Assembly (NCBI GenBank): GCA_963698305.1
Contig: CAVOQI010000006.1
Span: 28,506-92,505 of the forward strand
Reading direction: 5' to 3'
From: an uncultured beta proteobacterium
GTDB taxonomy: Bacteria; Pseudomonadota; Gammaproteobacteria; Burkholderiales; Burkholderiaceae_F
DNA: 64,000 nucleotides
Part shown: in pieces, positions 1 through 64,000 of the stretch
Layout of the letters: the number at the start of each line of letters is the position of its first letter
Position numbering within the stretch: the first letter of the stretch is position 1
Program-made: the position numbers and the translations under genes
The notes under the pieces: model-generated
What the model was told of the DNA's origin: nothing
Seen by the model: only the letters and a program-made list of their open reading frames with translations
The model's database searches: none

Positions 1-1217
1 AGTGCCGCACGCTGACGCACCCGAAGGCGAAGGCGCCCTTCCTGTTCGCGCAGCGCATCGAGGACCCTGCCCTGCCGACCGTGTTCGGCTACGGCCACGG
101 CGACGTGATCCGCGGCCTCGAACCCGAGTGGAAGGAAGGCCTGTCGCCCTGGACACTCACCGAGCGCGACGGCCGCTGGTACGGCCGCGGCATCGCCGAC
201 AACAAGGGCCAGCACTCGGTGAACATGCAGGCGATGGCCAACGTGGTGGCCGAGCGCGGCCGCCTCGGCTTCAACTCGAAGTTCCTCGTCGAGATGGGCG
301 AGGAGACGGGCTCGCCGGGCCTGCGCGGGCTGTGCGAGGAGCACAAGGACCTGTTCAAGGCCGACCTGCTGATCGCCTCCGACGGCCCGCGGCTGCGCGC
401 CGACCGGCCGACCATCTTCCTCGGCTCGCGCGGCAGCATGAACTTCGACCTGACCATCGAGGCGCGCAAGGGCGGGCACCACTCGGGCAACTGGGGCGGG
501 CTGATCTCCAACCCGGGCCTGCAGCTCGCGCACGCCATCGCCAGCATCGCCTCGCCCACCGGCCAGATCCGCGTGCCCGAGTGGGTGCCGAAGGAACTGC
601 CGGCCGCCGTGCGGCGCGCGCTCGCCGATTGCGAGGTCGACGGCGGCGCCGATGGCCCGACGATCGAGCCGTGGTGGGGCGAGCCGGGACTCTCGCCCGC
701 CGAGCGCGTGTTCGGCTGGTGTTCGTTCGAGGTGCTCGCGTACAAGACGGGCAACCCGGACACGCCGGTCAACGCGATCCCGCCGCGCGCGTGGGCGCGC
801 TGCCAGCTTCGCTTCGTCGTCGGCATCGACGAGTCGCAGATCCTGCCGGCGCTGCGCCGTCACCTCGACCGCCAGGGCTTCCCGATGGTGCAGATCGCGC
901 CGACGCGCGAGGAGATGTTCCACGCGACGCGCATCGATCCGGAGGATCCGTGGGTGCAGTGGGCGATGGCGTCGCTCGCGCGCACCAGCGGCAAGAAGCC
1001 GGCGCTGCTGCCGAACCTCGGCGGCTCGCTGCCGAACGACATCTTCACCGACGTGCTCGGCCTGCGGACCGTGTGGGTGCCGCACTCGTACCCCGGCTGC
1101 TCGCAGCACGCGCCGAACGAGCACCTGCCGCCCGAGGTGCTGCGCGAGGCGCTGGCGGTGATGACCGGGTTGTACTGGGACCTCGGCGCCGGCGACACGC
1201 CGAAGAACGCCGCGTGA
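1..1217 (+). CDS. M20 family metallopeptidase (ArgE/DapE/dipeptidase-like); 5' end lies left of the window
   Basis: Frame 3 is open from base 3 (CRTLTHPKAKAPFLF...), so listed ORF 81..1217 is only the in-window part. Motifs GRGIADNKGQ, EMGEETGSPG and GGHHSGNWGG fit dimetal M20 peptidases. Strong GC3 bias. TGA at 1215-1217. Confidence 0.85.
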   Translation, partial: CRTLTHPKAKAPFLFAQRIEDPALPTVFGYGHGDVIRGLEPEWKEGLSPWTLTERDGRWYGRGIADNKGQHSVNMQAMANVVAERGRLGFNSKFLVEMGEETGSPGLRGLCEEHKDLFKADLLIASDGPRLRADRPTIFLGSRGSMNFDLTIEARKGGHHSGNWGGLISNPGLQLAHAIASIASPTGQIRVPEWVPKELPAAVRRALADCEVDGGADGPTIEPWWGEPGLSPAERVFGWCSFEVLAYKTGNPDTPVNAIPPRAWARCQLRFVVGIDESQILPALRRHLDRQGFPMVQIAPTREEMFHATRIDPEDPWVQWAMASLARTSGKKPALLPNLGGSLPNDIFTDVLGLRTVWVPHSYPGCSQHAPNEHLPPEVLREALAVMTGLYWDLGAGDTPKNAA

Positions 1218-1268
1218 CGCCTGGCGCGGGCGGGCACGACGCGCGGACGGTCGCGCGCGTCGTACCCG

Positions 1269-3309
1269 CTAGCGCGGAGCTGCGCCGGACTCGATCGTCG
1301 CGGCCGGCGCGAGCGGCTTGAACCCCATCGCTTCGTACAACTCGGCAGGCGAGTAGGCAACACCGTCTTTCAGCACAAGGACGGTGCGCCGGATGTCGCT
1401 GATCCGCCGCGACGGGTCACCGTCGACCAGGATCAGGTCGGCCGCCTTGCCGCGTTCGATGCTGCCTGACGTGGCCGACGCGCCGGCCACGCGCGCGCCG
1501 TTCCACGTCGCGATCCGCAGGACCTCGGGCGCAGGGATGCCGGCCTGGACATAGAGTTCCAGTTCGCGATGCAGCCCCAGTCCGGCCGTGCTGTCGGTTC
1601 CGGCCACCAGCGGCACGCCGGCCTGGTGCATCACGCGGATCAGGTCGAGCAGCCGGTTGTACGAAGCCCGGTAGGTCGCAAGCTTCTGGCCTTCGAGGTC
1701 CATCTCGGCAACCCGCATCCGGCGGCGCCACAGCACCGGCAGATACTCGGCGACGGCTTGCAGGCCCGGATCCGGCTGACCCTGCTGCTGCGTCAGCATG
1801 CCTTCGAAGGCGCCGGCCGTCGGATCCACCACGATGCCGCGTTCGAGCAGCAGCGCGACGAAGGCACGCACTTCCGGCCCCGCCATGTCGACGCGGCTGG
1901 CATCGTCACCGACGCGGGTGAACCGCAGCAGCGTCCGGGTGTCATCGCCGGGCTGGCCGATGAAGTTGAGCATCACCTGGTTGATGTGAGTGAGTTCGTC
2001 GTAGCCGGCGCGGACCGCCTGCTCCGCCTTCATGAAGGCCGGAACGTGCCCGGCCACCGTCAGTCCACGCGCCTTGGCATGCGCCGCCAGCGGCTGCACC
2101 CACTCCGGCTGGATCGAGTTGTAGAGCTTGATCTGCCGGTAGCCGCGCGCGGCGTACCAGTCGATCGCGCGCCGGCCCTCCTCGACGGAATCGACGACGA
2201 AGCCGCTGCGCGACGAAAACGGACTCTTCCCTTCGATGAATCCGGCTGCGTACATCGTCGGACCCGGGAGTTCGCCCGCCGCGAGCCGCGCCTGCAGCCG
2301 CAGGACTTCGGCGTTCTCCCCCGCGAGTTCCCGCACGGAGGTCACGCCGGCGGCGAGATGCAGCGGCGCGATGCCTGCCCACATGTGGGCGTGCATGTCG
2401 AACAGCCCCGGCAGGAGCGTGCGACCGCGACCGTCGACGACGTGATCGGCCCGCGCGTCGAGCGCGCCGGCATCGGTGATGGCGGCAATGCGACCGCCGC
2501 GGATGAAGATGTCGGACGGGCCGCGCATCGCCGCCGCGGGCGCGTCGAACCACATGACGCCCCGCACGACGGTCAGGCCCGGCAGCGGCCGGGCGAGACG
2601 CTTCTGCAGCGCGACCAGGCGCTCGTCCTGCGCGCGCAATCCGGCCTGCACGAGCGCGTCGGCACTGGCCTCGTATCCCTTCGGAACAACGGCGAATCCC
2701 GGCCAGGCGACGGCGAAGAAGGCCTTCGACGCATCGTCGCGATGCCAGAGGTACCAGGGAAACGCGTCGACGCCGGTCAGGGCGATCAGCACGAGCGGCA
2801 CGCGGCCGCCCGGCCCCTCGACAACGAGCTTTCCGACCTGCTCCGCCACGAGCTTGTTGCCTGCGAGCACCGGTGCGGTGCCACCGTCCCGACGCAGCAG
2901 AGCGCGCACCAGTTGCCCCGTATAGGCGACGGTTCCCTCGAGAGGCACGAACAGCGTGCCCGGGACGATCGCCTGGTCGCCGCGGTCGACGCGCGATTCC
3001 CAGCGCAAGCGCGATGCCGTCGACGGTGAAGCTCTCGCGTATCTCCGCTCCGAACGTCGACTTGCCTTCGGCCGCGTACCGGATCGGCACACCGGCCGCA
3101 TCCAGCGCGAACACTTCGCGGATGTCCGGCCCACGCCCGTTGTCCCGATAGCTCAGGTCGGTCCGGACCTCGCCGTTCGGCCCGTCATCGACCTTCAGGT
3201 GACCGGCGATGTCCTTCTGGATCACGACGCTGAATTCCTGCTGCGCCAGCGCGGCGGCAGGTATCAGCATCGAACAGCAAAGCAACAGCTGTGGAACCGG
3301 AAATTTCAC
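1269..3309 (-). pseudogene. Secreted amidohydrolase-family metal-dependent hydrolase; reading frame broken once as sequenced
   Basis: Signal peptide and first domain (VKFPVPQLLLCCSMLIPAAALAQQEFSVV...ESFTVDGIA) are in the frame of ORF 1942..3378. The rest (RWESRVDRGDQAIVPG...DMHAHMW...AGTDS) is in ORF 1269..3134. The junction is near 3003-3012. GTG start at 3309 is preceded by GAGGGAG. Confidence 0.8.
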
Positions 3310-3423
3310 GGCGCACTCCCTCAGGCACTGCATTGCGGACTCCGCGAACAGCCGGCGCAATGTAGTCCGCGCGGCCATCGCCGTCTGCAGATGGCCTCGT
3401 CAGGAGCGGGGTCGGAGCGGCCT

Positions 3424-3520
3424 GCCGCCGAACGAGCACTTGCCGCCAGCAGTGCTGCGCGAGGCGCTTGCCGTGACTACCGGGCTGTACCGGGATCTCG
3501 ACATGGGCAACACGCCGAAG
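3424..3520 (+). pseudogene. Remnant of the 3' end of an M20 peptidase gene (paralogous to 1113..1217)
   Basis: Translation PPNEHLPPAVLREALAVTTGLYRDLDMGNTPK aligns with the C-terminus APNEHLPPEVLREALAVMTGLYWDLGAGDTPK of the gene ending at 1217. There is no upstream coding body. Confidence 0.6.
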
Positions 3521-3545
3521 CAAACGTCAGGGCGCCCATCCCCTG

Positions 3546-3839
3546 TCACTCGCGATATCCGGCCTCGCGCTGGTGCCGGATGGTGAGGATTTCAACGCGG
3601 GCGTTGCCGCTCTTCAGCCGATAGAGCGCGACGTACCCGGTGCGGCCCGAGGAGATCACGAGTTCCCGGATGTCGCCGCGTACCGGACGGCCTATCAGCG
3701 GGTGCTCCCGCAGGATCCGCGTGGCATCGACGATGGCATGGGCCGCGCGCTCGGCGAGCGCGGGATCGTGCTCAGCGAGGAAGTCGAAGAGCCGGTCGAG
3801 GTCGGTCAGCGCACGCGCCGTGAAGCGGACGCTCGCCAT
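3546..3839 (-). CDS. parE: ParE/RelE-family type II toxin (plasmid stabilisation protein ParE-like)
   Basis: 97-aa ORF MASVRFTARALTDLDRLFDFLAEHDPALAERAAHAIVDATRILREHPLIGRPVRGDIRELVISSGRTGYVALYRL... shows the typical ParE pattern. It sits directly downstream of a small RHH gene. Confidence 0.85.
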   Translation of the reverse strand: MASVRFTARALTDLDRLFDFLAEHDPALAERAAHAIVDATRILREHPLIGRPVRGDIRELVISSGRTGYVALYRLKSGNARVEILTIRHQREAGYRE

Positions 3840-4177
3840 CGCGCGCTAGCCACGGCCGCGCCGGATCGGCTCTTGCCCGCGGCCTTGGCCGCGCCCCGCG
3901 GCAGCGCCTTCGGGCGCGCGACGTTCCGCTGGCCAGCCGCCCGTGCGAACAGGTACGACGAGACATCCTCCGCGGCGTACAACGCGCCGCCGGCGTCGAC
4001 CTCCGCCGCGGACGCCTCGGCATCCTTGATGAACGCCTCGCGCGCTTCGGCGAGATCGGCCTGGCGCTCGAGTGCATCGACCATCCACGCGTGTTGGGTC
4101 TTGCCGGCCGCCGCGGCGAGGGGCGCGATCCGCTCCTTCAGGGAGTCGGACAGCTTGATCGTGGTCGGTGTCGTCAT
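3806..4177 (-). CDS. Ribbon-helix-helix (CopG/ParD-like) antitoxin
   Basis: ATG at 4177 with GGGAG a few nt upstream. MTTPTTIKLSDSLKERIAPLAAAAGKTQHAWMVDALERQADLAE is an RHH N-terminus. It is hidden as the 3' tail of the spurious 937-aa ORF 3806..6619. It overlaps the parE start by 34 nt. Confidence 0.75.
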   Translation of the reverse strand: MTTPTTIKLSDSLKERIAPLAAAAGKTQHAWMVDALERQADLAEAREAFIKDAEASAAEVDAGGALYAAEDVSSYLFARAAGQRNVARPKALPRGAAKAAGKSRSGAAVASARWRASASRRVR

Positions 4178-4276
4178 CGGGGGCTCCCGGTCCGGTAGTA
4201 CAAAGGTAACACTCGTCGTCCCGTGCGGGCAAGTCGGGCGTGCGGGATACTGCCGCCCTGCCGCCGGAGATCTTCG

Positions 4277-5473
4277 ATGAACGCCCGCTACACCCCCCAC
4301 TGCCAGTTGACCGACCTGCTCGACGCCGCCGAGTCGTTGCGCGAGACGCGTCACCAGCTCCATCGCAACCCCGAGCTGTCGTTCCGCGAGTCGGCGACCT
4401 CCGAACTCGTCGCCGCCCGGCTGGAAGGCTGGGGCTGGAAGGTGACGCGCGACGTCGGCGGCTACGGCGTGGTCGGCACGCTGAAGGTCGGCGACGGCGC
4501 GCGCAGCGTGGCGATACGCGCCGACATGGATGCGCTGCCGATCGTCGAGGAGACCGGCAAGCCGTGGGCGAGCGCGGTCGCCGGCGTGATGCACGCCTGC
4601 GGCCACGACGGCCACACGACGATGCTGCTCGGCGCCGCGCAACGGCTGGCGAAGACGCGCAACTTCACCGGCACCGTGCATCTCGTGTTCCAGCCCGCCG
4701 AGGAAGCCGGCAAGGACAGCGGCGCGCAGCAGATGATCGCCGACGGCCTGTTCGAGCGCTTTCCCTGCGACGCGATCTTCGGCATGCACAACCATCCCGG
4801 CGTGCCGACCGGCACCTTCCTCTTCGGCGCCGGGCCGTTCATGTCGGCGTCCGACACCGCGAAGATCACGATCCACGGCCGCGGCGGCCACGCGGCGCGG
4901 CCGCACCTCGCGGTCGATCCGGTCGTGATCGCCGGCAGCCTGATCATGGCGCTGCAGACCGTCGTGTCGCGCAACATCGAGCCGACGCAGACGGCGATCG
5001 TCACCATCGGCACGGTGCACGCCGGCACCGCCGCCAACGTGATCCCGGAATCGGCGACGCTCGAACTCAGCATCCGCTCGTTCGACGAAGGCGTGCGCGC
5101 GAAGCTCGAACAGCGCATCACCGAACTCGTCAACGCGCAGGTGATGGGCTACGGCGGCAGCGTCGAGATCGTGTACGAACGCGGCTATCCGGTGGTCGTG
5201 AACAGCGCCGCCGAGACCGAGTTCGCGCGGCAGGTGGCGGAAGAACTGGTCGGCCCGCAGCGCGTGGTGTTCCCGTGGGGCCCGACCACGGGCAGCGAGG
5301 ACTTCGCGTATTACCTGCAGCACAAGCCGGGCTGCTTCCTGCGGCTCGGCAACGGCGAACACAGCCCGATGGTGCACAACGCGAAGTACGACTTCGACGA
5401 CGCCAACCTGACGGTCGGCGCGGCGTACTGGACGCGGCTGGTGGAGCGGTTCCTGGCGCGGGACGCCGCGTGA
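4277..5473 (+). CDS. M20D-family amidohydrolase (N-acyl-L-amino acid amidohydrolase/hippurate hydrolase-like)
   Basis: Starts at MNARYTP inside ORF 4223..5473. Motifs RHQLHRNPELSFRE, MHACGHDGH and FQPAEE are diagnostic of the M20D subfamily. Intact frame. Confidence 0.9.
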   Translation: MNARYTPHCQLTDLLDAAESLRETRHQLHRNPELSFRESATSELVAARLEGWGWKVTRDVGGYGVVGTLKVGDGARSVAIRADMDALPIVEETGKPWASAVAGVMHACGHDGHTTMLLGAAQRLAKTRNFTGTVHLVFQPAEEAGKDSGAQQMIADGLFERFPCDAIFGMHNHPGVPTGTFLFGAGPFMSASDTAKITIHGRGGHAARPHLAVDPVVIAGSLIMALQTVVSRNIEPTQTAIVTIGTVHAGTAANVIPESATLELSIRSFDEGVRAKLEQRITELVNAQVMGYGGSVEIVYERGYPVVVNSAAETEFARQVAEELVGPQRVVFPWGPTTGSEDFAYYLQHKPGCFLRLGNGEHSPMVHNAKYDFDDANLTVGAAYWTRLVERFLARDAA

Positions 5474-5541
5474 AGGCCGGCGCCGACTGCATCGTGCTGA
5501 GCGCGAACACGACGCCGGTGCGCCAGACCGCCCGCCGGCGG

Positions 5542-6665
5542 TCAGCCGCAATAGCGTGAGCTCCGGCCGGGTGCCGAGCCGGACGGGCGGACCCCAGGTC
5601 CCGGTGCCCGCATTGACGTAGACCCACGTCCGCCCCTGCTTCGACAGGCCTTCCACGTGCGGCGCATGCACCAGCCGCACCGCGAGCGTCCACGGGAAGA
5701 ACTGTCCGGCGTGCGTGTGACCCGACAGCTGCAGGTCGAAGCCGGCGCGTTCGGCAAGCGGCGCGAGCCGGGGGTTGTGCGCGAGCAGGATCCGGGGTGT
5801 ATCGCCGTGCGCGGGGCCGCTCGCGAGGTCCGGTCGCGGCGGCTCCGGCGGCACCTCGAACTGACCGGCCGGATCGGTGACGCCGCCGACGACGAGCCGC
5901 GCATCGCCCCGCTCCAGCACGCGGTACTCGTTGCGCAGAACCTGGATGCCGAGTCGCCCGAAGTGCGCCGTCCACGCCTTCGCGCCCGAGTAATAGTCGT
6001 GGTTGCCGAGCGCGAGCATCACGCCGTCGGGCGCGCGCAGTCGGGCGAGGGGCTCAACGGCGGCGGACAGCCGCTGCACCGAGCCGTCGACGATGTCGCC
6101 CGTCAGCGCGACGAGATCCGGGGCAAGCGCGTTGGCGATTTCCACGACGCGGCGAACGTAGGCGGCGCCGATGGTCGGTCCCACGTGCAGGTCGCTGATC
6201 TGCGCGATGGTGAAGCCTTCGAACGCGGCGGGCAGTCGGTCGATCGCGATGTCGACTCGTCGCACGTGCGGCCCGCGGACGGCGGCAAGCATGCCGACGC
6301 CGAGGGCGACGAGCGAACCCCACCAGACCGTGGCCACGCCCACCCCGAGCCACCGCCGTCTCCAGCGGACCGCCGGCCAGCGCGCCCGCCGCCAGCAGGG
6401 CGTCGCGCAGCAAGCCGAGCAGGAGCACGTATGTGAGCCAGCCCATGCACAGGTAACTCGCCGCGTGCAGCAGGTCGTCGGCGCGACGGTGGTTCTCCCG
6501 CCCGAAGACCCAGTAGACGACGGGCACCAGCCAGACGAGTGCGAACGGCAGCGCGAGCGCGAGGCGGGCCACGCCCGGCTCGGCCAGCCGCCACGCCACG
6601 TAGACGTAGCCGCCGCCAAGGATCGCGGTGAGCGACAGCACGAAGGGACTGAAGATGCGCTTCAT
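5542..6665 (-). pseudogene. Membrane-anchored metallophosphoesterase (YkuE/YaeI-like); frame broken, 3' end unresolved
   Basis: TM N-terminus MKRIFSPFVLSLTAILGGGYVYVAW... is in the frame of ORF 6054..8051. The catalytic part (ISDLHVG, LTGDIVDG, LGNHDYY, SGHTHAGQ) is in the frame of ORF 3806..6619. The switch is near 6358. No in-frame stop follows ...PELTLLRLTA. The nearest TGA (5542) is in another frame. Confidence 0.75.
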
Positions 6666-9388
6666 GGGGCCCGTGCGCGGCGCTTCGCGACGATGTTGCC
6701 AAAGCCCCCCGCGATCAGCGCCGTGACGTCGAGCAGCACCGGGGTCAGGGCGAGCCCGCCGGGGGAGGCAAGGTATAGCGGCGTCCACGTCGGACCGAAT
6801 TTCGCCTTGTAGCGCCGTAGGCCCTCGAAGTTGTAGAAGTGCTCGGCGTGCCGGTAGATGAACGCACCGACCCGGGGCCAGACCGCCGCTTCGGCGCCGG
6901 CCTCCAGTCCGGCGAGCGGCGCCATGCCGAAGTTGAACCAGTGGTAGCCGTGGTCGCGACCCCATGCGAACAGGCCCGAGAAGAGCATGTCCATGGTCCC
7001 GTTCGGCGCCTCCGGACGATGCCGCATCAGGTCGACGGACAGTTCCTCCCGCCCGGCGCCGAGCCACAGGTTGGCGAACGCCATCACCTCGTCGCCGTGC
7101 CGCACGATCGCCGCGGGGAATCGGCTCAGGTAAGCCGCGTCGAACGACGCGTTCGAGAAGCCTTTCTCGCTCGTCGCCTTGCGCTCCAGCCACGCGCGGG
7201 AGATCGCGTCGAGGGTCGGCAGCAGCGCGGCGACGCCGTCCTGCCCCACGATTTCGAACCGCAATCCCTGGCGCGCGAGTTTCGCGCACGCCTGTCGCAG
7301 GTCCCGGTGCGCCGGCGCATCGAGCGTGAATCCACGCAGATCGACGCGTGCCTCCTCGCCGAGCGGCGTGAGCGCCAGGCCCAGTTCCGCGTACAACTGC
7401 CGGCGCTGCGGACGCACCTCGAAGAACACGCACCAGCCGTCGTGGCGGTCGACCAGTTCGGCATAACGCCAGGCAAGCTCGCGCACGCCCGCCTCGGCGC
7501 CGACCGGGTCCCCCATCGCGATCCAGCTGCGGCCCAGGCGTCCGTACATCAGGAACGCATCGTCGGCATCGCTGAACAGCAGCGCCTTGTCGCCGCGATA
7601 GACCAGGTTGGCGTAGGTCCAGGGAGAGCGTTCGACGATCGGGCGAGCGCGCTCGATCTGCGCCTGCGGCGTCGCGGCCCTGGCGTGGACCGCGGGCCGG
7701 ATCAGCCGGTGCAGCGCGAACACGACGAGCAGCGCGACGGCTCCGATGAGGGCGCGCAGCGAGCGCGTAGCCTCGGCCTGCGACGCGAACTGCCACCAGG
7801 ACTGCGCGGCCATCGCCTCGTCGCGATGCGCGAACAGCATGAGCCACGCGGATCCGCCGACCACGACGGCGCACGAGACGAGCCACGCCGGCGAGAACGC
7901 GGTGTCGAAGAGCGACGAGCGGCGGTAGAACTGCGAACGCAGTGGCAGCAATGCCAGCAGGACGGCAGAGAGAACGAACGCCTCCTCGAAGTCCCAGCCC
8001 TTCAGCAGCGACAGCAGCGCGCCCGCCGCCAGCAGGCCGGCGGCGAGCCACCAGGCCGCGTTCAGTCGCCGCTGCAGGCCTCGCGCGACGACGAGCAGCG
8101 CTGCACCGACCAGGCTCGCGAGGAAGTGCGACACCTCGATCACCGGCAGATCGAACAGCTGCCGCACCAGGTCGAGCCGCCCGATGGCCGCCGGCAGCGC
8201 TCCCGAAAGAAGCAGCAACGCACCCGCGACGAAGGCCATCGCCCCGAGGAGCATCGGCGCGAACCGTGTGAACGAACGCGAAGCGCGCTGCAGCCAGGCG
8301 ATCGCACCCGGCGCGAGCTGGGCACTGCCGCGCACCCCGGCCGCGCCGAGGCCGACGAGGAACGGCAGCAGCAGGTAGATCGCGCGGAAGGCGAGCAGCG
8401 CCGCGATCAGGCCGCGCACCTCAACACGCGGCACGAGCAGCGCGATCATCGCTGCCTCGAACACCCCGAGGCCGCCCGGTACCTGGCTCGCTGCCCCGGC
8501 GACCAGCGCGACGAGGAACACCGACAGGAACGCCGCGAACCCGATGTCCGCGGTAGCCGGCAGCAGCACGTAGAGCGCGCCCGCCATCAGCAGCAGGTCG
8601 GCGCACTCGATGGCGATCTGCCCGAGCGTGAGCGCCGGCGACGGCACGTCGATGCGCCACGGCCCGAACGTGAACGCATGACGGCGTGCGCACAGCCCCA
8701 GCCACGCGGCGAGGATGACCAGCAGCAGCGTCCCGAGGGGGCGCGAGGTGTCGAAGCCGAACCGCAGCACGGCGGGCAAGGACACCGGGGCCGCGATGAG
8801 GACCGTACCCGCGAGCGCGAGGTAGCCGACCCAGAAGCCGATGCTGCAGAAAAGAACCACGGCGCCCACCTGCCGCGCGGACAGGCCGGCGTCCGTGTAG
8901 ACCCAGAAACGCACGGCGCTGCCCGTCAGCAGCGTGTTGCCGACGTTGTTGCCCAGCGCATTCGAGAGCAGCGCGGCGACGGCGGCGCTGCGCAGGGGAA
9001 CGGTCTGCCGCACGTGGCGCAGCGCGAGCACGTCGAGACCGACCAGGACCGTGTACCCGGCGAGCGTCATGACGATCGATGCTGCGACGGCGTACCCGGA
9101 CAGCGACGCCAGTGCGGAGGCGAGTTCGCGATAGCTGTGCGCCGACAGCGCCTCGCGCAGCGACCAGAGCGCAAGCGCGAACAGCGCGAGGCCCACCCAC
9201 GGCATGACCCGCTGCCCGAATGCGGAGGCGCGCGCGGCGATCCTCCCGAGGCGGCGGTCCGCGGCCGAACCAGCGCTCGGCGCGCGCTGTGTGTGCGGAG
9301 TCGATGCCATGGGTGCGGAAGCCTCGCCGACTGCCACGCGGACGAGGCCGTGTCTGCGGGGATCGAAGTTCCCGCTCATCGGGAACAA
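6662..9388 (-). CDS. mprF: Bifunctional lysyl-phosphatidylglycerol flippase/synthetase MprF-like protein
   Basis: 908-aa intact ORF with a poly-TM N-terminal half and a C-terminal DUF2156-type synthase half (FLMYGRLGRSWIAMGDPVG...). The start could be 9388 or ATG 9310. The stop overlaps the downstream ATG as ATGA. Confidence 0.88.
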   Translation of the reverse strand: MFPMSGNFDPRRHGLVRVAVGEASAPMASTPHTQRAPSAGSAADRRLGRIAARASAFGQRVMPWVGLALFALALWSLREALSAHSYRELASALASLSGYAVAASIVMTLAGYTVLVGLDVLALRHVRQTVPLRSAAVAALLSNALGNNVGNTLLTGSAVRFWVYTDAGLSARQVGAVVLFCSIGFWVGYLALAGTVLIAAPVSLPAVLRFGFDTSRPLGTLLLVILAAWLGLCARRHAFTFGPWRIDVPSPALTLGQIAIECADLLLMAGALYVLLPATADIGFAAFLSVFLVALVAGAASQVPGGLGVFEAAMIALLVPRVEVRGLIAALLAFRAIYLLLPFLVGLGAAGVRGSAQLAPGAIAWLQRASRSFTRFAPMLLGAMAFVAGALLLLSGALPAAIGRLDLVRQLFDLPVIEVSHFLASLVGAALLVVARGLQRRLNAAWWLAAGLLAAGALLSLLKGWDFEEAFVLSAVLLALLPLRSQFYRRSSLFDTAFSPAWLVSCAVVVGGSAWLMLFAHRDEAMAAQSWWQFASQAEATRSLRALIGAVALLVVFALHRLIRPAVHARAATPQAQIERARPIVERSPWTYANLVYRGDKALLFSDADDAFLMYGRLGRSWIAMGDPVGAEAGVRELAWRYAELVDRHDGWCVFFEVRPQRRQLYAELGLALTPLGEEARVDLRGFTLDAPAHRDLRQACAKLARQGLRFEIVGQDGVAALLPTLDAISRAWLERKATSEKGFSNASFDAAYLSRFPAAIVRHGDEVMAFANLWLGAGREELSVDLMRHRPEAPNGTMDMLFSGLFAWGRDHGYHWFNFGMAPLAGLEAGAEAAVWPRVGAFIYRHAEHFYNFEGLRRYKAKFGPTWTPLYLASPGGLALTPVLLDVTALIAGGFGNIVAKRRARAP

Positions 9389-9607
9389 CGCGCTGCCTGG
9401 CGGGCGCTCGGAGTTTCAATCTAGGGGGCCTGCGGGGCGTGCGGATGATCTCGGGCAAGCCGACGGACAACTCGGCACGTCGAGGTCACCGATCTGACCG
9501 CCGCAGCCATCGAGCAAGGCCGGCCTGCCACGCGCTGACCCGCCACGCCGATGTCGACGGGGCTGCGGCTTGCCGTCGGCTAATCTCCGCTTCGAACGGG
9601 AACGACG

Positions 9608-11011
9608 ATGGAACAACCGACGACAAGCACGCCCGCGCAGAGCGAGAGCGACGTCAATTCGACGCCGCTGCGCGCCGCCTGGCAGAACGAGCACCTGGGC
9701 GCCGCGAGCCGCGCGCTGCTGGCTCGCGACAGTCGCGCCTTCCTGCACCAGTCGGTGTCGACGCCCTGCCTCGCGCCCATCGTCAAGGCCGAGGGGCTCT
9801 ACATCGAGGACATGGACGGCCGGCGGTACATGGACTTCCACGGCAACAATGTCCACCACGTCGGCCACGCGCACCCGCGCGTCGTCGCCGCCATCAAGGC
9901 GCAACTCGACGACCTGTGCTTCGCGCCACGCCGCTTCGCGAGCGAGCGCGCGGTCGAACTCGCCGAAGCGCTCGGCGCTCGTTTCCGGTCGCTCACGGGC
10001 CACGCCGGCCGGGTGCTGTTCACCACCGGCGGCAGCGATGCGGTGGAGGTCGCGATCCGGCTCGCCCGCATCGCCACCGGCCGCTTCAAGACGCTGAGCT
10101 TCTGGGACGCATTCCACGGCGCGGGCTTCGGCGCCTCGAGTGTCGGCGGCGAGTCGCTCTTCCGTGGCGGTGCGCACGGTCCGCTGCTGCCCGGCAGCGA
10201 GCACGTCGCGCCCTTCGGCTGCTATCGCTGCGCGTACGGCCACAAGGTCGACGCCCAGGGTCAGCCCAACCTCGATTCCTGCGCCCTCGCCTGCGCGCAG
10301 ATGGTGAGTTACGTGCTGGAGCGTGAAGGCGACGTGGCGGCGGTGATCGCCGAGCCGGCGCGCGCGGTGCCGTACATCCCGCCGCCCGGATACTGGCAGG
10401 CGGTGCGCGAGGCCTGCCACGCGCACGGCACGCTGCTGATCTTCGACGAGATCCCGACCGGCCTGGGCAAGACCGGCCGCTTCTTCGCCGCCGAACACGA
10501 CGGCGCCGCGCCCGACATCGTGGTGCTCGGCAAGGCGCTCGGCGGCGGCGTGCTGCCGATCGCCGCGTGCATCGCGCGCGACGACCTCAACCTCGCGGGC
10601 GCGTACGCGCTCGGGCACTACACGCACGAGAAGAACCCGGTCACGGCCGCGGCGGCGCTGGCCACGCTCGAGGTCATCGAGAGCGAGGGTCTGGTGGCGA
10701 ACGCCGAGCGCGTCGGCGCGCGCGCGCTGGACCGCCTGCGCGAGATGCAGCGCCGGCATGCGCTGATCGGCGACGTGCGCGGCCGCGGGCTGCTGCTGGG
10801 GATCGAACTGGTCGAGGACCGCGATTCGAAGCGCCCCGCGCGCGCGGCCGCCGAGCGCGTGCTCTATCGGTCGCTGGCGCGCGGGCTGTCGTTCAAGACG
10901 ACGATGGGCAACGTCCTGACGCTGACTCCACCGCTGACATTGACCGACGCCGACATGGACCGCGCGCTCGACATCCTCGACGCCTGCATCGGCGAGGAGA
11001 GCCGCGCTTAG
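9608..11011 (+). CDS. Class-III (PLP-dependent) aminotransferase
   Basis: 467-aa intact ORF. Motifs FHGNNVHHVGHAHP, LIFDEIPTGLGKTGRFFA and DIVVLGKALGGG (PLP lysine) fit the family. Confidence 0.9.
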   Translation: MEQPTTSTPAQSESDVNSTPLRAAWQNEHLGAASRALLARDSRAFLHQSVSTPCLAPIVKAEGLYIEDMDGRRYMDFHGNNVHHVGHAHPRVVAAIKAQLDDLCFAPRRFASERAVELAEALGARFRSLTGHAGRVLFTTGGSDAVEVAIRLARIATGRFKTLSFWDAFHGAGFGASSVGGESLFRGGAHGPLLPGSEHVAPFGCYRCAYGHKVDAQGQPNLDSCALACAQMVSYVLEREGDVAAVIAEPARAVPYIPPPGYWQAVREACHAHGTLLIFDEIPTGLGKTGRFFAAEHDGAAPDIVVLGKALGGGVLPIAACIARDDLNLAGAYALGHYTHEKNPVTAAAALATLEVIESEGLVANAERVGARALDRLREMQRRHALIGDVRGRGLLLGIELVEDRDSKRPARAAAERVLYRSLARGLSFKTTMGNVLTLTPPLTLTDADMDRALDILDACIGEESRA

Positions 11012-11052
11012 GGTCCGGCCTCGAGGCCGGACCGGCCGGCGTGCCGCAACGA

Positions 11053-11076
11053 AAAGGGCCGCTCGCGCGGCCCTTT
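11053..11076. terminator. Bidirectional intrinsic terminator between convergent genes
   Basis: AAAGGGCCGC-tcgc-GCGGCCCTTT perfect 10-bp stem flanked by an A-run and a T-run. A second perfect palindrome GGTCCGGCC-tcga-GGCCGGACC lies at 11012-11033. Confidence 0.7.
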
Positions 11077-11095
11077 CCCTCGTGCGCAGAACGCG

Positions 11096-12131
11096 TTACT
11101 TGGCGAAGATCAGCTTCAGCGCATCCCAGTGCACGGCGTGGCGCACCTGGGCGTTGTCGAACGCGGCGAACCCGAAGTAGTACGTGTCATTCAGGTTGTC
11201 GAACTGGACATCCAGCTTGCTGCCGGTCGTCAGCTTGCGGCTGACTTCCGAAGTGAAGACGCCATTCGCCCAGCTGTTCGCGACCTTGATGTCGGCACGG
11301 TCGCCCTTGACCGGCAGGATCATGAAGGACGCGACCTCGTCGCCCGCCTTGAACTTGCTGTCGTCGAACGGCACTTCCTGGCCCTTGACGACGTAGAACT
11401 TGCCGCCGGCGTTGCCCGGCTTCGCCATCGGGGTTCATGAACTCCGGCTTGCCGTTGACGACCTTGAGGTTGGCGTACTCGGGGCCACCCGGGTCCGACT
11501 TGCGGCCGGCATTGGGTGACTTCTCCTTGTCGTAACGGGTGTTGTCGACGTACTGGTCATCGACGAGACCGACCGGCGCCGTGCGACTGCCCTTCATGTG
11601 CCACATGTCGCCCAGTTCGCCTTCCTTGGCGGTGTACTTGTTGCCGAAGGGCTTGCCTTCGCCGACGTGGCACGTGACGCCGCAACCCTGCTGATTGAAC
11701 CCGGCGATCGAGTTGTTGCTGTTCCAGATCATGCCCCACTTGTCTTCGTAGTAGACGTTCTCGTCGCCGCCCTTGTTGGACGGCGAGACGAGTTTCTTCC
11801 ACGTGCCGTCGGCCTGCTTCTGGAACGGGCCGCGACGGACCGAGTTGGTGGGATCGGCGTACTGCACCAGGAAGTAGATGGTGTCGCCGACCACGACGGA
11901 CTTCAGCGTGGCCGTCGTTTCGCCCTTGGCGAAGTTCTCGCCACCTGAAAGCTTCACGGTCAGCGGTTTGGCCGCGGCCCACGCCGCGTCGTTCGGGTTG
12001 CCGTCGAGCACTGGCGCGGCGGTCGCGCGCGCGGCGACGAGCGTGTTGACCGGTGCCGGACTCTCGGCCGTCGAGCAGGCAGCGAGCGCGAGAGCAATCA
12101 GGGGAAGAGTGAAACGGGATGTTCTGAGCAT
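11096..12131 (-). pseudogene. Periplasmic DOMON/EB_dh-like (ethylbenzene-dehydrogenase-related) haem-binding domain protein; one frame break
   Basis: MLRTSRFTLPLIALALAACS... through ...KPEFMNP lies in the frame of ORF 11187..13163. It continues as AKPGNAGGKFYVVKG... in ORF 11096..11428. The break is at the G4 run 11430-11433. Confidence 0.7.
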
Positions 12132-12337
12132 GGGAGGTACCTCAGTGGATGACAGCGCCATCGTGCGTGCGAACGGTCCAGAACCCTTGAGCTGCCTCAA
12201 TTCGCAATGCGCAACCAAATTCCGCATGGCGGACCATTGAGACAGATCAAACGGAGCCCGCGCTCGCGCTTGCCGCCCGAGCCGAGCACGGTCAGCCTTG
12301 CCGGTCAGGCGCTGACGCCGGTCTGCGCAGTGACAAG

Positions 12338-12390
12338 GTCCGTCGCGAACGCGAACCGCGAAGACGCTCGGCGCGTCTTCGCGACGGACC
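12338..12390 (-). terminator. Stem-loop downstream of the 12401..13039 gene
   Basis: On the minus strand GGTCCGTCGCGAAGACGC-gccga-GCGTCTTCGCG, extended by TTCGCGACGGACC, lies 10 nt after the stop codon. Confidence 0.5.
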
Positions 12391-12400
12391 CGTGGCGGCG

Positions 12401-13039
12401 CTACTTCTTGGCGGGTTGCGCCGGCGCCGGGGACCCGGCCGCGGGCGCGGTCGACGCGTTGATCTTCGCGATCATCGCCTGCTCCAGCGCCTTCAGCTTC
12501 GGCTCGACCTGGGGCCGCGTTTCGGCGACGATCTTCTGCGAGAGCGCCTGCTGCGCCTCGGGCGTCACTTCCTGGTACTTGCGGCTCACCGGCGACTCCA
12601 GCCACGCGATCAGCACCTTCAGCTCGGCCTCGCTGAACTTCTCCTCGAGCGTTGTGCCGAGGGTGGACGGCGCCCATTTGGTCGCACTGGCGCGCAGGAT
12701 CGGCGCAACCTCGCCCTGGAACTTGCGCACTTCCGCCTGCAGGTCGGCGACGAGCGCGCGGCGTTTTTCTTCCGGTGCGCGCGCGATTCCGGGGCCGGCC
12801 AGCTGCATCACCTGGCCCGCCGCCTGATTGGCCATGCCGGTGCCGACGCTTTCGATGCCCGCCTGCTGCAGTTGCAGCGCCTTCTTCACGAGCTCCTTCT
12901 TGGCCGCGGAGACGGGGGCCGCCTCTTTCTTCGCCGGGGCCGCGGGCGACGCTGCCGCGCCCTGTGCGAAGGCCGGATTGACGGCGACGGCCAGCGCGAC
13001 GACGACGAGGGCGCCTGCCAGATGGGGAATCGATTTCAT
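12401..13039 (-). CDS. Periplasmic hypothetical protein (DUF2059-like)
   Basis: 212-aa intact ORF with signal peptide MKSIPHLAGALVVVALAVAVNPAFAQ and an Ala/Lys/Gln-rich helical body. The family assignment is from memory only. Confidence 0.6.
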   Translation of the reverse strand: MKSIPHLAGALVVVALAVAVNPAFAQGAAASPAAPAKKEAAPVSAAKKELVKKALQLQQAGIESVGTGMANQAAGQVMQLAGPGIARAPEEKRRALVADLQAEVRKFQGEVAPILRASATKWAPSTLGTTLEEKFSEAELKVLIAWLESPVSRKYQEVTPEAQQALSQKIVAETRPQVEPKLKALEQAMIAKINASTAPAAGSPAPAQPAKK

Positions 13040-13196
13040 GGGGTTCCTGTTCCTGTCGTGCCGCCGCCGGTCGGCGGCCGCAACGGAGAGAGTGGCGTGA
13101 GGGCCCGTAGTCTAGAGGGAGCGGGCGCTGATCGCATCCGGCTTGGACAACCCCGGAGTGCACAACGACTGCGCGAACCCGGCCGGCGCCCCGCGG

Positions 13197-14174
13197 TCAC
13201 GCGCCGCGCTCATAGCCGGCCTCGACGAGCTTGACCAGCGCGTACAGGGTCTGGTTGACGGGAACGTCCACGCCGAGTTCGCGGCCGCGACGGGCCACGA
13301 AACCGTTCAGGTGATCGATCTCCGACGGTTTGCGGCGTGCCATGTCCTGCGCGGTCGAGGAGAACTGCGCGGGCATCGCGGTGGCGATCCGCTCCATCGC
13401 CTGCAGCGAGTGGCTCGAACTGCAGCCCGACGCCTTCGGCGCCGGGCCAGCGCGATCACTTCGCGCACGATTGCAATCTGGACTTCGCGCACCTCGGGCT
13501 GCGCGGCGAGCTTCGCGTACGGCGCCTGCGCCAGCGCCGAGATCGCGTTGTAGGCGCAGTTGACGAGCAGCTTGGACCACAGCTCGGCGATGACATCGGC
13601 GGAGATCGTCACGTTCACGCGGGCGTCGCCGAACAGGGCGACCAGGTCGTGCAGCAGGGAATCGACCGCAGCGTCGCGCCGCGCCTCCGGGTTCAGCGCG
13701 CCGATGACGAGATCGCCGCGGCCGAAGTGGCGCACGAGGCCGGGCCCGCCCATCGCGGTCGCGACGTACACCACCGCCGGCACCACGGCCTGGCGCACGT
13801 GGCGGGCGATCGTCGCGGCGTTCTCAACGCCGTTCTGCAGGCTGAGGATCGGCGGCGTGCGGCGCGAGCAGCGGCGCCAGTTCACGGGCGACCGCGTCGG
13901 TGTCCGTCGACTTCACGCAGAACAGGACCAGGTCCGCGTCACGCGCGGCGGCCAGATCGGCGCTCGCTTCGACACGCAGCGTTTCCACCTGCCCCGCCAT
14001 GTCGAGCCGCAAGCCGTCGCGTGCGATCGCCTCGACGTGCACCGGCCGCCCGATCAGGACGACGCGCGTGCCGGCGCGCGCGAGCATCGCGCCGTAGAAG
14101 CAGCCGACGGCGCCCGCGCCGACGATGGCGACGGTGCGAAAGCGACCCGCAACCGTGAGCGCCGACTTCACCAT
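13197..14174 (-). pseudogene. panE: 2-dehydropantoate 2-reductase (ketopantoate reductase); at least two frame breaks
   Basis: N-terminus MVKSALTVAGRFRTVAIVGAGAVGCFYG (Rossmann) is in ORF 13824..14567. The middle (ILSLQNGVEN...LWSKLLVNCAYNAISAL) is in ORF 13307..13885. The C-terminus (SSTAQDMARRKPSEIDHLNG) is in ORF 13197..13580, which returns to the first frame. Confidence 0.8.
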
Positions 14175-14227
14175 GGTCCAGTTGTTCCGGAGTACGCAGC
14201 AGGCTCCAGTTTGCCGGACCGGAGGCG

Positions 14228-15847
14228 TCAGGTCCGCCGTCCCGGCTCCGGCAAGCGGCACCATGACCGGCTGGCCCGGCGCGCTGCATCCCTGGTCGCA
14301 GCAGCGACCCGGCTGCCGGTTGCGCGTGATCGCGCGCTCGCCGCTCGCCGTCAGCGCGCCGCGGTCGAGCAGCCGCTCGACCAGCTCGACCTTGTTGCCG
14401 AGCGGATAGTTGCGCCAGATCTCCTGCTTCATCGCCGCCGGCGAGCCGCCGCCGTGCAGGCTGATGACCGAGTACCAGCCGCCCTGGTACGACGCGGTGA
14501 GGTCCTCGATGAAGCGCGCGACCTCGATGCGCTTGTCGTACGGCACCGACGGGTTCGCGCGCAGCACCTCGGCGAGGCGTCGCCGCCGTCGCCGGGTTGT
14601 GGTCCTCGTCGGGACCGGGCAGCGTGACGATCAGGCCGCCCGACACCTCGTGCGCGAGCCGGTGCATGTCGTAGATCTGCGTGGCGAGCAGCAGCTTGCC
14701 GATGTTCGCGAACACCGGGCTCGGGCATGAAGGTCTTGCTCGACGGGTCCTCGCGTGCCGTACACGCTCGCCGCCACGCCGCAGGCGTAGAAGCCCTCGA
14801 CGATCTTGATCAGCTCGACCATCGGCTCGCGCAGCGTCGACTTCGCGCCCGGGTCGAAGCCGTTCGCCTCGCACATCAGCGCGCCCGCGCCGATCAGCAG
14901 GTCGCCGAAGCCGGCGCGCGCCGCGATGCAGGTGTGGCGGTGGTGCGTGGCGTAGTCGTAGGTGAGCGTGGCCGAATGCTCCCACTCGCCGGCGTAGAAC
15001 ACGCGCTCCCACGGCACGAGCACGCGGTCGAAGATCACGACGCCGGTCGACTGGCCGTAGCGGCGCGAGAACAGCGCCTCGCCGTGCTCCAGCTTCTCGC
15101 CGGGCCGGCCCGCGGGACGCGCGACGATGGTGATGCCCGCGGCATCCACCGGCACCGCGCAGCAGACCGCGAAGTCGGCGTCGGCCTCGCCCATGTTGCG
15201 GCAGGGCATGACCAGGAACTCGTGCATGTACGGCGCGCCGGTCACGATCGCCTTCGTCCCGGAGATGACGACGCCCTTCGCGGTTGCGCTCGACGATGTG
15301 CACGTAGGTGTCGGGATTCGCCTGCTGGTGCGGCTTGCGCGAGCGGTCGCCCTTGGCGTCGGTCATCGCGATGCCGAGCGCGAGGTCGTTCTGCCTGCAC
15401 GTGATCGAGGTACGCGGCGAAGCGCGCGCGGTGCTCGGTGCTGCCGCGGGCGTCGTCGATGCGCGCGCAGACCTGCGCCAGCGCGCTGAGCGCGTCGTGC
15501 GCGAGGTAGCGCTGCGCGCAGCCGGTCTCCTGGCAGAGCACGCGCACCGCCTCGAGCTTGTTCAGCAGGTCTCCCGCCGACTCGTCGACCGCCAGCATGC
15601 GCGGCACTGTCCTGCCGTTCTGCGTGGCGAGCATCAGCGGCGCGAGCGCCGGGTCGAGCGCGTAGTCGTAGCTGACGCCGAGCGCCTGGATGCCGGGCAG
15701 GAAGGCCGGCTCGTCGGCCACCGAGTCGACGCGGCGGCCGTCGACGTAGACGACCGGCCGCAGGCGCCGCAGCGAGTCGCGGTAGTCCTGGCTCGTCATC
15801 CGCGGCGTGGCCCCGGGCGGCGACTTCAGCGGGTCCGGCGCATTCAT
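14228..15847 (-). pseudogene. 4-hydroxybutyryl-CoA dehydratase/HpaB-family (AbfD-like) enzyme; heavily fragmented
   Basis: Pieces are spread over ORFs 15242..15847, 13939..15366, 14631..15245, 14429..14728 and 13824..14567. They include CQETGCAQRY, HHRHTCIAARAG and ISLHGGGSPAAMK. I count about 6 frame switches, near 15395, 15275, 14748, 14716 and 14580. The 3' end is uncertain. Confidence 0.7.
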
Positions 15848-15869
15848 GGCGATCTCCCCCGGGCGATGC

Positions 15870-16478
15870 TCAGAGCGTGCGGATCTGCACCTTGCGCCAC
15901 TTGATCGCGCCGCCCGGCTCGCCTTTCGGCGGCAGTGTCCCGTACTGCAGGGCGAACGGTCCCTCCTTGAACTGCTCGTGGTTCACCTTGACCGTCTGCA
16001 CGCCGTTGAGCACGACAGTCAGCTCCGAACCCTTGACCGTGATCTCGTAGGTGTTCCACTTGCCGCCGGCCTTGTGCGCGTGGTGCGGCACCGGCGCATG
16101 GTGAACGATCGCTCCCGTGCCGAACGTCGGGTCCGGGCGCTGATCGAAGATGTTGGCCTCGTAGCAGCTCTTGTCGGTCAGCACTTTCGGATCCGCGCAG
16201 CGCATGTAGACGCCGCTGTTCGCCGATGGCGCCGCCCAGAACTCCGCCCGGATCTGGAAATCCCTGTAGGAGTTCTTCGACACCAGGAATCCCCCTTTGC
16301 CGCTGTCCGCGACGATGGCGCCGTCTTCCGCGCGCCAGTTCGCGTCGCCGACGCGGTTCCAGTTTTCGAGGCCCTTGGCTCCGTCGATCAGCGTGACCCA
16401 GCCGGCATCGCCGCCCGGCATCTGCGCGCAGCCCGCGAGCAAGGTGGCAGCAGCGAGCAAAGCGAGTTTCGAGTTCAA
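15870..16478 (-). CDS. DUF1080 (3-keto-disaccharide hydrolase-like) lipoprotein
   Basis: 202-aa intact ORF with lipobox LLAGC. WRAEDGAIV...FLVSKNSYRDFQIRAEFW...VLNGV...IKWRKVQIR is the DUF1080 jelly-roll pattern. Confidence 0.8.
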   Translation of the reverse strand: MNSKLALLAAATLLAGCAQMPGGDAGWVTLIDGAKGLENWNRVGDANWRAEDGAIVADSGKGGFLVSKNSYRDFQIRAEFWAAPSANSGVYMRCADPKVLTDKSCYEANIFDQRPDPTFGTGAIVHHAPVPHHAHKAGGKWNTYEITVKGSELTVVLNGVQTVKVNHEQFKEGPFALQYGTLPPKGEPGGAIKWRKVQIRTL

Positions 16479-16577
16479 GATTGTCTCCCCGGTAGTCCGG
16501 CGTTCGCCGGCCGGCTGACGCTACGCCGGGGGATCGGGAGTGTCATCGTGCCGTGCAATATCGGCACGGACCCCGGT

Positions 16578-17095
16578 CTAGTCCCGCACGAGATCGACGA
16601 AGTGCAGCGACACCGCGATCACGTGCAGGACCAGCAGCCCCATCAGTCCGCGCGCCGCGATGATGTGGTGGCCGCGCCATGCGATCGCCGCCTCCGTGCC
16701 CCGCCCGAGAAACCACAGCGCGCCGGTGAGCGCCGTCGCGAGCAGCGCGAGCAGCAGCAGGCCCTCGACGGTGGCAAAGAGGCCGCCGCCCTCGCTGCCC
16801 GGCCGCTGACCCTGCCCGATGCCCGCCGAGGTCGCGCCCGATGTCGCCGAACTGTCCCGCGGCCCACGGAAAGTACAGTCGCCAGCGGCCGCCCACCGTG
16901 CAGGCCGCGCAGTAGACGATGCGCGAGCGGCAGCATGGCCAGCCCGAGGACGACGTGGCTGAGGTTGATCGCGCCGGGCTCGTCCGGCAGCGCCTGATAC
17001 AGGCCGATCCACGGACTGCTCGCGACCAGCCACGCGCACGCCAGCGCGATCAGCAGGTGCAGCGGATTGTTGATCCGGTCAAGCAGCGAGCGCAT
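16578..17095 (-). pseudogene. Small polytopic membrane protein, cytochrome b-like (function uncertain); frame broken
   Basis: N-terminal TM segment is in ORF 16643..17095. The C-terminal TM segments (LLLLALLATALTGALWF...LLVLHVIAVSLHFVDLVRD) are in ORF 16578..17039. There are probably two switches near 16830-16880. It starts 17 nt inside the hemG 3' end. Confidence 0.45.
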
Positions 17096-17651
17096 CGGCC
17101 GGCTGCACCGGAATGCCGGCGCCCGCAGTCAGTTGCGCGACCTTGTCGGCAAAGCGCTCGACCTCGTCCCAGTCGGTGAACTGCGCCTTCGTGCTGAGGT
17201 CGGTCGGGCCTTTGTTGATCCACATGACGAGCCGCATCATGTGCTTGTCGATGCCGCCGTAGCGCGAGTAGTCGAGTTCGCCGGCGAACACGCCCTGCAG
17301 CTTCGGCTTCCACGGCGACTGCGCGACGAGCCGCTTCAGGTACGGGTTGGTCTGCGGCGTGTTCTTCGCCGGCTTGCGGGCGACGAGGTTCACCGAGAAG
17401 AGCGCGCTCGGCGTGCTCTCCAGCAGCGCGCGGTTGGCGCGGATGAACTCGAGCACCGAAGGATGGTGCTTGCCGTGCTTGATGCTCGCGCCGATGACGA
17501 TCGCGTCGTAATCGCGCGGATCGACGGCGTGGCCCACGAGCGGCGCGACGTCCGCGCGCTGGCCGCGCCGGGCGAGGCTCGCCTGGATGCGTTCGCAGAT
17601 CTGCTTCGACAGGCCATAGACGGACGAATAGAGCAGCAGGGTGCCGGGCAT
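17079..17651 (-). CDS. hemG: Flavodoxin-like protoporphyrinogen IX dehydrogenase (menaquinone-dependent), HemG-type
   Basis: Starts at MPGTLLLYSSVYG inside ORF 17079..17741. It has a flavodoxin fold signature plus the long-loop region IKHGKHHPSVLEFI. Intact. Confidence 0.75.
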   Translation of the reverse strand: MPGTLLLYSSVYGLSKQICERIQASLARRGQRADVAPLVGHAVDPRDYDAIVIGASIKHGKHHPSVLEFIRANRALLESTPSALFSVNLVARKPAKNTPQTNPYLKRLVAQSPWKPKLQGVFAGELDYSRYGGIDKHMMRLVMWINKGPTDLSTKAQFTDWDEVERFADKVAQLTAGAGIPVQPADALAA

Positions 17652-18580
17652 GGAGAGGGAACAGAAATCGGGAGGAGACCGCCACAGGCTAGCCGCACAA
17701 GCGCCGGATGCGCTGACCAAAGTCAGGACTGCGAACGCCATGTCCCTGATTCCGCACGGGTGTTTGTCCTAGGTGTGAGTGCTCGGCCGGTCTCGGTTGA
17801 TTGAGCCGGCTGCGCGCCGGCATTCTGTCGCTCCGCTTGCGCGCCGGCCGCGCTGCGGGGTCCTCGACTCCGCGCGACGCGCGGCGGGCGTCATTCTGCC
17901 GAGGGTGCGCTCTGCGGGCCGCAGCTTTCGGAGTGAGATCTTCCGATTCCGGCGGTCGTGCCTTCCGGCCGGCGCTCATGTCGGCCCGCCGCAGCCGCCG
18001 GACTGCTACGCCCGCCGCAACGCGCCGCGCTCCGCGAGGCTCCCCGCATCACGGTCGACGCGCCGAGCGTTGTGGACATGCCTCATTCGCGTCTTACCTG
18101 CGACCGGTGACATCGCTCCTGCAGTGGCGATCTCCGTGGCAAGCGCCCATTGCTGCCCCACCACTCGGACCACCGCGCGCGGCGCCCGAGCAGGCTGTGG
18201 CGTGCCTCGCGCAGCGACCGTCGGGGCGGCGGGCGTGCCATGCGCGCAAGTGCGGCGGGCCAGGAGGGCCTGGCCGCAACCCGCCGCCGCCAGATCGGCA
18301 CGGACGCCATCCAGACATCTGCTGGCCCGCAAGGAACGCCATGCGCTGAATGACGCCCGCCGCGACGGGCGCGGAGTCGAGGCACGCCGCAGACTGTTCG
18401 GGCGCAGGAGTCGCCCCCGGGCCATGCGAAGAGCTCAAAGACTGCGGCATGCGAACTGGCCTGCTTGAGAACCGGTTCGTCGTCCACGTTCAAGTCAGCG
18501 GCGGCGAGCGGCGGCGCCCGGCCCCCGTTCCAGAGGCATGCCTCGACAGAAAGCGCTCCGCCCGCTGCTACGCTCGCGCG

Positions 18581-20344
18581 ATGAACTCTCCCTTCGTCGA
18601 TCTCGGCCTGTCGCAAGAACTCGTGCAGGTCCTCACCGGTCTCGGCTACGAAGAGCCGACGCCGATCCAGAGCCAGTCGATCCCGCCGCTGCTCGGCGGC
18701 AAGGACCTGCTCGGGCAGGCGGCCACGGGCACGGGCAAGACGGCGGCATTCGCGCTGCCGCTGCTGCAGCGCGTGCTCTCGGCCCACCGCAAGCCGGGGC
18801 CGCCGGCGGTGCTCGTGCTGGTGCCCACGCGCGAGTTGGCGATTCAGGTCGCCGAGGCCTTTCACAGCTACGGCGCGAAGCTCGGCGCGGTAGTGCTGCC
18901 GATCTACGGCGGCGCCGAGTTCGGCCGCCAGGCGCAGGCGCTCAAGCGCGGCGTGCACGCCGTGGTCGCGACGCCCGGCCGCGCGCTCGATCACATCCGC
19001 CGCGGAACGCTGAAGATGGACGGGCTCAGCCGCGGTCGTGCTCGACGAAGCCGACGAGATGCTGGACATGGGCTTCGCGGAGGACATCGAACTGATCCTC
19101 GACGCCGCTCCGGCCGAGCGCCAGACCGCGCTCTTCTCCGCCACGCTGCCGCCGCGCATCGCCGCCATCGCCGACAAGCACCTGCGGGATCCGGAGCGCG
19201 TGCTGATCGCGCGCGAGAAGACCGCCAAGGGCACGATGCCGAAGGTGCGGCAGACCGCGTACATCGTTCAGCGCGCGCACAAGGTCGCGGCGCTCGGCCG
19301 CGTGCTCGACCTCGAGTCGCCGGCGCTCGCGCTCGTGTTCGCCGCACGCGCACCGAGGTCGACGAACTCGCGGAGAAACTGCGCGGTCGCGGCTACCAGG
19401 TCGAACAGCTGCACGGCGGCCTGTCGCAGGACCAGCGCGACCGCGTGATGAAGCGCGTGCGCGCCGGCGCGGTCGACCTGCTGGTGGCCACCGACGTCGC
19501 CGCGCGCGGACTCGACGTCGAGCACCTGTCGCACGTCGTCAACTTCAACGTGCCGGCGTCGCCCGAGTCGTACGTGCACCGCATCGGCCGCACCGGCCGC
19601 GCGGGCCGTGAAGGCGTGGCGATCACGCTCGCCGAGCCGCGCGAGCACCGGCTGCTGCGCAACATCGAACAGCTGACGAAGCAGAAGATCGACGTGGCGA
19701 CGGTGCCGACGCCGATGGACGTGCGCGCGCGCCGGCTCGACATGACGCGCGGCGCGCTGCGCGAGGCGCTCGAGGAAGGCGAACTCGACAGCTACCGCGT
19801 CGTCACCGATGCGCTGGCGAGCGAGTTCGACCCGATGGACGTCGCCGCCGCCGCGGTGAAACTGGCGCACCGGTCGCTGCAGGCCGATGCCGCGCACGAC
19901 GAGGAGCACATCCCGTCGATCGACCTGTCGCGCAAGGAACCGTGGTCGAAGGGGCCGCGCCGGGAGCACGGCGAGCGGGCTGAGGACGCGCGCGGCGCGC
20001 AGGGTCGCGCGGCGCGCCCGGGCGATCGGCGGCCGGCGCCGGCCCCGATGCACGCGGCGGCCGGCAGCCAGCGCAAGCCGCACGGCCCGCTGACGATGGT
20101 GCGCGTGTACGTCGGTGCCGGACGCAACGTCGGCCTGCGTCCGGCGGACCTCGTCGGCGCCATCGCCAACGAAGCGGGCGTCAGCGCGCGCGAGATCGGC
20201 GCGATCGAGATCGAGGAGCGGTTCTCGCTGGTGGAGATCTCCGACCACATCGCCGACGACGCCATCCGCGCGCTGCGGGCGACGTCGCTGCGGGGCCAGC
20301 GCGTCACCGTGCGCAAGGACCAGCCCAAGCGCTCGACCAAGTAG
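18581..20344 (+). pseudogene. deaD: DEAD-box ATP-dependent RNA helicase with DbpA-type C-terminal RNA-binding domain; two compensating frame breaks
   Basis: Motifs AATGTGKT and PTRELA are in ORF 18350..20344. LDEADEML and SAT are in ORF 19038..19448. HRIGRTGRAG and the DbpA domain are back in the first frame. The switches are near 19030 and 19340. ATG is at 18581. Confidence 0.85.
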
Positions 20345-20353
20345 GCCGCGGCG

Positions 20354-20735
20354 CTACTTCGACGGCCGGACCATCACGTAGACGGTGTCGAGTTCGGCGG
20401 GCAGGTGCTCGCCCCACTGGTAAGGCCGGCCGGGTTCGGCGCGCGCGGCGAAGTGCGTGCGTTGCGGCGGCCGATCGGAAACGCGCGCGCTGAAGTTGAC
20501 GGGATCGCCCGAGCGGGTCTCGAACGACAGCACGTAGTACGACTGCCCGCTGTTGGGCGATTTCTTCACCGTCAGCTGCACGCCCAGCCGGCCGTCGCCG
20601 GTGACCACGGTCTGCGACTTGTCGCCGACCGACCAGCGTGCATGCGGGACCTTTGGTGATCTGCAGGATCTCCGTCGCGGCGACGGAAAGGCTGGCCAGG
20701 CACAAGGCCACGGCAACGGGCACGGCGCGAAACAT
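20354..20735 (-). pseudogene. Small secreted hypothetical protein; one frame break
   Basis: Signal peptide MFRAVPVAVALCLASLSVAATE is in ORF 20304..20735. The body (ARWSVGDKSQTVVTGDGRLGVQLTVKK...) is in ORF 20354..20716. The switch is near 20640. Confidence 0.5.
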
Positions 20736-20894
20736 CGACGACCTCTCGCTTGAGACGAGGCGGAGTTTCCCGCAAAGAAGCGCCGCGAAGCGGCCTGGGA
20801 CGACTCGGGATTTGCCCTAGGCAGGACGGGCGGATGCCAGGTGCACGCCGCGCGGCGGTCGCGCGTGCGGCGCCGCCGGGAGTCTTGCCGGACT

Positions 20895-21371
20895 TCAGGA
20901 GGGCCGCGCGGCGCGACCGTTCAATGGCTTGCGCATGAACACGCGCGGGAAACCGCAGTCGGGGCGCCGTTCGTATTCGACATATCCCATGCGGCTGTAC
21001 AACTGGATGTTCTCTTCCAGCCTCTCGTTGGTGTACAGGTAGATCGAGTCGTAGCCCTGGCGCTTGGCTTCCGTCTCGGCGAACTCCATCAGCATCCGGC
21101 CGATGCCCTTGCCCTTCGCCACCGGGCGTACGGCGACGTTGTCGAGACGCAGTCCGTCGTGGGTCGCCGCGAGCACCACGACGCCGATCACCTTGTCGCC
21201 TGTCGTGGCCACGTGCACCTGGCAGTGCCTGAGCACGTCCATGTAGTCGTCCACCATCGGCCCCGGCTGTCGGCCGATGCGTTCGATCAATGGCGTGTAC
21301 GCCTCGCACACGCAGGCCGTGATCCCGGGCACATCCCGCGGCACGGCGGGCCGCAGCGTGATGGGTTCCAT
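20895..21371 (-). CDS. GNAT family N-acetyltransferase
   Basis: 158-aa intact ORF with acetyl-CoA motif VRPVAKGKGIGRMLMEFAE. Confidence 0.85.
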   Translation of the reverse strand: MEPITLRPAVPRDVPGITACVCEAYTPLIERIGRQPGPMVDDYMDVLRHCQVHVATTGDKVIGVVVLAATHDGLRLDNVAVRPVAKGKGIGRMLMEFAETEAKRQGYDSIYLYTNERLEENIQLYSRMGYVEYERRPDCGFPRVFMRKPLNGRAARPS

Positions 21372-21763
21372 CGGGAACCTCCTGTTGTTCTAGTTCCGGT
21401 CAGCCAGCAGTTCGGCTCGCGAAAGACCGACTCGCCATGCAAGACGACAGGCAGCGAAGTGACCTTAATCCCGACCGGGACGCCTGTACATAATCAGGAC
21501 CCGCGACACGTGGTCGCGGTCGACGCGAAATCGGTCCAAATAGTGAGATTCCACGCAGCCCAGGCGGCGCCCGCCGCGGGCGTCACCGGCAGGCGGTGGA
21601 CGGGACGCCGCGCGCCGTGCGATCAAATACTTGCGAACGGAAGTTCACCGGATGTCGGCAGTCCCTCGACGCGCGCGAACCGCTGCGGCGGACACTGTCG
21701 CCGCAGCCGGGCGCCTACACTGCCGCTCCCGAAAAACACGACGCCTTGAAAGGGGAAAGACCC

Positions 21764-22138
21764 GTGATCGGATACGTCACTCTCGGCACCAACGACCTGC
21801 CGCGCGCCGCGGCCTTCTACGACGCCCTCCTCGCCGAAGTCGGGGCCAAGCGGCTGCTGGAATTGCCGCGTGGACTGATGTGGGGCGTGTCGTGGGACAA
21901 GCCGAGCCTCGGCGTGATGACACCCTTCGACGGCAAGCCCGCCACGGTCGGCAACGGCGACATGGTGGCGCTCGTGGTCGACAGCACCGAGAAAGTGGAC
22001 CGCGTCTACCGGAAGGCGATCGAACTGGGCGGCACGGACGAAGGTCCCGCCGGTCCCCGCGGCGACGGCTTCTACGCCGGCTACTTCCGCGACCTCGACG
22101 GCAACAAGCTGAACGTGTACTGCATTCCGCGGAAGTAG
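21764..22138 (+). CDS. VOC/glyoxalase-family protein
   Basis: GTG at 21764 is preceded by AAAGGGGA. VIGYVTLGTNDLPRAAAFYDALL...GYFRDLDGNKLNV is the typical VOC fold. Confidence 0.8.
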   Translation: MIGYVTLGTNDLPRAAAFYDALLAEVGAKRLLELPRGLMWGVSWDKPSLGVMTPFDGKPATVGNGDMVALVVDSTEKVDRVYRKAIELGGTDEGPAGPRGDGFYAGYFRDLDGNKLNVYCIPRK

Positions 22139-22175
22139 GCCCGTGACGACGGCGCGGCGTGCGCGACCACGGGGT

Positions 22176-22613
22176 CTACTGCGTGATCACCACCAGCACG
22201 TTGCAGTTCGACGCCTCGATCAGCGACGCCGAGGTCGAACCTCGCCACCAGCGCGCCGCCCAGCCTTTCAGATGCTTGTGGCCGACGACGATGAGATCGG
22301 CATCGATCTTCTTCGCGTACTCCGTGATCTCCTGCACGGCATCGCCGACGAGCATCTCGCCCTTGGCCGTGTGCCCGGCTTCCTTCAGGCGCCGCAGGCC
22401 ATCGTCGAGGATCGCCCGGAAACGCTGCTTGTCTTCCTCGTCCCGGCCACTGTCGTAGAAGCCGCCGTCCACCGCGATGTAGACGGCAGGCGACGGCATG
22501 ACCGCGATCAGATACATCTCGGCGTGGCTCCACTGCGCGATTTCCTGGCAGCCGAGCAACGCCTTCTGGCCGGATTCGGAACCGTCGTACGCGAGAAGAA
22601 TGCGCTGGTACAT
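22176..22613 (-). CDS. Universal stress protein (UspA family)
   Basis: MYQRILLAYDGSESG...ADLIVVGHKHLKG...GSTSASLIEASNCNVLVV is the canonical Usp pattern. Confidence 0.85.
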   Translation of the reverse strand: MYQRILLAYDGSESGQKALLGCQEIAQWSHAEMYLIAVMPSPAVYIAVDGGFYDSGRDEEDKQRFRAILDDGLRRLKEAGHTAKGEMLVGDAVQEITEYAKKIDADLIVVGHKHLKGWAARWWRGSTSASLIEASNCNVLVVITQ

Positions 22614-22726
22614 GACTCTGTTCCCCGCTCCGGACTGGAATGCGTCCAACATATCCGCTTGATGCTGGGGTGTAAAGCGCAGCGGCGGCTGCTCCCGGTC
22701 AGTGCAGGCCGGGAATCAGGGAGAAC

Positions 22727-23407
22727 TCAGAACCGCGCGGCGCAGCCTTCGACGCTGGTGCTCGCGTAGCGCAGCGCGACGCGCGCGCCGTAGGCGGTTT
22801 CCGTGCGCTCCTCCAGGCACAGCTCTTCCGTGACTTCGACCCGAATCGTGCCGCCATCGCGTGACGACCAGGCGTCGAACACCTGGGTGCCACCGGACTT
22901 CGTCGGTTTGAAGGCCGCCGCGGGAAAGCGCACGGTCCTGCCCGGCGCCAGGTCGAGCTGCGCGCCGGCCGCGGTGGCGACGAAGCGCCAGGCCGCGTCC
23001 GCGCCGCTCGCCTGCAGGGTTGTTCCCGGGACGATGTCCCTGGGCGAACTGGCGCAGGCCAGGACATGGCCGATGGCGCGCTGGAAGCGGCGCACCGTGA
23101 GCGTATTGCCGCTCGCCTCGCCGACGAACTCGACGTAGAGCGGCCGGCTCGCGTCTTCCATGACCTGCCGCACCGCCCAGGCGCCGGCGGTCAGTGCGGT
23201 GTTCGGCGTCTTGTCGGATACCTTGAATGTCTGCCTGCCCGGCGAGGCGCCATGGCACGGCTGGAATACGAGCAGTCCCGCGGGACCATCGCTGACGAAG
23301 CCGCGAAAATCCGCGGCCGCGGCAACGGCCGTCGTGCCCGCGGCCACGAGGCCGATGGCGGCCAGGCGCGCGGCACGGAGCATCGGGCTGCAACCCACTC
23401 GATTCAT
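22727..23407 (-). CDS. Secreted hypothetical protein
   Basis: Intact ORF with good GC3 and signal peptide MLRAARLAAIGLVAAGTTAVAAAA. I recognise no family. It lies just downstream of the DUF1501 gene. Confidence 0.55.
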   Translation of the reverse strand: MNRVGCSPMLRAARLAAIGLVAAGTTAVAAAADFRGFVSDGPAGLLVFQPCHGASPGRQTFKVSDKTPNTALTAGAWAVRQVMEDASRPLYVEFVGEASGNTLTVRRFQRAIGHVLACASSPRDIVPGTTLQASGADAAWRFVATAAGAQLDLAPGRTVRFPAAAFKPTKSGGTQVFDAWSSRDGGTIRVEVTEELCLEERTETAYGARVALRYASTSVEGCAARF

Positions 23408-23492
23408 CTGCGCATCCCCATCGCCCAAAAGAAGGCGGGCGCATCGCGCCCGCCGTCGACACCAGGCTGCACCTGGGCAGCCAGCAGCCTTC

Positions 23493-24752
23493 CTACAGGT
23501 TCGGGTAGCCGGTGCTGATGGCCGGGTTGAAGAAGTCGAAGTTCTCGGCGGCCGGCACCTTCAGGTTGAACTTCGTGTCGGTCGTCGTGAACCCGAGGTA
23601 CTTGCGCACCGCGTCGTGGATATGACGCGGCTTGATCACCACGCCGTTGACCGGATCGACGGCACCGGTGGACGTGTTGATCTTCAGCTGTTCGTGCTTC
23701 GGTCCGCTGGCGCCGATGACCCGGTTGCCCCACACCGGGTTCGCTTCCATCAGCACCTGGCTGCCGACCGACCAGTGGTCCTTGCCGTTGCCGGTGTTCA
23801 GCGGCGTGCGGCCGAACTCGGAGTAGATGCGCAGGAAGATGCGGTTGCTGAGGTTGAGCGTGGCGGACTTCTGCCAGATGTAGTCCACGAGATCGGTCAG
23901 GCGCGGCAGCGCGGTGGCGTACGCGTTTGCCAGGTTGCTGTGGCCGTCGAACCCGCCGGAGGCGAGCTGGATCGTCGAGGTGATGCCGGCCTGCGCCGCG
24001 ATCAGGGCCACGTGCGCCTGGGTGAACGGCGTGTCGAACGTCGCCGGGATGAACGTGGACACCTGCTGCATCAGCGCGCGCGCGCCGGTCGTCGCGCCAA
24101 ACTGGTCGGCCAGCATGCTCTGCATCGGCAGCAGGGTGCCGCCCGCCTGCATCGCCTGCATGCGCTGGGCGCGCGCCGCCCAGGCCTTGTTCAGGTCGGC
24201 CTGCTTCATGAAGTCGTTGGTCGCGCTCGCGGTGTTCGGCGCGACCAGGGCCCGGAACGTGTTCTGGTCCGGGACCGGCGTCGCCGGCAGCAGGCCCGCG
24301 CTGCGGCTGAACGCGCCGGAGTTCAGCCACGCCATCGGCAGTCCCTGGCCGTACGTGAACGCGAACAGCTCGGGCATCGTCGGGTAGCCCATGTCGAGGC
24401 GGCCCGTGGCGTGCGCCCGCGTGCCGTCCTCGTGGCTGTTGGTCTCGCTGTTGACGCCGTTGATCACCAGCATGTTCGCGGAGTACCGCGTGAAGAACGA
24501 CGCGTTGTTCCCCATCGGCGCGTAGCGGATGTTGCCCGCCACGCCGGCCGGCGTGAGGGCCGCGGCGTAGTTGTTCATCGCCGGGTCCTTCTCGCGCGGG
24601 TCGGTCCACGAGCTGGCATCGAGGCCGCCCGAGGCGTGGATGTTGATCAGGATGCGCCCCGTGTACAGCGGCGACTGCGCATTGGCGAGCGGGACGAAGC
24701 CCCATGCCGGGACAACGGTGCCGACCATTTTCAGAAAGTCTCGACGGTCCAT
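23493..24752 (-). CDS. DUF1501 family (sulfatase-fold) protein with Tat signal
   Basis: MDRRDFLKMVG twin-arginine signal. ASGGFDGHSN and YSEFGRTPLNTGNGKDHW match the DUF1501 hallmarks GGxDTH and EFGRTP...DHW. Intact, 419 aa. Confidence 0.8.
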   Translation of the reverse strand: MDRRDFLKMVGTVVPAWGFVPLANAQSPLYTGRILINIHASGGLDASSWTDPREKDPAMNNYAAALTPAGVAGNIRYAPMGNNASFFTRYSANMLVINGVNSETNSHEDGTRAHATGRLDMGYPTMPELFAFTYGQGLPMAWLNSGAFSRSAGLLPATPVPDQNTFRALVAPNTASATNDFMKQADLNKAWAARAQRMQAMQAGGTLLPMQSMLADQFGATTGARALMQQVSTFIPATFDTPFTQAHVALIAAQAGITSTIQLASGGFDGHSNLANAYATALPRLTDLVDYIWQKSATLNLSNRIFLRIYSEFGRTPLNTGNGKDHWSVGSQVLMEANPVWGNRVIGASGPKHEQLKINTSTGAVDPVNGVVIKPRHIHDAVRKYLGFTTTDTKFNLKVPAAENFDFFNPAISTGYPNL

Positions 24753-24792
24753 TTTCGTTACTCCTTTGTTCTTGGCACGCAGGGTCAGGGCG

Positions 24793-27390
24793 TCATTCGT
24801 AGAGGAACTTCGGATCGCCGAGCATGTACGCCACCACGGCGGCCCACGTGCGACCCGTGTAGTTCGGATCGTTCGTGTTGTTGTAGGCGCAGTTCACCGG
24901 GCGCGCGGAGGCGTTGACGCGGTCGGCCCAGACGTCGGTGAACAGCTTGTAGGTGCGCTGCACCTCGGCGTCGGAGACCGGGACGTCTTCCTTCCACAGC
25001 GACTTGTGCAGGTGCTTGATGTTCTCCTGGATCGCGGTCGCCCCGGCCGCGGTCGCCGGCGTGTCGGCCAGCACCACCTTCGGGAACAGCAGCCGCGTGG
25101 CCTGCGCCTTGTTGAAGTCGTTCTGCGTGAACGAGCAGCTGCGGGTGGCGACCAGGCGATCGATGGCGATGCTCTGCATCATCGTGTGCTCCTGGGCGCG
25201 CTGCGTCCGGTTGATGCCGTCGAAGTCGCCGTAGTTCAGTCCGAAGCCGGCGTACGGGTTGTTGAAGTCGGTGAAGTTCTGCCCGACCAGCGCCGTCAGC
25301 TTCCGGTTCAGATGCACCGGGTTCAGCATGTTGAACGGGCCGAGGTCGCCGAGCTCGATCATGCGGCCGGCCGTCACGTTGGTCGCCGCCTCGGCCTTGC
25401 CCCACGGACTCATCACGAGGTCCGCCAGCAGGTCCTTGACGTTGAACGCGCCGTTGCCGCGGTTGGTCTGGAAGCGGCCGGCGATCGCCTGGAACACCTC
25501 GTTCTGCGCGTTGAACGCGGACAGGCGGTTGGCGTTCTCCGGCGTCGATGCGTCGAGCGGCGCCTTGAGCGGCTCGCGACCGAACACGGCCTTGTACCAG
25601 AAGTGCACGGCGCCCATCGCGTAGCGCTGGTCGGCGGCGACCTGCCCGCCCAGCCACTGCAGCGCGGTCGGGTTGCCGGTGACGCCGCCCGGCATCGCGG
25701 TGCCGTAGTAGCCCGGCGCCTTCTCGTCGCGGAACCAGCCGTCGCCCAGCTTGTAATAGGCCTGGTTGTTCGCGTCCTTCGGATAGTTGTTGGAGCGGTA
25801 GGACGCGGGCAGCGCGTGATCCTTGCCGGTCGAGTCCTTGAACGGCAGGTAGCGGTTGTTCTCCTGCCAGTTCATGAAGCCGGCCGCCATCGGGTCGATC
25901 GTGTCATGGCACGCGGCGCACGCCGGGTTCTCCATCGTCGGGATCCGGAACGTGCCGCCGTCGTCGATCGGGCGCACGGCGAGCGCGCTCACGTCCGTGG
26001 CGAGGAACTGCTTGGCCATCTGGTAGACGCGATGGCGGTTGCGGTTGGTCGGCGTCGTCGGGAAGCGCGACAGCCAGGCCTGCGTCGACAGCACGCCGGC
26101 ATGCTCGCGGTTGCCGCCCAGCCGCTGGCTCGGCAGTACCGCCGGCAGGAACACGGTGTCGTCGGCCGGGTTGGCGAACGTCCCGTTCACCTGCGCCTGC
26201 ATGTACTGGGCGACGATCGCATTCACGACCGTGTAGTTGCCCGACACCATCTCCGTCCACGCACGCTCGTTGTTGACGATGTACTTCATCAGCTCGATCG
26301 GCTCGACGCGCGACCCGGTCACGAAGCGGTTGAGTTCGTTGGCGGCCAGGTTCGTGTTGTTGATGACGTTGACCGCGCTCGGCCAGTCGGTGGCGTTGTA
26401 GCCCATGTTGTTGCCGCGGATCGTCGCGCCGCGCGTCAGGAACCAGGTCTCGCCGACCTCGTCGAGGAAGGCCTGGAACGCCGGTCCCTGCATGTAGTCG
26501 CGGATGGTCTGGCGCAGAACCGGGGTGCCGCCGGCGGTGACCGCCGACTCTTCCGCGGCGGTCGGGTTGCGGCCGGCGAACAGGATCGCGGCGCGCGCCA
26601 GCACCTTCTGGTCGGACGCGAACGTGACGCCGTTCCAGAACTGGCCCATCGCCGGGCCGTCGATCGGCGTCGACGCGCACGACTGCTTCATGATCGGCAC
26701 CAGCGCGGCCAGGTCAAGATAGCGCTGGTCGCTGGTATTCAGGAAGGGAGCGCCGCCGCCGTGCGTGGGCAGGCCGACGGTCTTCGACAGCAGCAGCGAG
26801 TCGTTCTTCAGCGCGTAGTCGCGGATGATGTTGTAGTTCTGGAGGACGGAGCCCGTGGACAGAACGAGCCCGGTGCCGCCAGCCACGCCGCCCGCGGTAT
26901 GGCACAGCGTGCACGTGCCGCTCATGCTCGGCCACACCTTGGTGGTGAACTCGGTCGGCGCCGCGGAACACTGCGTGCTGCCCGCCTGCACCGTGACCAT
27001 CAGCGCGGCGCGGTTGAAGTTGCCGCTGCTGTCGCGCACGGTCAGCGTGACGTTGTAGGCCCCGGCGGCCATGAAGGTGTGCTGGACCGACTGGCCCATC
27101 GCAACCGGACTGTTGTCCTTGAAGTCCCACTCGAAACTCGTGATGCTGCCGCGGGGGTTCGTCGCGATGAACGTCAGCTGCATCGGCGCGCTGCCGACCG
27201 TCACGTCCGCCGTCGGCGTCGCGGAGATCGAAGCGCTCTGGGTCGATGCCGGCGCCGACCCCGGCGGAACGGGCGTCGACGAGGAACCGCTGCCTCCACC
27301 GCCACCGCACGCGGCGAGCGTTGCGACTGCCAGCAGCGACAGGCAGGCGTTGCGGGCTGTCTGCACTGCAAATCTTGAAGTCATGTTCAT
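24793..27390 (-). CDS. Lipoprotein with PKD domain and DUF1588/DUF1592-type (PSCyt-like) CxxCH domains
   Basis: Lipobox LAACGG. PKD-like FEWDFKDNS...YNVTLTVRDSSGN. CTLCH at the start of the PSCyt-like part, and ENPACAACHDTIDPMAAGF matching the DUF1588 CxxCHxxxDPxG motif. 865 aa, intact. Confidence 0.75.
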   Translation of the reverse strand: MNMTSRFAVQTARNACLSLLAVATLAACGGGGGSGSSSTPVPPGSAPASTQSASISATPTADVTVGSAPMQLTFIATNPRGSITSFEWDFKDNSPVAMGQSVQHTFMAAGAYNVTLTVRDSSGNFNRAALMVTVQAGSTQCSAAPTEFTTKVWPSMSGTCTLCHTAGGVAGGTGLVLSTGSVLQNYNIIRDYALKNDSLLLSKTVGLPTHGGGAPFLNTSDQRYLDLAALVPIMKQSCASTPIDGPAMGQFWNGVTFASDQKVLARAAILFAGRNPTAAEESAVTAGGTPVLRQTIRDYMQGPAFQAFLDEVGETWFLTRGATIRGNNMGYNATDWPSAVNVINNTNLAANELNRFVTGSRVEPIELMKYIVNNERAWTEMVSGNYTVVNAIVAQYMQAQVNGTFANPADDTVFLPAVLPSQRLGGNREHAGVLSTQAWLSRFPTTPTNRNRHRVYQMAKQFLATDVSALAVRPIDDGGTFRIPTMENPACAACHDTIDPMAAGFMNWQENNRYLPFKDSTGKDHALPASYRSNNYPKDANNQAYYKLGDGWFRDEKAPGYYGTAMPGGVTGNPTALQWLGGQVAADQRYAMGAVHFWYKAVFGREPLKAPLDASTPENANRLSAFNAQNEVFQAIAGRFQTNRGNGAFNVKDLLADLVMSPWGKAEAATNVTAGRMIELGDLGPFNMLNPVHLNRKLTALVGQNFTDFNNPYAGFGLNYGDFDGINRTQRAQEHTMMQSIAIDRLVATRSCSFTQNDFNKAQATRLLFPKVVLADTPATAAGATAIQENIKHLHKSLWKEDVPVSDAEVQRTYKLFTDVWADRVNASARPVNCAYNNTNDPNYTGRTWAAVVAYMLGDPKFLYE

Positions 27391-27608
27391 GTTGTTGCTC
27401 CCTCAAGTCCGTCCGGGTTCGTGCCGGCAGCGAACTGTGCCTACGGCGCGCAGAAAAAAAACTCGGGAGTACGGATGATTGGCAGCTACCGCTCGCACCC
27501 CATGTCGCGCTGCCACAAGGGATTTCTTCCCATTCGGAAGCGGGTCTCGAGCTTTTATTCATCCTTCCGGATGAGGAGAGAAGGAGCGGCCCCCGCTAGA
27601 GTCAGCGC

Positions 27609-29290
27609 ATGCCATTCGACATCGCACTGAAGCGCTTCTGTCTATCCCATGCCGGGTCGTTCGTCGTGCCCGCCGAGTGCCTCGATCGCACCGGATTGCA
27701 GGCGGAACTCGCGCGCACGCTGGTCGACGAGCGGCGCATTTCCGAAGACCAGCTGCGCTGCCTCGAACGCGGCTACGCGCTGTACCGGGAACGCTGCGCG
27801 GATCTGTTCGCGCGCGCGCCCGGCGCATGGTTTCCGCCGCGGCAGACCAACCTGCTGATCGTCGAGGACGGCACCGATGTGCTGCCGTACCTGGAGCCCT
27901 TCGCCGGCACATCGGCGCTGCTCTATCTGTCCGACCTCGACACCGATCCCGAGTACGTCGCGCTGCTGCTGCTGCACATCGAGCGGCTGGCGCTGGTGCG
28001 CTCGGTTCGCGCCGCCGTCATCTGCAACCTCAGCTACTGGTTCGATCGCGACGCCGAGAGCCGGCGCGCGTTCGTCCGCGCGGCCGCCAGCGCTCGGCGT
28101 CCCGATGCGGCCGGGTTCGTCGCGCTCGCCGAGGCGCTCGCCTGGGTCGACGACCTGCTGCACGATCCGCTGCGCCCGCCCGCGGGCGAGCCGGACGAAC
28201 CGTACCTCGGCGTCAACGACACCGGCCTCTATGTTCCCAAGCGGCTGCAGGGCGAACTGCTGAAGCTGGCGGAGGCGGCCGAGGATGCCGTGCGGCGAGC
28301 GATGCGCCTGCACGGGACGGCCGTCGCGAGCCGCGGGACCGCGGCGCTGAACGAACTATGCGAATGGCTCGAGCGCGAGCGCGCGCACGTGGTCGTCGTG
28401 AGCCCGGACGGTTCGACCGCGTGGACTCCCGACGCGACCAGCGCGGCCGACATGCGGCGCGCGTTGCACGATGCCGATGACGCCGCGGTGGCCAGCATCC
28501 ACGCCGACCTGCGCGTGATCCACGAACGCTCGCGGCAGTTTCTCGACTGCGTGCGCGATGTGGAGTCGCTGCCCTCGCACTGCCCGGTCCTCGAGACCGG
28601 CGGCGGCGCCTACGTCGACGCCGCCCGGCGCGCCGTTGTCTACGAGCTCGTGCAGCCCGCATTCGACGCGCGACGCAGCGTGGCGCCGCCCTATCACCGC
28701 CTTCTGCTCGGCGCGCGCGTGGTGCACGAGTGGGGCCACATCGCGCACACCGCGAAGATGATCGGCGTGCCGTCAGACCGCCGGGCCGATTACGCGCGCG
28801 CGCGTGCCGAACTCGGAGAAACATTCGCCGCCATCGTCGGGCGCATGCCCACGCGGCTGCACGACGACATCGAGAGCGACATCGCGGGGCTGGCCGCACG
28901 CGCGGGCGGCCTGGACAAGGCGCTGGCGCGCAAGACGCTGGCGCGCGTCGGCGACTACCTCGCCAACATGCTGGGCGAGCGCCTGCTTCCCCCGAGGAAA
29001 TGCAGGCGTACGTGCGGACCAACGTGCGGAACCACTTCGGCGAGCGGCTGGGCGTCGTCAGCGAACTGGCCCGCTACGCCTACGAAGTGCACTACCTGCG
29101 CCTCGCCGGCCTGCCGCGCGCGTACTTCTTCGGCACGTCGCGCTTCCCCGAATATTTCATCGCGTCCGGCATCGTCAGCGAGGCGGACACGCACGCGCTC
29201 TTCGACGCGGCGGGGGCCGTTCTCGACTGCCACGCGTTCGACGACAGCCTGATCGCGCTGCCTCCGGCGCCTGCCGCGCGTCAGGCCTGA
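27609..29290 (+). pseudogene. Cytoplasmic hypothetical protein with HExxH motif; one frame break
   Basis: ORF 27609..29252 carries VVHEWGHIAHTAK. After ...ANMLGERLL the sequence continues as PEEMQAYVRTNVRNHFGERLG... in ORF 28730..29290. The break is in the C5 run 28989-28993. Confidence 0.6.
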
Positions 29291-30555
29291 GCCGTGCGCG
29301 CCGCCGGCCGCCGCAACAGCCAGATGACGATCGACAGGTTGAGCAGGTTCCACGCGATGCCGTTGATGAAGGCCGCGCTGTAGGAGCCGGTGAGGTCGAA
29401 CACCTCGCCCGACATCCAGCCGCCGAGCGCCATGCCGAAGAGCGTGGCCATCACCACCAGGCCGACGCGCGCACCCGCTTCCCGCGGCGCGAAGAACTCG
29501 CGGACGATGATCGCGTAACTCGGCACGATGCCGCCCTGGAACAGCCCGAACAGAGCCGATACCACGTAGAGCGACCACAGGCCGTCGAACGGCAGGTACA
29601 GCATCAGCGCGACCGCCTGCAGCGTGGAGCCGATCAGCAGCGTGCGCAGTCCGCCGATGCGATCGGCGATCCAGCCCGACGCGAGCCGGCTGACGATGCC
29701 GAAGCCGAGCATCAGCGACAGCATCTGGGCGCCGGCGGCCGCGCCGTAGCCGAGGTCGCCGCAGTACGCGACGATGTGCACCTGGGGCATGGACATCGCC
29801 ACGCAGCAGGCCAGCCCCGCGATCACGAGCAGCGTCTGCAACGCGCCGGGCGAGATGCCGAGCGACACCTGCGTGTCGCGCACCGCCGGCACCGCCGCGG
29901 TCGTGTGGCCGGCCGGCGAACGACGGCGCAGGGCCAGCGTGAGCGGCAGCATCGTCACCAGGCAGAAGACGCCGATCGTGATGTGCGTGTGCCGCCAGCC
30001 GATCGCTTCGATCAGGTGCTGCACGATCGGCGGCCAGACCGTGCCCGCCAGGTAGTTGCCGCAGGCGACGATCGACACCGCGAGACCGCGCCTGCGCTCG
30101 AACCAGTGCGAGACGTCGGCGAGCAGCGGGCCGAAGGTGGCCGAGCTGCCGAGGAAACCGATGAACAGGCCCTGCGCCAGCGCGTACATGAAGAGGCTCG
30201 GCGCCAGGCCGGCGAGGATGTAGCCCGCGGACAGCGCGATCGTCGCGCCGAACAGCGGCCGCGTGATGCCGTAGCGATCGCTCAGGCGGCCCATCATGAT
30301 CCCGCCGAAGCCGAAGCCGACCATCGTCAGCGTGTACGGGAACGATGCCGCGCCGCGGTCGACGCCGAAGTCGGCCTGCACCGCCGGCAGCGCAACCACC
30401 ACCGACCACATGCCGATGCCGCCGAGCGTCGCCATGGCGAGCGTGACGGCCAGCCGCCACCAGGCGGTGCGGCTGTCGATGACGCTGGAGGGCGCGGGCG
30501 AGGACGGCGACGAGGTCAACGCGGATGAGTCAGGCAGGAGGGGAGCGGGCAGCAT
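29281..30555 (-). CDS. MFS transporter
   Basis: 424-aa intact ORF with about 12 TM segments and the MFS loop motif GRLSDRYGITRP. The start is uncertain. Confidence 0.85.
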   Translation of the reverse strand: MLPAPLLPDSSALTSSPSSPAPSSVIDSRTAWWRLAVTLAMATLGGIGMWSVVVALPAVQADFGVDRGAASFPYTLTMVGFGFGGIMMGRLSDRYGITRPLFGATIALSAGYILAGLAPSLFMYALAQGLFIGFLGSSATFGPLLADVSHWFERRRGLAVSIVACGNYLAGTVWPPIVQHLIEAIGWRHTHITIGVFCLVTMLPLTLALRRRSPAGHTTAAVPAVRDTQVSLGISPGALQTLLVIAGLACCVAMSMPQVHIVAYCGDLGYGAAAGAQMLSLMLGFGIVSRLASGWIADRIGGLRTLLIGSTLQAVALMLYLPFDGLWSLYVVSALFGLFQGGIVPSYAIIVREFFAPREAGARVGLVVMATLFGMALGGWMSGEVFDLTGSYSAAFINGIAWNLLNLSIVIWLLRRPAARTAQA

Positions 30556-30612
30556 ACCCGCCGCCGGTCGCGTTCGACGTCATGCGTGCCATCGAGAAGG
30601 ATCACCAAAGGA

Positions 30613-30635
30613 AACAGCCCGCAGCGCGGGCTGTT
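30613..30635 (-). terminator. Intrinsic terminator of small-peptide cassette A
   Basis: AACAGCCCGC-agc-GCGGGCTGTT. On the minus strand it is followed by TCCTTTGG. It lies 78 nt after the sORF stop. Confidence 0.55.
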
Positions 30636-30712
30636 CGTTCGTCGGTTCCGTCCGCGCTCGCGGCGGCGCCGGCAGGACCGGGCGTGCGTCAACCGGGAAC
30701 GGTCGGCGCTGC

Positions 30713-30886
30713 TCAGCCCACCGCGACCGGACGCATCGTGACGGTCTCCATCGCCATGGTGGGCGGCGCCGCTTCGAAGCTGCCATCGGGCTGCATCCCG
30801 ATCACCGTTCCGCCAAGAACCAACGCACTGCTCAGCACGGCTAGCAGGAAGGAAATCACTCGCACTCGCGCAGATGTGGTTTTCAT
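30713..30886 (-). CDS. Small single-pass membrane peptide, paralogue A (57 aa)
   Basis: Not in the ORF track, being under 60 aa. ATG at 30886 is preceded by GAGAGGA. Translation: MKTTSARVRVISFLLAVLSSALVLGGTVIGMQPDGSFEAAPPTMAMETVTMRPVAVG. It shares its pattern with 31185..31352. Confidence 0.6.
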   Translation of the reverse strand: MKTTSARVRVISFLLAVLSSALVLGGTVIGMQPDGSFEAAPPTMAMETVTMRPVAVG

Positions 30887-31059
30887 CGTTCGGTCCTCTC
30901 ATTCCTCGTGGACCCGCGGGACATCTCGCTTTCTGGTGCTTCGCGTGTCCTGCACTCCACGGTTCGGACTCTAGGTAACTGGCCCTCGGAAGGCAGGGGG
31001 CGGATGCGGCACGCGCGACGCCGGAAATTCGACAGGGCCGTTCGTGAGGCTGAAATGCA

Positions 31060-31085
31060 AACAGCCCGGCGCGGGCCGGGCTGTT
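31060..31085 (-). terminator. Intrinsic terminator of small-peptide cassette B
   Basis: AACAGCCCGGC-gcgg-GCCGGGCTGTT 11-bp stem. On the minus strand it is followed by TGCATTT. Confidence 0.6.
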
Positions 31086-31184
31086 CGTGTTGCGGGGGAC
31101 TGCGATGTCGCGGCGGTCGTCTGCGTCGACGACGCAGGCCGGACCCGGCGCCAAGCCAGCGATGCTCGGCTGGCTGCTCCAGGC

Positions 31185-31352
31185 TCACTGCACCGCGGTC
31201 GGCTTGACCGTCACCTTCTCCATGACCACGACCAGCGGCTGCGACTCCGCGCTCGATTGCATCCCAACGACGGTGCTGCCCAGCACCACCACCGTGGTGG
31301 CAACGGCCATGACCAGGGACATCAGGCGGGCTTGGGTGGAGATCGTTTTCAT
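31185..31352 (-). CDS. Small single-pass membrane peptide, paralogue B (55 aa)
   Basis: MKTISTQARLMSLVMAVATTVVVLGSTVVGMQSSAESQPLVVVMEKVTVKPTAVQ, the C-terminal part of ORF 31185..31481. SD AGAGAGGA lies upstream. Only synonymous differences relative to the copy at 35282..35450. Confidence 0.65.
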   Translation of the reverse strand: MKTISTQARLMSLVMAVATTVVVLGSTVVGMQSSAESQPLVVVMEKVTVKPTAVQ

Positions 31353-31626
31353 CTTGCGGTCCTCTCTGCTGTTCGGTTCGCTTCGTTCGTCTCGTGCTGC
31401 CATGAAACGAACTGTAGGCAGCGCACCGCTGCGCTTCCAGCCGATTGCGACGGACTGCGCGGATCGCGGCGTGAACTGCAACCCCCGTTCACGCCCCCAA
31501 ACAGCCCTTCGCTCCGTTCACTCCGCCTTCCCGACGTTTCGTCGCCCCTGGATGCAGTTCAGCCCCGGTTTCGCGCGTCCCGTCGCGCACGAGGCGCGAA
31601 AGGAGGCGTTCGGTAGCATCCGCAGC

Positions 31627-32358
31627 GTGAATTCCACGCGTTCCGTCCGCCGCTCACGGGTCGCCGCGCTGCTCGCCGCCGCGCTGGGGGCCCTGGCCGG
31701 CACGGCCTGCGCGCAATCGACGCCGCTCCGCACCGTGCCGGACACCATCGAGCAACGGATGCAGGCATGCACTCCGTGCCACGGCAAGGAAGGCCGTGCG
31801 AGTCCGGTGGGGTATCTGCCTCGCATCGCCGGCAAGCCCGCGGGCTACCTCGCGAACCAGTTGATCAACTTCCGCGACGGCCGCCGCTACAACGCGGCGA
31901 TGTCGCATCTCGTCGAACAGTTGTCCGACGACTACCTGCGCGAGATCGCGCAGTATTTCGCGGGGCTCGACCTGCCCTACCCGCCGCCACCGCCGCCGAG
32001 CGAGCGCGAGGGTGTGCTGCGGCGGGGCGAGTCGATCGCCACGCGCGGCGACCTCAACCGTCGCGTCCCCGCGTGCACGCAGTGCCACGGCTACGCGCTC
32101 ACCGGCGCGTTGCCCGCCATCCCCGGGCTGCTCGGCCTGCCCGCCGATTACGTGATCGGACAACTCGGCGCCTGGAAGACCGGCAACCGTCACGCGACAG
32201 CGCCCGATTGCATGGCCGACGTGGCGAAGCGGCTGCCGGCGGAAGACGTGCGCGCGGTTGCCGTGTGGCTCGCCTCCCGTCCGGTACCGCCTGGCGCGAA
32301 GCCGGCGGCGCAACCCGACCTCCCGCTGCCGCTCGACTGCGGCAGCGGCGTGCGCTGA
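31627..32358 (+). CDS. Dihaem c-type cytochrome (cytochrome c4-like)
   Basis: Signal peptide RRSRVAALLAAALGALAGTACAQ and two CxxCH motifs (CTPCH, CTQCH). The start is uncertain: GTG 31627 or ATG 31553. Confidence 0.8.
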   Translation: MNSTRSVRRSRVAALLAAALGALAGTACAQSTPLRTVPDTIEQRMQACTPCHGKEGRASPVGYLPRIAGKPAGYLANQLINFRDGRRYNAAMSHLVEQLSDDYLREIAQYFAGLDLPYPPPPPPSEREGVLRRGESIATRGDLNRRVPACTQCHGYALTGALPAIPGLLGLPADYVIGQLGAWKTGNRHATAPDCMADVAKRLPAEDVRAVAVWLASRPVPPGAKPAAQPDLPLPLDCGSGVR

Positions 32359-32360
32359 CG

Positions 32361-33627
32361 ATGAAGCGCTGGTGGCCCTTTGCCGTCTGGCTCGCGGTCG
32401 CGCTGCTCGCGGCGACGGCGCTCGTCGCCGCCCTGAACTTCCGCGACGAGGCACCGGTCGACGACAGCGGCGTTCACCGCGACGCCCGAGCAGGTGCAAC
32501 GCGGGGCGACCCTTGCGCGCGCCGGCAACTGCGCCGCCTGCCACACCATGCGCGGCGGCGCGCCGTACGCCGGCGGACGCGCGATCGAAACGCCGTTCGG
32601 CGTCGTGTTCGGCTCCAACATCACGCCGGACGAGCAAGACGGGCATCGGTCGCTGGTCGGCGTCGCACTTCTGGCGCGCCATGCACAACGGGCGCTCGAA
32701 GAGCGGGCGCCTGCTGGTGCCGGCGTTTCCGTACACCAGTTTCACGCGCGTCACGCGCGAAGACTCGGATGCGCTCTACGCCTACCTGCGCACCGTTGCC
32801 AGCCGTGGAGCAACCGAACCGCGAACACGCGCTGCGCTTCCCGTACAACACGCAGGCGGCGCTCGCGGTGTGGCGCGCCGTGTTCTTCCAGCCCGGCACC
32901 CACCGGCCGGATCCGGAGCAGTCCGCCGAGTGGAACCGCGGCAGCTACCTGGTGCACGGCCTCGGCCACTGCAACGCCTGCCACGGTGGCCGCAACCTCT
33001 TCGGCGCCACCCGCGGCCCGCTGGCGATGAGCGGCGGCGTCAGCCCCATCGACAAGTGGTACGCGCCATCGCTCGCGACGTCCGCCGAAGCGGGTGTCGC
33101 GGATTGGGATGACGCAGCACATCGTCGACCTGCTGAAGACCGGCGTCTCCGCGCGCGGCTCGGCGCTCGGCCCGATGGCGGAGGTGGTGTTCCGCAGCAC
33201 GCAGCACCTGGACACAGCCGACCTGCGCGCGATGGCCGTGTACCTGAAGAGCCTGCCGCAATCGGCGGCGCCCGCCCCCCGCGCGGCGTCGCCGCCCGCG
33301 GCCGCGACGCTCGAGCGCGGTGGCACCGTGTATCGCGCGCAGTGCGAAGGCTGTCACGGCGCGCAGGGCGAAGGCGCGCGCGGCGCGTACCCCGCGCTTG
33401 CAGGCAACCGTTCGGTGGTGATGGATCCGCCGGTCAACGTGGTTCGCGCGGTGCTGAGCGGCGGCTTCCAGCCCGCCACCGCGGGCAATCCGCGCCCGTG
33501 GGGCATGCCGCCCTTCGGCCACGTGCTCGACGACGCCGACGTCGCGGCGGTCGTCACCTTCATACGCAACCAGTGGGGCAACCGCGCGGCGGCGGTATCG
33601 GGCAACGAGGTGCAGCGGTTGCGGTGA
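32361..33627 (+). pseudogene. Trihaem c-type cytochrome (dehydrogenase cytochrome c subunit-like); about 4 frame breaks
   Basis: MKRWWPFAVWLAVALLAATALV, then CAACH, CNACH and CEGCH, are spread over ORFs 31767.., 32494..33030, 32258..33112 and 33094..33627. The switches are near 32480, 32640, 32800 and 33100. Confidence 0.75.
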
Positions 33628-33677
33628 GCAAGCTCGCGGCGTTGCGGGAGTTGTCCCCGCGAGCCGATCTCGCGGAC

Positions 33678-34992
33678 TCAAATCTCCGCAAACCGGCTCT
33701 TGCCCTGGCTCACCGCCGCGTGCTTCAGCCCGCCGAGGAAGCGCGAGCGCAGGACGTCGCTCATCAGCGCCCGCTTCACCGGCGTGAGCCGGAGGAAGCC
33801 ACCGAGACATGCGCGGGCGAACGCGTGCGTCAGGCTGGCGGGATTGTCGAAGAGCTGGTTCTGCAGCGTGCCGCGCTCCAGGCACTGCAGGATGATGCGT
33901 TCGAACGTCGTCTCCGGATGCAGCACGCGCTGCTTGCGCTTGTGCAGCCTCATCGCGGCCGGCTTGCAGCGCAGGGTGCACACGCCGCAGCCGATGCACA
34001 GTTCCTTGTCCACGACGGGCCGGCCGAACTTGCGGAAGCGCGGCTCCGGGTCCGGCACCCGACCGATGGCCTGGATGGGGCACGCCCGGCTGCAGATGCC
34101 GCAGCCGCTGCAGCGCTCGCGGTCGCTCTCGGCGATGTAGCTGGATGTCACCACGGCATTGGGATAGCCGTGCCGGCTGATGCCGCGCAGCACGTTGCAG
34201 CAGCACCCGCAGCAGTGGCACATGAAGGTGACGTTGCGCTGCACGTTGTCGGCGTTCAGCACCAGGCCGAGGTCGCGCGAGCGGGCGATGTTGTCCAGCA
34301 TCTCCGCTTTCGAAACCTCGCGCGCCAGGCCGTTGCGCACCATGAAGCCGACGGTGGCGTCGCCGAACGACGAGCAGGTTTCCAGCGGCGCCTTGCACGT
34401 GCGCCCACCCGCGTGCTCGTGTTCGTGGCGGCACGAGCAGATCCCGATCGCGATACCGGTCGGCGCGATCGACGATGGCGGCGGCCTTCTCGTAGTCCAG
34501 CACCTCGACGTAGTCGTCGGGCGCGATGGAACCGTCGTGCGGCACCGCCCGCATCAGGGACACCTGCTGCCCTTCGCCGAAGTTCGCCCGGTAGAGCCCG
34601 CCCTCCTCGAGGTAGTCACGGAACAGGCGCGCCCAGCGGTCCATCGGCAGTTCGCTGCCGGTGCGCATCATGGTGAACTCGAAGATGCCGATCACCATCG
34701 GCGACGGCGCGTAGTAGTAGTCGTCGCCGACGAACACATCCATCACCAGGCCCCGCGGGCACAGGCTTGCCAGCTGGGCTTCCAGCTTCGCGCGCGGAGT
34801 GCCGGTCACCTTCTCCAGGCGCGTGATGCGCGAGAAGCCCCACGGCATGGCGGCGACGAGGCGCGCGTCATCCTCGGAGTAGAGCTCGCCCAGCAGCGCC
34901 CGCAGCTTGTCGCTCCAGGGCGCGCGCGTCGTGAGCCCGTCGATCTTGCGGCCCAGTTCGCGGTAGATGTCCTTGCCGACCAGATGACCCAT
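33678..34992 (-). pseudogene. Poly-cysteine (Fe-S)-binding protein with 4Fe-4S dicluster domain; one frame break
   Basis: N-terminus MGHLVGKDIYRELGRKIDGL... is in ORF 33040..35157 and switches near 34460. The rest is GIAIGICSCRHEHEHAGGRTC...MCHCCGCCCN...CSGCGICSRACP...CIGCGVCTLRCK in the frame of ORF 33678..34343. Confidence 0.7.
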
Positions 34993-35156
34993 TCGATACT
35001 CCGCGGCCCCGCTCGGAACACCCAAGCACGCTGACGACACGCCGCGCAGTTCATTAAAGGCCACCGGTCCGCTTCGTCGTTGACCTGTGGCAGGACGGTC
35101 TTGATTCCCGGAACGCGCGGCGTCGCGAGTGCGGCGTTCCGCGGGTACGAGATGCA

Positions 35157-35182
35157 AACAGCCCGGCGCGGGCCGGGCTGTT
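35157..35182 (-). terminator. Intrinsic terminator of small-peptide cassette C
   Basis: Same AACAGCCCGGC-gcgg-GCCGGGCTGTT stem as 31060..31085. Confidence 0.6.
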
Positions 35183-35281
35183 CGTGTTGCGGGGGACTGC
35201 GATGTCGCGGCGGTCGTCTGCGTCGACGACGCAGGCCGGACCCGGCGCCACGCCAGCGATGCTCGGCTGGCTGCTCCAGGC

Positions 35282-35450
35282 TCACTGCACCGCGGTCGGC
35301 TTGACCGTCACCTTCTCCATGCACCACGACCAGCGGCTGCGACTCGGCGCTCGATTGCATGCCGACGACGGTGCTGCCCAGCACCACCACCGTGGTGGCA
35401 ACGGCCATGACCAGGGACATCAGGCGGGCTTGGGTGGAGATCGTTTTCAT
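35282..35450 (-). pseudogene. Small membrane peptide, paralogue C (copy of B) with a 1-nt insertion near codon 43
   Basis: Identical peptide to B through ...SQPLVVV. An extra C (catgCacc versus catgacc) then sends the frame on to 34806, which is listed ORF 34806..35450. Confidence 0.6.
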
Positions 35451-35847
35451 CTTGTCGGTCCTCTCTGTTGGTTCGGTTCGCTTCGTTCGTCTCGTGCTGC
35501 CATGAAACGAACTGTAGGCAGCGCACCGCCTGCGCTTCGCGAGCCGATTGCGACGGACTGCACGGATCGCGGCGTGAACTGCAACCCCCGTTCACGCCCC
35601 CCACAGCCCCTTCCTCCGTTCACTCCGCCTTCCCGACGTTTCGTCGCCCCTGGATGCAGTTCAGCCCCGGTTTCCACTCTCGCCCGGGTCATTGGCGATG
35701 AATCCACCTCGGTCGACGAAAGGTCGTCTACCCCCACCGGCGATCACCCCCTCTACCCCCTCCGGCGCGACTTGATCAGCCGCAATCCGCTGCAACCTTC
35801 GATGGCGACACTGCCCGCATCGAAGGGCACTCACGCGAAGGAACCCC

Positions 35848-36498
35848 ATGAACTACGCCGAACGCCAGGTGGCGGACATCGCCGCCAACCTCCCCGGAGC
35901 CACCCAGGTCTTCCGCAAGCACAAGATCGATTTCTGCTGCGGCGGCCAGGTGCCGCTGTCGGAGGCGGTCGCCGCACGGGGCGAGCCGCTCGCCGCGATC
36001 GAGGCCGAACTCGCCGCGCTCGAGACCGGCACCATCGAAGCGCCCCAGAGCAGCGAGGAACTGATCGAACACATCCTCGAGCGCTATCACGCCACGCACC
36101 GCGCCGAACTGCCCGAGCTGATTCGTCTCGCGGCGCGCGTCGAGACGCGCCACGCGGAGAACGCCCTCGTGCCGCGCGGCATCCACGACGCGCTGGTCGA
36201 GGCGGCCGAGGCGCTCGAAGATCACATGCAGAAGGAGGAGCAGATCCTCTTTCCGCTGATGCGCGCCGGCGGGCATCCGATGATCAGGCACCCGATCGGC
36301 CGCATGCGCGACGAACACGACGAGCACGGCGAACGGCTCGCCAACCTGCAGGCGCTCGCGCACGACTTCGAACTGCCGGAGGAAGCGTGCTCGACGTGGC
36401 GCGCCCTCTACGCCGGCGTGCGCAAGCTGATCGACGACGTGCACGAGCACGTGCACCTGGAGAACAACGTGCTCTTCGCGCGCTTCGAGGCCCAATGA
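35848..36498 (+). CDS. ytfE: Iron-sulfur cluster repair di-iron protein (RIC; YtfE/ScdA/DnrN)
   Basis: N-terminal ScdA motif KIDFCCGG and hemerythrin-like His/Glu motifs (HATHRAELPEL, HMQKEEQILFP, DEHDEHG, HVHLENNVLF). Intact, 216 aa. Confidence 0.9.
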   Translation: MNYAERQVADIAANLPGATQVFRKHKIDFCCGGQVPLSEAVAARGEPLAAIEAELAALETGTIEAPQSSEELIEHILERYHATHRAELPELIRLAARVETRHAENALVPRGIHDALVEAAEALEDHMQKEEQILFPLMRAGGHPMIRHPIGRMRDEHDEHGERLANLQALAHDFELPEEACSTWRALYAGVRKLIDDVHEHVHLENNVLFARFEAQ

Positions 36499-36500
36499 AA

Positions 36501-36558
36501 ATCGGGGCCCGAGGCCCCGATGTGCAACGCCGAAAATCGGGGTCTGACCCCGATTTTC
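36501..36558. terminator. Two adjacent stem-loops between convergent ytfE and the FMN reductase gene
   Basis: ATCGGGGCC-cga-GGCCCCGAT (36501-36521) and GAAAATCGGGG-tctga-CCCCGATTTTC (36532-36558). The second has A and T runs, allowing bidirectional function. Confidence 0.65.
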
Positions 36559-37120
36559 ACTTCGTGGTACGCAGGGTCTTCAGCGCGCCGCTCCAGGCGA
36601 GCAGCTGGTCGAACATGGACTTCAGCGAGTTCTGGTGCAGCGCCTGGGGCTTGAAGGTCTTGAAGTTCTCGAAGTCCGTGAAGAGCGACAGGGCGACCTG
36701 CGAGCGGACATCGGCGATCTGCAGCTCGGCCATGATCCCGCGCAGGTGCTCCACGGCGCGCAGGCCGCCCGCGCTGCCGAAGCTGACGAACCCGGCCGCC
36801 TTGTTGTTCCACTCGGCGTAGAGGAAGTCGATCGCGTTCTTCAGCGCCGCCGAGGTGCTGTGGTTGTATTCCGGCGTCACGAAGACGAAACCGTCGAACG
36901 AGGCGATCTTCTCCGCCCAGCGCTTCGTGTGGTCCTTGCTGTACTTCTTCTGGGAAGGCGGGATCGGCTCGTCGAGCAGCGGCAGGCCGTAGTCCGCGAT
37001 GTCGACCAGTTCGTAGTCCGCGTCGCCGCGCTGCTGCGCCTGGTCGAAGACCCAGCGCGCGACGGCCTCGGTGTTGCGCCCCGGACGCGTACTGCCGAGG
37101 ATGATGCCGATTCGAAGCAT
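36557..37120 (-). CDS. NAD(P)H-dependent FMN reductase-family oxidoreductase
   Basis: MLRIGIILGSTRPGRNT...FVFVTPEYNHSTSAALKNAIDFL. AAGGAG SD before ATG 37120. Confidence 0.85.
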   Translation of the reverse strand: MLRIGIILGSTRPGRNTEAVARWVFDQAQQRGDADYELVDIADYGLPLLDEPIPPSQKKYSKDHTKRWAEKIASFDGFVFVTPEYNHSTSAALKNAIDFLYAEWNNKAAGFVSFGSAGGLRAVEHLRGIMAELQIADVRSQVALSLFTDFENFKTFKPQALHQNSLKSMFDQLLAWSGALKTLRTTK

Positions 37121-37238
37121 GCGTGCTCCTTGGTGTTGTCTGCAGGGAAACAAGGGGGAAGGGCCCGCATCGTACGTGGCCGCGCCGCCGCGCCCGCGCG
37201 CGCGCGATCCGTCCGGGCTCGGGACTTTCCCGGATCGA

Positions 37239-38207
37239 TCACTGCAGTCGCAGCTCGGCGAGCCACGCCACCAGCGAGAACGTGATGAAGGCGAGCGCCG
37301 TCGACAGCACCACCGCGCGCGTCACGCGGCCATTGTCGGCGCCGTAGCGCTCGGCCAGCAGCGAGACCGTGCTGGCGGACGGCAGCGCCGCGGCGAGCAC
37401 CAGCACGGTCAGGCTGAAGACGGACAGCGGCGCCCCGAGCAGACGCATCGCCAGCCACCCAAGCCCCAGCACCAGCAGCGGGTGCACCAGCAGCTTGAGC
37501 AGCGCCAGCGAGAGGTAGGACCGTAGCGGCGTGCGAGTGTGCACCTGCTGGCCGGCGCGCCACAGGACGGTACCGATCGCGAACAGCGCCACGGGCGTGG
37601 CCGAGTCGGCCAGCATCTTCACGATGGTGTCCGCGGGCCCGATCGTGTGCAGTCCCGTGGCCGACGACACCATGCCGGCGCCGATCGACCACGGCAGCGG
37701 GTTGCTGAGCGCGCCGCGCACCGAGCGCAGCGCTGACGCTGCCGGGCCCAGCTCGCCGCGATCTCCCATCTGGGCCAGCGCGATCGCGAGCGAGCTCGTG
37801 ACGAGCAGGTCGATCAGCAGGGTGGTGATCACCGGCCCCGCCGCGGCGGAGCCGAGCAGCGCGGCCAGCAGCGGCACGCCCATGAAGCCGGTGTTGGGAA
37901 ACGTCACCGTCAACGCGCCGAAGGCCGAGTCCTTCAGCCCCACGCCGGCATACCGTGACACGGCGACGGTCCCGAGCAGCATCACGAGCGCGGCGCCGAA
38001 CCAGACCGCGATCACCGAGGCGTCGATCAGCTGCGCCACCGGCAGCGACGCGCCGAACCGGTACAGCATGCACGGCAGCGCGAAGTACAGAACGTAGATG
38101 TTGAGCCCGGGGATGGCGCTGGCGGGCAGCAGCCGGAGGCGCGCGGCGAGGTAGCCGCACAGCACGAGCGCGAAGAACGGGACGGTGACGGAGAAGATGG
38201 AGGCCAT
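37239..38207 (-). CDS. AEC (auxin efflux carrier) family transporter
   Basis: MASIFSVTVPFFALVLCGYLAAR... with about 10 TM segments, the typical AEC layout. ATG at 38207. Confidence 0.8.
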   Translation of the reverse strand: MASIFSVTVPFFALVLCGYLAARLRLLPASAIPGLNIYVLYFALPCMLYRFGASLPVAQLIDASVIAVWFGAALVMLLGTVAVSRYAGVGLKDSAFGALTVTFPNTGFMGVPLLAALLGSAAAGPVITTLLIDLLVTSSLAIALAQMGDRGELGPAASALRSVRGALSNPLPWSIGAGMVSSATGLHTIGPADTIVKMLADSATPVALFAIGTVLWRAGQQVHTRTPLRSYLSLALLKLLVHPLLVLGLGWLAMRLLGAPLSVFSLTVLVLAAALPSASTVSLLAERYGADNGRVTRAVVLSTALAFITFSLVAWLAELRLQ

Positions 38208-38390
38208 GGCGCCGCGGCAGGCGCGGCGCCGCGGCGACCGCCCGCGACGATTTATAGCAGTCGGGAAGCAGCCGCCGGATCGCCGGGGCATCCGGCGGAC
38301 GTGCCGAAGCCGGCGCTCGTCGCACCGGGACTTGTGAAGCGCGCGCCACGTTGACAGACTGACGCCACGTCAACCGCCGGAGCAGACACC

Positions 38391-38996
38391 ATGGGAACTT
38401 CCTTGCCGCGCGCCTGCCTCGTCGCCGTCGGCCTCGCCTGCGCGGCGCCCGCGCTCGCGACAACGGCCGTCGTCGATGCCTCGCGCACGGAGGCCGACGG
38501 CACCCGGACGATGGACTTGAGCATCGAGGTTCCGGCCGCCGCCGCCAACGTCTGGACCGCGCTGACGACGACGGACGGCTGGCGAGGCTGGGCCGCCCCG
38601 GTCGCCCATGTCGACTTCCGCCTCGGCGGCATCATCGAGACGAGCTACAACCCCGCTGCCGTGGCCGGCGCGCCCGGCAACATCAGGAACGAGATCCTGG
38701 CCTTCGTTCCACAGCGGATGTTCGCGATCCGCAACGTGCAGGCGCCGCCGAAGACGGCGTTCGACGTCCCGACCTTCCAGTCGCTGCACACCATCATTCT
38801 CGTCGACGCGGTGACACCGGCGCGCACGCGGGTCAGCTTCGTCCAGCCTGGTTATCGCACCGGGGAGCCCTGGGACACGGTCTACAAGCACTTCGCGTGG
38901 GGCAACGCGTGGACGCTGGAGCAGCTGAAGACCCGCTTCGTCGAGGGGCCGATCGACTGGAAGAAGCTGGCCGAGCAGGCAGCGGCGAAGAAGTAG
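38391..38996 (+). CDS. Secreted SRPBCC/AHSA1-domain protein
   Basis: Signal peptide MGTSLPRACLVAVGLACAAPALA. VWTALTTTDGWRGWAAPVAHVDFRLGGIIETSY is the AHSA1/SRPBCC pattern. Intact. Confidence 0.7.
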   Translation: MGTSLPRACLVAVGLACAAPALATTAVVDASRTEADGTRTMDLSIEVPAAAANVWTALTTTDGWRGWAAPVAHVDFRLGGIIETSYNPAAVAGAPGNIRNEILAFVPQRMFAIRNVQAPPKTAFDVPTFQSLHTIILVDAVTPARTRVSFVQPGYRTGEPWDTVYKHFAWGNAWTLEQLKTRFVEGPIDWKKLAEQAAAKK

Positions 38997-39074
38997 CGGC
39001 GGCGGCCCCGGGCGAACCCGCGTAAGCTTCGGCCCTGAGCTCCGCAATCCCGCCGGATCCACAAGGAGGTCCCC

Positions 39075-39248
39075 CTGGCCAAGCCAAACTACTCATTCGA
39101 GAAACGCCAGCGCGAACTGGCCAAGAAGAAGAAGACCGAGCAGAAGCAGGAGCAGAAACGCCTGCAGAAACTCGCCAAGACGTCCGGCGAGTCCGCTCCT
39201 GCCCCGGAAGACGCCTCGAACGAGGCCGGCAGCAGCGGCACGACCTGA
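39075..39248 (+). CDS. Small lysine/glutamine-rich protein (57 aa) with apparent CTG start
   Basis: GGAGG lies 5 nt before CTG 39075. (L/M)AKPNYSFEKRQRELAKKKKTEQKQEQKRLQKLAKTSGESAPAPEDASNEAGSSGTT. The frame is open only from 39039 and has no ATG/GTG/TTG upstream. Too short for the ORF track. Confidence 0.45.
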   Translation: MAKPNYSFEKRQRELAKKKKTEQKQEQKRLQKLAKTSGESAPAPEDASNEAGSSGTT

Positions 39249-39355
39249 GCGGCGCCTGAGCGCCCGCCTGTCGCTGCCGAACCGGGCGGCATTGCCGCCC
39301 GCCCGCCGTCGATCCATCCCGCCTCTTGCATTCCAGCACTGCAGGCAGCTGACCC

Positions 39356-39968
39356 GTGTATCACGGCGAACGACTCAACAGCATCACGCACCTGGTCGGG
39401 GCCGCGCTCGCGGTCATCGGCGCGGTCGTCCTCATCGCGCGCGTCATCGGCCAGGACGATCCATGGAAGATCACCGGCGTGGTGCTCTTCGGCCTGTGCC
39501 TGGTCTCGCTGTATTCCGCCTCCACGCTGTATCACGCCGTCCGCGGACCCCTGAAAGGCATCCTGCGACGCGTCGACCACGCCGCCGTCTTCCTGCTGAT
39601 CGCCGGCACCTACGCGCCCTTCGCGCTCGGGCCGCTGCGCGGCGCGGTCGGCTTGACGCTTGTTCGCGGTCGTCTGGCTGATGGCCGGCGCCGGGATCTG
39701 GCAGGCGATACGGCGCAGCGCCGACCGCGATCCCTCACCGGTGCTGCACCTCGTCATGGGATGGCTCGGCGCGCTGGCGCTGGTGCCGTTGAGCGAGGCC
39801 CTGGGACCGAAGGGCATGGCCTGGCTGGCGGCCGGCGGCATCCTCTACACCATCGGGGTCGTGTTCTATCTGAACGATCGAAAGTGGCGGCATGCGCACG
39901 GGATCTGGCACATGTTCGTGCTGGCGGGCAGCGGCAGTCACTTCGTGGCGGTGATGTACTTCGTCTAG
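39356..39968 (+). pseudogene. Hemolysin III/PAQR-family membrane protein; one frame break
   Basis: GERLNSITHLVGA...STLYHA...VDHAAVFLLIAGTYAPF is in ORF 39356..39997. FAVVWLMAGAGI...HGIWHMFVLAGSGSHFVAV is in ORF 39660..39968. The switch is near 39655. Confidence 0.8.
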
Positions 39969-40462
39969 TGCTGCGCTGGCTGCGCGGAGCGCGGTGACCG
40001 CGGGCCTCCGCTGCTCGACGCCTTCGAAGGCAGGCGGCATCGGCGCAAGCGCGTCCAATCGATGACCTTGCGGCGCAGCGCTTTCACCTGGCCGCGTTGA
40101 ACCTTGGTTTCCACGCGCTTGCGCTGCGAGCTCTTGGTCGGCTTCGTGGGGCGCCGCTTGATCGGGATGTGCGCGGCTTCGTCGATGAGGGCGCGCAGGC
40201 GAAGAATGGCCGCGGCGCGGTTCTTTTCGAGACTGCGTGAGGTCTGCGCCTTGATCACGACGATGCCCTCGTCGGTGATGCGCTGGTCGCGCTTCGCCAG
40301 CAGCTTGTCCTTCAGTTCGTCCGGCAGCGAAGACGCCCGCACGTCGAAGCGCAGATGCACGGCGTTCGAGACCTTGTTGACGTTCTGGCCGCCGGCGCCC
40401 TGGGCGCGGATGGCCTGGAACTCGATCTCTTCGTCGACCAGCGTGTACGGAATGGACGGCAT
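39965..40462 (-). CDS. arfB: Alternative ribosome-rescue factor ArfB (peptidyl-tRNA hydrolase, GGQ)
   Basis: IRAQGAGGQNVNKVSNAVHLRFD and a basic C-terminal tail. About 25 aa longer than the E. coli protein as I recall it. Confidence 0.85.
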   Translation of the reverse strand: MPSIPYTLVDEEIEFQAIRAQGAGGQNVNKVSNAVHLRFDVRASSLPDELKDKLLAKRDQRITDEGIVVIKAQTSRSLEKNRAAAILRLRALIDEAAHIPIKRRPTKPTKSSQRKRVETKVQRGQVKALRRKVIDWTRLRRCRLPSKASSSGGPRSPRSAQPAQH

Positions 40463-40508
40463 GGCGGAAGCTTAGCCGCCGGCCCCACGGTCCGGCGGCT
40501 TGGCGTCC

Positions 40509-41126
40509 TCAGACGCCGAGGTAACGGCCCGGCCTGTGGTTGACGGCGACGACGAGGTTCAGGGCGACGGCGCCCAGCACGGACAGCACGACGCGACCGG
40601 GCTCGACGATGGCGAGCGCGGCGGCGACGATCAGGCAGTCGATCGCCATCTGCACCTTGCCGGCCCGCCACCCGCGGCGCTCCTGCAGCCACAGCACGAG
40701 GATGTTGAGGCCGCCGAGGCTGGCGTGATGGCGGAACAGCATCAGCAGGCCCGCGCCGATCAGGAACCCGCCCATCACGGCCGCGTAGACCGGCTGCAGC
40801 TGGCCAAACCGCACCACCTGGGGCATCAGCAGTTCGGTGAACGTCGACAGCAGCGCGACGGCGACGAAGGTCTTGATGGTGAAACGCCACCCCATGCCCC
40901 GGATGGCGAACCACGCGAAGGGCAGGTTGATCAGGAAGAACACCACGCCGAAGCGCCAGCCGGTGGCGTAGTGAATCAGGAAGGCGATGCCGGCCGTGCC
41001 GCCGGTCAGCAAGCCCGCGTGCGCGAACATCGCGACGCCGAGCGCGACGAAGAGCGCTGCGGTGACCAGCGCCTGCGCGTCTTCGAACAGGGTGTGCTGC
41101 GAGGGAGCGTGGGCGGGATGGAACAT
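40509..41126 (-). CDS. YitT-family (DUF161) membrane protein
   Basis: Starts at MFHPAHAPSQHTLFEDAQALV inside ORF 40509..41522. Contains LTGGTAGIAFLIHY and about 5-6 TM segments. Confidence 0.65.
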   Translation of the reverse strand: MFHPAHAPSQHTLFEDAQALVTAALFVALGVAMFAHAGLLTGGTAGIAFLIHYATGWRFGVVFFLINLPFAWFAIRGMGWRFTIKTFVAVALLSTFTELLMPQVVRFGQLQPVYAAVMGGFLIGAGLLMLFRHHASLGGLNILVLWLQERRGWRAGKVQMAIDCLIVAAALAIVEPGRVVLSVLGAVALNLVVAVNHRPGRYLGV

Positions 41127-41394
41127 GGGTGCGGAGTCTAGGGCCTGCGCATATTGACGCCACGGCCGCTCTGCGCGAAGCTCGCGCACCGCTCGTACGA
41201 GCGCCATCTGATCCAGGAGGCGCCATGTCCAAGACTGATCTTGTCCGCTAGTCGGCCGCTCTCGCGCTGACTCGGTTCGTTCCGATTCCGCCGCGTTTCC
41301 GCGGCCGGCGACATCCAATCGACCACTTCGGGCCGCGCGCCATGCGCGCGATCGCTTGCGCACGCGTTCGCGTGCAGACAGGGAACGAACTGAC

Positions 41395-42438
41395 ATGCAA
41401 TTCGAGCAATGGGATCGGCTGCGGCCGATCGGTCTGACCCCGCCGGTGATGCAGGCACTGGCGGCACTCGACGCGGCCGGAACCCCGCTGCGCGTCGTCG
41501 AAGTCCATCGCGAAAGCGTCATCGTCGCGGACGGCGACGGCGAGTTCGCCGCGCAACTGCTTCCGGCGCTGCGGCGGGAAGCGCCGCTCGCCGTCGGCGA
41601 CTGGGTGGCCGCGGAGCGCGACGCCTATGGCGACTGCTGGATCCACGCCCGCATGCCGCCGCTGACCGCGCTGGTCCGGCGCAACAGCGAGGGCCAGCCG
41701 CAGCCGCTGGTGAGCAACGTCGACACCGCGCTGCTGGTGATGGGGCTGGACGGCGACTTCAACCTGCGCCGCCTCGAGCGCTACCTCGCGATGGTGCAGC
41801 CCGCCGGACTGTGGCCCGTGGTCGTGCTCACCAAGGCCGACCTGTGCGGCGGCGTCGACGCGCGATGCGAGGAGGTGAGCCGGCGCATCGGCCGGCACAT
41901 CGACGTGCACGCCGTGAATGCCCTCGACCGCGCGGCTGCAACAGCGCTGGCGCCGTATCTCGGCGCCGGACAGACGCTGGTGATGCTCGGCTCCTCCGGG
42001 GCGGGAAAGTCGACGCTGACGAACGCCCTCCTGGGCACGGACGTGCAGGCCACCGGCGCCGTGCGCGCGGACGACAGCCGTGGCCGCCACACGACGACCG
42101 TGCGCACGCTGCACCGGCTGCCGGGCGGCGCATGCGTGATCGACACGCCCGGACTGCGCGGGCTCGCGCCGGACATCGACGAGGCGGCGCTGAGAGCGAG
42201 CTTCGACGACATCAGCGCGCTGTCGGCGCAATGCCGCTTCCGCGACTGCACGCATGCGGACGAGCCGGGTTGCGCCGTCCGCGCGGGTGTCGCACCCGAC
42301 CGCCTTGCGAACTACCAGAAGATGCTGCGCGACATCCGGCGCGAGTCGATGACGCCGCTGCAGAAACGCGAGCTGCTGTCGATGTGGAAGGCGCGCCATC
42401 GGGCGGCCGCCGTGCGCATGAAGCTGAAACGCGGCTGA
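41395..42438 (+). CDS. rsgA: Ribosome small-subunit-dependent GTPase A
   Basis: NVDTALLVMG, VLTKADL, GSSGAGKSTLTNAL and the zinc knuckle CRFRDCTHADEPGC. Confidence 0.9.
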   Translation: MQFEQWDRLRPIGLTPPVMQALAALDAAGTPLRVVEVHRESVIVADGDGEFAAQLLPALRREAPLAVGDWVAAERDAYGDCWIHARMPPLTALVRRNSEGQPQPLVSNVDTALLVMGLDGDFNLRRLERYLAMVQPAGLWPVVVLTKADLCGGVDARCEEVSRRIGRHIDVHAVNALDRAAATALAPYLGAGQTLVMLGSSGAGKSTLTNALLGTDVQATGAVRADDSRGRHTTTVRTLHRLPGGACVIDTPGLRGLAPDIDEAALRASFDDISALSAQCRFRDCTHADEPGCAVRAGVAPDRLANYQKMLRDIRRESMTPLQKRELLSMWKARHRAAAVRMKLKRG

Positions 42439-42520
42439 CGGCCTGCCGCTTGACGACCATCAACGCGGGCCGCGCCGGGGCGGACGAGGATGAAATCGGT
42501 TGGACAGCCAAGAAGCCGCC

Positions 42521-42847
42521 ATGACATTCCCGATCCAGCTCGCCTTTCATCAAATGGACCGTTCCGACGCGCTCGAACAGGCCATCCGCGAACGCACCGA
42601 GAAACTCGGCAAGTTCCACCCCGGAATCACCAGCATGCACGTCGCCGTGACGCAGGAAGCGCGGCACAGCAGCAAGGGGCGCCTGTTCAACGTGAAGCTC
42701 GACATGCACGTGAAGGGCAAGTCGTACGCGATCACGCAGAAAGGCGACGAAGATGCCTTCGTCGCCACGCGCGAGGCCTTCGACGCGGCCAAGCGCCTGC
42801 TCGATGCCGAGCTGGACACCGCGCGCGGCTTCGTCAAGCAGCATTAG
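42521..42847 (+). CDS. HPF/RaiA-family ribosome-associated protein (short form)
   Basis: MTFPIQLAFHQMDRSDALEQAIRERTEKLGKFHPGITSMHVAV... has the sigma-54 modulation/HPF fold pattern. Confidence 0.7.
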   Translation: MTFPIQLAFHQMDRSDALEQAIRERTEKLGKFHPGITSMHVAVTQEARHSSKGRLFNVKLDMHVKGKSYAITQKGDEDAFVATREAFDAAKRLLDAELDTARGFVKQH

Positions 42848-42874
42848 GCGCGGCCAGGGCCGCGCGCCGCCGCC

Positions 42875-43219
42875 TCAGTCGACGCTGAGGAGCTCGACCT
42901 CGAACACGAGCGTGGCGTTGGGCGGAATCACGCCGCCCGCGCCACGGGCGCCGTAACCGAGGCCCGGCGGGATGGTCAGCTTGCGCTTGCCGCCGACCTT
43001 CATGCCCGCGACGCCCTCGTCCCATCCGGCGATGACGTTGCCGCGGCCCAGCGAGAAGCTGAACGGATCGCGGCGGTCGTGGCTCGAATCGAACTTGCGT
43101 CCATCCGTCAGCCAGCCCGTGTAATGCACGGTGACCTCGTCGCCGCTCTTCGCGGCGTCGCCGTCGCCCAGGGCCAGTTCCTCGATCATCAGTCCGCTGG
43201 CCGTCGTCACTGTGGTCAT
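42875..43219 (-). CDS. FKBP-type peptidyl-prolyl cis-trans isomerase
   Basis: [18 protein letters not shown]...[33 protein letters not shown]...LVFEVELL. Confidence 0.9.
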
Positions 43220-43274
43220 TGCGCTTCCGTCGTCAGGTGAAGGTGCGCCGATGTTACCCGCGCTCGCGCGCGCA

Positions 43275-44366
43275 TCACGGCGCGAGGTCGACCACCCGCA
43301 CCCGCACCTTGTGTTCCTTGCCGGCGCGCACGATGGTGAGTTCGGCGTCGCGCCCGATGCCGGCTCGGTCCAGTTCGTTGGCGAACTGCGAAGGTGTGCC
43401 GGTCAGGCGGCCGTTCACGGCGACGATGACGTCGCCGACGTCGTTGGAGCGCGGATTCGCGGGCCGCAGCCCGGCCTGCGCGGCCGATGAACCCGGCCGC
43501 ACGTTCTCGATCACCACGCCGCGGATGCCAGCGCGCGCCACGATCTCGGGCGGATACGGAACGATGCCGATGCCGGGGATCGGCGCGCGGCCGCGCGAGA
43601 TCAGCGAGGGCACGATGCGATTGACGAGATCGACCGGGATCGAGAAGCCGACGCCCGCCGAGCTGCCGGAGGCCGAACGGATCGCCGTGTTGACCCCGAC
43701 CAGCCGGCCGGCGCTGTCGAGCAGGGGCCCGCCGCTGTTGCCGGGATTGATCGCGGCATCGGTCTGGATCACGCCCGCGACCTCGCGATAGCCCGAGGTC
43801 GGCAGTTCGCGTTCGAGCGCGCTGACGATGCCGCGCGTCAGCGTGCGCTGCAGGCCGAACGGGTTGCCGATCGCGAAGACGGACTGTCCGACCTTCAGCT
43901 CGCTCGACGAACCCATCGGGATCGGCCGCAGGTCCTTCGGCGGACGCGACAGCTTCACCACCGCGAGGTCGTACTCCGGCGCGCGCCCGACCAGGGTCGC
44001 GGGAATCGGATCGCCGGCATCGAGCTGGACGAACACCTTGCGCGCGCCTGCGACCACGTGATTGTTGGTGACCACGTGCCCCGCGCTGTCCCAGACGAAG
44101 CCGCTGCCCGCGCCCTGCGTCGCGGTGACGAACCAGCCCGACTGCTGCAGGACTTCGGTGGTGATGTAGGCCACCGACGGCGCGGCGTTCTGGAACAGAT
44201 CGACGACCGCCCGTTCGCTGTCGGGCAGCGCGCCGCGCGGCGTCACGGGCCGCGGTTCGGCGCGCGGGGGACTTTGTGCAATGGCCGTCAGCGCCGTGGT
44301 CGCGGCCACGGCCGCGGTGCCGACCACGGCGGCGACGCGCTTCAACCAGCCCGATCGGAATGTCAT
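43275..44366 (-). CDS. HtrA/DegP-like S1C serine protease with one PDZ domain
   Basis: Catalytic triad contexts TNNHVV, YDLAVVK and GNSGGPL. C-terminal PDZ ([18 protein letters not shown]). ATG at 44366. Confidence 0.88.
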
Positions 44367-44635
44367 GGTGTCGTTCTCTTTCCGCGTCCGCAGACGATGC
44401 GACCGCGGCGTAGATGAGGCCATGCCCGGAGGATCACAAGTCCACGGTACGGCGTGCGTCCGGCTGGACGCCGGTTCGTCGGCGTGCGGTGGCGCTTCGC
44501 GCCCTCCGCCGCGTCGGACTGCAGTTCGTGCCCGGCTTCGCGCGCTTCATCGCATCCCGGTGGCCCGGCCGCGACGCGCTGCCTACAGTGCGCACATCGA
44601 CGACACGCGTCGTCCGCACCGACAGGACTTTCGCC

Positions 44636-44836
44636 ATGCTGAAGAACGCCGAAACTGTCTTCTTCCTGCTCGCCACGCTGGCCGCGCTCGCGCTGCCCGC
44701 CGTGCCGGCAGTCCAGGAGGCGCTGACGGCCGACTACGCCACGGTCGAGGCGGCCTTGCCGACCTGGATCATGGAACGCGTCGTGATCGTTGCGCCCGAC
44801 GTCGACCCCCCTCAGCAGGTGGCCACGGTTCGCTGA
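44636..44836 (+). CDS. Small hypothetical protein with N-terminal hydrophobic segment (66 aa)
   Basis: MLKNAETVFFLLATLAALALPAVPAVQE... has high GC3 in this frame. The SD is weak and I recognise no family. Confidence 0.4.
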   Translation: MLKNAETVFFLLATLAALALPAVPAVQEALTADYATVEAALPTWIMERVVIVAPDVDPPQQVATVR

Positions 44837-45049
44837 GAGCCTGTGCATCCTGCGCGGCCGGCGCCCCCCCGCCGGCCGCACCTCCTTTGCCGCCGTTCCC
44901 ATCCCGCACGGAAGGTCATCCGTGCCGCCCCCGGTCAACCGCGGGCGGTCGGCCGCCGTTCGAGGCAGAATCGAGGGCTGTCGCCGGATCGCCCGCACTC
45001 ATCGAGCGGCCCGGCGCGCACCTGACCGAGTACCTGACTTGGAGCATTC

Positions 45050-45718
45050 ATGACCCGTCGTCTGCAAACGTCCCTGCTGGCCCTCGCGGCCGCCTCCCTG
45101 CTGGCCGCCTGTGCCTCGTCCGGGTATGAGCCCAACACCACGCGCGACACCGGCATCGGCGCCGCTGCCGGCGCCGCCATCGGCGCGCTGGCGCACTCGA
45201 GCAACCGCACGCACGGCGCCCTGGCCGGCGCCGCGATCGGCGCGCTCGGCGGCTACGTGTGGTCGAGCCAGATGGAAAAGCAGAAGAAGGACATGGAGCA
45301 GGCCACGCGCGGCACCGGCGTTCAGGTCACGCAGACCGCCGACAACCAGTTGAAGCTGGAAGTGCCGAGCGACATCTCGTTCGACGTGGGCCGCGCCGAC
45401 GTCAAACCCAACTTCGCGCCGATCCTCGACAAGTTCGCGCAGTCGCTGAACCAGAACCCCGCGTCGACCGTGCGCATCATCGGTCACACGGACAGCACCG
45501 GCAGCGACGCCGTGAACAATCCGCTTTCGGTCAACCGTGCCGCCAGCACGCGCGACTACCTGACGGCGCGCGGCGTCAGCAGCCAGCGCATCGCCATCGA
45601 CGGCCGCGGCTCGCAGCAGCCGATCGCCGACAACGCGTCGGAAGCGGGCCGCGCGCGCAATCGTCGCGTCGAGATCTTCGTCGCCGAAGCCTCGCAGGCC
45701 GCGCCCGCGCCGCGCTGA
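45050..45718 (+). CDS. OmpA-family lipoprotein with glycine-zipper region
   Basis: Lipobox LLAACAS. GIGAAAGAAIGALA...GALAGAAIGALGG. OmpA C-terminal domain (IIGHTDSTGSDAVNNPLSVNRA...NRRVEIFV). Confidence 0.88.
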   Translation: MTRRLQTSLLALAAASLLAACASSGYEPNTTRDTGIGAAAGAAIGALAHSSNRTHGALAGAAIGALGGYVWSSQMEKQKKDMEQATRGTGVQVTQTADNQLKLEVPSDISFDVGRADVKPNFAPILDKFAQSLNQNPASTVRIIGHTDSTGSDAVNNPLSVNRAASTRDYLTARGVSSQRIAIDGRGSQQPIADNASEAGRARNRRVEIFVAEASQAAPAPR

Positions 45719-45724
45719 CGCGTC

Positions 45725-47188
45725 CTAGCGCCGGGCGTCCGCGCCCGGCGGCGCCGTCGCCGCCCGCATCTGGGCGGCGAGGCGCCAGGCCATCCACGCC
45801 AGTCCCAGGACGGCGATCCCCAGCACGATCCACAGCAGGATGCGCGACCAGTGCGCCTGCGCCGCGATGCGTTCCGTGCGCGCCGTGCTCACGCCCGCCG
45901 CGTCGGCGATCGGCGCCTCGATGCGCGCTGCCGGCAGCTTCACGCCGGACGCATCGTCGGGCGGGAGCAGCGCGCGCAGGTCGAGCGCAGGCGACGGAGA
46001 AGCACCCGCGTGACCGGCCGCGAGGCGATACGGCCCCGGCGCACGCGCGGCGAACGCGATGCGGGCCGGCCGCCACTCCGCTTCGACCGTCGGCAGCGCC
46101 CCGCTGAACGCGCGTGGCGCGTCGATCCGCACGCCGTCGGTCGGGACGCGGAATGCGAGTCCCTCGCTCTCCACTTCGGTGGCGCCGCGCATCACTCGGA
46201 AGACATCGACGGTTCCCGCGTGCACCCAATGCTCCGGCGCCCGCCGCGGCAACAGTCCGAGATGGCGTGACCGCGGCCCAGGGTCGGCAACATGCCGATG
46301 CACGCTCACGCGCTCGGACATGTTCGCCTCCGGCAGGCGGATGAACAGCCGCTCGGTGGGCAATGCCGGGGGAAGATCGGCATACAGGCTGCGGCCCTCG
46401 CCGCCGAGCGTGACGGCGAGCCGCGCGCGCGGCAAGGCGACGAGCACGGGCGCGAGTTCCTCGAAATGCGCCGCGCCGATCTGCGGAGCCGGGCTGCCGT
46501 TCCAGCCGACGCGCAGAAATGACGGCGGAGCGTTCAACTCGACGCGATTCTTTTCGATGGCCTCGCCACCGAGTCGCCGCTCGCGCGCCAGCGGACCCGT
46601 CGCCAGCACGCGCCAGTTCACCAGATCCTCGCTGCCCAGCACCTCGACCCGTCCCGCGAAATCCGGCGCGTTCGGCGCGAACACGAGCACCAGCCGCCCC
46701 TTCATGTCCTTCAGCGGCCGCGCGTCGACCAGGTAGCCACCGACGTCCGGGCTCACCGGTGCCGGCGGCGGCTCGCCCCTGATTTCCAGCACGGCGCGGT
46801 CACGGTCGCGCTCGAAACGCAGCGCATAGGCCTGCAGCGCTGCATCGCGTGCGTCCCTTTGTGCCGGCAACGCCGCGAGGGCGAGTTCGATCTTGCGCAC
46901 ATCGGGAGGCGGCTGAGGCACCGGTGGCAATACCGCCAACGGCAGCGCCTCGCCCTTCGCGTTGAACACCCGCAGGTCGTTCAGCGAACGGTGGGCCGCC
47001 GCGCGATAGACGGACTCGGTCAACTCGACTGCGTTGAGTCCTTCGACCACGTTCGCGAGCGGGAACTGCGCCGCGAAATCCTCGGGCCGCAGGGACTCTG
47101 CGGCCGGCGACGTCGCCGTCGCGGCAGCAGCAAGGGCGAAGACGGCCAGCGCGCGTTTCATGCAGCGAGTCATGCGACGATGATTCAT
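45725..47188 (-). CDS. DUF3999-like secreted protein with C-terminal TM anchor
   Basis: 487-aa intact ORF with signal peptide MKRALAVFALAAAATATSPAAE and C-terminal TM ILLWIVLGIAVLGLAWMAW. It starts 5 nt after the stop of the upstream DUF2339-like gene. The family name is from memory. Confidence 0.65.
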   Translation of the reverse strand: MNHRRMTRCMKRALAVFALAAAATATSPAAESLRPEDFAAQFPLANVVEGLNAVELTESVYRAAAHRSLNDLRVFNAKGEALPLAVLPPVPQPPPDVRKIELALAALPAQRDARDAALQAYALRFERDRDRAVLEIRGEPPPAPVSPDVGGYLVDARPLKDMKGRLVLVFAPNAPDFAGRVEVLGSEDLVNWRVLATGPLARERRLGGEAIEKNRVELNAPPSFLRVGWNGSPAPQIGAAHFEELAPVLVALPRARLAVTLGGEGRSLYADLPPALPTERLFIRLPEANMSERVSVHRHVADPGPRSRHLGLLPRRAPEHWVHAGTVDVFRVMRGATEVESEGLAFRVPTDGVRIDAPRAFSGALPTVEAEWRPARIAFAARAPGPYRLAAGHAGASPSPALDLRALLPPDDASGVKLPAARIEAPIADAAGVSTARTERIAAQAHWSRILLWIVLGIAVLGLAWMAWRLAAQMRAATAPPGADARR

Positions 47189-47192
47189 CCAG

Positions 47193-50100
47193 CTAGCTCC
47201 TTGCCGGTGCGGCCGCGGGCGGCACCGGCGCCAGGTAACCGATCAGCAGGATCAACAGGCCGACCCCGACGAACGACACGATCTGCTCGATCGTGCCCTT
47301 GCCCGCGAGGTCGACGAAGAAGAGCTTGAGAACGACAGCGCCGAGCAGCGTCGCGCCGATCAGCCACATCGCACGCCACGCGCGGCGATGGGCCAGCACC
47401 ATCAGCGCCATCGCCGTGGCCGTCCACAGCAGCGACAACACCGATTGCACGATCAGCGAGCGGGCCAGTGCGTCGAACGACCAGGGCACGCCGGCATAGG
47501 CATGGACGGCGCGCAAGGCCGCCGCGTTCAGCGCGAAGAAGGCAACGCCACCGAGGACGGCGCGCACCGCGGGTCGCCACGCAGGACGATGATCGGCAAG
47601 ATGCCAGCGCAGCACGGCCGCGAGCGTCAGCAGCGCCGACAGGTCGAGCGGATTCAGCAGCGGCAGGTACGGCAGGGGCGCGGCGTCGCCCGGCGTCATC
47701 ACACCGGACACGACCATCCAGCCGAGCGCGAAGAACGCCAGCCCGGGCGCGCCGACGGTTGCATACGCGAACGGCGCGGCACGCATCGGCCAGGCGAACG
47801 CGTAGTGCACCACGAGCCACAGCGCGACCGCGGGCAACGCGCCCCAGACGCCATGGAACCAGCCGTCGCCGGCAATCGCGTCGACGCGCAGCGCCACCTC
47901 GGCCGTGATCATCGCCGTGAGCAGCCACAGGCCGCCGACGTGGACGGCGCCTGGCGACGAGACCTTCGTGACGAGGCGGTCGTCCCAGCGCAGGCGCACC
48001 GCGTAGGCGGCCCACGCGAGCGGCCACACGAACCATCCGTAGTGGCGGCTCGGCAACGTCGCGCTCTCCGCGGCGACCATCAGCGCCGTGGCGGCCACGA
48101 CGAGGTGCACCGCGAACTGGGCCCATGACATGAAGATCGGCCAGTTCCAGCGCAGGCGCTGACCCAGCCACGCGAGCGCGAAGCAGGTCGCGACGACGAT
48201 GAGCAGGGTGAGCTGCGCAACCGCCAGCCGGTCGTCGATGCGGGCGAGCGCCTCGGAGTAGAACGCCACCAGCCAGGTCAGTGCACCGACCGTGAGCAGC
48301 GCCGCGGCCGCGTTGCGGCGCACGGCGGAGCGCGCGAGCGACAGCAGAGCACCGGCGACGGCGGTGGCGACGACTGCCAGGCGCAGCAGCGTCGTCGTAT
48401 TGGCGACCGCGAGCACGCTCTCGTCGAACCCCGCACGCGCTTCCGTGGCGACCCACGCCAGGGCAACGACGGCGATTCCCGCGACCCACTCGGGCGTCAA
48501 GGCCGCGCGGCCCGCGCGCCGATCCGCCGCGAGCAATGCGACGGACAGCACGCACCACGCGGGTACGTACCACGGGTACGCGAGCGGCTGCCACGCCAGG
48601 ACCGCGACCCAGCCCCAGCCGACGAGGCGCGCGCCCCACGGAAGCGCCGCGGTCATCCAACGCGCGGCGGCGCCGTAGCCGGAGCGGCCGCCGACGGCGC
48701 GTGCGAGCAGCCGCGCGCTGGCGAAGGCGGCGCCGGCGAACACGACGAGGTTCAGCGTGAGGCCGGACAACTGCGGCGCGACGTCGACGCTCCCGATGTC
48801 GATGGCGCGGAGCAGCGCGATCGCGCCCGCGGCATGCAGCACCGCGCCGGCGAGCAGCGGCAGCCAGCGGTGCTGCCGCGTGCCGACCCAGAGCAGCGCG
48901 ACGCCTTCCAGCGCCCAGGCTGCCGCCGTCCACTGCGCGCTGGCGGCGAGCGGCACCGCCAGCGTCAGGAAGGCCACGCCGACGCCGAAGCTTGCTTCGG
49001 TGAGCACCGTGAGCGCGGCGTCGCGCCGCTTCAGGAGCAGCGCCGAACTCGCGAGATAGACGGCCGCCGCGACGACGGCGGCAAGCGCCAGTTCGACACC
49101 GTCGACGAACTGCGACTCGATGCCGAACGCGGCCAGCGGCAGCGCGAACATCAGCGTGGTGTCGAAGAGCCCGCGCCTGGCGTCCGGCTGGCGCAGCGCG
49201 TAGAGCAGCGACACGCCGAGGAACAGCAGCCAGAACGTGGCGAGGAAGCCCTGCCCCACCAGCAGGTACGACGGTGTGTAGCTCTCGAACGCCCACGCAC
49301 CCATCACGCCGAAGGTGAACGCGAACGCGATCCAGTTCAGTTCGCGCCACGCGCGGAACCAGGCGATGCCGAGCACGCCGAGGTTCAGCAGCAGGTAGTA
49401 CGACAGCAGCAGTTCGATGCGCCCGCTGCCGGTCGACACGAGGATGGGCGCGAGGAAACCGCCGGCGGCGCCGAGGGCGGCGAGGGCGCGCGCGTTCTGC
49501 ACGACCGAGAGGACGCCGGACAGCACGGCGAGCGCGGCGAGCAGGGCGAACGCAGGCGCGGGCGCGAGCACGTCGTACAGCCGCATCGCCGCGAACACCG
49601 TGAGGTAGAGGATGCCGATCGCGCCGCCCTGCAGCGTGACCGCGTAGCCGAAGCGGCGCTCGCGCAGGCGCCAGCCGAAGCCCAGCAGCACCAGCGCGCC
49701 GGACGCGACCGCGGCCAGCCGCAGTTCGATCGGAATGCGCGTGTGTTCGGCGAGGTAGCGCAGCAGGAAGGCCACGCCGATGAAGAGCACGAGCAGCCCG
49801 ACGCGCGCGACCGTGTTTCCGCCCAGCAGCCAGTCCCTGGCCGCCTGGACGCCGCGGTAGACGAGCCCGGGCTCGGCGGGCCGCGGCAGCAGATCTGCAG
49901 CCGGCACGACCGCCTCCGGCGCGGGCTCGGGCGACGTTCTCGGAGCGGCGGAAGCGGCGGCAACGTCGGGACATCCAGCGGCGCGGCCGTCGGTTCGACG
50001 AACGGCACAGGTGCCGGCACGACGCCTTCAGGCACGACGGCGCGGGCCGCGGCGGGAGCGGTCGCCTGGCCGCGTCGCATCGAATACTCGAGCAGCGCCA

Positions 50101-50317
50101 CGCGCTCGGCGAGTTCATCGATGCGGCGCTGCTGCGCCGCGCGCTCGAGCGCCGCATCGCGTCGCGCCTTCACCGCATAGCCGATCGCGATGCCGACCGG
50201 CACGGTGACGACCAGCATCAGCGGTCCCGCGATGAGGCCGGCGAGAACGCCGACGAGCGCCCCGATCCACAGCGGCGCTGCCGGCGAGTTCGCGTTCCTT
50301 TCAGGCATGAGGCCCAT
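47193..50317 (-). pseudogene. DUF2339-like large polytopic membrane protein; one frame break near the N-terminus
   Basis: N-terminus (MGLMPERNANSPAAPLWIGALVGVLAGLIAG... coiled-coil, Pro-rich linker) is in ORF 49385..50374. The body, with more than 20 TM segments, is in ORF 47193..49907. The switch lies somewhere in 49910-49990. Confidence 0.7.
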
Positions 50318-50448
50318 CCCTGCTCCTGCTTCGCCCGTCTCCACCCCGCCGGCGGGAGCATCGCAGCCAGTCAACCCGGTGCCTAGCGCGCCGCAGCGGC
50401 GAGCCGTAAGGCGCTACCCCCGGCATTGCCGTTCGATACGCCTTCGCC

Positions 50449-50907
50449 TCAGAGCCTCGGCCTGCGCAGCCGCTTGTGCATGCATGCCGCCGTCGCCGGG
50501 CACACGGACGCGAACTGCGCCGCCGCCTGCAACGCAAGCGGCACCGAGCCGCGGTGCACGCGCAGGTAATCGTGCAGCGCGAAGAAGCCGGGCGCCGTCG
50601 TCGTCAGCAGGTAGAGATCGTCGATGCCGCGCCCCTCCGCCAGCCGCTCGGCCGCCGCAACCAGGGCGCCGCCGCGTCCCTGCCCGTGGAGGGACGGCAG
50701 CACGGCCAGCGAGCGCAGGAGGCCGACGCCGTCCGCGCTTTCCAGGCCGACCGCGCCCACCACCTGCCCGGCCTCGCGCATCACGAGGAAGTCGACCGGC
50801 GAGGTGTCGAGGTCGTCGACCGGCAGGCCGCACTGCAGGAGCAGTTGACGCACGCGCGGACGGTCATGCGACCGCTGGGGTTCGATCAGGAAGGGATCGA
50901 CGTGCAT
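50449..50907 (-). CDS. GNAT family N-acetyltransferase (ArsN2/ArgA C-terminal-like)
   Basis: VGAVGLESADGVGLLRSLAVLPSLHGQGRGGALVAAAERLA is a GNAT acetyl-CoA motif. 152 aa, intact. Confidence 0.75.
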   Translation of the reverse strand: MHVDPFLIEPQRSHDRPRVRQLLLQCGLPVDDLDTSPVDFLVMREAGQVVGAVGLESADGVGLLRSLAVLPSLHGQGRGGALVAAAERLAEGRGIDDLYLLTTTAPGFFALHDYLRVHRGSVPLALQAAAQFASVCPATAACMHKRLRRPRL

Positions 50908-50988
50908 GCCGGCATTCTCGCAGCCATCGCTGCATCGCGCGAAACGGCGCGACGACGCTCTGCGCCCGCTTGACCGGCATCAGCAAAC

Positions 50989-52875
50989 CTAGATGACGAC
51001 CTGGGTGCCGATCTCGATCACGCGGTTGGGCGGGATGCGGAAGAAGTCCGAGGCGGGCTGCGCGTTGCGCAGCATCCAGCCGAACATCCGCTGGCGCCAG
51101 CGCCACATGCCCTGCCCGGTCCGGGCGAGAACGTTCTGGCGCGACAGGAAGAACGAACACTCGTTGACGACGAGATCGAGGTTGTAACGGCGAGCCAGCA
51201 CCTCGAAGATCGAGTTCACGTCGTATGCATCCTGGAAGCCGAGCCGCACAACCACCCGGTAGCAGCCTTCCTCGAGATCGGTCACCTCGGCCATGTCCTC
51301 CTCGTCCACGTGCGGCACGTTGCGCGCGATCGCGGTCAGGAAGACCACGCGTTCGTGCAGGACGCGGTTGTGCTTGAGGTTGTGCAGCAGCGCATGCGGC
51401 ACCAGGCCGGCCTCCTGCGTCATGAACACGGCCGTGCCCTCCACGCGCACTGGCGGGTAGATCGCCAGGCTCTTGAGGAAGGGCTGCAGTTCGATCCCGC
51501 CCTTCTCGAGTTCGTGGTTGACGATCGAGCGGCCGCGCTTCCACGTCGTGAAGAGCAGGAACAGGCACGCGCCGAACGCCAGCGGGAACCAGCCGCCGTG
51601 GGGGATCTTGGCGGCATTCGAAACGAGGAAGACCCAGTCGAGCGCCATCAGCGGCACGAACACCAGCGCCACGCGCCAGAGCGGCCAGTCCCAGCGCAGC
51701 CGCGCGACCAGCAGCACGCCGAGCGTCGTGATCGCCATCGACGTGGCCACCGCGATGCCGTACGCCGCGGCGAGGTGCGACGACGACCCGAAACCGATGA
51801 CCAGCATGACCACCAGCAGCAGCAGGAGCCAGTTCACGAAGGGGACGTAGATCTGCCCGGCCTGCGTCTCCGACGTGTAGTCGATCGACATGCGCGGCAG
51901 GAAGCCGAGCTTCACGGCCTGCGCCGTCATCGAGAACGCGCCGGAGATCACCGCCTGCGAGGCGATCACGGTCGCGCAGGTCGCGACAGCCACCAGCGGC
52001 AACTGCAGCCAGTCGGGCGCGAGCAGGAAGAACGGGTTGTCCGCCGCCTTCGGGTCCGTCAGCACGAGCGCGCCCTGGCCGAAGTAGTTCAGCATCAGGC
52101 AGGGCATCACGATCCAGAACCAGGCGACCCGGATGGGCCGGCGCCCGAAGTGACCCATGTCGGCGTAGAGCGCCTCGCCGCCGGTCAGCGACAGGAACAC
52201 CGCCGCCATCACGGCCAACGTCAGCACCGGATGCTCGACGGCGAAACGCGCGGCCAACAGCGGATCCAGGGCTTGCAGCACCGCGGGATGCCGCGCGATG
52301 CCGGCGACGCCGAGCAGCGCGAGCACGGCGAACCACAGCAGCATCACCGGCCCGAACACGCGCCCCACCCTGCCGGTGCCGAAGCGCTGCGCCACGAAGA
52401 GCCCGAGGAGGATCAGCAGGGTCAGCGGGATGACGACGTGCTCGAAGGCGCTCGACACGACCTTCAGGCCCTCGACCGCGGACAGCACCGAGATCGCCGG
52501 CGTGATCACGCTGTCGCCATAGAACATGGACGCGCTGATCAGCCCGAGGACGACCGCGCCGCGCCGCAGGCGGCCGCGCGACGGCAGCTGCCGCAGCACG
52601 AGCGCGAGCAGGGCGAGGTCGCCGCCCTCGCCGTCGTTGTCGGCCATCAGCACGAGCAGCACGTACTTCAGCGAGATCACGATCGTGACCGCCCAGAAGA
52701 TCATCGACAGCACGCCGAGCACCGCTTCGGGCGCCGTGCCGATGCCGTGCGGGCCGCCGAGGCTCTCGCGAAACGCATACAGCGGACTGGTTCCGATGTC
52801 GCCGTACACCACGCCGAGCGCGGCGATGACGAGTGCGGACGCGCCCTTCGCGCCCGTGGAGTGATCCGTGTTCAT
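50989..52875 (-). CDS. kup: KUP/HAK/KT potassium uptake transporter
   Basis: ALGVVYGDIGTSPLYAFRE N-terminal signature, 12 TM segments and a cytoplasmic C-terminal domain. ATG at 52875. Intact. Confidence 0.92.
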   Translation of the reverse strand: MNTDHSTGAKGASALVIAALGVVYGDIGTSPLYAFRESLGGPHGIGTAPEAVLGVLSMIFWAVTIVISLKYVLLVLMADNDGEGGDLALLALVLRQLPSRGRLRRGAVVLGLISASMFYGDSVITPAISVLSAVEGLKVVSSAFEHVVIPLTLLILLGLFVAQRFGTGRVGRVFGPVMLLWFAVLALLGVAGIARHPAVLQALDPLLAARFAVEHPVLTLAVMAAVFLSLTGGEALYADMGHFGRRPIRVAWFWIVMPCLMLNYFGQGALVLTDPKAADNPFFLLAPDWLQLPLVAVATCATVIASQAVISGAFSMTAQAVKLGFLPRMSIDYTSETQAGQIYVPFVNWLLLLLVVMLVIGFGSSSHLAAAYGIAVATSMAITTLGVLLVARLRWDWPLWRVALVFVPLMALDWVFLVSNAAKIPHGGWFPLAFGACLFLLFTTWKRGRSIVNHELEKGGIELQPFLKSLAIYPPVRVEGTAVFMTQEAGLVPHALLHNLKHNRVLHERVVFLTAIARNVPHVDEEDMAEVTDLEEGCYRVVVRLGFQDAYDVNSIFEVLARRYNLDLVVNECSFFLSRQNVLARTGQGMWRWRQRMFGWMLRNAQPASDFFRIPPNRVIEIGTQVVI

Positions 52876-52888
52876 GCCGACGCGAAGG

Positions 52889-54764
52889 CTACTCCGCCGC
52901 GCGGCCGGGCTTGCCGGTGAGCGCCGCCCGCGCGCGATCATCGAGTTTGCCGAGCACTTCCAGGCCGTGCTCGTAGCCCTGGCGCAGGATCTGGTCGAAG
53001 CGCGACCACTGCAGCAGGCCGACCTTGTACAGCGGCGGACAGAAGTACACGTCGGTCTGCCGCCGCGCCTCGTCCTGCCGCGACATGCTGTACAGGATCG
53101 TCACGTTGAGGAGATAGGACATCAGCGACGGCAGCCGGTAGCGCCGCTTGCTGTGGGGCCGGAACCGGTCGCGCAGCAGGGCCCAGCTCCCGGGCACTTC
53201 GTCGAAGTCGAGCCTGCGCACGTGGCGCGCACCGAGGTCGACTCCGAGCACCTTGCCGACCCCGCGCTGCTCGCGCATCCGGTCCACCGGGAAGTTGTTG
53301 AACGTACCGCCGTCGCACAGCAGGTCGCCGTCGCTCACCACCGGCGGCAAGGCGCCGGGAATGGCGGTGCTGGCGAGCAGCGCGCGCGCCAGGTCGCCGC
53401 TGTCGATGTGATGCTCGCGCGCCTGCGAATAGTTGGTGGCGATGCAGAAGTACGTCTTCCACAGATCCTCGATCGCGACGCCGTCGCCGACCAGTTCGCG
53501 CAGCGAGCCGGTGATCGCCTTGCGCTGCCGATGTCCCTTGATCAGCGAGATCAGCGGCAGCCAGTTGTAGTCGCCGGTCGGGTTCCCGCTGAATCCCTTG
53601 CGCGCGACCTCGACCGCCCGCTCCATCGGCTGGTCGGCCGCCACCAGCGCGGCCATCACCGAGCCGATGCTGGTCCCGCCGACGCAGTCGACCTCGACGC
53701 CCTGCTCCAGCAACGCGCGCCAGATGCCGAGATGCGCGAAGCCGCGGGCGCCGCCGCCGGCGAACACGAGGCCGACCGCATTGCGGCTGAGCAGCCGCGC
53801 GAGGCGCGCCATGTCGCGATCGAGACCTCGACGCAGGTGCACGTGGCCGGTCACCGGCCGCCGCGCCAGCCACTCGCGCGTGCCGCGCGGCATCTTCGCG
53901 TCGGCCGGGTGCATCAGCACGAGGATCTCGGCGGCTTCCGTCCGCGCGGTCCTTCCATGGACGCATGACTGCTCGGCGTCGTGTATGGCGGCGGGCTGCG
54001 CGGCATCGGCAAGCAGCAGGAGTTCGTCGCCGTGTCGAATGCAGCGGCGGGTCCACGCGCCCGGCGCAGGGTCCCCGATCAGCAGCACGAAGTCGTTCGC
54101 CGCCTCGATCGCATCGAGCGCCGACGCCACCGCTTCGTCGCCGGCCGCGCCGTCGGTCGCGCTCGCGCCCGTCGTTCCGATCGCCCGATCCATCGCCGCG
54201 GCATCGACGACACTGACGCGGCCGAACCGCTGCAGCTGGGGAACCAGCGCGTTCACGAAATCGTCCACGGACACGCCGTCGGACACGGGCAGCACGCCGA
54301 TCGTGACCGGTGGCGGCAGCGGACGGCGCAGGTTCTGCGTCTGCAGCCGCTGGATGATCTGGCGCGTCAAGGTCTGCGACACCAGCGGGCTCAGGGCGAC
54401 GAGGCCGTCGAAACGCGGCTTGTCGAGCTTCACGAGGACGGAATCGCGCACGGCAACGACCGTCGCCGAGCGCGGCTCGCCGGTGAACAGGCTCATCTCG
54501 CCGATCACTTCCCCGCGCGCGATCTCGCGCACCATGCGCTGAGCGCCGCTCGTCGTCGCGAACGTAGATGCGCAGGCGGCCGCTCACCATCAGGTAGCCG
54601 GAGTCGCCGGGCTGGCCCTGCTCCATCAGCACTTCGCCGCCCGCGAGTTCCACCCACTGCAGGTGCTCGCGCAGGTAGTCCATCGCCACCACCGCGGTGT
54701 CGCCCAGCAGGCGTTTCAACTGTTCGGCAAGCAGGGCTTCGCGGTGCGGCGCGGCGGTCGTCAT
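52889..54764 (-). pseudogene. Cyclic-nucleotide-binding domain / patatin-like phospholipase (NTE-family) protein; one frame break inside the cNMP domain
   Basis: cNMP domain GDSGYLMVSGRLRIYV (ORF 52938..54791) then GEVIGEMSLFTGEPRSATVVA (ORF 52889..54535), with the switch near 54550. Patatin motifs FAGGGARG, GTSIGS (GxSxG) and CDGGTFNN (DGG). Confidence 0.85.
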
Positions 54765-54827
54765 CGTCCTTCGGGGCAACGTTGGGGGCACATCGCGGGG
54801 GCCGCCATGGTAGCGGCCCTCGGCGTG

Positions 54828-57149
54828 TCAGTGCGCGGCCCTGGACGCCTGCAACTCCGCCGACAAGGCGCGGACGCGCGACGCGAGCAGCAGGCTGATG
54901 TTGAGCAGCAGCTTGCCGAGCAGCGTCGGATAGTCGGCCATGATCCGGTTGTACTGCTCGCGCTGCAGTTCGAGCACGAGCGCGTCCGCTTCAGCGATGG
55001 CGTCGGCGGAGCGCGCCATGCCGGCGAGCAGCGCCATCTCCCCGAAGACGACGCCCGGTGCGTAAGACACGAGGCGGCGGCCCTCGGTCAGCGTGTCGCC
55101 GCCGTCCCTGGGCGGCAGCCAGATGCCGATCTGGCCGTGCATCAGCACGTACATGGAATCGCCGGGATCGCCGCTGCGGAAGACGTACTCGCCTTTCGCG
55201 ACGCGGCGCTCGATCAGCATGCCGACGAGCACGGAGCGCTCCTGCGGCGTGAGGCCGGCGCCGATCAGCGTTTCCTCGAGCGACAGCGCGGCCGTGGTGG
55301 AGCCGGCCGGCAGCAGGCTCTTCAGCAGCCGGTCCTCGGCGTACTCGAGTGCGAGGTCCGTGTCCCGGAAGAAGACGCTGTCGTCGAGCAGCCCGTGCAC
55401 GTCCATGTCGCGGATCGTGCGCGTGCGTCCATCCTTCAGCGAGAGGCCGGCGAACAGCAATCCCTTGCCGGCCCGCTTCACGTGGTCGGCGGCGATCAGC
55501 ATCACCCGCGCGCCGCTGGCATCCACCTCGCTGACGCGCTCGAAGTCGATGATGATGTGGTCGGCCTCGTGTATCAGTTTCTCGATGGCCTCGTCCGCTT
55601 CCTCGGCCGTCCCGAAGAAGAGCGCGCCATCGAGTTCGACGACGACGATGCGCTTGCCGTGCTGCGTGAGGAGATTGGTCTCCACCGCCGGTCGGACCTT
55701 GTTCGAGCGGCGCACGTCCGCATGAACGACGTGCCGGACGGGCTCCTTGCTGTTGCTGCGGATGAACATCAGGATCGCGACGAGCATGCCGGTGCCGATC
55801 GCGGCCGGCAGCGAGATGAAGATCGCGATGGCGGCGACCAGCGCCATGATGGCGTAGCTCTGCGCCATGGCCCGTGGAACGCGCCACTTCAGGGACTGGC
55901 GCAGCAGGACGCCGGAAGCCCGGCGCGTCCACTTGTCGACCAGCGAATACGCCACCGCGCAGAACACGCCGGCAATCGCCGCCATCGGCACGATGCGCAT
56001 CCACGCGAGCCCGATCAGCAGGGCGAGCACCAGGCCGATCCCGAAGAACAGGCGGCTGAACTCCGTCCTGCCGCCGGCGTCGATGTTGACCTTGCTGCGC
56101 ATGATGGCGCCGGCCGATGGAAGCCCGCCGACGACGCCGACGGCGATGTTCGCCGCGCCCTGCGCCACCATCTCGCGCGACAGGCTGCGGCGCCGGTGCG
56201 TCATCTCGTCGACGTGCGACGCGCCGAGCGCCGTCTGCAGCCCGGCGATGAAGGCCATCACGACGGCGAACTTGAGCACGGTCCAGATGTTGTCGGTGAA
56301 GTAGCCCTCGGGCAGGTACTTCGAGGTCGGCTGCAGCACATCGAGGCGCGGCCAGCTGAACTCCGGCGGCGCGAACAGCGGGCCCAGCCCGCCTGCAGCC
56401 GGCGTCAGCGAAAGAACGTGGTGGAGCACCGTCGCCACCGCGAGCGCGGTCATGTAGGCGGGGATCCGCCGCGACCACGCCGGCGGCTTGATGGCGATGA
56501 GGAAGGCCACGATCGTGACGATCGGCGCGAGCGGCTTCATGTCCTGCCACATGCCGACGCTGGTGCCGGGCTGGAGCCCGAGGATGTTGGGCATCATGGC
56601 GCCGACCATCAGGATCGCGGTGCCGTTCATGTACCCCGCGTGGACCGGGTACGGCACGTAGCGGATCAGGCCCGCCATCCGCGTAATGCCAAGCAGGAGT
56701 TGCAGGAACCCCGCAAGCACGACGGCGAGCGCGGCGAATGCAAGGACGAGCGGCGGGTGCGGGAAGCCGTTGGCGCCCAGGGAGCGCGGATCGAGGGCCA
56801 GGGCCCCGATCAAGGTGGCGAACAAGAGCGTCAGGGCCGAGCTGGAACCGCTCAACATGGGCCCGCGCGCGCCCGTGAGGACGGTCACGATGCTCGACAG
56901 CGCCGCGGCGAAGACGCCGAGCACGAACCCAAGCTGGGCTTGCTCCGGCCCGAGATTCGAGAAGGCGACGAGCCCGTAGGCGCCTTCGACCGCCAGCAGC
57001 ACGACCGCGGCCGTGATCCCCCCGGCGATGTCCCCGCGGGCCACGCCCCCGGGGTGCCACAAGGAGCCGAACCAGTTCGCCTGCGCGCCGACTGCACTCA
57101 CCTCACTTCCCCACGTCCTCCGCGTGCCGGCGACGTGCGCCCTCGGCAC
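54828..57149 (-). CDS. SulP-family anion permease with C-terminal STAS and cyclic-nucleotide-binding domains
   Basis: 773-aa intact ORF. SulP TM core, STAS (IVVVELDGALFFGTAEE...IIIDFERVSEVDASG), cNMP domain (GDSMYVLMHGQIGIW...FGEMALLAGMARSADAIA). Confidence 0.88.
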   Translation of the reverse strand: MPRAHVAGTRRTWGSEVSAVGAQANWFGSLWHPGGVARGDIAGGITAAVVLLAVEGAYGLVAFSNLGPEQAQLGFVLGVFAAALSSIVTVLTGARGPMLSGSSSALTLLFATLIGALALDPRSLGANGFPHPPLVLAFAALAVVLAGFLQLLLGITRMAGLIRYVPYPVHAGYMNGTAILMVGAMMPNILGLQPGTSVGMWQDMKPLAPIVTIVAFLIAIKPPAWSRRIPAYMTALAVATVLHHVLSLTPAAGGLGPLFAPPEFSWPRLDVLQPTSKYLPEGYFTDNIWTVLKFAVVMAFIAGLQTALGASHVDEMTHRRRSLSREMVAQGAANIAVGVVGGLPSAGAIMRSKVNIDAGGRTEFSRLFFGIGLVLALLIGLAWMRIVPMAAIAGVFCAVAYSLVDKWTRRASGVLLRQSLKWRVPRAMAQSYAIMALVAAIAIFISLPAAIGTGMLVAILMFIRSNSKEPVRHVVHADVRRSNKVRPAVETNLLTQHGKRIVVVELDGALFFGTAEEADEAIEKLIHEADHIIIDFERVSEVDASGARVMLIAADHVKRAGKGLLFAGLSLKDGRTRTIRDMDVHGLLDDSVFFRDTDLALEYAEDRLLKSLLPAGSTTAALSLEETLIGAGLTPQERSVLVGMLIERRVAKGEYVFRSGDPGDSMYVLMHGQIGIWLPPRDGGDTLTEGRRLVSYAPGVVFGEMALLAGMARSADAIAEADALVLELQREQYNRIMADYPTLLGKLLLNISLLLASRVRALSAELQASRAAH

Positions 57150-57287
57150 CGATCCTTCTGATTTATCAGCGCATTCTTTCCACGGAGCGAGCCGGGAAGT
57201 GGCGAGGATACCAAGCGAGAAACCACTCTCGTCAGAAGGGCAAACCGTTGGACCGGAATGTGGCCGACCGACGGCATTGATCGCGAG

Positions 57288-57301
57288 TTGACCTAAATCA
57301 A
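57288..57301. promoter_or_regulatory. Candidate CRP/FNR-family binding site
   Basis: TTGAC-CTAA-ATCAA matches the FNR-type consensus TTGAT-N4-ATCAA at 9 of 10 positions. It lies in the divergent intergenic region, about 60 nt before ATG 57360 and about 140 nt from the SulP-cNMP gene start. Confidence 0.4.
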
Positions 57302-57359
57302 CCCAAGCCCCAAGCTTCGCTTCCTACGGATGGGAATACCAAGAACAGGGGTTAAGGAC

Positions 57360-58517
57360 ATGCGCGGAATGAAATTGGGGTTGGTACGCGGGGCGGTGTT
57401 CATCGGGGCGGTGCTGGGGGTTTCGACGGCGCTTTGCGGCTGCCGGGCGACACCAGCGCACGGTGGAGGCCCTTCTCGCCGGTGTCACCTACAGCGCGCG
57501 GCGACCGCCAAGGCGGAAGCCCTCAACGACGTACATCGGCTATACGGCGTGACGGTGAACAACACCAGCGGCAACACGATCAACAACGTCGTTTTCGAAG
57601 GCAACCTGGTGTCCTCGATCAGCAGGAAGCAGGCCGAGTTAGCTCCGACGCTCACGGACGGCGCCACCTGCGCAGGTCGTGTTCCGGCCGACCCGAGCCT
57701 GTATCGGAAACGCGGATCAAGATCAGTGCGCCATCGGCCAAGTCAAGGGCCGGACAGCACGACTTCCGCGATCTTCACGCTGTTCTTCAAGGCGCCGATC
57801 AGGACACGCGTCACGCCGCTGCCGCTCGGCGATTACGCCGGCTTCAGCGGGCAGCATCGTGACTGCCGAAGGCGCGAACGCGGGCAATTCTCCGAACGAC
57901 TCGGTGGACCCGTGGCCGCTCGGCACGACCGATTCGTGCCTGGTGGATCCGATGCGCCCGTCGGTCGACGTATCCTGCGTGAAGATCCGCTGGCACACCA
58001 ACGCGTCACCGTGAAGTCGGCCGTTCCGAAGGCGGGCGGATCGTTCTTCACGGGCGATCGGCGGCATGACGGTCTGCTCGGCGGCGACCCGTTCACGACG
58101 ACGGTGATCGGTCCCGACCTCCGCGTTCATCGTCCAGGCGATGATCGAGGAAATCCCGCTCACCTGCACCAGCGGAAATTCTCGTGACCTACAGACGGAC
58201 TCGCATCCTTGAGCGATCCAGCGGGACTGCTATTACGCGCCTACCTGCTGCCGATCGTCCTCCGCAGGATGCCACGAACATCGTGAGGGGGACGAAGATC
58301 GAGACGGTGCATGATCAAGTACCCGACGACGTTACAGATCTGGTTACTTATCCGGTTCCGGACTGCATGGCGGGCGCCGAACGCGGCACGGGCGTTCCCT
58401 GCATCCACAAGCGACGTACTACAGGAACAAGGGCGTGCTGGGCTGGACGCGGACCTCGATGGTGACTTCGAGTGGAACGTCATCAACACGAAGAACGGCC
58501 GCTTCGGACTGGAGTGA
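57360..58517 (+). pseudogene. Fragmented lipoprotein gene of unknown function (many frame switches)
   Basis: Lipoprotein signal MRGMKLGLVRGAVFIGAVLGVSTALCGC. High-GC3 stretches hop between all three + frames (VTVNNTSGNTINNVVFEGNLV; AIFTLFFKAP...GDYAGFSG; IVTAEGANAGNSPNDSVDPWPLG...VKIRWHTNA; PTSAFIVQAMIEEIPLTCTSG; LDADLDGDFEWNVINTKNGRFGLE). GC is lower than the surroundings. Confidence 0.4.
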
Positions 58518-58535
58518 CTGCACTGATGAATTAGC

Positions 58536-58554
58536 GGGCGCCGTCAGCGCCCGG
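58536..58554. terminator. Weak stem-loop between convergent genes
   Basis: CGGGCGC-cgtca-GCGCCCG 7-bp GC stem with no clear T-run. Confidence 0.3.
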
Positions 58555-58567
58555 TGCAGCGAAAGGA

Positions 58568-61500
58568 TCAGGCCGAGGGGCGACCAAGTCCCTCGGCCAT
58601 TTTTTTGCAGCGGCCGGCCGACACGGCATTTCCCTTGGCGGTGTAAAGGTGCATCGCCTCGTCGATGACCCGATGAGCCTCCTCCGTCTTGCCGGCAATG
58701 CTGCAGAACGTCCGCAAGATCAGAGAGGGCGTCGGCCTTCAACATCGGTGCTTCGGTCTGACGAACGAACTCGACCGCCGCCCTCGCCATCTCTTCCGCC
58801 TCGGGAAGCTTTCCCGACCGGGCCAGGATGCCCGCCCTCGTTGAACGCCACAGGGCCTGGGAGTCGAGGTCGTCCTCCGCGGATGCGGCTTCGGCCATTT
58901 CCGTCAGCGCAAACGCTTCTTCTTCACGTCCCTGCCCGGCGACGAGCCGGGCGAGGAGCGCGGCGATGGTGGATACGTAATACGTGTCCCCGGCTTTGGC
59001 GAGGACATCGAGGTCGGTTCGAACATCGGGCTCCGCCGCCGCGAAGTCATCGCCTAGCAGTTCGACGAGCGCAACGTCGATGCCCGTCCTGTGGACGAAG
59101 GCCCCGTGGCCGAGGTCCTGCAGCGTGGCCCTCGCTTGCCGATACAACGCGCGTGCAGTGTCAAGTTCTCCGTTCATTGCGCGCAGTTGAGCCAATCGGC
59201 ACATCACGCGGCATTCGACTTGCCGGTCACCCAAGCCATCCGAAATGAGCTTTTCGCATGTCTGTATCGCCTGCTCAACGGAAGTCGGGCCGAGCAATGC
59301 GAAGTCCGCGAGGTTCGCGCCGATCTTGGTCGCCAGCCGCTCATTTCCCGCCAATCGCGCATGCCTGACGGAGTTCTCCGCGGCTTCACGCGCCAGCTCG
59401 TACTTTCCGGCGACCCCATGGGTGAGGAGAATCAATCTCCACGCGATCGCAAGCTCGTTGTTCGCGCCCTCTCTTTCCAGAAGGGGAATGAGATCCGACG
59501 GCGCAGGCAAGACCTCGTCTGAAGTGCCGCCCTTGTCCCTTGCGAACATGCGAATCAGCAGTTCGACCAACTGGCCAGCCGCCTTGATTCGCGGGCTCCC
59601 GATTCGTTCCGCAACGGTTCGCGCTTCCCGAACCGTTTCTCGCGCCTTCAGGTAGTCACCGAGGAGCAGGAATATCTCACCGAGTTCCGGCAGCAGCTCC
59701 GCACGCTGCATATCGTCCGGCTGGAACAGCGCGACGGCGCGCTCCAGCAGGTTGGCCGCGGCATGCATGTCCCCGCGCGAAAACGCGCGCCTTCCGGCCG
59801 ACGACAGCCGCTTTCCGCCGTCCCGCCCGATGGCCGCACCCATGTCGTCGATCGGCCCCAGTTCGCCCAGGTACTTGTAGGCCTGCTCGAGGTGATACCC
59901 GAGAATTTCCTCGAACTCGCGGCCGCGATCGCTGCCCGCGTGGAACCCATCCGACCACTTGACGTACTCGGCGTGCATCGTGGCACGCGCCCGCTTGAGC
60001 AATCCGCTGTAGACCGTCTCGCGCACCAGATGGTGGTCGAAGCGGAAGCGCGCGTCGCCTTCGGTTCCGACCGCCGAGCGGATGAAGTGCTTGCGCGACA
60101 GCGCCTGCAGCTTCTCGTCGATCGACTCGCGCACCGCGGGTGACGCGAGCGACTGCACGGCCGGCCGCATGAACTCGAGGCCGATCACGGACGCCGGCTC
60201 CGCCGCCGCGCGCTCTCCCCGCTCCAGCTTGTCGAGGCGCGCCTCGAGCAGGGCGTGGATCGTGGGCGGAATCGAAATCTCGCCATCCGGCTTGGACGCG
60301 ACCCACTGTCCGTCTTCCTGCCTGACCACCCCGGTGTCGACCAGCATCGACAGCATCTGCTCGACGTACAGCGGGTTGCCCTCGGCGGCGTCGACGACAC
60401 GCTTGATGAAGGAATCGGGCAGCCCTGCAGATCCCAGCAGGTTCCGGATGACCTGCGCAACGGCCGCATCCCCGAGTGGCTTCAGCACGAGTCGACGGGC
60501 GCGCGGCCGATCGCTCCAGGCCGGCCTCGACTCGAGCAGGTCGTGCCGTGCGGTGCCGAGCATCAGCACCGGCGCGTTCTCGATCGAGTCCAGCAGGTTG
60601 TCCATCAGATCGAGGAACGCCGGCTCCGCCCAGTGAATGTCGTCGAACAGCGCCACCACGGGCGCTTCACAGGTGAGGATCTGCAGAAAGCGCCGCGCGG
60701 CCCACGTGATGTCCTGCACGGTGAACGATGCCGAACTCAGTCCGATGGCCGATGCCAGCCGATCGGCCACATCGCGATCGCGCACGCAGGACAGGATCTT
60801 TTCCTGCGCCTGCTCGGGCGTGTCGTCCTGGTGAATCGCCGCGGCGCCCAGCACCATGCCGCGCAGCGGCCAGAAGGTGATGCCATCCCCATACGGCAGG
60901 CAGCGCCCGCTGACGATGCGCGCGCCGCGTGCCGACAGGCGGTCCATGATCTCGCGCACCAGGCGCGTCTTGCCGACGCCCGCGTCGCCGATCACCGTGA
61001 CGAGGCGTGCGCGGCGCTCGCTGTTCACTTCCTGCCAGGCCGCTTCGAGCGCCGCGAGTTCCTCCTCGCGTCCGACCACCGGCGTGTCATGGCGGCGCAC
61101 GTTGCCGTCTTCCCCGTAGACGGAGATCAGCTTGTACGCGGGGACCGGCTCCGACTTGCCCTTCAGCGTCAGCGGCTCGACGGCTTCGGCCTGGACCGCG
61201 TCGCGCACCAGCCGGTACGTCACCTCGCCGATGAGGATCTCGTTGACCGGGGCGGCCGCCTCGAGCCGCGCCGTGACGTTCACCGCGTCGCCGGTCGCCA
61301 TCTTCTGGTCGCGCGTCGGGTCGTCGGTGGTCACCACCTCACCGGTGTTCACGCCAGTGCGGTTCTTCAACTCGCAGCCGAAGCGGGCCTTAAGGCCCTT
61401 GTTCAGCTTCACGAGGATCTTCTGCATGCCGACCGCGGCGCGCACCGCACGCAGCGCGTCGTCCTCGTGCGCGCGCGGCAGTCCGAACACGGCCATGATC

Positions 61501-61781
61501 GCGTCGCCGATGTACTTCTCGATCTTGCCGCCGTGGCGCTCGATCTCCGCGGACATCGCCGCGAAGTAGCGCTCCTTGACCTCGTGCATCGCCTCGCTGT
61601 CGAGCGTCTCGCCGAGGACCGTGGAGTCCTTCAGGTCAGTGAACAGCAGCGTGACCGTCTTGCGGAGTTCCGTCGGCGGCAGTGCGGCCGTCGCCTGCGC
61701 CAGCGGCGTCCCGCAATACCCGCACAGCCGGAACTTGGCGGGGTTCTCTTCGTTGCAGCTGGGACACTTGACCATCTGCAT
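58568..61781 (-). pseudogene. Zinc-ribbon / class III adenylate-guanylate cyclase / P-loop STAND ATPase / TPR multidomain protein; one frame break about 130 nt before the 3' end
   Basis: CPSCNEENPAKFRLCGYCG. Cyclase motifs VTLLFTDLKDSTVL, KYIGDAIMAVFG and RTGVNTGEVV. Walker A GDAGVGKT. A long TPR-like C-terminal half. After ...LADVLQH the natural continuation GKTEEAHRVIDEAMHLYTAKGNAVSAGRCKKMAEGLGRPSA-stop (TGA 58568) is in another frame, so listed ORF 58419..61781 overruns. Confidence 0.85.
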
Positions 61782-61784
61782 GGC

Positions 61785-62576
61785 TCAGTCCCTCGACCCC
61801 CACGTCGGAAAGTCCTCCACCACCTGGGAGTGCGTCACCAGTTCGCTGCCGTTCCACAGATGCAGTTGGAAACCGGACGGCTCGAAGGTGAAACGGATGT
61901 CGGCGCCCGGCACGAGGTCGAGCAGCAGCTGGTGCGCGCTGCTCGGGCACACCGAGGCGATCGTTCCCGCGAAGCGCGCGTGGATCGTGCGGTGGTAGTG
62001 GCCGCTGATCACGCGCTCGACGTGCCTATACCGAGCCACCACGGCGGCCTCCTCCGAAGGGTTGGCGAGCGTCATCTGGTCCATGAACGCCAGGCCGGTG
62101 ACGAGGGGCGGGTGATGCTGCGCGACGATCGTCGGCCGATCGGACGCGGCGAGCGCACGGTCCAGCCACTCGAGCCGCCGGCCGCAGAGTTCTCCGCCGG
62201 GCGCCCGCGGGATCACGGTGTCGAGCACCACCAGTCGCACTTCGAAGTCGTCGACCACGTACTGGACGAAGCCGTCCTCGCCGCACAGATGCTTCTGGCC
62301 GGGAAACGCCTGCTGCAGCACGCGGCGGTCGTCGTGATTGCCGACGGCAAGGTAGATCGGCATGCCGAGCGGGCTCAGCAGTTCACCGAGCAGGCCGTAC
62401 TCCTCGAGCGTCGCGTGGTCGGTCAGGTCGCCGGTGACGACGACCGCATCCGGCAACCGCGGCAATGACAGCACTTTCCGCACGCAGCGCTCGAGCATGC
62501 CCGCGGTGTCGATCCGCCCGTAGGCCAGCCGGCCCTCCGGCACGAGATGTGGATCGCTGATCTGACAAAGCAGCAT
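61785..62576 (-). CDS. cpdA: 3',5'-cyclic-nucleotide phosphodiesterase (CpdA-type metallophosphoesterase)
   Basis: MLLCQISDPHL, VVTGDLTDHA, AVGNHDD, QHHPP and ISGHYH are the class III PDE motifs. Its stop lies 3 nt before the cyclase ATG. Confidence 0.8.
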   Translation of the reverse strand: MLLCQISDPHLVPEGRLAYGRIDTAGMLERCVRKVLSLPRLPDAVVVTGDLTDHATLEEYGLLGELLSPLGMPIYLAVGNHDDRRVLQQAFPGQKHLCGEDGFVQYVVDDFEVRLVVLDTVIPRAPGGELCGRRLEWLDRALAASDRPTIVAQHHPPLVTGLAFMDQMTLANPSEEAAVVARYRHVERVISGHYHRTIHARFAGTIASVCPSSAHQLLLDLVPGADIRFTFEPSGFQLHLWNGSELVTHSQVVEDFPTWGSRD

Positions 62577-63015
62577 GCCAACGGCCTTTTCCTGGAGTGG
62601 GGAGCGCGCGGGCCTGGTGCTCGGTTCGAGTGTCCTCTCACTGGCGCGCGAAGACGGGAGCGTAGCGGATGCCGCTCGGGAGGCGGAATCAATCGGAGTG
62701 ACCACGAATGCCGAGGGCCGACAACGGAAGTTGGTCATGCGGGTCATCAGTCAACGCGTCAACGAGTCGCACGCAGTCCGCTGTTTCAACGCGCACGGCA
62801 AGGGAACCGTCGATGCACTGTCAAAAATTTCGACAACGCGCAAGGTGTCCGAGGCACTCAGCCGACCGGCGGTCGCTCGTTTCCTCCCAGTCCATTTGGC
62901 AGCCCCATAGAATCGCCGCAAGGCTGACAACAAGAAAATTTCTCTGGCTGACAACGGCCGCGCTGCGCTCGCAACGCGATCGGGGCAACCGGTGAACATG
63001 AACGCGGGGTGAAAC

Positions 63016-63711
63016 GTGTTGAACGAACTTGCGAAGAAACTGACGCGCAGGGCGGCGTTGATGGGAGCCGCAGCGATGCTTGCGTTATCAGGGCAAGCGC
63101 ACGCGGCGCAGTACGTCGGCAAGTGGGACCCGGCCTTCGGTCCGGCGTTCCCCGATCTCGGCTGGCGCGGCGAGGCGACGTTCTTCGTTCCGGATGCCTG
63201 CCTGGCGAGCGAGGGCTTCGTCTTCAACAGCGGCGTCTGCTCCGGCATGTCGCTCGTCAGCGCAGAGGTCGAGTTCTACAAGATCAGCGACCCGGGCAAT
63301 GCGGCTTTCCAGGAAACGCTGTTCTTCAATACCCCATCATCCCTCGTCATCGGCATGACGATCAGCGACGGAACGCTCGCCGGCGTGCTCGGGACCTTCG
63401 GTTACTACATCGACTCGACGCTGCCGCTGGCGGGCGGCCCGAACACGGAATTCAACCTCAGCTTCCTGAACGACGTCGCGCTGCTGGATTTCAAGACCTG
63501 GGGGCCGTGCCATCACGCCTTCAGCCTCGCCTACGGCGCGGAAAGCTGCGTGGTCGAGCGGGGATTCAGCGACCTCAACCCGCCTGACGGAGCGCCGTTC
63601 CTCACGTTCACGGCGGTTCCGGAACCCGCAAGCGGCGCACTGATCATTCTGGCGCTTGCATCGCTCACCGTGATGACGCGGCGCCGGCGGAGCTCTTCGC
63701 TTCGCCCGTAG
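63016..63711 (+). CDS. PEP-CTERM sorting-domain secreted protein
   Basis: Signal peptide ...AAAMLALSGQAHA and C-terminal VPEPASGALIILALASLTVMTRRRR (PEP motif, TM, Arg cluster). Confidence 0.85.
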   Translation: MLNELAKKLTRRAALMGAAAMLALSGQAHAAQYVGKWDPAFGPAFPDLGWRGEATFFVPDACLASEGFVFNSGVCSGMSLVSAEVEFYKISDPGNAAFQETLFFNTPSSLVIGMTISDGTLAGVLGTFGYYIDSTLPLAGGPNTEFNLSFLNDVALLDFKTWGPCHHAFSLAYGAESCVVERGFSDLNPPDGAPFLTFTAVPEPASGALIILALASLTVMTRRRRSSSLRP

Positions 63712-63730
63712 GGCGCACGACACCGGGACG

Positions 63731-64000
63731 TCAGGCCGCGAGTACGGGCTCCTCGTCCTCGGCCAGTGCCTGCGCGATCGCCTCGCGGATGTCCAGCGCC
63801 TTGCCGCGCTCCCATTGTTCGTTGAACGGCGCATCGCCCAGCGCCGTGCGCAGGGCTCCCAGTTTCTCCTGCACGGCTTCGTCCTCCCTCGGCGTCCGCG
63901 GGAGTTGCAGACGGTCGCGAGCCTGGGCCACGGCCGACAGGAGTCGTGCCGCCCTCTGAATGTCGCCGGCGACCTTCAGCGCCGCGATGTCGTCAAGGCA
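63731..64000 (-). CDS. C-terminal end of a large TPR-type regulator; 5' part lies right of the window
   Basis: The frame is open to the window edge. ...AARLLSAVAQARDRLQLPRTPREDEAVQEKLGALRTALGDAPFNEQWERGKALDIREAIAQAL is the common C-terminal repeat of ATPase/TPR (AfsR/MalT-like) regulators. Confidence 0.55.
   Translation of the reverse strand, partial: CLDDIAALKVAGDIQRAARLLSAVAQARDRLQLPRTPREDEAVQEKLGALRTALGDAPFNEQWERGKALDIREAIAQALAEDEEPVLAA

Follow-up and report, generated by a model that had tools for sequence, protein, structure and literature searches.

Very small proteins of the bacterial envelope include MucE, an exported envelope-signal protein that activates AlgW, and the single-pass membrane modulators MgrB and AcrZ, while cpxP/CpxQ sets the precedent for an envelope-stress gene whose 3′ UTR yields an sRNA. 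Type I toxin–antitoxin loci such as hok/Sok, ldr/Rdl and aapA1/IsoA1 (T1TAdb definition, PMC8594479) encode small hydrophobic single-helix peptides below 62 aa, occur in several chromosomal copies with their own promoters and terminators, and produce mRNAs whose long structured 3′ UTR holds a sequence complementary to the Shine–Dalgarno (SD) sequence; in aapA1, a 5′–3′ long-distance interaction sequesters the SD (PMC5416894). LytTR regulators bind two 9–11-nt direct or inverse repeats with 11–13-nt spacers, e.g. the YpdB site GGCATTTCAT at yhjX (PMC4847170). AlgR recognizes the 9-mers CCGTTCGTC and CCGTTCATC, with the promoter-proximal site oppositely oriented (PMC4064291), and the core elements of AgrA-type promoters are not optimal (PMC4227749). 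The cassettes described here share features with each of these systems.

The window (the whole 64,000-nt stretch of DNA analysed) stems from a lineage known only from MAGs. As a preliminary description had reported, it holds three minus-strand sORFs (s1, s2 and s3; 57, 55 and 55 aa), each with a GAGAGGA-type SD (GAGAGGACCG, located 7–9 nt 5′ of the ATG) and its own stem-loop terminator of one shared family, the AACAGCCCG...CGGGCTGTTT pattern (Table 1). Among the ORFs of the window, only these three were matched by the family HMM. s3 encodes the same peptide as s2 except that an extra G at ~35322 shifts the frame after residue 43; its counterpart at the syntenic locus L045 is intact. s1, a member of the 57-aa subtype, immediately follows s2; its upstream region is unlike that of s2/s3, and we found no 9-N12-9 boxes in it.

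Table 1. Features of the four cassettes and of the direct repeat (window coordinates).
Feature	Position	Strand	Evidence or remark
s1 sORF, 57 aa, 57-aa subtype (MKTTSARVRVISFLLAVLSSALVLGGTVIGMQPDGSFEAAPPTMAMETVTMRPVAVG)	30713..30886	-	family HMM match 2.2e-28; orthologues P0001-P0021
s1 SD GAGAGGA (extended GAGAGGACCG)	30894..30900	-	family-wide conserved form GAAAGGACCGAAC
s1 putative -10-like TAGAGT, 81 nt 5′ of ATG	30968..30973	-	CCTAGAGT kept in L045 and L005 copies of the 57-aa subtype
s1 structured 3′ UTR, family motif CGCCCGGTCCTGC at 30672-30684	30636..30712	-	z = -2.36 (3′ UTR + terminator)
s1 intrinsic terminator AACAGCCCGCGCTGCGGGCTGTTTCCTTT	30607..30635	-	MFS gene start ~50 nt beyond
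s2 sORF, 55 aa (MKTISTQARLMSLVMAVATTVVVLGSTVVGMQSSAESQPLVVVMEKVTVKPTAVQ)	31185..31352	-	ORF reading, HMM, AlphaFold
s2 upstream regulatory block	31417..31572	-	nhmmer E = 3e-30
s2 distal inverted boxes CTGAACTGC, GACGAAACG, GTGAACGG...	within 31417..31572	-	
s2 site A GCAGTTCAC; 12-nt spacer; site B GCAGTCCGT; then 33 nt	31471-31479; 31450-31458	-	
s2 putative -10 element TACAGT	31411..31416	-	
s2 structured 3′ UTR, motif degenerate (GCCGGGTCCGG)	31086..31184	-	z = -3.80
s2 intrinsic terminator AACAGCCCGGCCCGCGCCGGGCTGTTTGCATTT	31052..31085	-	sequence and folding
s3 sORF, s2 copy with 1-nt insertion	35282..35450	-	sequence comparison with s2
s3 upstream regulatory block	35517..35674	-	E = 1.1e-29
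s3 site A; site B; 36 nt to putative -10 TACAGT	35574-35582; 35553-35561; 35511-35516	-	
s3 intrinsic terminator	35149..35182	-	repeat comparison and folding
Direct repeat copy 1, entire s2 cassette	31052..31575	.	partner 35149-35677
Direct repeat copy 2, entire s3 cassette	35149..35677	.	partner 31052-31575
Fourth cassette, promoter block	44521..44589	+	shares upstream block
Fourth cassette, site A GCAGTTCGT; 12-nt spacer; site B GCGCTTCAT	44521-44529; 44542-44550	+	
Fourth cassette, TACAGT, 33 nt after site B	44584-44589	+	
Fourth cassette, sORF, 66 aa (MLKNAETVFFLLATLAALALPAVPAVQEALTADYATVEAALPTWIMERVVIVAPDVDPPQQVATVR)	44636..44836	+	separate conserved family, 105 clusters
Fourth cassette, terminator-like GC-rich hairpin GCGGCCGGCG-C7-GCCGGCCGC then ACCTCCTTTG	44854..44889	+	read from sequence

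The three sORFs belong to a previously undescribed, multi-copy family of exported or membrane proteins of ~55–62 residues. Public data contain 92 + 409 protein clusters, all 55–62 aa and all unnamed (“hypothetical”), and an exhaustive HMM search yielded 74 representatives at 50% identity. The family occurs only in betaproteobacterial/Burkholderiaceae MAGs (uncultured soil Betaproteobacteria), at 3–5 or more dispersed copies per genome; comparison with Pfam, NCBIfam, PADLOC and PDB sequences gave no match. A pN/pS of 0.17 in the closest pairs and up to 0.37 family-wide, together with codon-position entropies of 0.88/0.61/1.10, shows conservation of the reading frame and purifying selection on the peptide. 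The earlier suggestion of a novel small-protein family is thus supported.

That selection acts on the peptide had originally been read from s2 and s3, whose substitutions within the ORF are three silent codon changes, GTT/GTC, GGG/GGC and GCG/GCC. Both genes lie in a ~525-nt direct repeat enclosing ~3.6 kb with two cytochrome c genes and one Fer4 gene. Within the genome the repeat copies share 96.4% identity, but they match the syntenic pair of a related MAG at only 80–82%; the members of that pair, in turn, are 97% identical to each other. As identity is higher within than between genomes, s2 and s3 evolve in concert, their near-identity being maintained by gene conversion. In a pair homogenized in this way, three synonymous differences on their own are weak evidence of selection, and the claim now stands on the family-wide pN/pS.

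In the family alignment, G25, T27, G30 and M31 are invariant and V28 and Q32 nearly so. The N-terminal part, the most conserved, opens with a basic n-region, continues with an h-region of 15 residues and closes with the c-region G(−6)-S-T-V(−3)-A-G(−1), followed by the invariant M-Q; so little variation is unusual in a segment that is no more than a signal peptide. AlphaFold placed residues 2–37 of s2 in a single helix, with a low-confidence tail. The tails carry an acidic patch followed by phi-phi-A-phi-E-R/K-V-T-phi-T, i.e. the C-terminal part is patterned rather than hypervariable. We predict the N-terminal 30–33 residues to serve as a Sec signal peptide or signal anchor, which would place the tail of 23–29 residues in the periplasm.

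Cassettes were found in about ten unrelated gene neighbourhoods, each individually syntenic: besides the window type (RIC/Fer4/cyt c/MFS), these include an ExbBD/TonB receptor locus, MFS plus aminopeptidase P, O-acetylhomoserine sulfhydrylase, AspRS/GlnA3/patatin, and malic enzyme. Each cassette is self-contained and ends in its own terminator. This diversity of contexts identifies the cassettes as autonomous genes and speaks against the earlier alternative that the peptides serve the adjacent redox proteins as an accessory subunit. It also bears on the idea of cis-regulatory leader peptides, in which translation or insertion of the sORF product would modulate terminator read-through (s1 into MFS, s3 into Fer4) by attenuation or as a MifM/SecM-like monitor. 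The s1 and s3 terminators do end ~50 and ~157 nt before the MFS and Fer4 genes, respectively, on the same strand; the 3′ UTR hairpin begins at the stop codon; and 24–31 residues separate the hydrophobic segment from the stop, a spacing within the range where membrane insertion pulls on the nascent chain. However, the next gene is convergent in about half of the cassettes, leaving nothing to regulate there, inspection of the 3′ UTR sequences and folds revealed no alternative antiterminator pairing, and the peptide sequence itself is conserved beyond what mere translation would require. We therefore consider leader peptides very improbable.

A fourth, related cassette, absent from the preliminary description, is located on the plus strand (44521–44889). 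Its 64–67-aa protein family is always encoded between genes for an HtrA/DegS-like protease and an OmpA-like lipoprotein. Protein homology to the main family was not demonstrable (hhalign probability 3.7%): the hydrophobic segment of the 64–67-aa proteins differs from that of the main family and leads into V(−3) and A(−1), then V-Q-E, and a C-terminal ‘MERVV’ is the only motif common to both families.

All 55-, 58- and 62-aa cassettes and the 64–67-aa sORF family are preceded by the same rigid upstream DNA architecture, with the consensus GCAGTTCAC, 12 nt, GCRSYCCGT, 33 nt, TAnAGT. Site A is near-invariant, TAnAGT lies exactly 33 nt past site B in 46/53 cassettes with only hexamer position 3 varying, and three inverted 9-mer copies with 11-nt spacers follow farther upstream, bringing the array to five to six sites. 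The block is kept across paralogues whose peptides share only 40–50% identity. It had been taken for a long conserved structured leader; the conservation holds for s2 and s3, whereas s1 lacks the block, and RNAalifold energies of −1.6/−4.5 kcal/mol show no consensus RNA structure. The “structured leader” is, in all likelihood, a rigid promoter block. TAnAGT probably represents the −10 box, with no good −35 before it, and the transcription start is a prediction as well.

The site architecture and 9-mer similarity suggest a link to LytTR/AlgR-type regulators. As in LytTR targets (AgrA P2/P3, psm; YpdB–yhjX; AlgR algD/rhlI), 9-bp repeats at 11–12-nt spacing lie directly upstream of a promoter without a good −35, further sites are oppositely oriented, and the targets are small peptide genes. 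The cassette 9-mers are similar or identical to those of AlgR, which the distal boxes contain letter for letter when reverse-complemented (GCGACGAACGGC in L031/L035; consensus GGATGAACGGC), although the degenerate 9-mer turns up frequently in a genome as G+C-rich as this one. The YpdB site resembles the cassette sequence GCAGTTCAT, and the MFS gene after s1 parallels yhjX, its best (sub-threshold) matches being L-lactate and oxalate/formate families. In contrast to the usual pair of sites, the cassette array is more elaborate, and the likeness is one of architecture, in hosts that are uncultured Betaproteobacteria. The ~0.8 Mb of loci that were retrieved yielded no LytTR gene; the sole response regulator there was KdpE-like.

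Gram-positive LytTR regulators classically drive agrD/PSMs, comC and pln/blp bacteriocins (cf. PMC4227749, PMC6193735), so that the promoters, the many dispersed paralogues and a T-x-x-G...E/D pattern loosely like that of lasso precursors could mean that the cassettes encode precursors of the RiPP, bacteriocin or pheromone kind, with modified or secreted products active in killing or signalling. Yet genes for maturation enzymes, C39-ABC exporters or immunity are missing from all of the ~ten contexts, the peptides have neither Cys nor a double-glycine leader, there is no conserved acidic residue where a lasso ring would need one, and conservation is strongest in the N-terminal rather than the C-terminal part. 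Of all explanations weighed here, we rate this one the least probable.

At the RNA level, the 5′ UTR is short, A/C-rich and without consensus structure, SD-sequestering or otherwise; the SD was fully paired in just 12/44 local folds. The 3′ UTR, by contrast with this leader, folds with z-scores of −2.4 to −6.0 into a hairpin with an 8-nt loop and a closing helix that is 79% paired. Its loop CCCGGUCC, which shows complementarity to AGGACCG, the extended SD, is more strongly conserved than the peptide and does not vary among subtypes that are 40–50% protein-identical. Covariation scored above 499/500 shuffles and all slid controls; the compensatory change behind it is a single CG<->GC pair, confined to one clade. 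Pairing between SD and loop was predicted in only ~8/50 full-length MFE folds. The loop motif is absent from L043, L044 and the 64–67-aa family; the version in s2/s3 is degenerate, and folding predicts that it is paired.

These features bear on the proposed type I toxin, i.e. a peptide that inserts into the inner membrane and depolarizes it, checked by an RNA antitoxin or by an mRNA fold that hides the SD until 3′-end processing (hok/Sok, aapA1/IsoA1). Hok has the size and N-in/C-out layout predicted for the cassette peptide. The small peptide, its lone hydrophobic helix and basic N-terminus, the dispersal of several copies over intergenic regions, own promoter and terminator, and the long structured 3′ UTR with its CGGUCC(U) loop all fit, and in L039/L042 the SD flank (GGAUUG) and motif (UGGUCC) could still pair via G-U. 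The antisense side, however, is missing: the preliminary description had found no antisense promoter, and a sigma70-like one was found neither in the window region nor, under a relaxed rule, in 56 non-redundant cassettes (0 antisense vs. 19 sense matches). No detectable antisense or divergent sRNA gene accompanies the cassettes; the upstream block contains no consensus hairpin or terminator on either strand, sequence conservation ends at the cassette terminator, and an Rfam search returned no family, antitoxins included, at threshold. The SD is sequestered neither locally nor consistently in whole-transcript folds. An activator-type multi-repeat promoter, paralogues anciently fixed at syntenic sites and a conserved C-terminal tail are likewise atypical, and the s3 frameshift is matched by frameshifts in neighbouring genes. 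Without an antisense promoter or terminator in 56 cassettes, a type I system is not supported; we deem it unlikely, the remaining resemblance being generic (small hydrophobic peptide, many copies, own terminators).

The same 3′ UTR raises the possibility that RNA is the main or a co-product: the hairpin and terminator might be released as an sRNA or act in cis, pairing with AGGACCG-type SDs including those of the own family, with the peptide as second output of a dual-function transcript. As in cpxP–CpxQ mRNAs, a small envelope protein gene ends in a terminator behind a 3′ UTR conserved as much as or more than the ORF, here backed by folding z-scores and some covariation; unlike CpxQ, the conserved element is a hairpin loop, not a linear seed. 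The gaps in the motif's distribution, the single compensatory pair and a peptide clearly selected in its own right count against an RNA product, which we likewise deem unlikely.

We give about even odds to the reading that every sORF constitutes an inducible gene in its own right, that it encodes a very small exported protein, and that the copies form one regulon rather than toxin–antitoxin pairs. The predicted layout of the product, tiny, with an export signal or anchor at the N-terminus, a short periplasmic tail and regulon-type induction, recalls MucE, MgrB and AcrZ, and the 64–67-aa sister family always lies beside an HtrA/DegS-type protease gene. There is no sequence similarity to these proteins, the cassette copy number is much higher, and the C-termini (…TRTN, …ATR, …AVQ, …AVG) differ from the aromatic PDZ ligands of MucE and OMPs. 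A LytTR/AlgR-type regulator would bind the 9-bp repeats and switch on all copies together; the unstructured leader and strong SD would allow efficient translation, the structured 3′ UTR and terminator would stabilize the mRNA, and the loop, through its complementarity to the extended SD, may feed back on translation. The tail, as a free peptide or tethered to the membrane, would then act on an envelope target.

The sORFs s1 to s3, three minus-strand reading frames in the window, belong, as judged from sequence comparisons, to a new gene family whose members are autonomous, probably co-regulated and encode tiny proteins with a predicted exported or membrane-anchored location. Inspection of the 30.6–35.5 kb region recovered all three exactly as in the preliminary description, each with its own SD (GAGAGGACCG) just 5′ of the ATG and its own terminator (AACAGCCCG...CGGGCTGTTT), and the peptide pattern proposed there is common to s1 and s2 (47% identity). 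The suggestion of a novel small-protein family was likewise borne out: a profile search retrieved 92 clusters of 55–57-aa proteins, and a broader profile including 58-, 59- and 62-aa relatives retrieved 409. This main family is narrow, since the HMM, run exhaustively against 1.84 billion representatives, returned only 74 representatives at 50% identity. Its named members are all annotated as "hypothetical" and originate from betaproteobacterial/Burkholderiaceae MAGs or metagenomes. Searches of the family against NCBIfam and PADLOC gave no match, the top Pfam match (DUF5337, E = 0.053) fell below the cutoff, and a PDB sequence search yielded nothing below E = 0.19. Within the 64-kb window, a family HMM built from relatives matched s1, s2 and s3 as the only ORFs.

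Coordinates of the small-protein cassettes and associated features (window positions unless a locus in a related MAG is named)
Feature	Position	Strand	Remarks
s1	30713..30886	-	sORF, 57 aa
s2	31185..31352	-	sORF, 55 aa
s3	35282..35450	-	s2 peptide broken by an extra G near 35322
Direct repeat (~525 nt)	31052-31575 / 35149-35677		Cores are s2 and s3
Corresponding pair in L045	2403-2920 / 7307-7831		96-97% identity within genome, 80-82% between genomes, at both positions
s2 upstream block	site A 31471-31479; site B 31450-31458; putative -10 box 31411-31416	-	
s3 upstream block	site A 35574-35582; site B 35553-35561; putative -10 box 35511-35516	-	Distance 36 nt
Upstream element of 57-aa subtype	30974-31030	-	L045 ~7860-7920; L005 ~2560-2620
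Loop motif, examples	30672-30684		L018:7441-7500; L025:8181-8240; L041:5538-5585
BSnc120 sub-threshold matches	31040-31129; 35137-35226	-	Distal 3′ UTR and terminator
MFS gene	29281-30555	-	
Region of frameshifted genes	32361-33627; 33678-34992	+; -	Cytochrome c and Fer4 genes
Fourth cassette	44521-44889	+	GCAGTTCGT, 12 nt, GCGCTTCAT, 33 nt, TACAGT, sORF, GC-rich hairpin
Fourth-cassette sORF	44636..44836	+	66 aa, GC-rich hairpin 3′
HtrA/DegS-like protease gene	43275-44423	-	
OmpA-like lipoprotein gene	45050-45718	+	

Between the direct repeats around s2 and s3 lie two genes for cytochromes c and one for a 4Fe-4S protein. The differences between the two sORFs, all reported to be synonymous and taken as a sign of selection, were confirmed as three synonymous changes, but on their own they are a weak sign of selection, since the copies have been homogenized. 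The s2 and s3 cassettes are 96.4% identical, compared with only 80–82% between either of them and the copies in L045 (the locus syntenic with the window), which are themselves 97% identical to each other. As identity within genomes thus exceeds that between genomes, the duplication must have preceded the divergence of the two genomes; the near-identity of s2 and s3 reflects gene conversion, and the cassettes evolve in concert. In place of the s2/s3 changes, the family-wide substitution pattern provides the valid evidence for selection on the peptide: among 53 distinct coding sequences, pN/pS amounted to 0.17 for the closest pairs and 0.30–0.37 for intermediate pairs, and codon position 3 was the most variable.

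s3 is currently a frameshifted copy. P0225, a predicted protein in the public collection, is, verbatim, the window's own frameshifted 214-aa s3 read-through ORF; the frameshift therefore belongs to the deposited assembly. In comparison with L045, four frameshifts break the 421-aa cytochrome c gene into five frame segments, the 437-aa Fer4 gene and s3 carry one frameshift each, and the window lacks a 179-aa gene that L045 has. The MFS, RIC and FMN-reductase genes flanking this segment are intact. The frameshifts between the direct repeats reflect either real decay of the segment or a local assembly error. The start of the MFS gene lies only ~50 nt from the s1 terminator, and its best NCBIfam matches, both sub-cutoff, were the models for the L-lactate MFS transporter and for the oxalate/formate antiporter family. 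E. coli YhjX, a target of the LytTR regulator YpdB, is a member of this antiporter family; the likeness may be a coincidence.

Conservation extends beyond the coding sequence, as ~170 nt 5′ of the 55-, 58- and 62-aa sORFs are retained even between paralogues with no more than 40–50% peptide identity. This block had been described as a structured leader. RNAalifold, applied to 44 non-redundant upstream regions, detected no consensus RNA structure on either strand (–1.6 and –4.5 kcal/mol), and on inspection the complementarity between boxes was devoid of compensatory changes, so that a riboswitch or structured leader was rejected; the block is probably a promoter/operator. It comprises a near-invariant 9-mer (site A, GCAGTTCAC), a 12-nt spacer and a second 9-mer (site B, GCRSYCCGT), hereafter 9-N12-9. 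In 46 of 53 non-redundant cassettes, site B is followed at a distance of exactly 33 nt by TAnAGT, a putative –10 box whose variation is confined to hexamer position 3, as expected of such an element, with the ATG located 38–67 nt downstream. A promoter scan identified neither a consensus –35/–10 pair nor an acceptable –35. Three further copies of the 9-mer, inverted and spaced 11 nt apart, lie upstream (GTGAACTGC, (GC)GACGAACTGC and GGATGAACGGC), and the reverse complements of these distal boxes contain the exact AlgR 9-mers CCGTTCGTC and CCGTTCATC (PMC4064291). s1, like every copy of the 57-aa subtype, is located directly behind a 55-aa cassette; it lacks the 9-N12-9 block and has CCTAGAGT 81 nt 5′ of its ATG. 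Copies of this subtype, likewise devoid of 9-N12-9, possess another conserved upstream element, (T)CGAATTTCCGGCG...CCTAGAGT, and 5′ UTRs of 81–86 nt.

Sites of LytTR regulators commonly consist of two 9–11-nt direct or inverse repeats with spacers of 11–13 nt, e.g. the GGCATTTCAT repeats bound by YpdB at yhjX (PMC4847170). AgrA-dependent promoters have suboptimal core elements (PMC4227749), and the promoter-proximal AlgR site is oriented opposite to the distal ones (PMC4064291). The cassettes display the same kind of repeats (sites A and B 12 nt apart, distal boxes with 11-nt spacers) at a fixed position 5′ of a core promoter with a weak or absent –35 and an inferred –10; their core is suboptimal, as in AgrA-dependent promoters, and their inverted distal boxes recall the opposed proximal and distal sites of AlgR. 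From the repeat architecture, fixed position, absent –35 and AlgR 9-mers, we infer an activator-dependent promoter under a LytTR/AlgR-type regulator, the resemblance being one of architecture only. Such a promoter would drive each cassette, and transcription would end at the cassette's own terminator. The fetched 12–16-kb loci contained no obvious LytTR response regulator. Among other candidates, a sigma54 promoter was discarded, as GG-N10-GC fitted a few copies and was not conserved, and the consensus sequences of LexA, Fur, PhoB, FNR, MerR, RpoH and RpoE/ECF gave no fit. Enrichment of degenerate 9-mers in the window was uninformative, the motif being common in coding sequence.

An nhmmer model of the upstream block matched 44517–44590 (+), revealing a fourth cassette that had been missed in the preliminary description. 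Its sORF is a member of another conserved family, of 64–67-aa proteins (105 clusters), whose genes always have a divergent HtrA/DegS-like protease gene on one side and an OmpA-like glycine-zipper lipoprotein gene on the other; in the relatives, both sites are perfect GCAGTTCAY repeats. Homology of this sister family to the main family was not demonstrable (hhalign probability 3.7%), the only aligned stretch being a C-terminal motif ('vvalERvTv' vs. 'iMERVVi'). Main-family peptides share the invariant core A..(V)LG(S)TV.GMQ, and AlphaFold models a single confident helix (residues 2–37) with a low-confidence tail. Inspection of alignments A3, A4 and A5 showed their N-terminus to have a Sec-type n/h/c layout, with K2/R9 (or R/K12) in the n-region, an uncharged h-region of 15 residues, and G(–6), V(–3) and G(–1) in the c-region, followed by an invariant M-Q. 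P0231, a 151-aa protein that opens with the family's first 36 residues, harbors no Pfam domain and did not help with the signal-peptide question. The sister-family N-terminus also has a Sec signal-peptide layout, with V(–3) and A(–1), then V-Q-E. That the two families combine differing hydrophobic segments with a common promoter and a similar tail motif suggests that function resides in the putative periplasmic tail, with the N-terminus serving as a predicted export signal or anchor.

The genome scan identified 44 loci, with 3–5 or more per MAG (five copies in MFD00905.bin.1.72); MFD09730.bin.1.148 and MFD02979.bin.1.76 are further carriers. Gene calling and neighbour clustering placed them in ~10 unrelated neighbourhoods, each conserved among genomes: ExbB-ExbD/TonB-dependent receptor; MFS and aminopeptidase P (plus TetR/hydrolase); O-acetylhomoserine sulfhydrylase/proline iminopeptidase/CBS with an Aas-like acyltransferase and chorismate synthase; AspRS/GlnA-type 3/patatin; an ABC ATPase; malic enzyme; and, as in the window, RIC(ScdA)-hemerythrin, FMN reductase, Fer4, two cytochromes c and MFS. 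In about half of the cassettes the next gene is convergent. This diversity of contexts, together with the convergent genes, rules out the suggested role as an accessory subunit of the neighbouring redox proteins (cytochrome c/Fer4) and disfavours a general cis-regulatory (attenuator) function. A mobile element, MITE or integron cassette was rejected, given that copies occupy fixed syntenic sites, that neither terminal repeats nor target duplications occur outside the cassette and that attC core sites are lacking. So was a lasso or RiPP precursor, with no enzymes nearby and no conserved acidic position.

The preliminary description had also likened the sORFs to type I toxins. Toxin–antitoxin systems of this type consist by definition of a toxin mRNA and an antisense RNA antitoxin (PMC8594479), and the toxin mRNAs usually have a sequestered SD (PMC5416894). 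In size (<60 aa) and in their single helix the cassette peptides would suit a hydrophobic, membrane-active toxin, and the segment fits a Sec signal peptide equally well. No cognate antisense or divergent antitoxin RNA gene was found at the cassettes. Scans for sigma70-like sites gave no antisense promoter in the window region and, under a relaxed rule, 0 antisense vs. 19 sense promoter-like sites across 56 cassettes; an antitoxin with a non-sigma70 promoter, or a trans sRNA encoded elsewhere, would escape such scans. Neither upstream strand contained a hairpin or terminator-like structure, and conservation ends at the terminator. The 5′ UTR is short, A/C-rich and devoid of consensus structure, and no consistent local sequestration of the SD emerged: of 44 local folds, just 12 had it fully paired. 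An Rfam scan returned no family at threshold; its sole match, to the Brucella sRNA BSnc120 (31.6 and 26.6 bits, against a gathering score of 114), fell on the terminators, which most likely produced it by chance. A type I toxin-like membrane toxin remains a minority reading beside that of an autonomous exported or membrane-anchored protein.

The 3′ UTRs fold better than shuffled sequences (z, –2.4 to –6.0). In most 58- and 62-aa and several 55-aa cassettes, a long, imperfect hairpin extends from the stop codon and presents an invariant 8-nt loop (CCCGGUCC/ACCGGUCC), conserved even more strongly than the peptide. Pairing reaches 79% over the six pairs that close the loop, one of which switches between CG and GC in seven sequences, and the covariation score exceeded that of 499 of 500 shuffles and of all slid controls, lending modest support to the hairpin. 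In s2 and s3 of the window the loop motif has degenerated (GCCGGGUCCGG) and is paired in the predicted fold. The loop (CGGUCC) could base-pair with the family's conserved extended SD, AGGACCG (GGACCG), to which it is complementary; consistent SD–loop pairing was not seen in whole-transcript MFE folds (about 8 of 50). On a reading to which we give little credence, the cassette would be a dual-output module: a LytTR-type signal would switch on many dispersed copies, each yielding a periplasm-facing peptide and a stable 3′ UTR hairpin RNA whose loop would pair with the extended SD and possibly with other mRNAs. If true, a peptide regulon would thereby limit itself through RNA-mediated feedback.

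A hydrophobic sORF that occurs in several copies, each with its own terminator, need not be a type I toxin, tempting as that reading is. The conserved promoter code (9-N12-9, fixed 33 nt to the putative –10 box) is precise and testable, and a pattern search with it would allow the whole regulon, along with the putative LytTR-type regulator, to be found. Annotation routinely misses small exported proteins, and the cassettes add an unannotated family of more than 400 sequence clusters, with a sister family of ~100, to a widespread uncultured lineage of soil betaproteobacteria.
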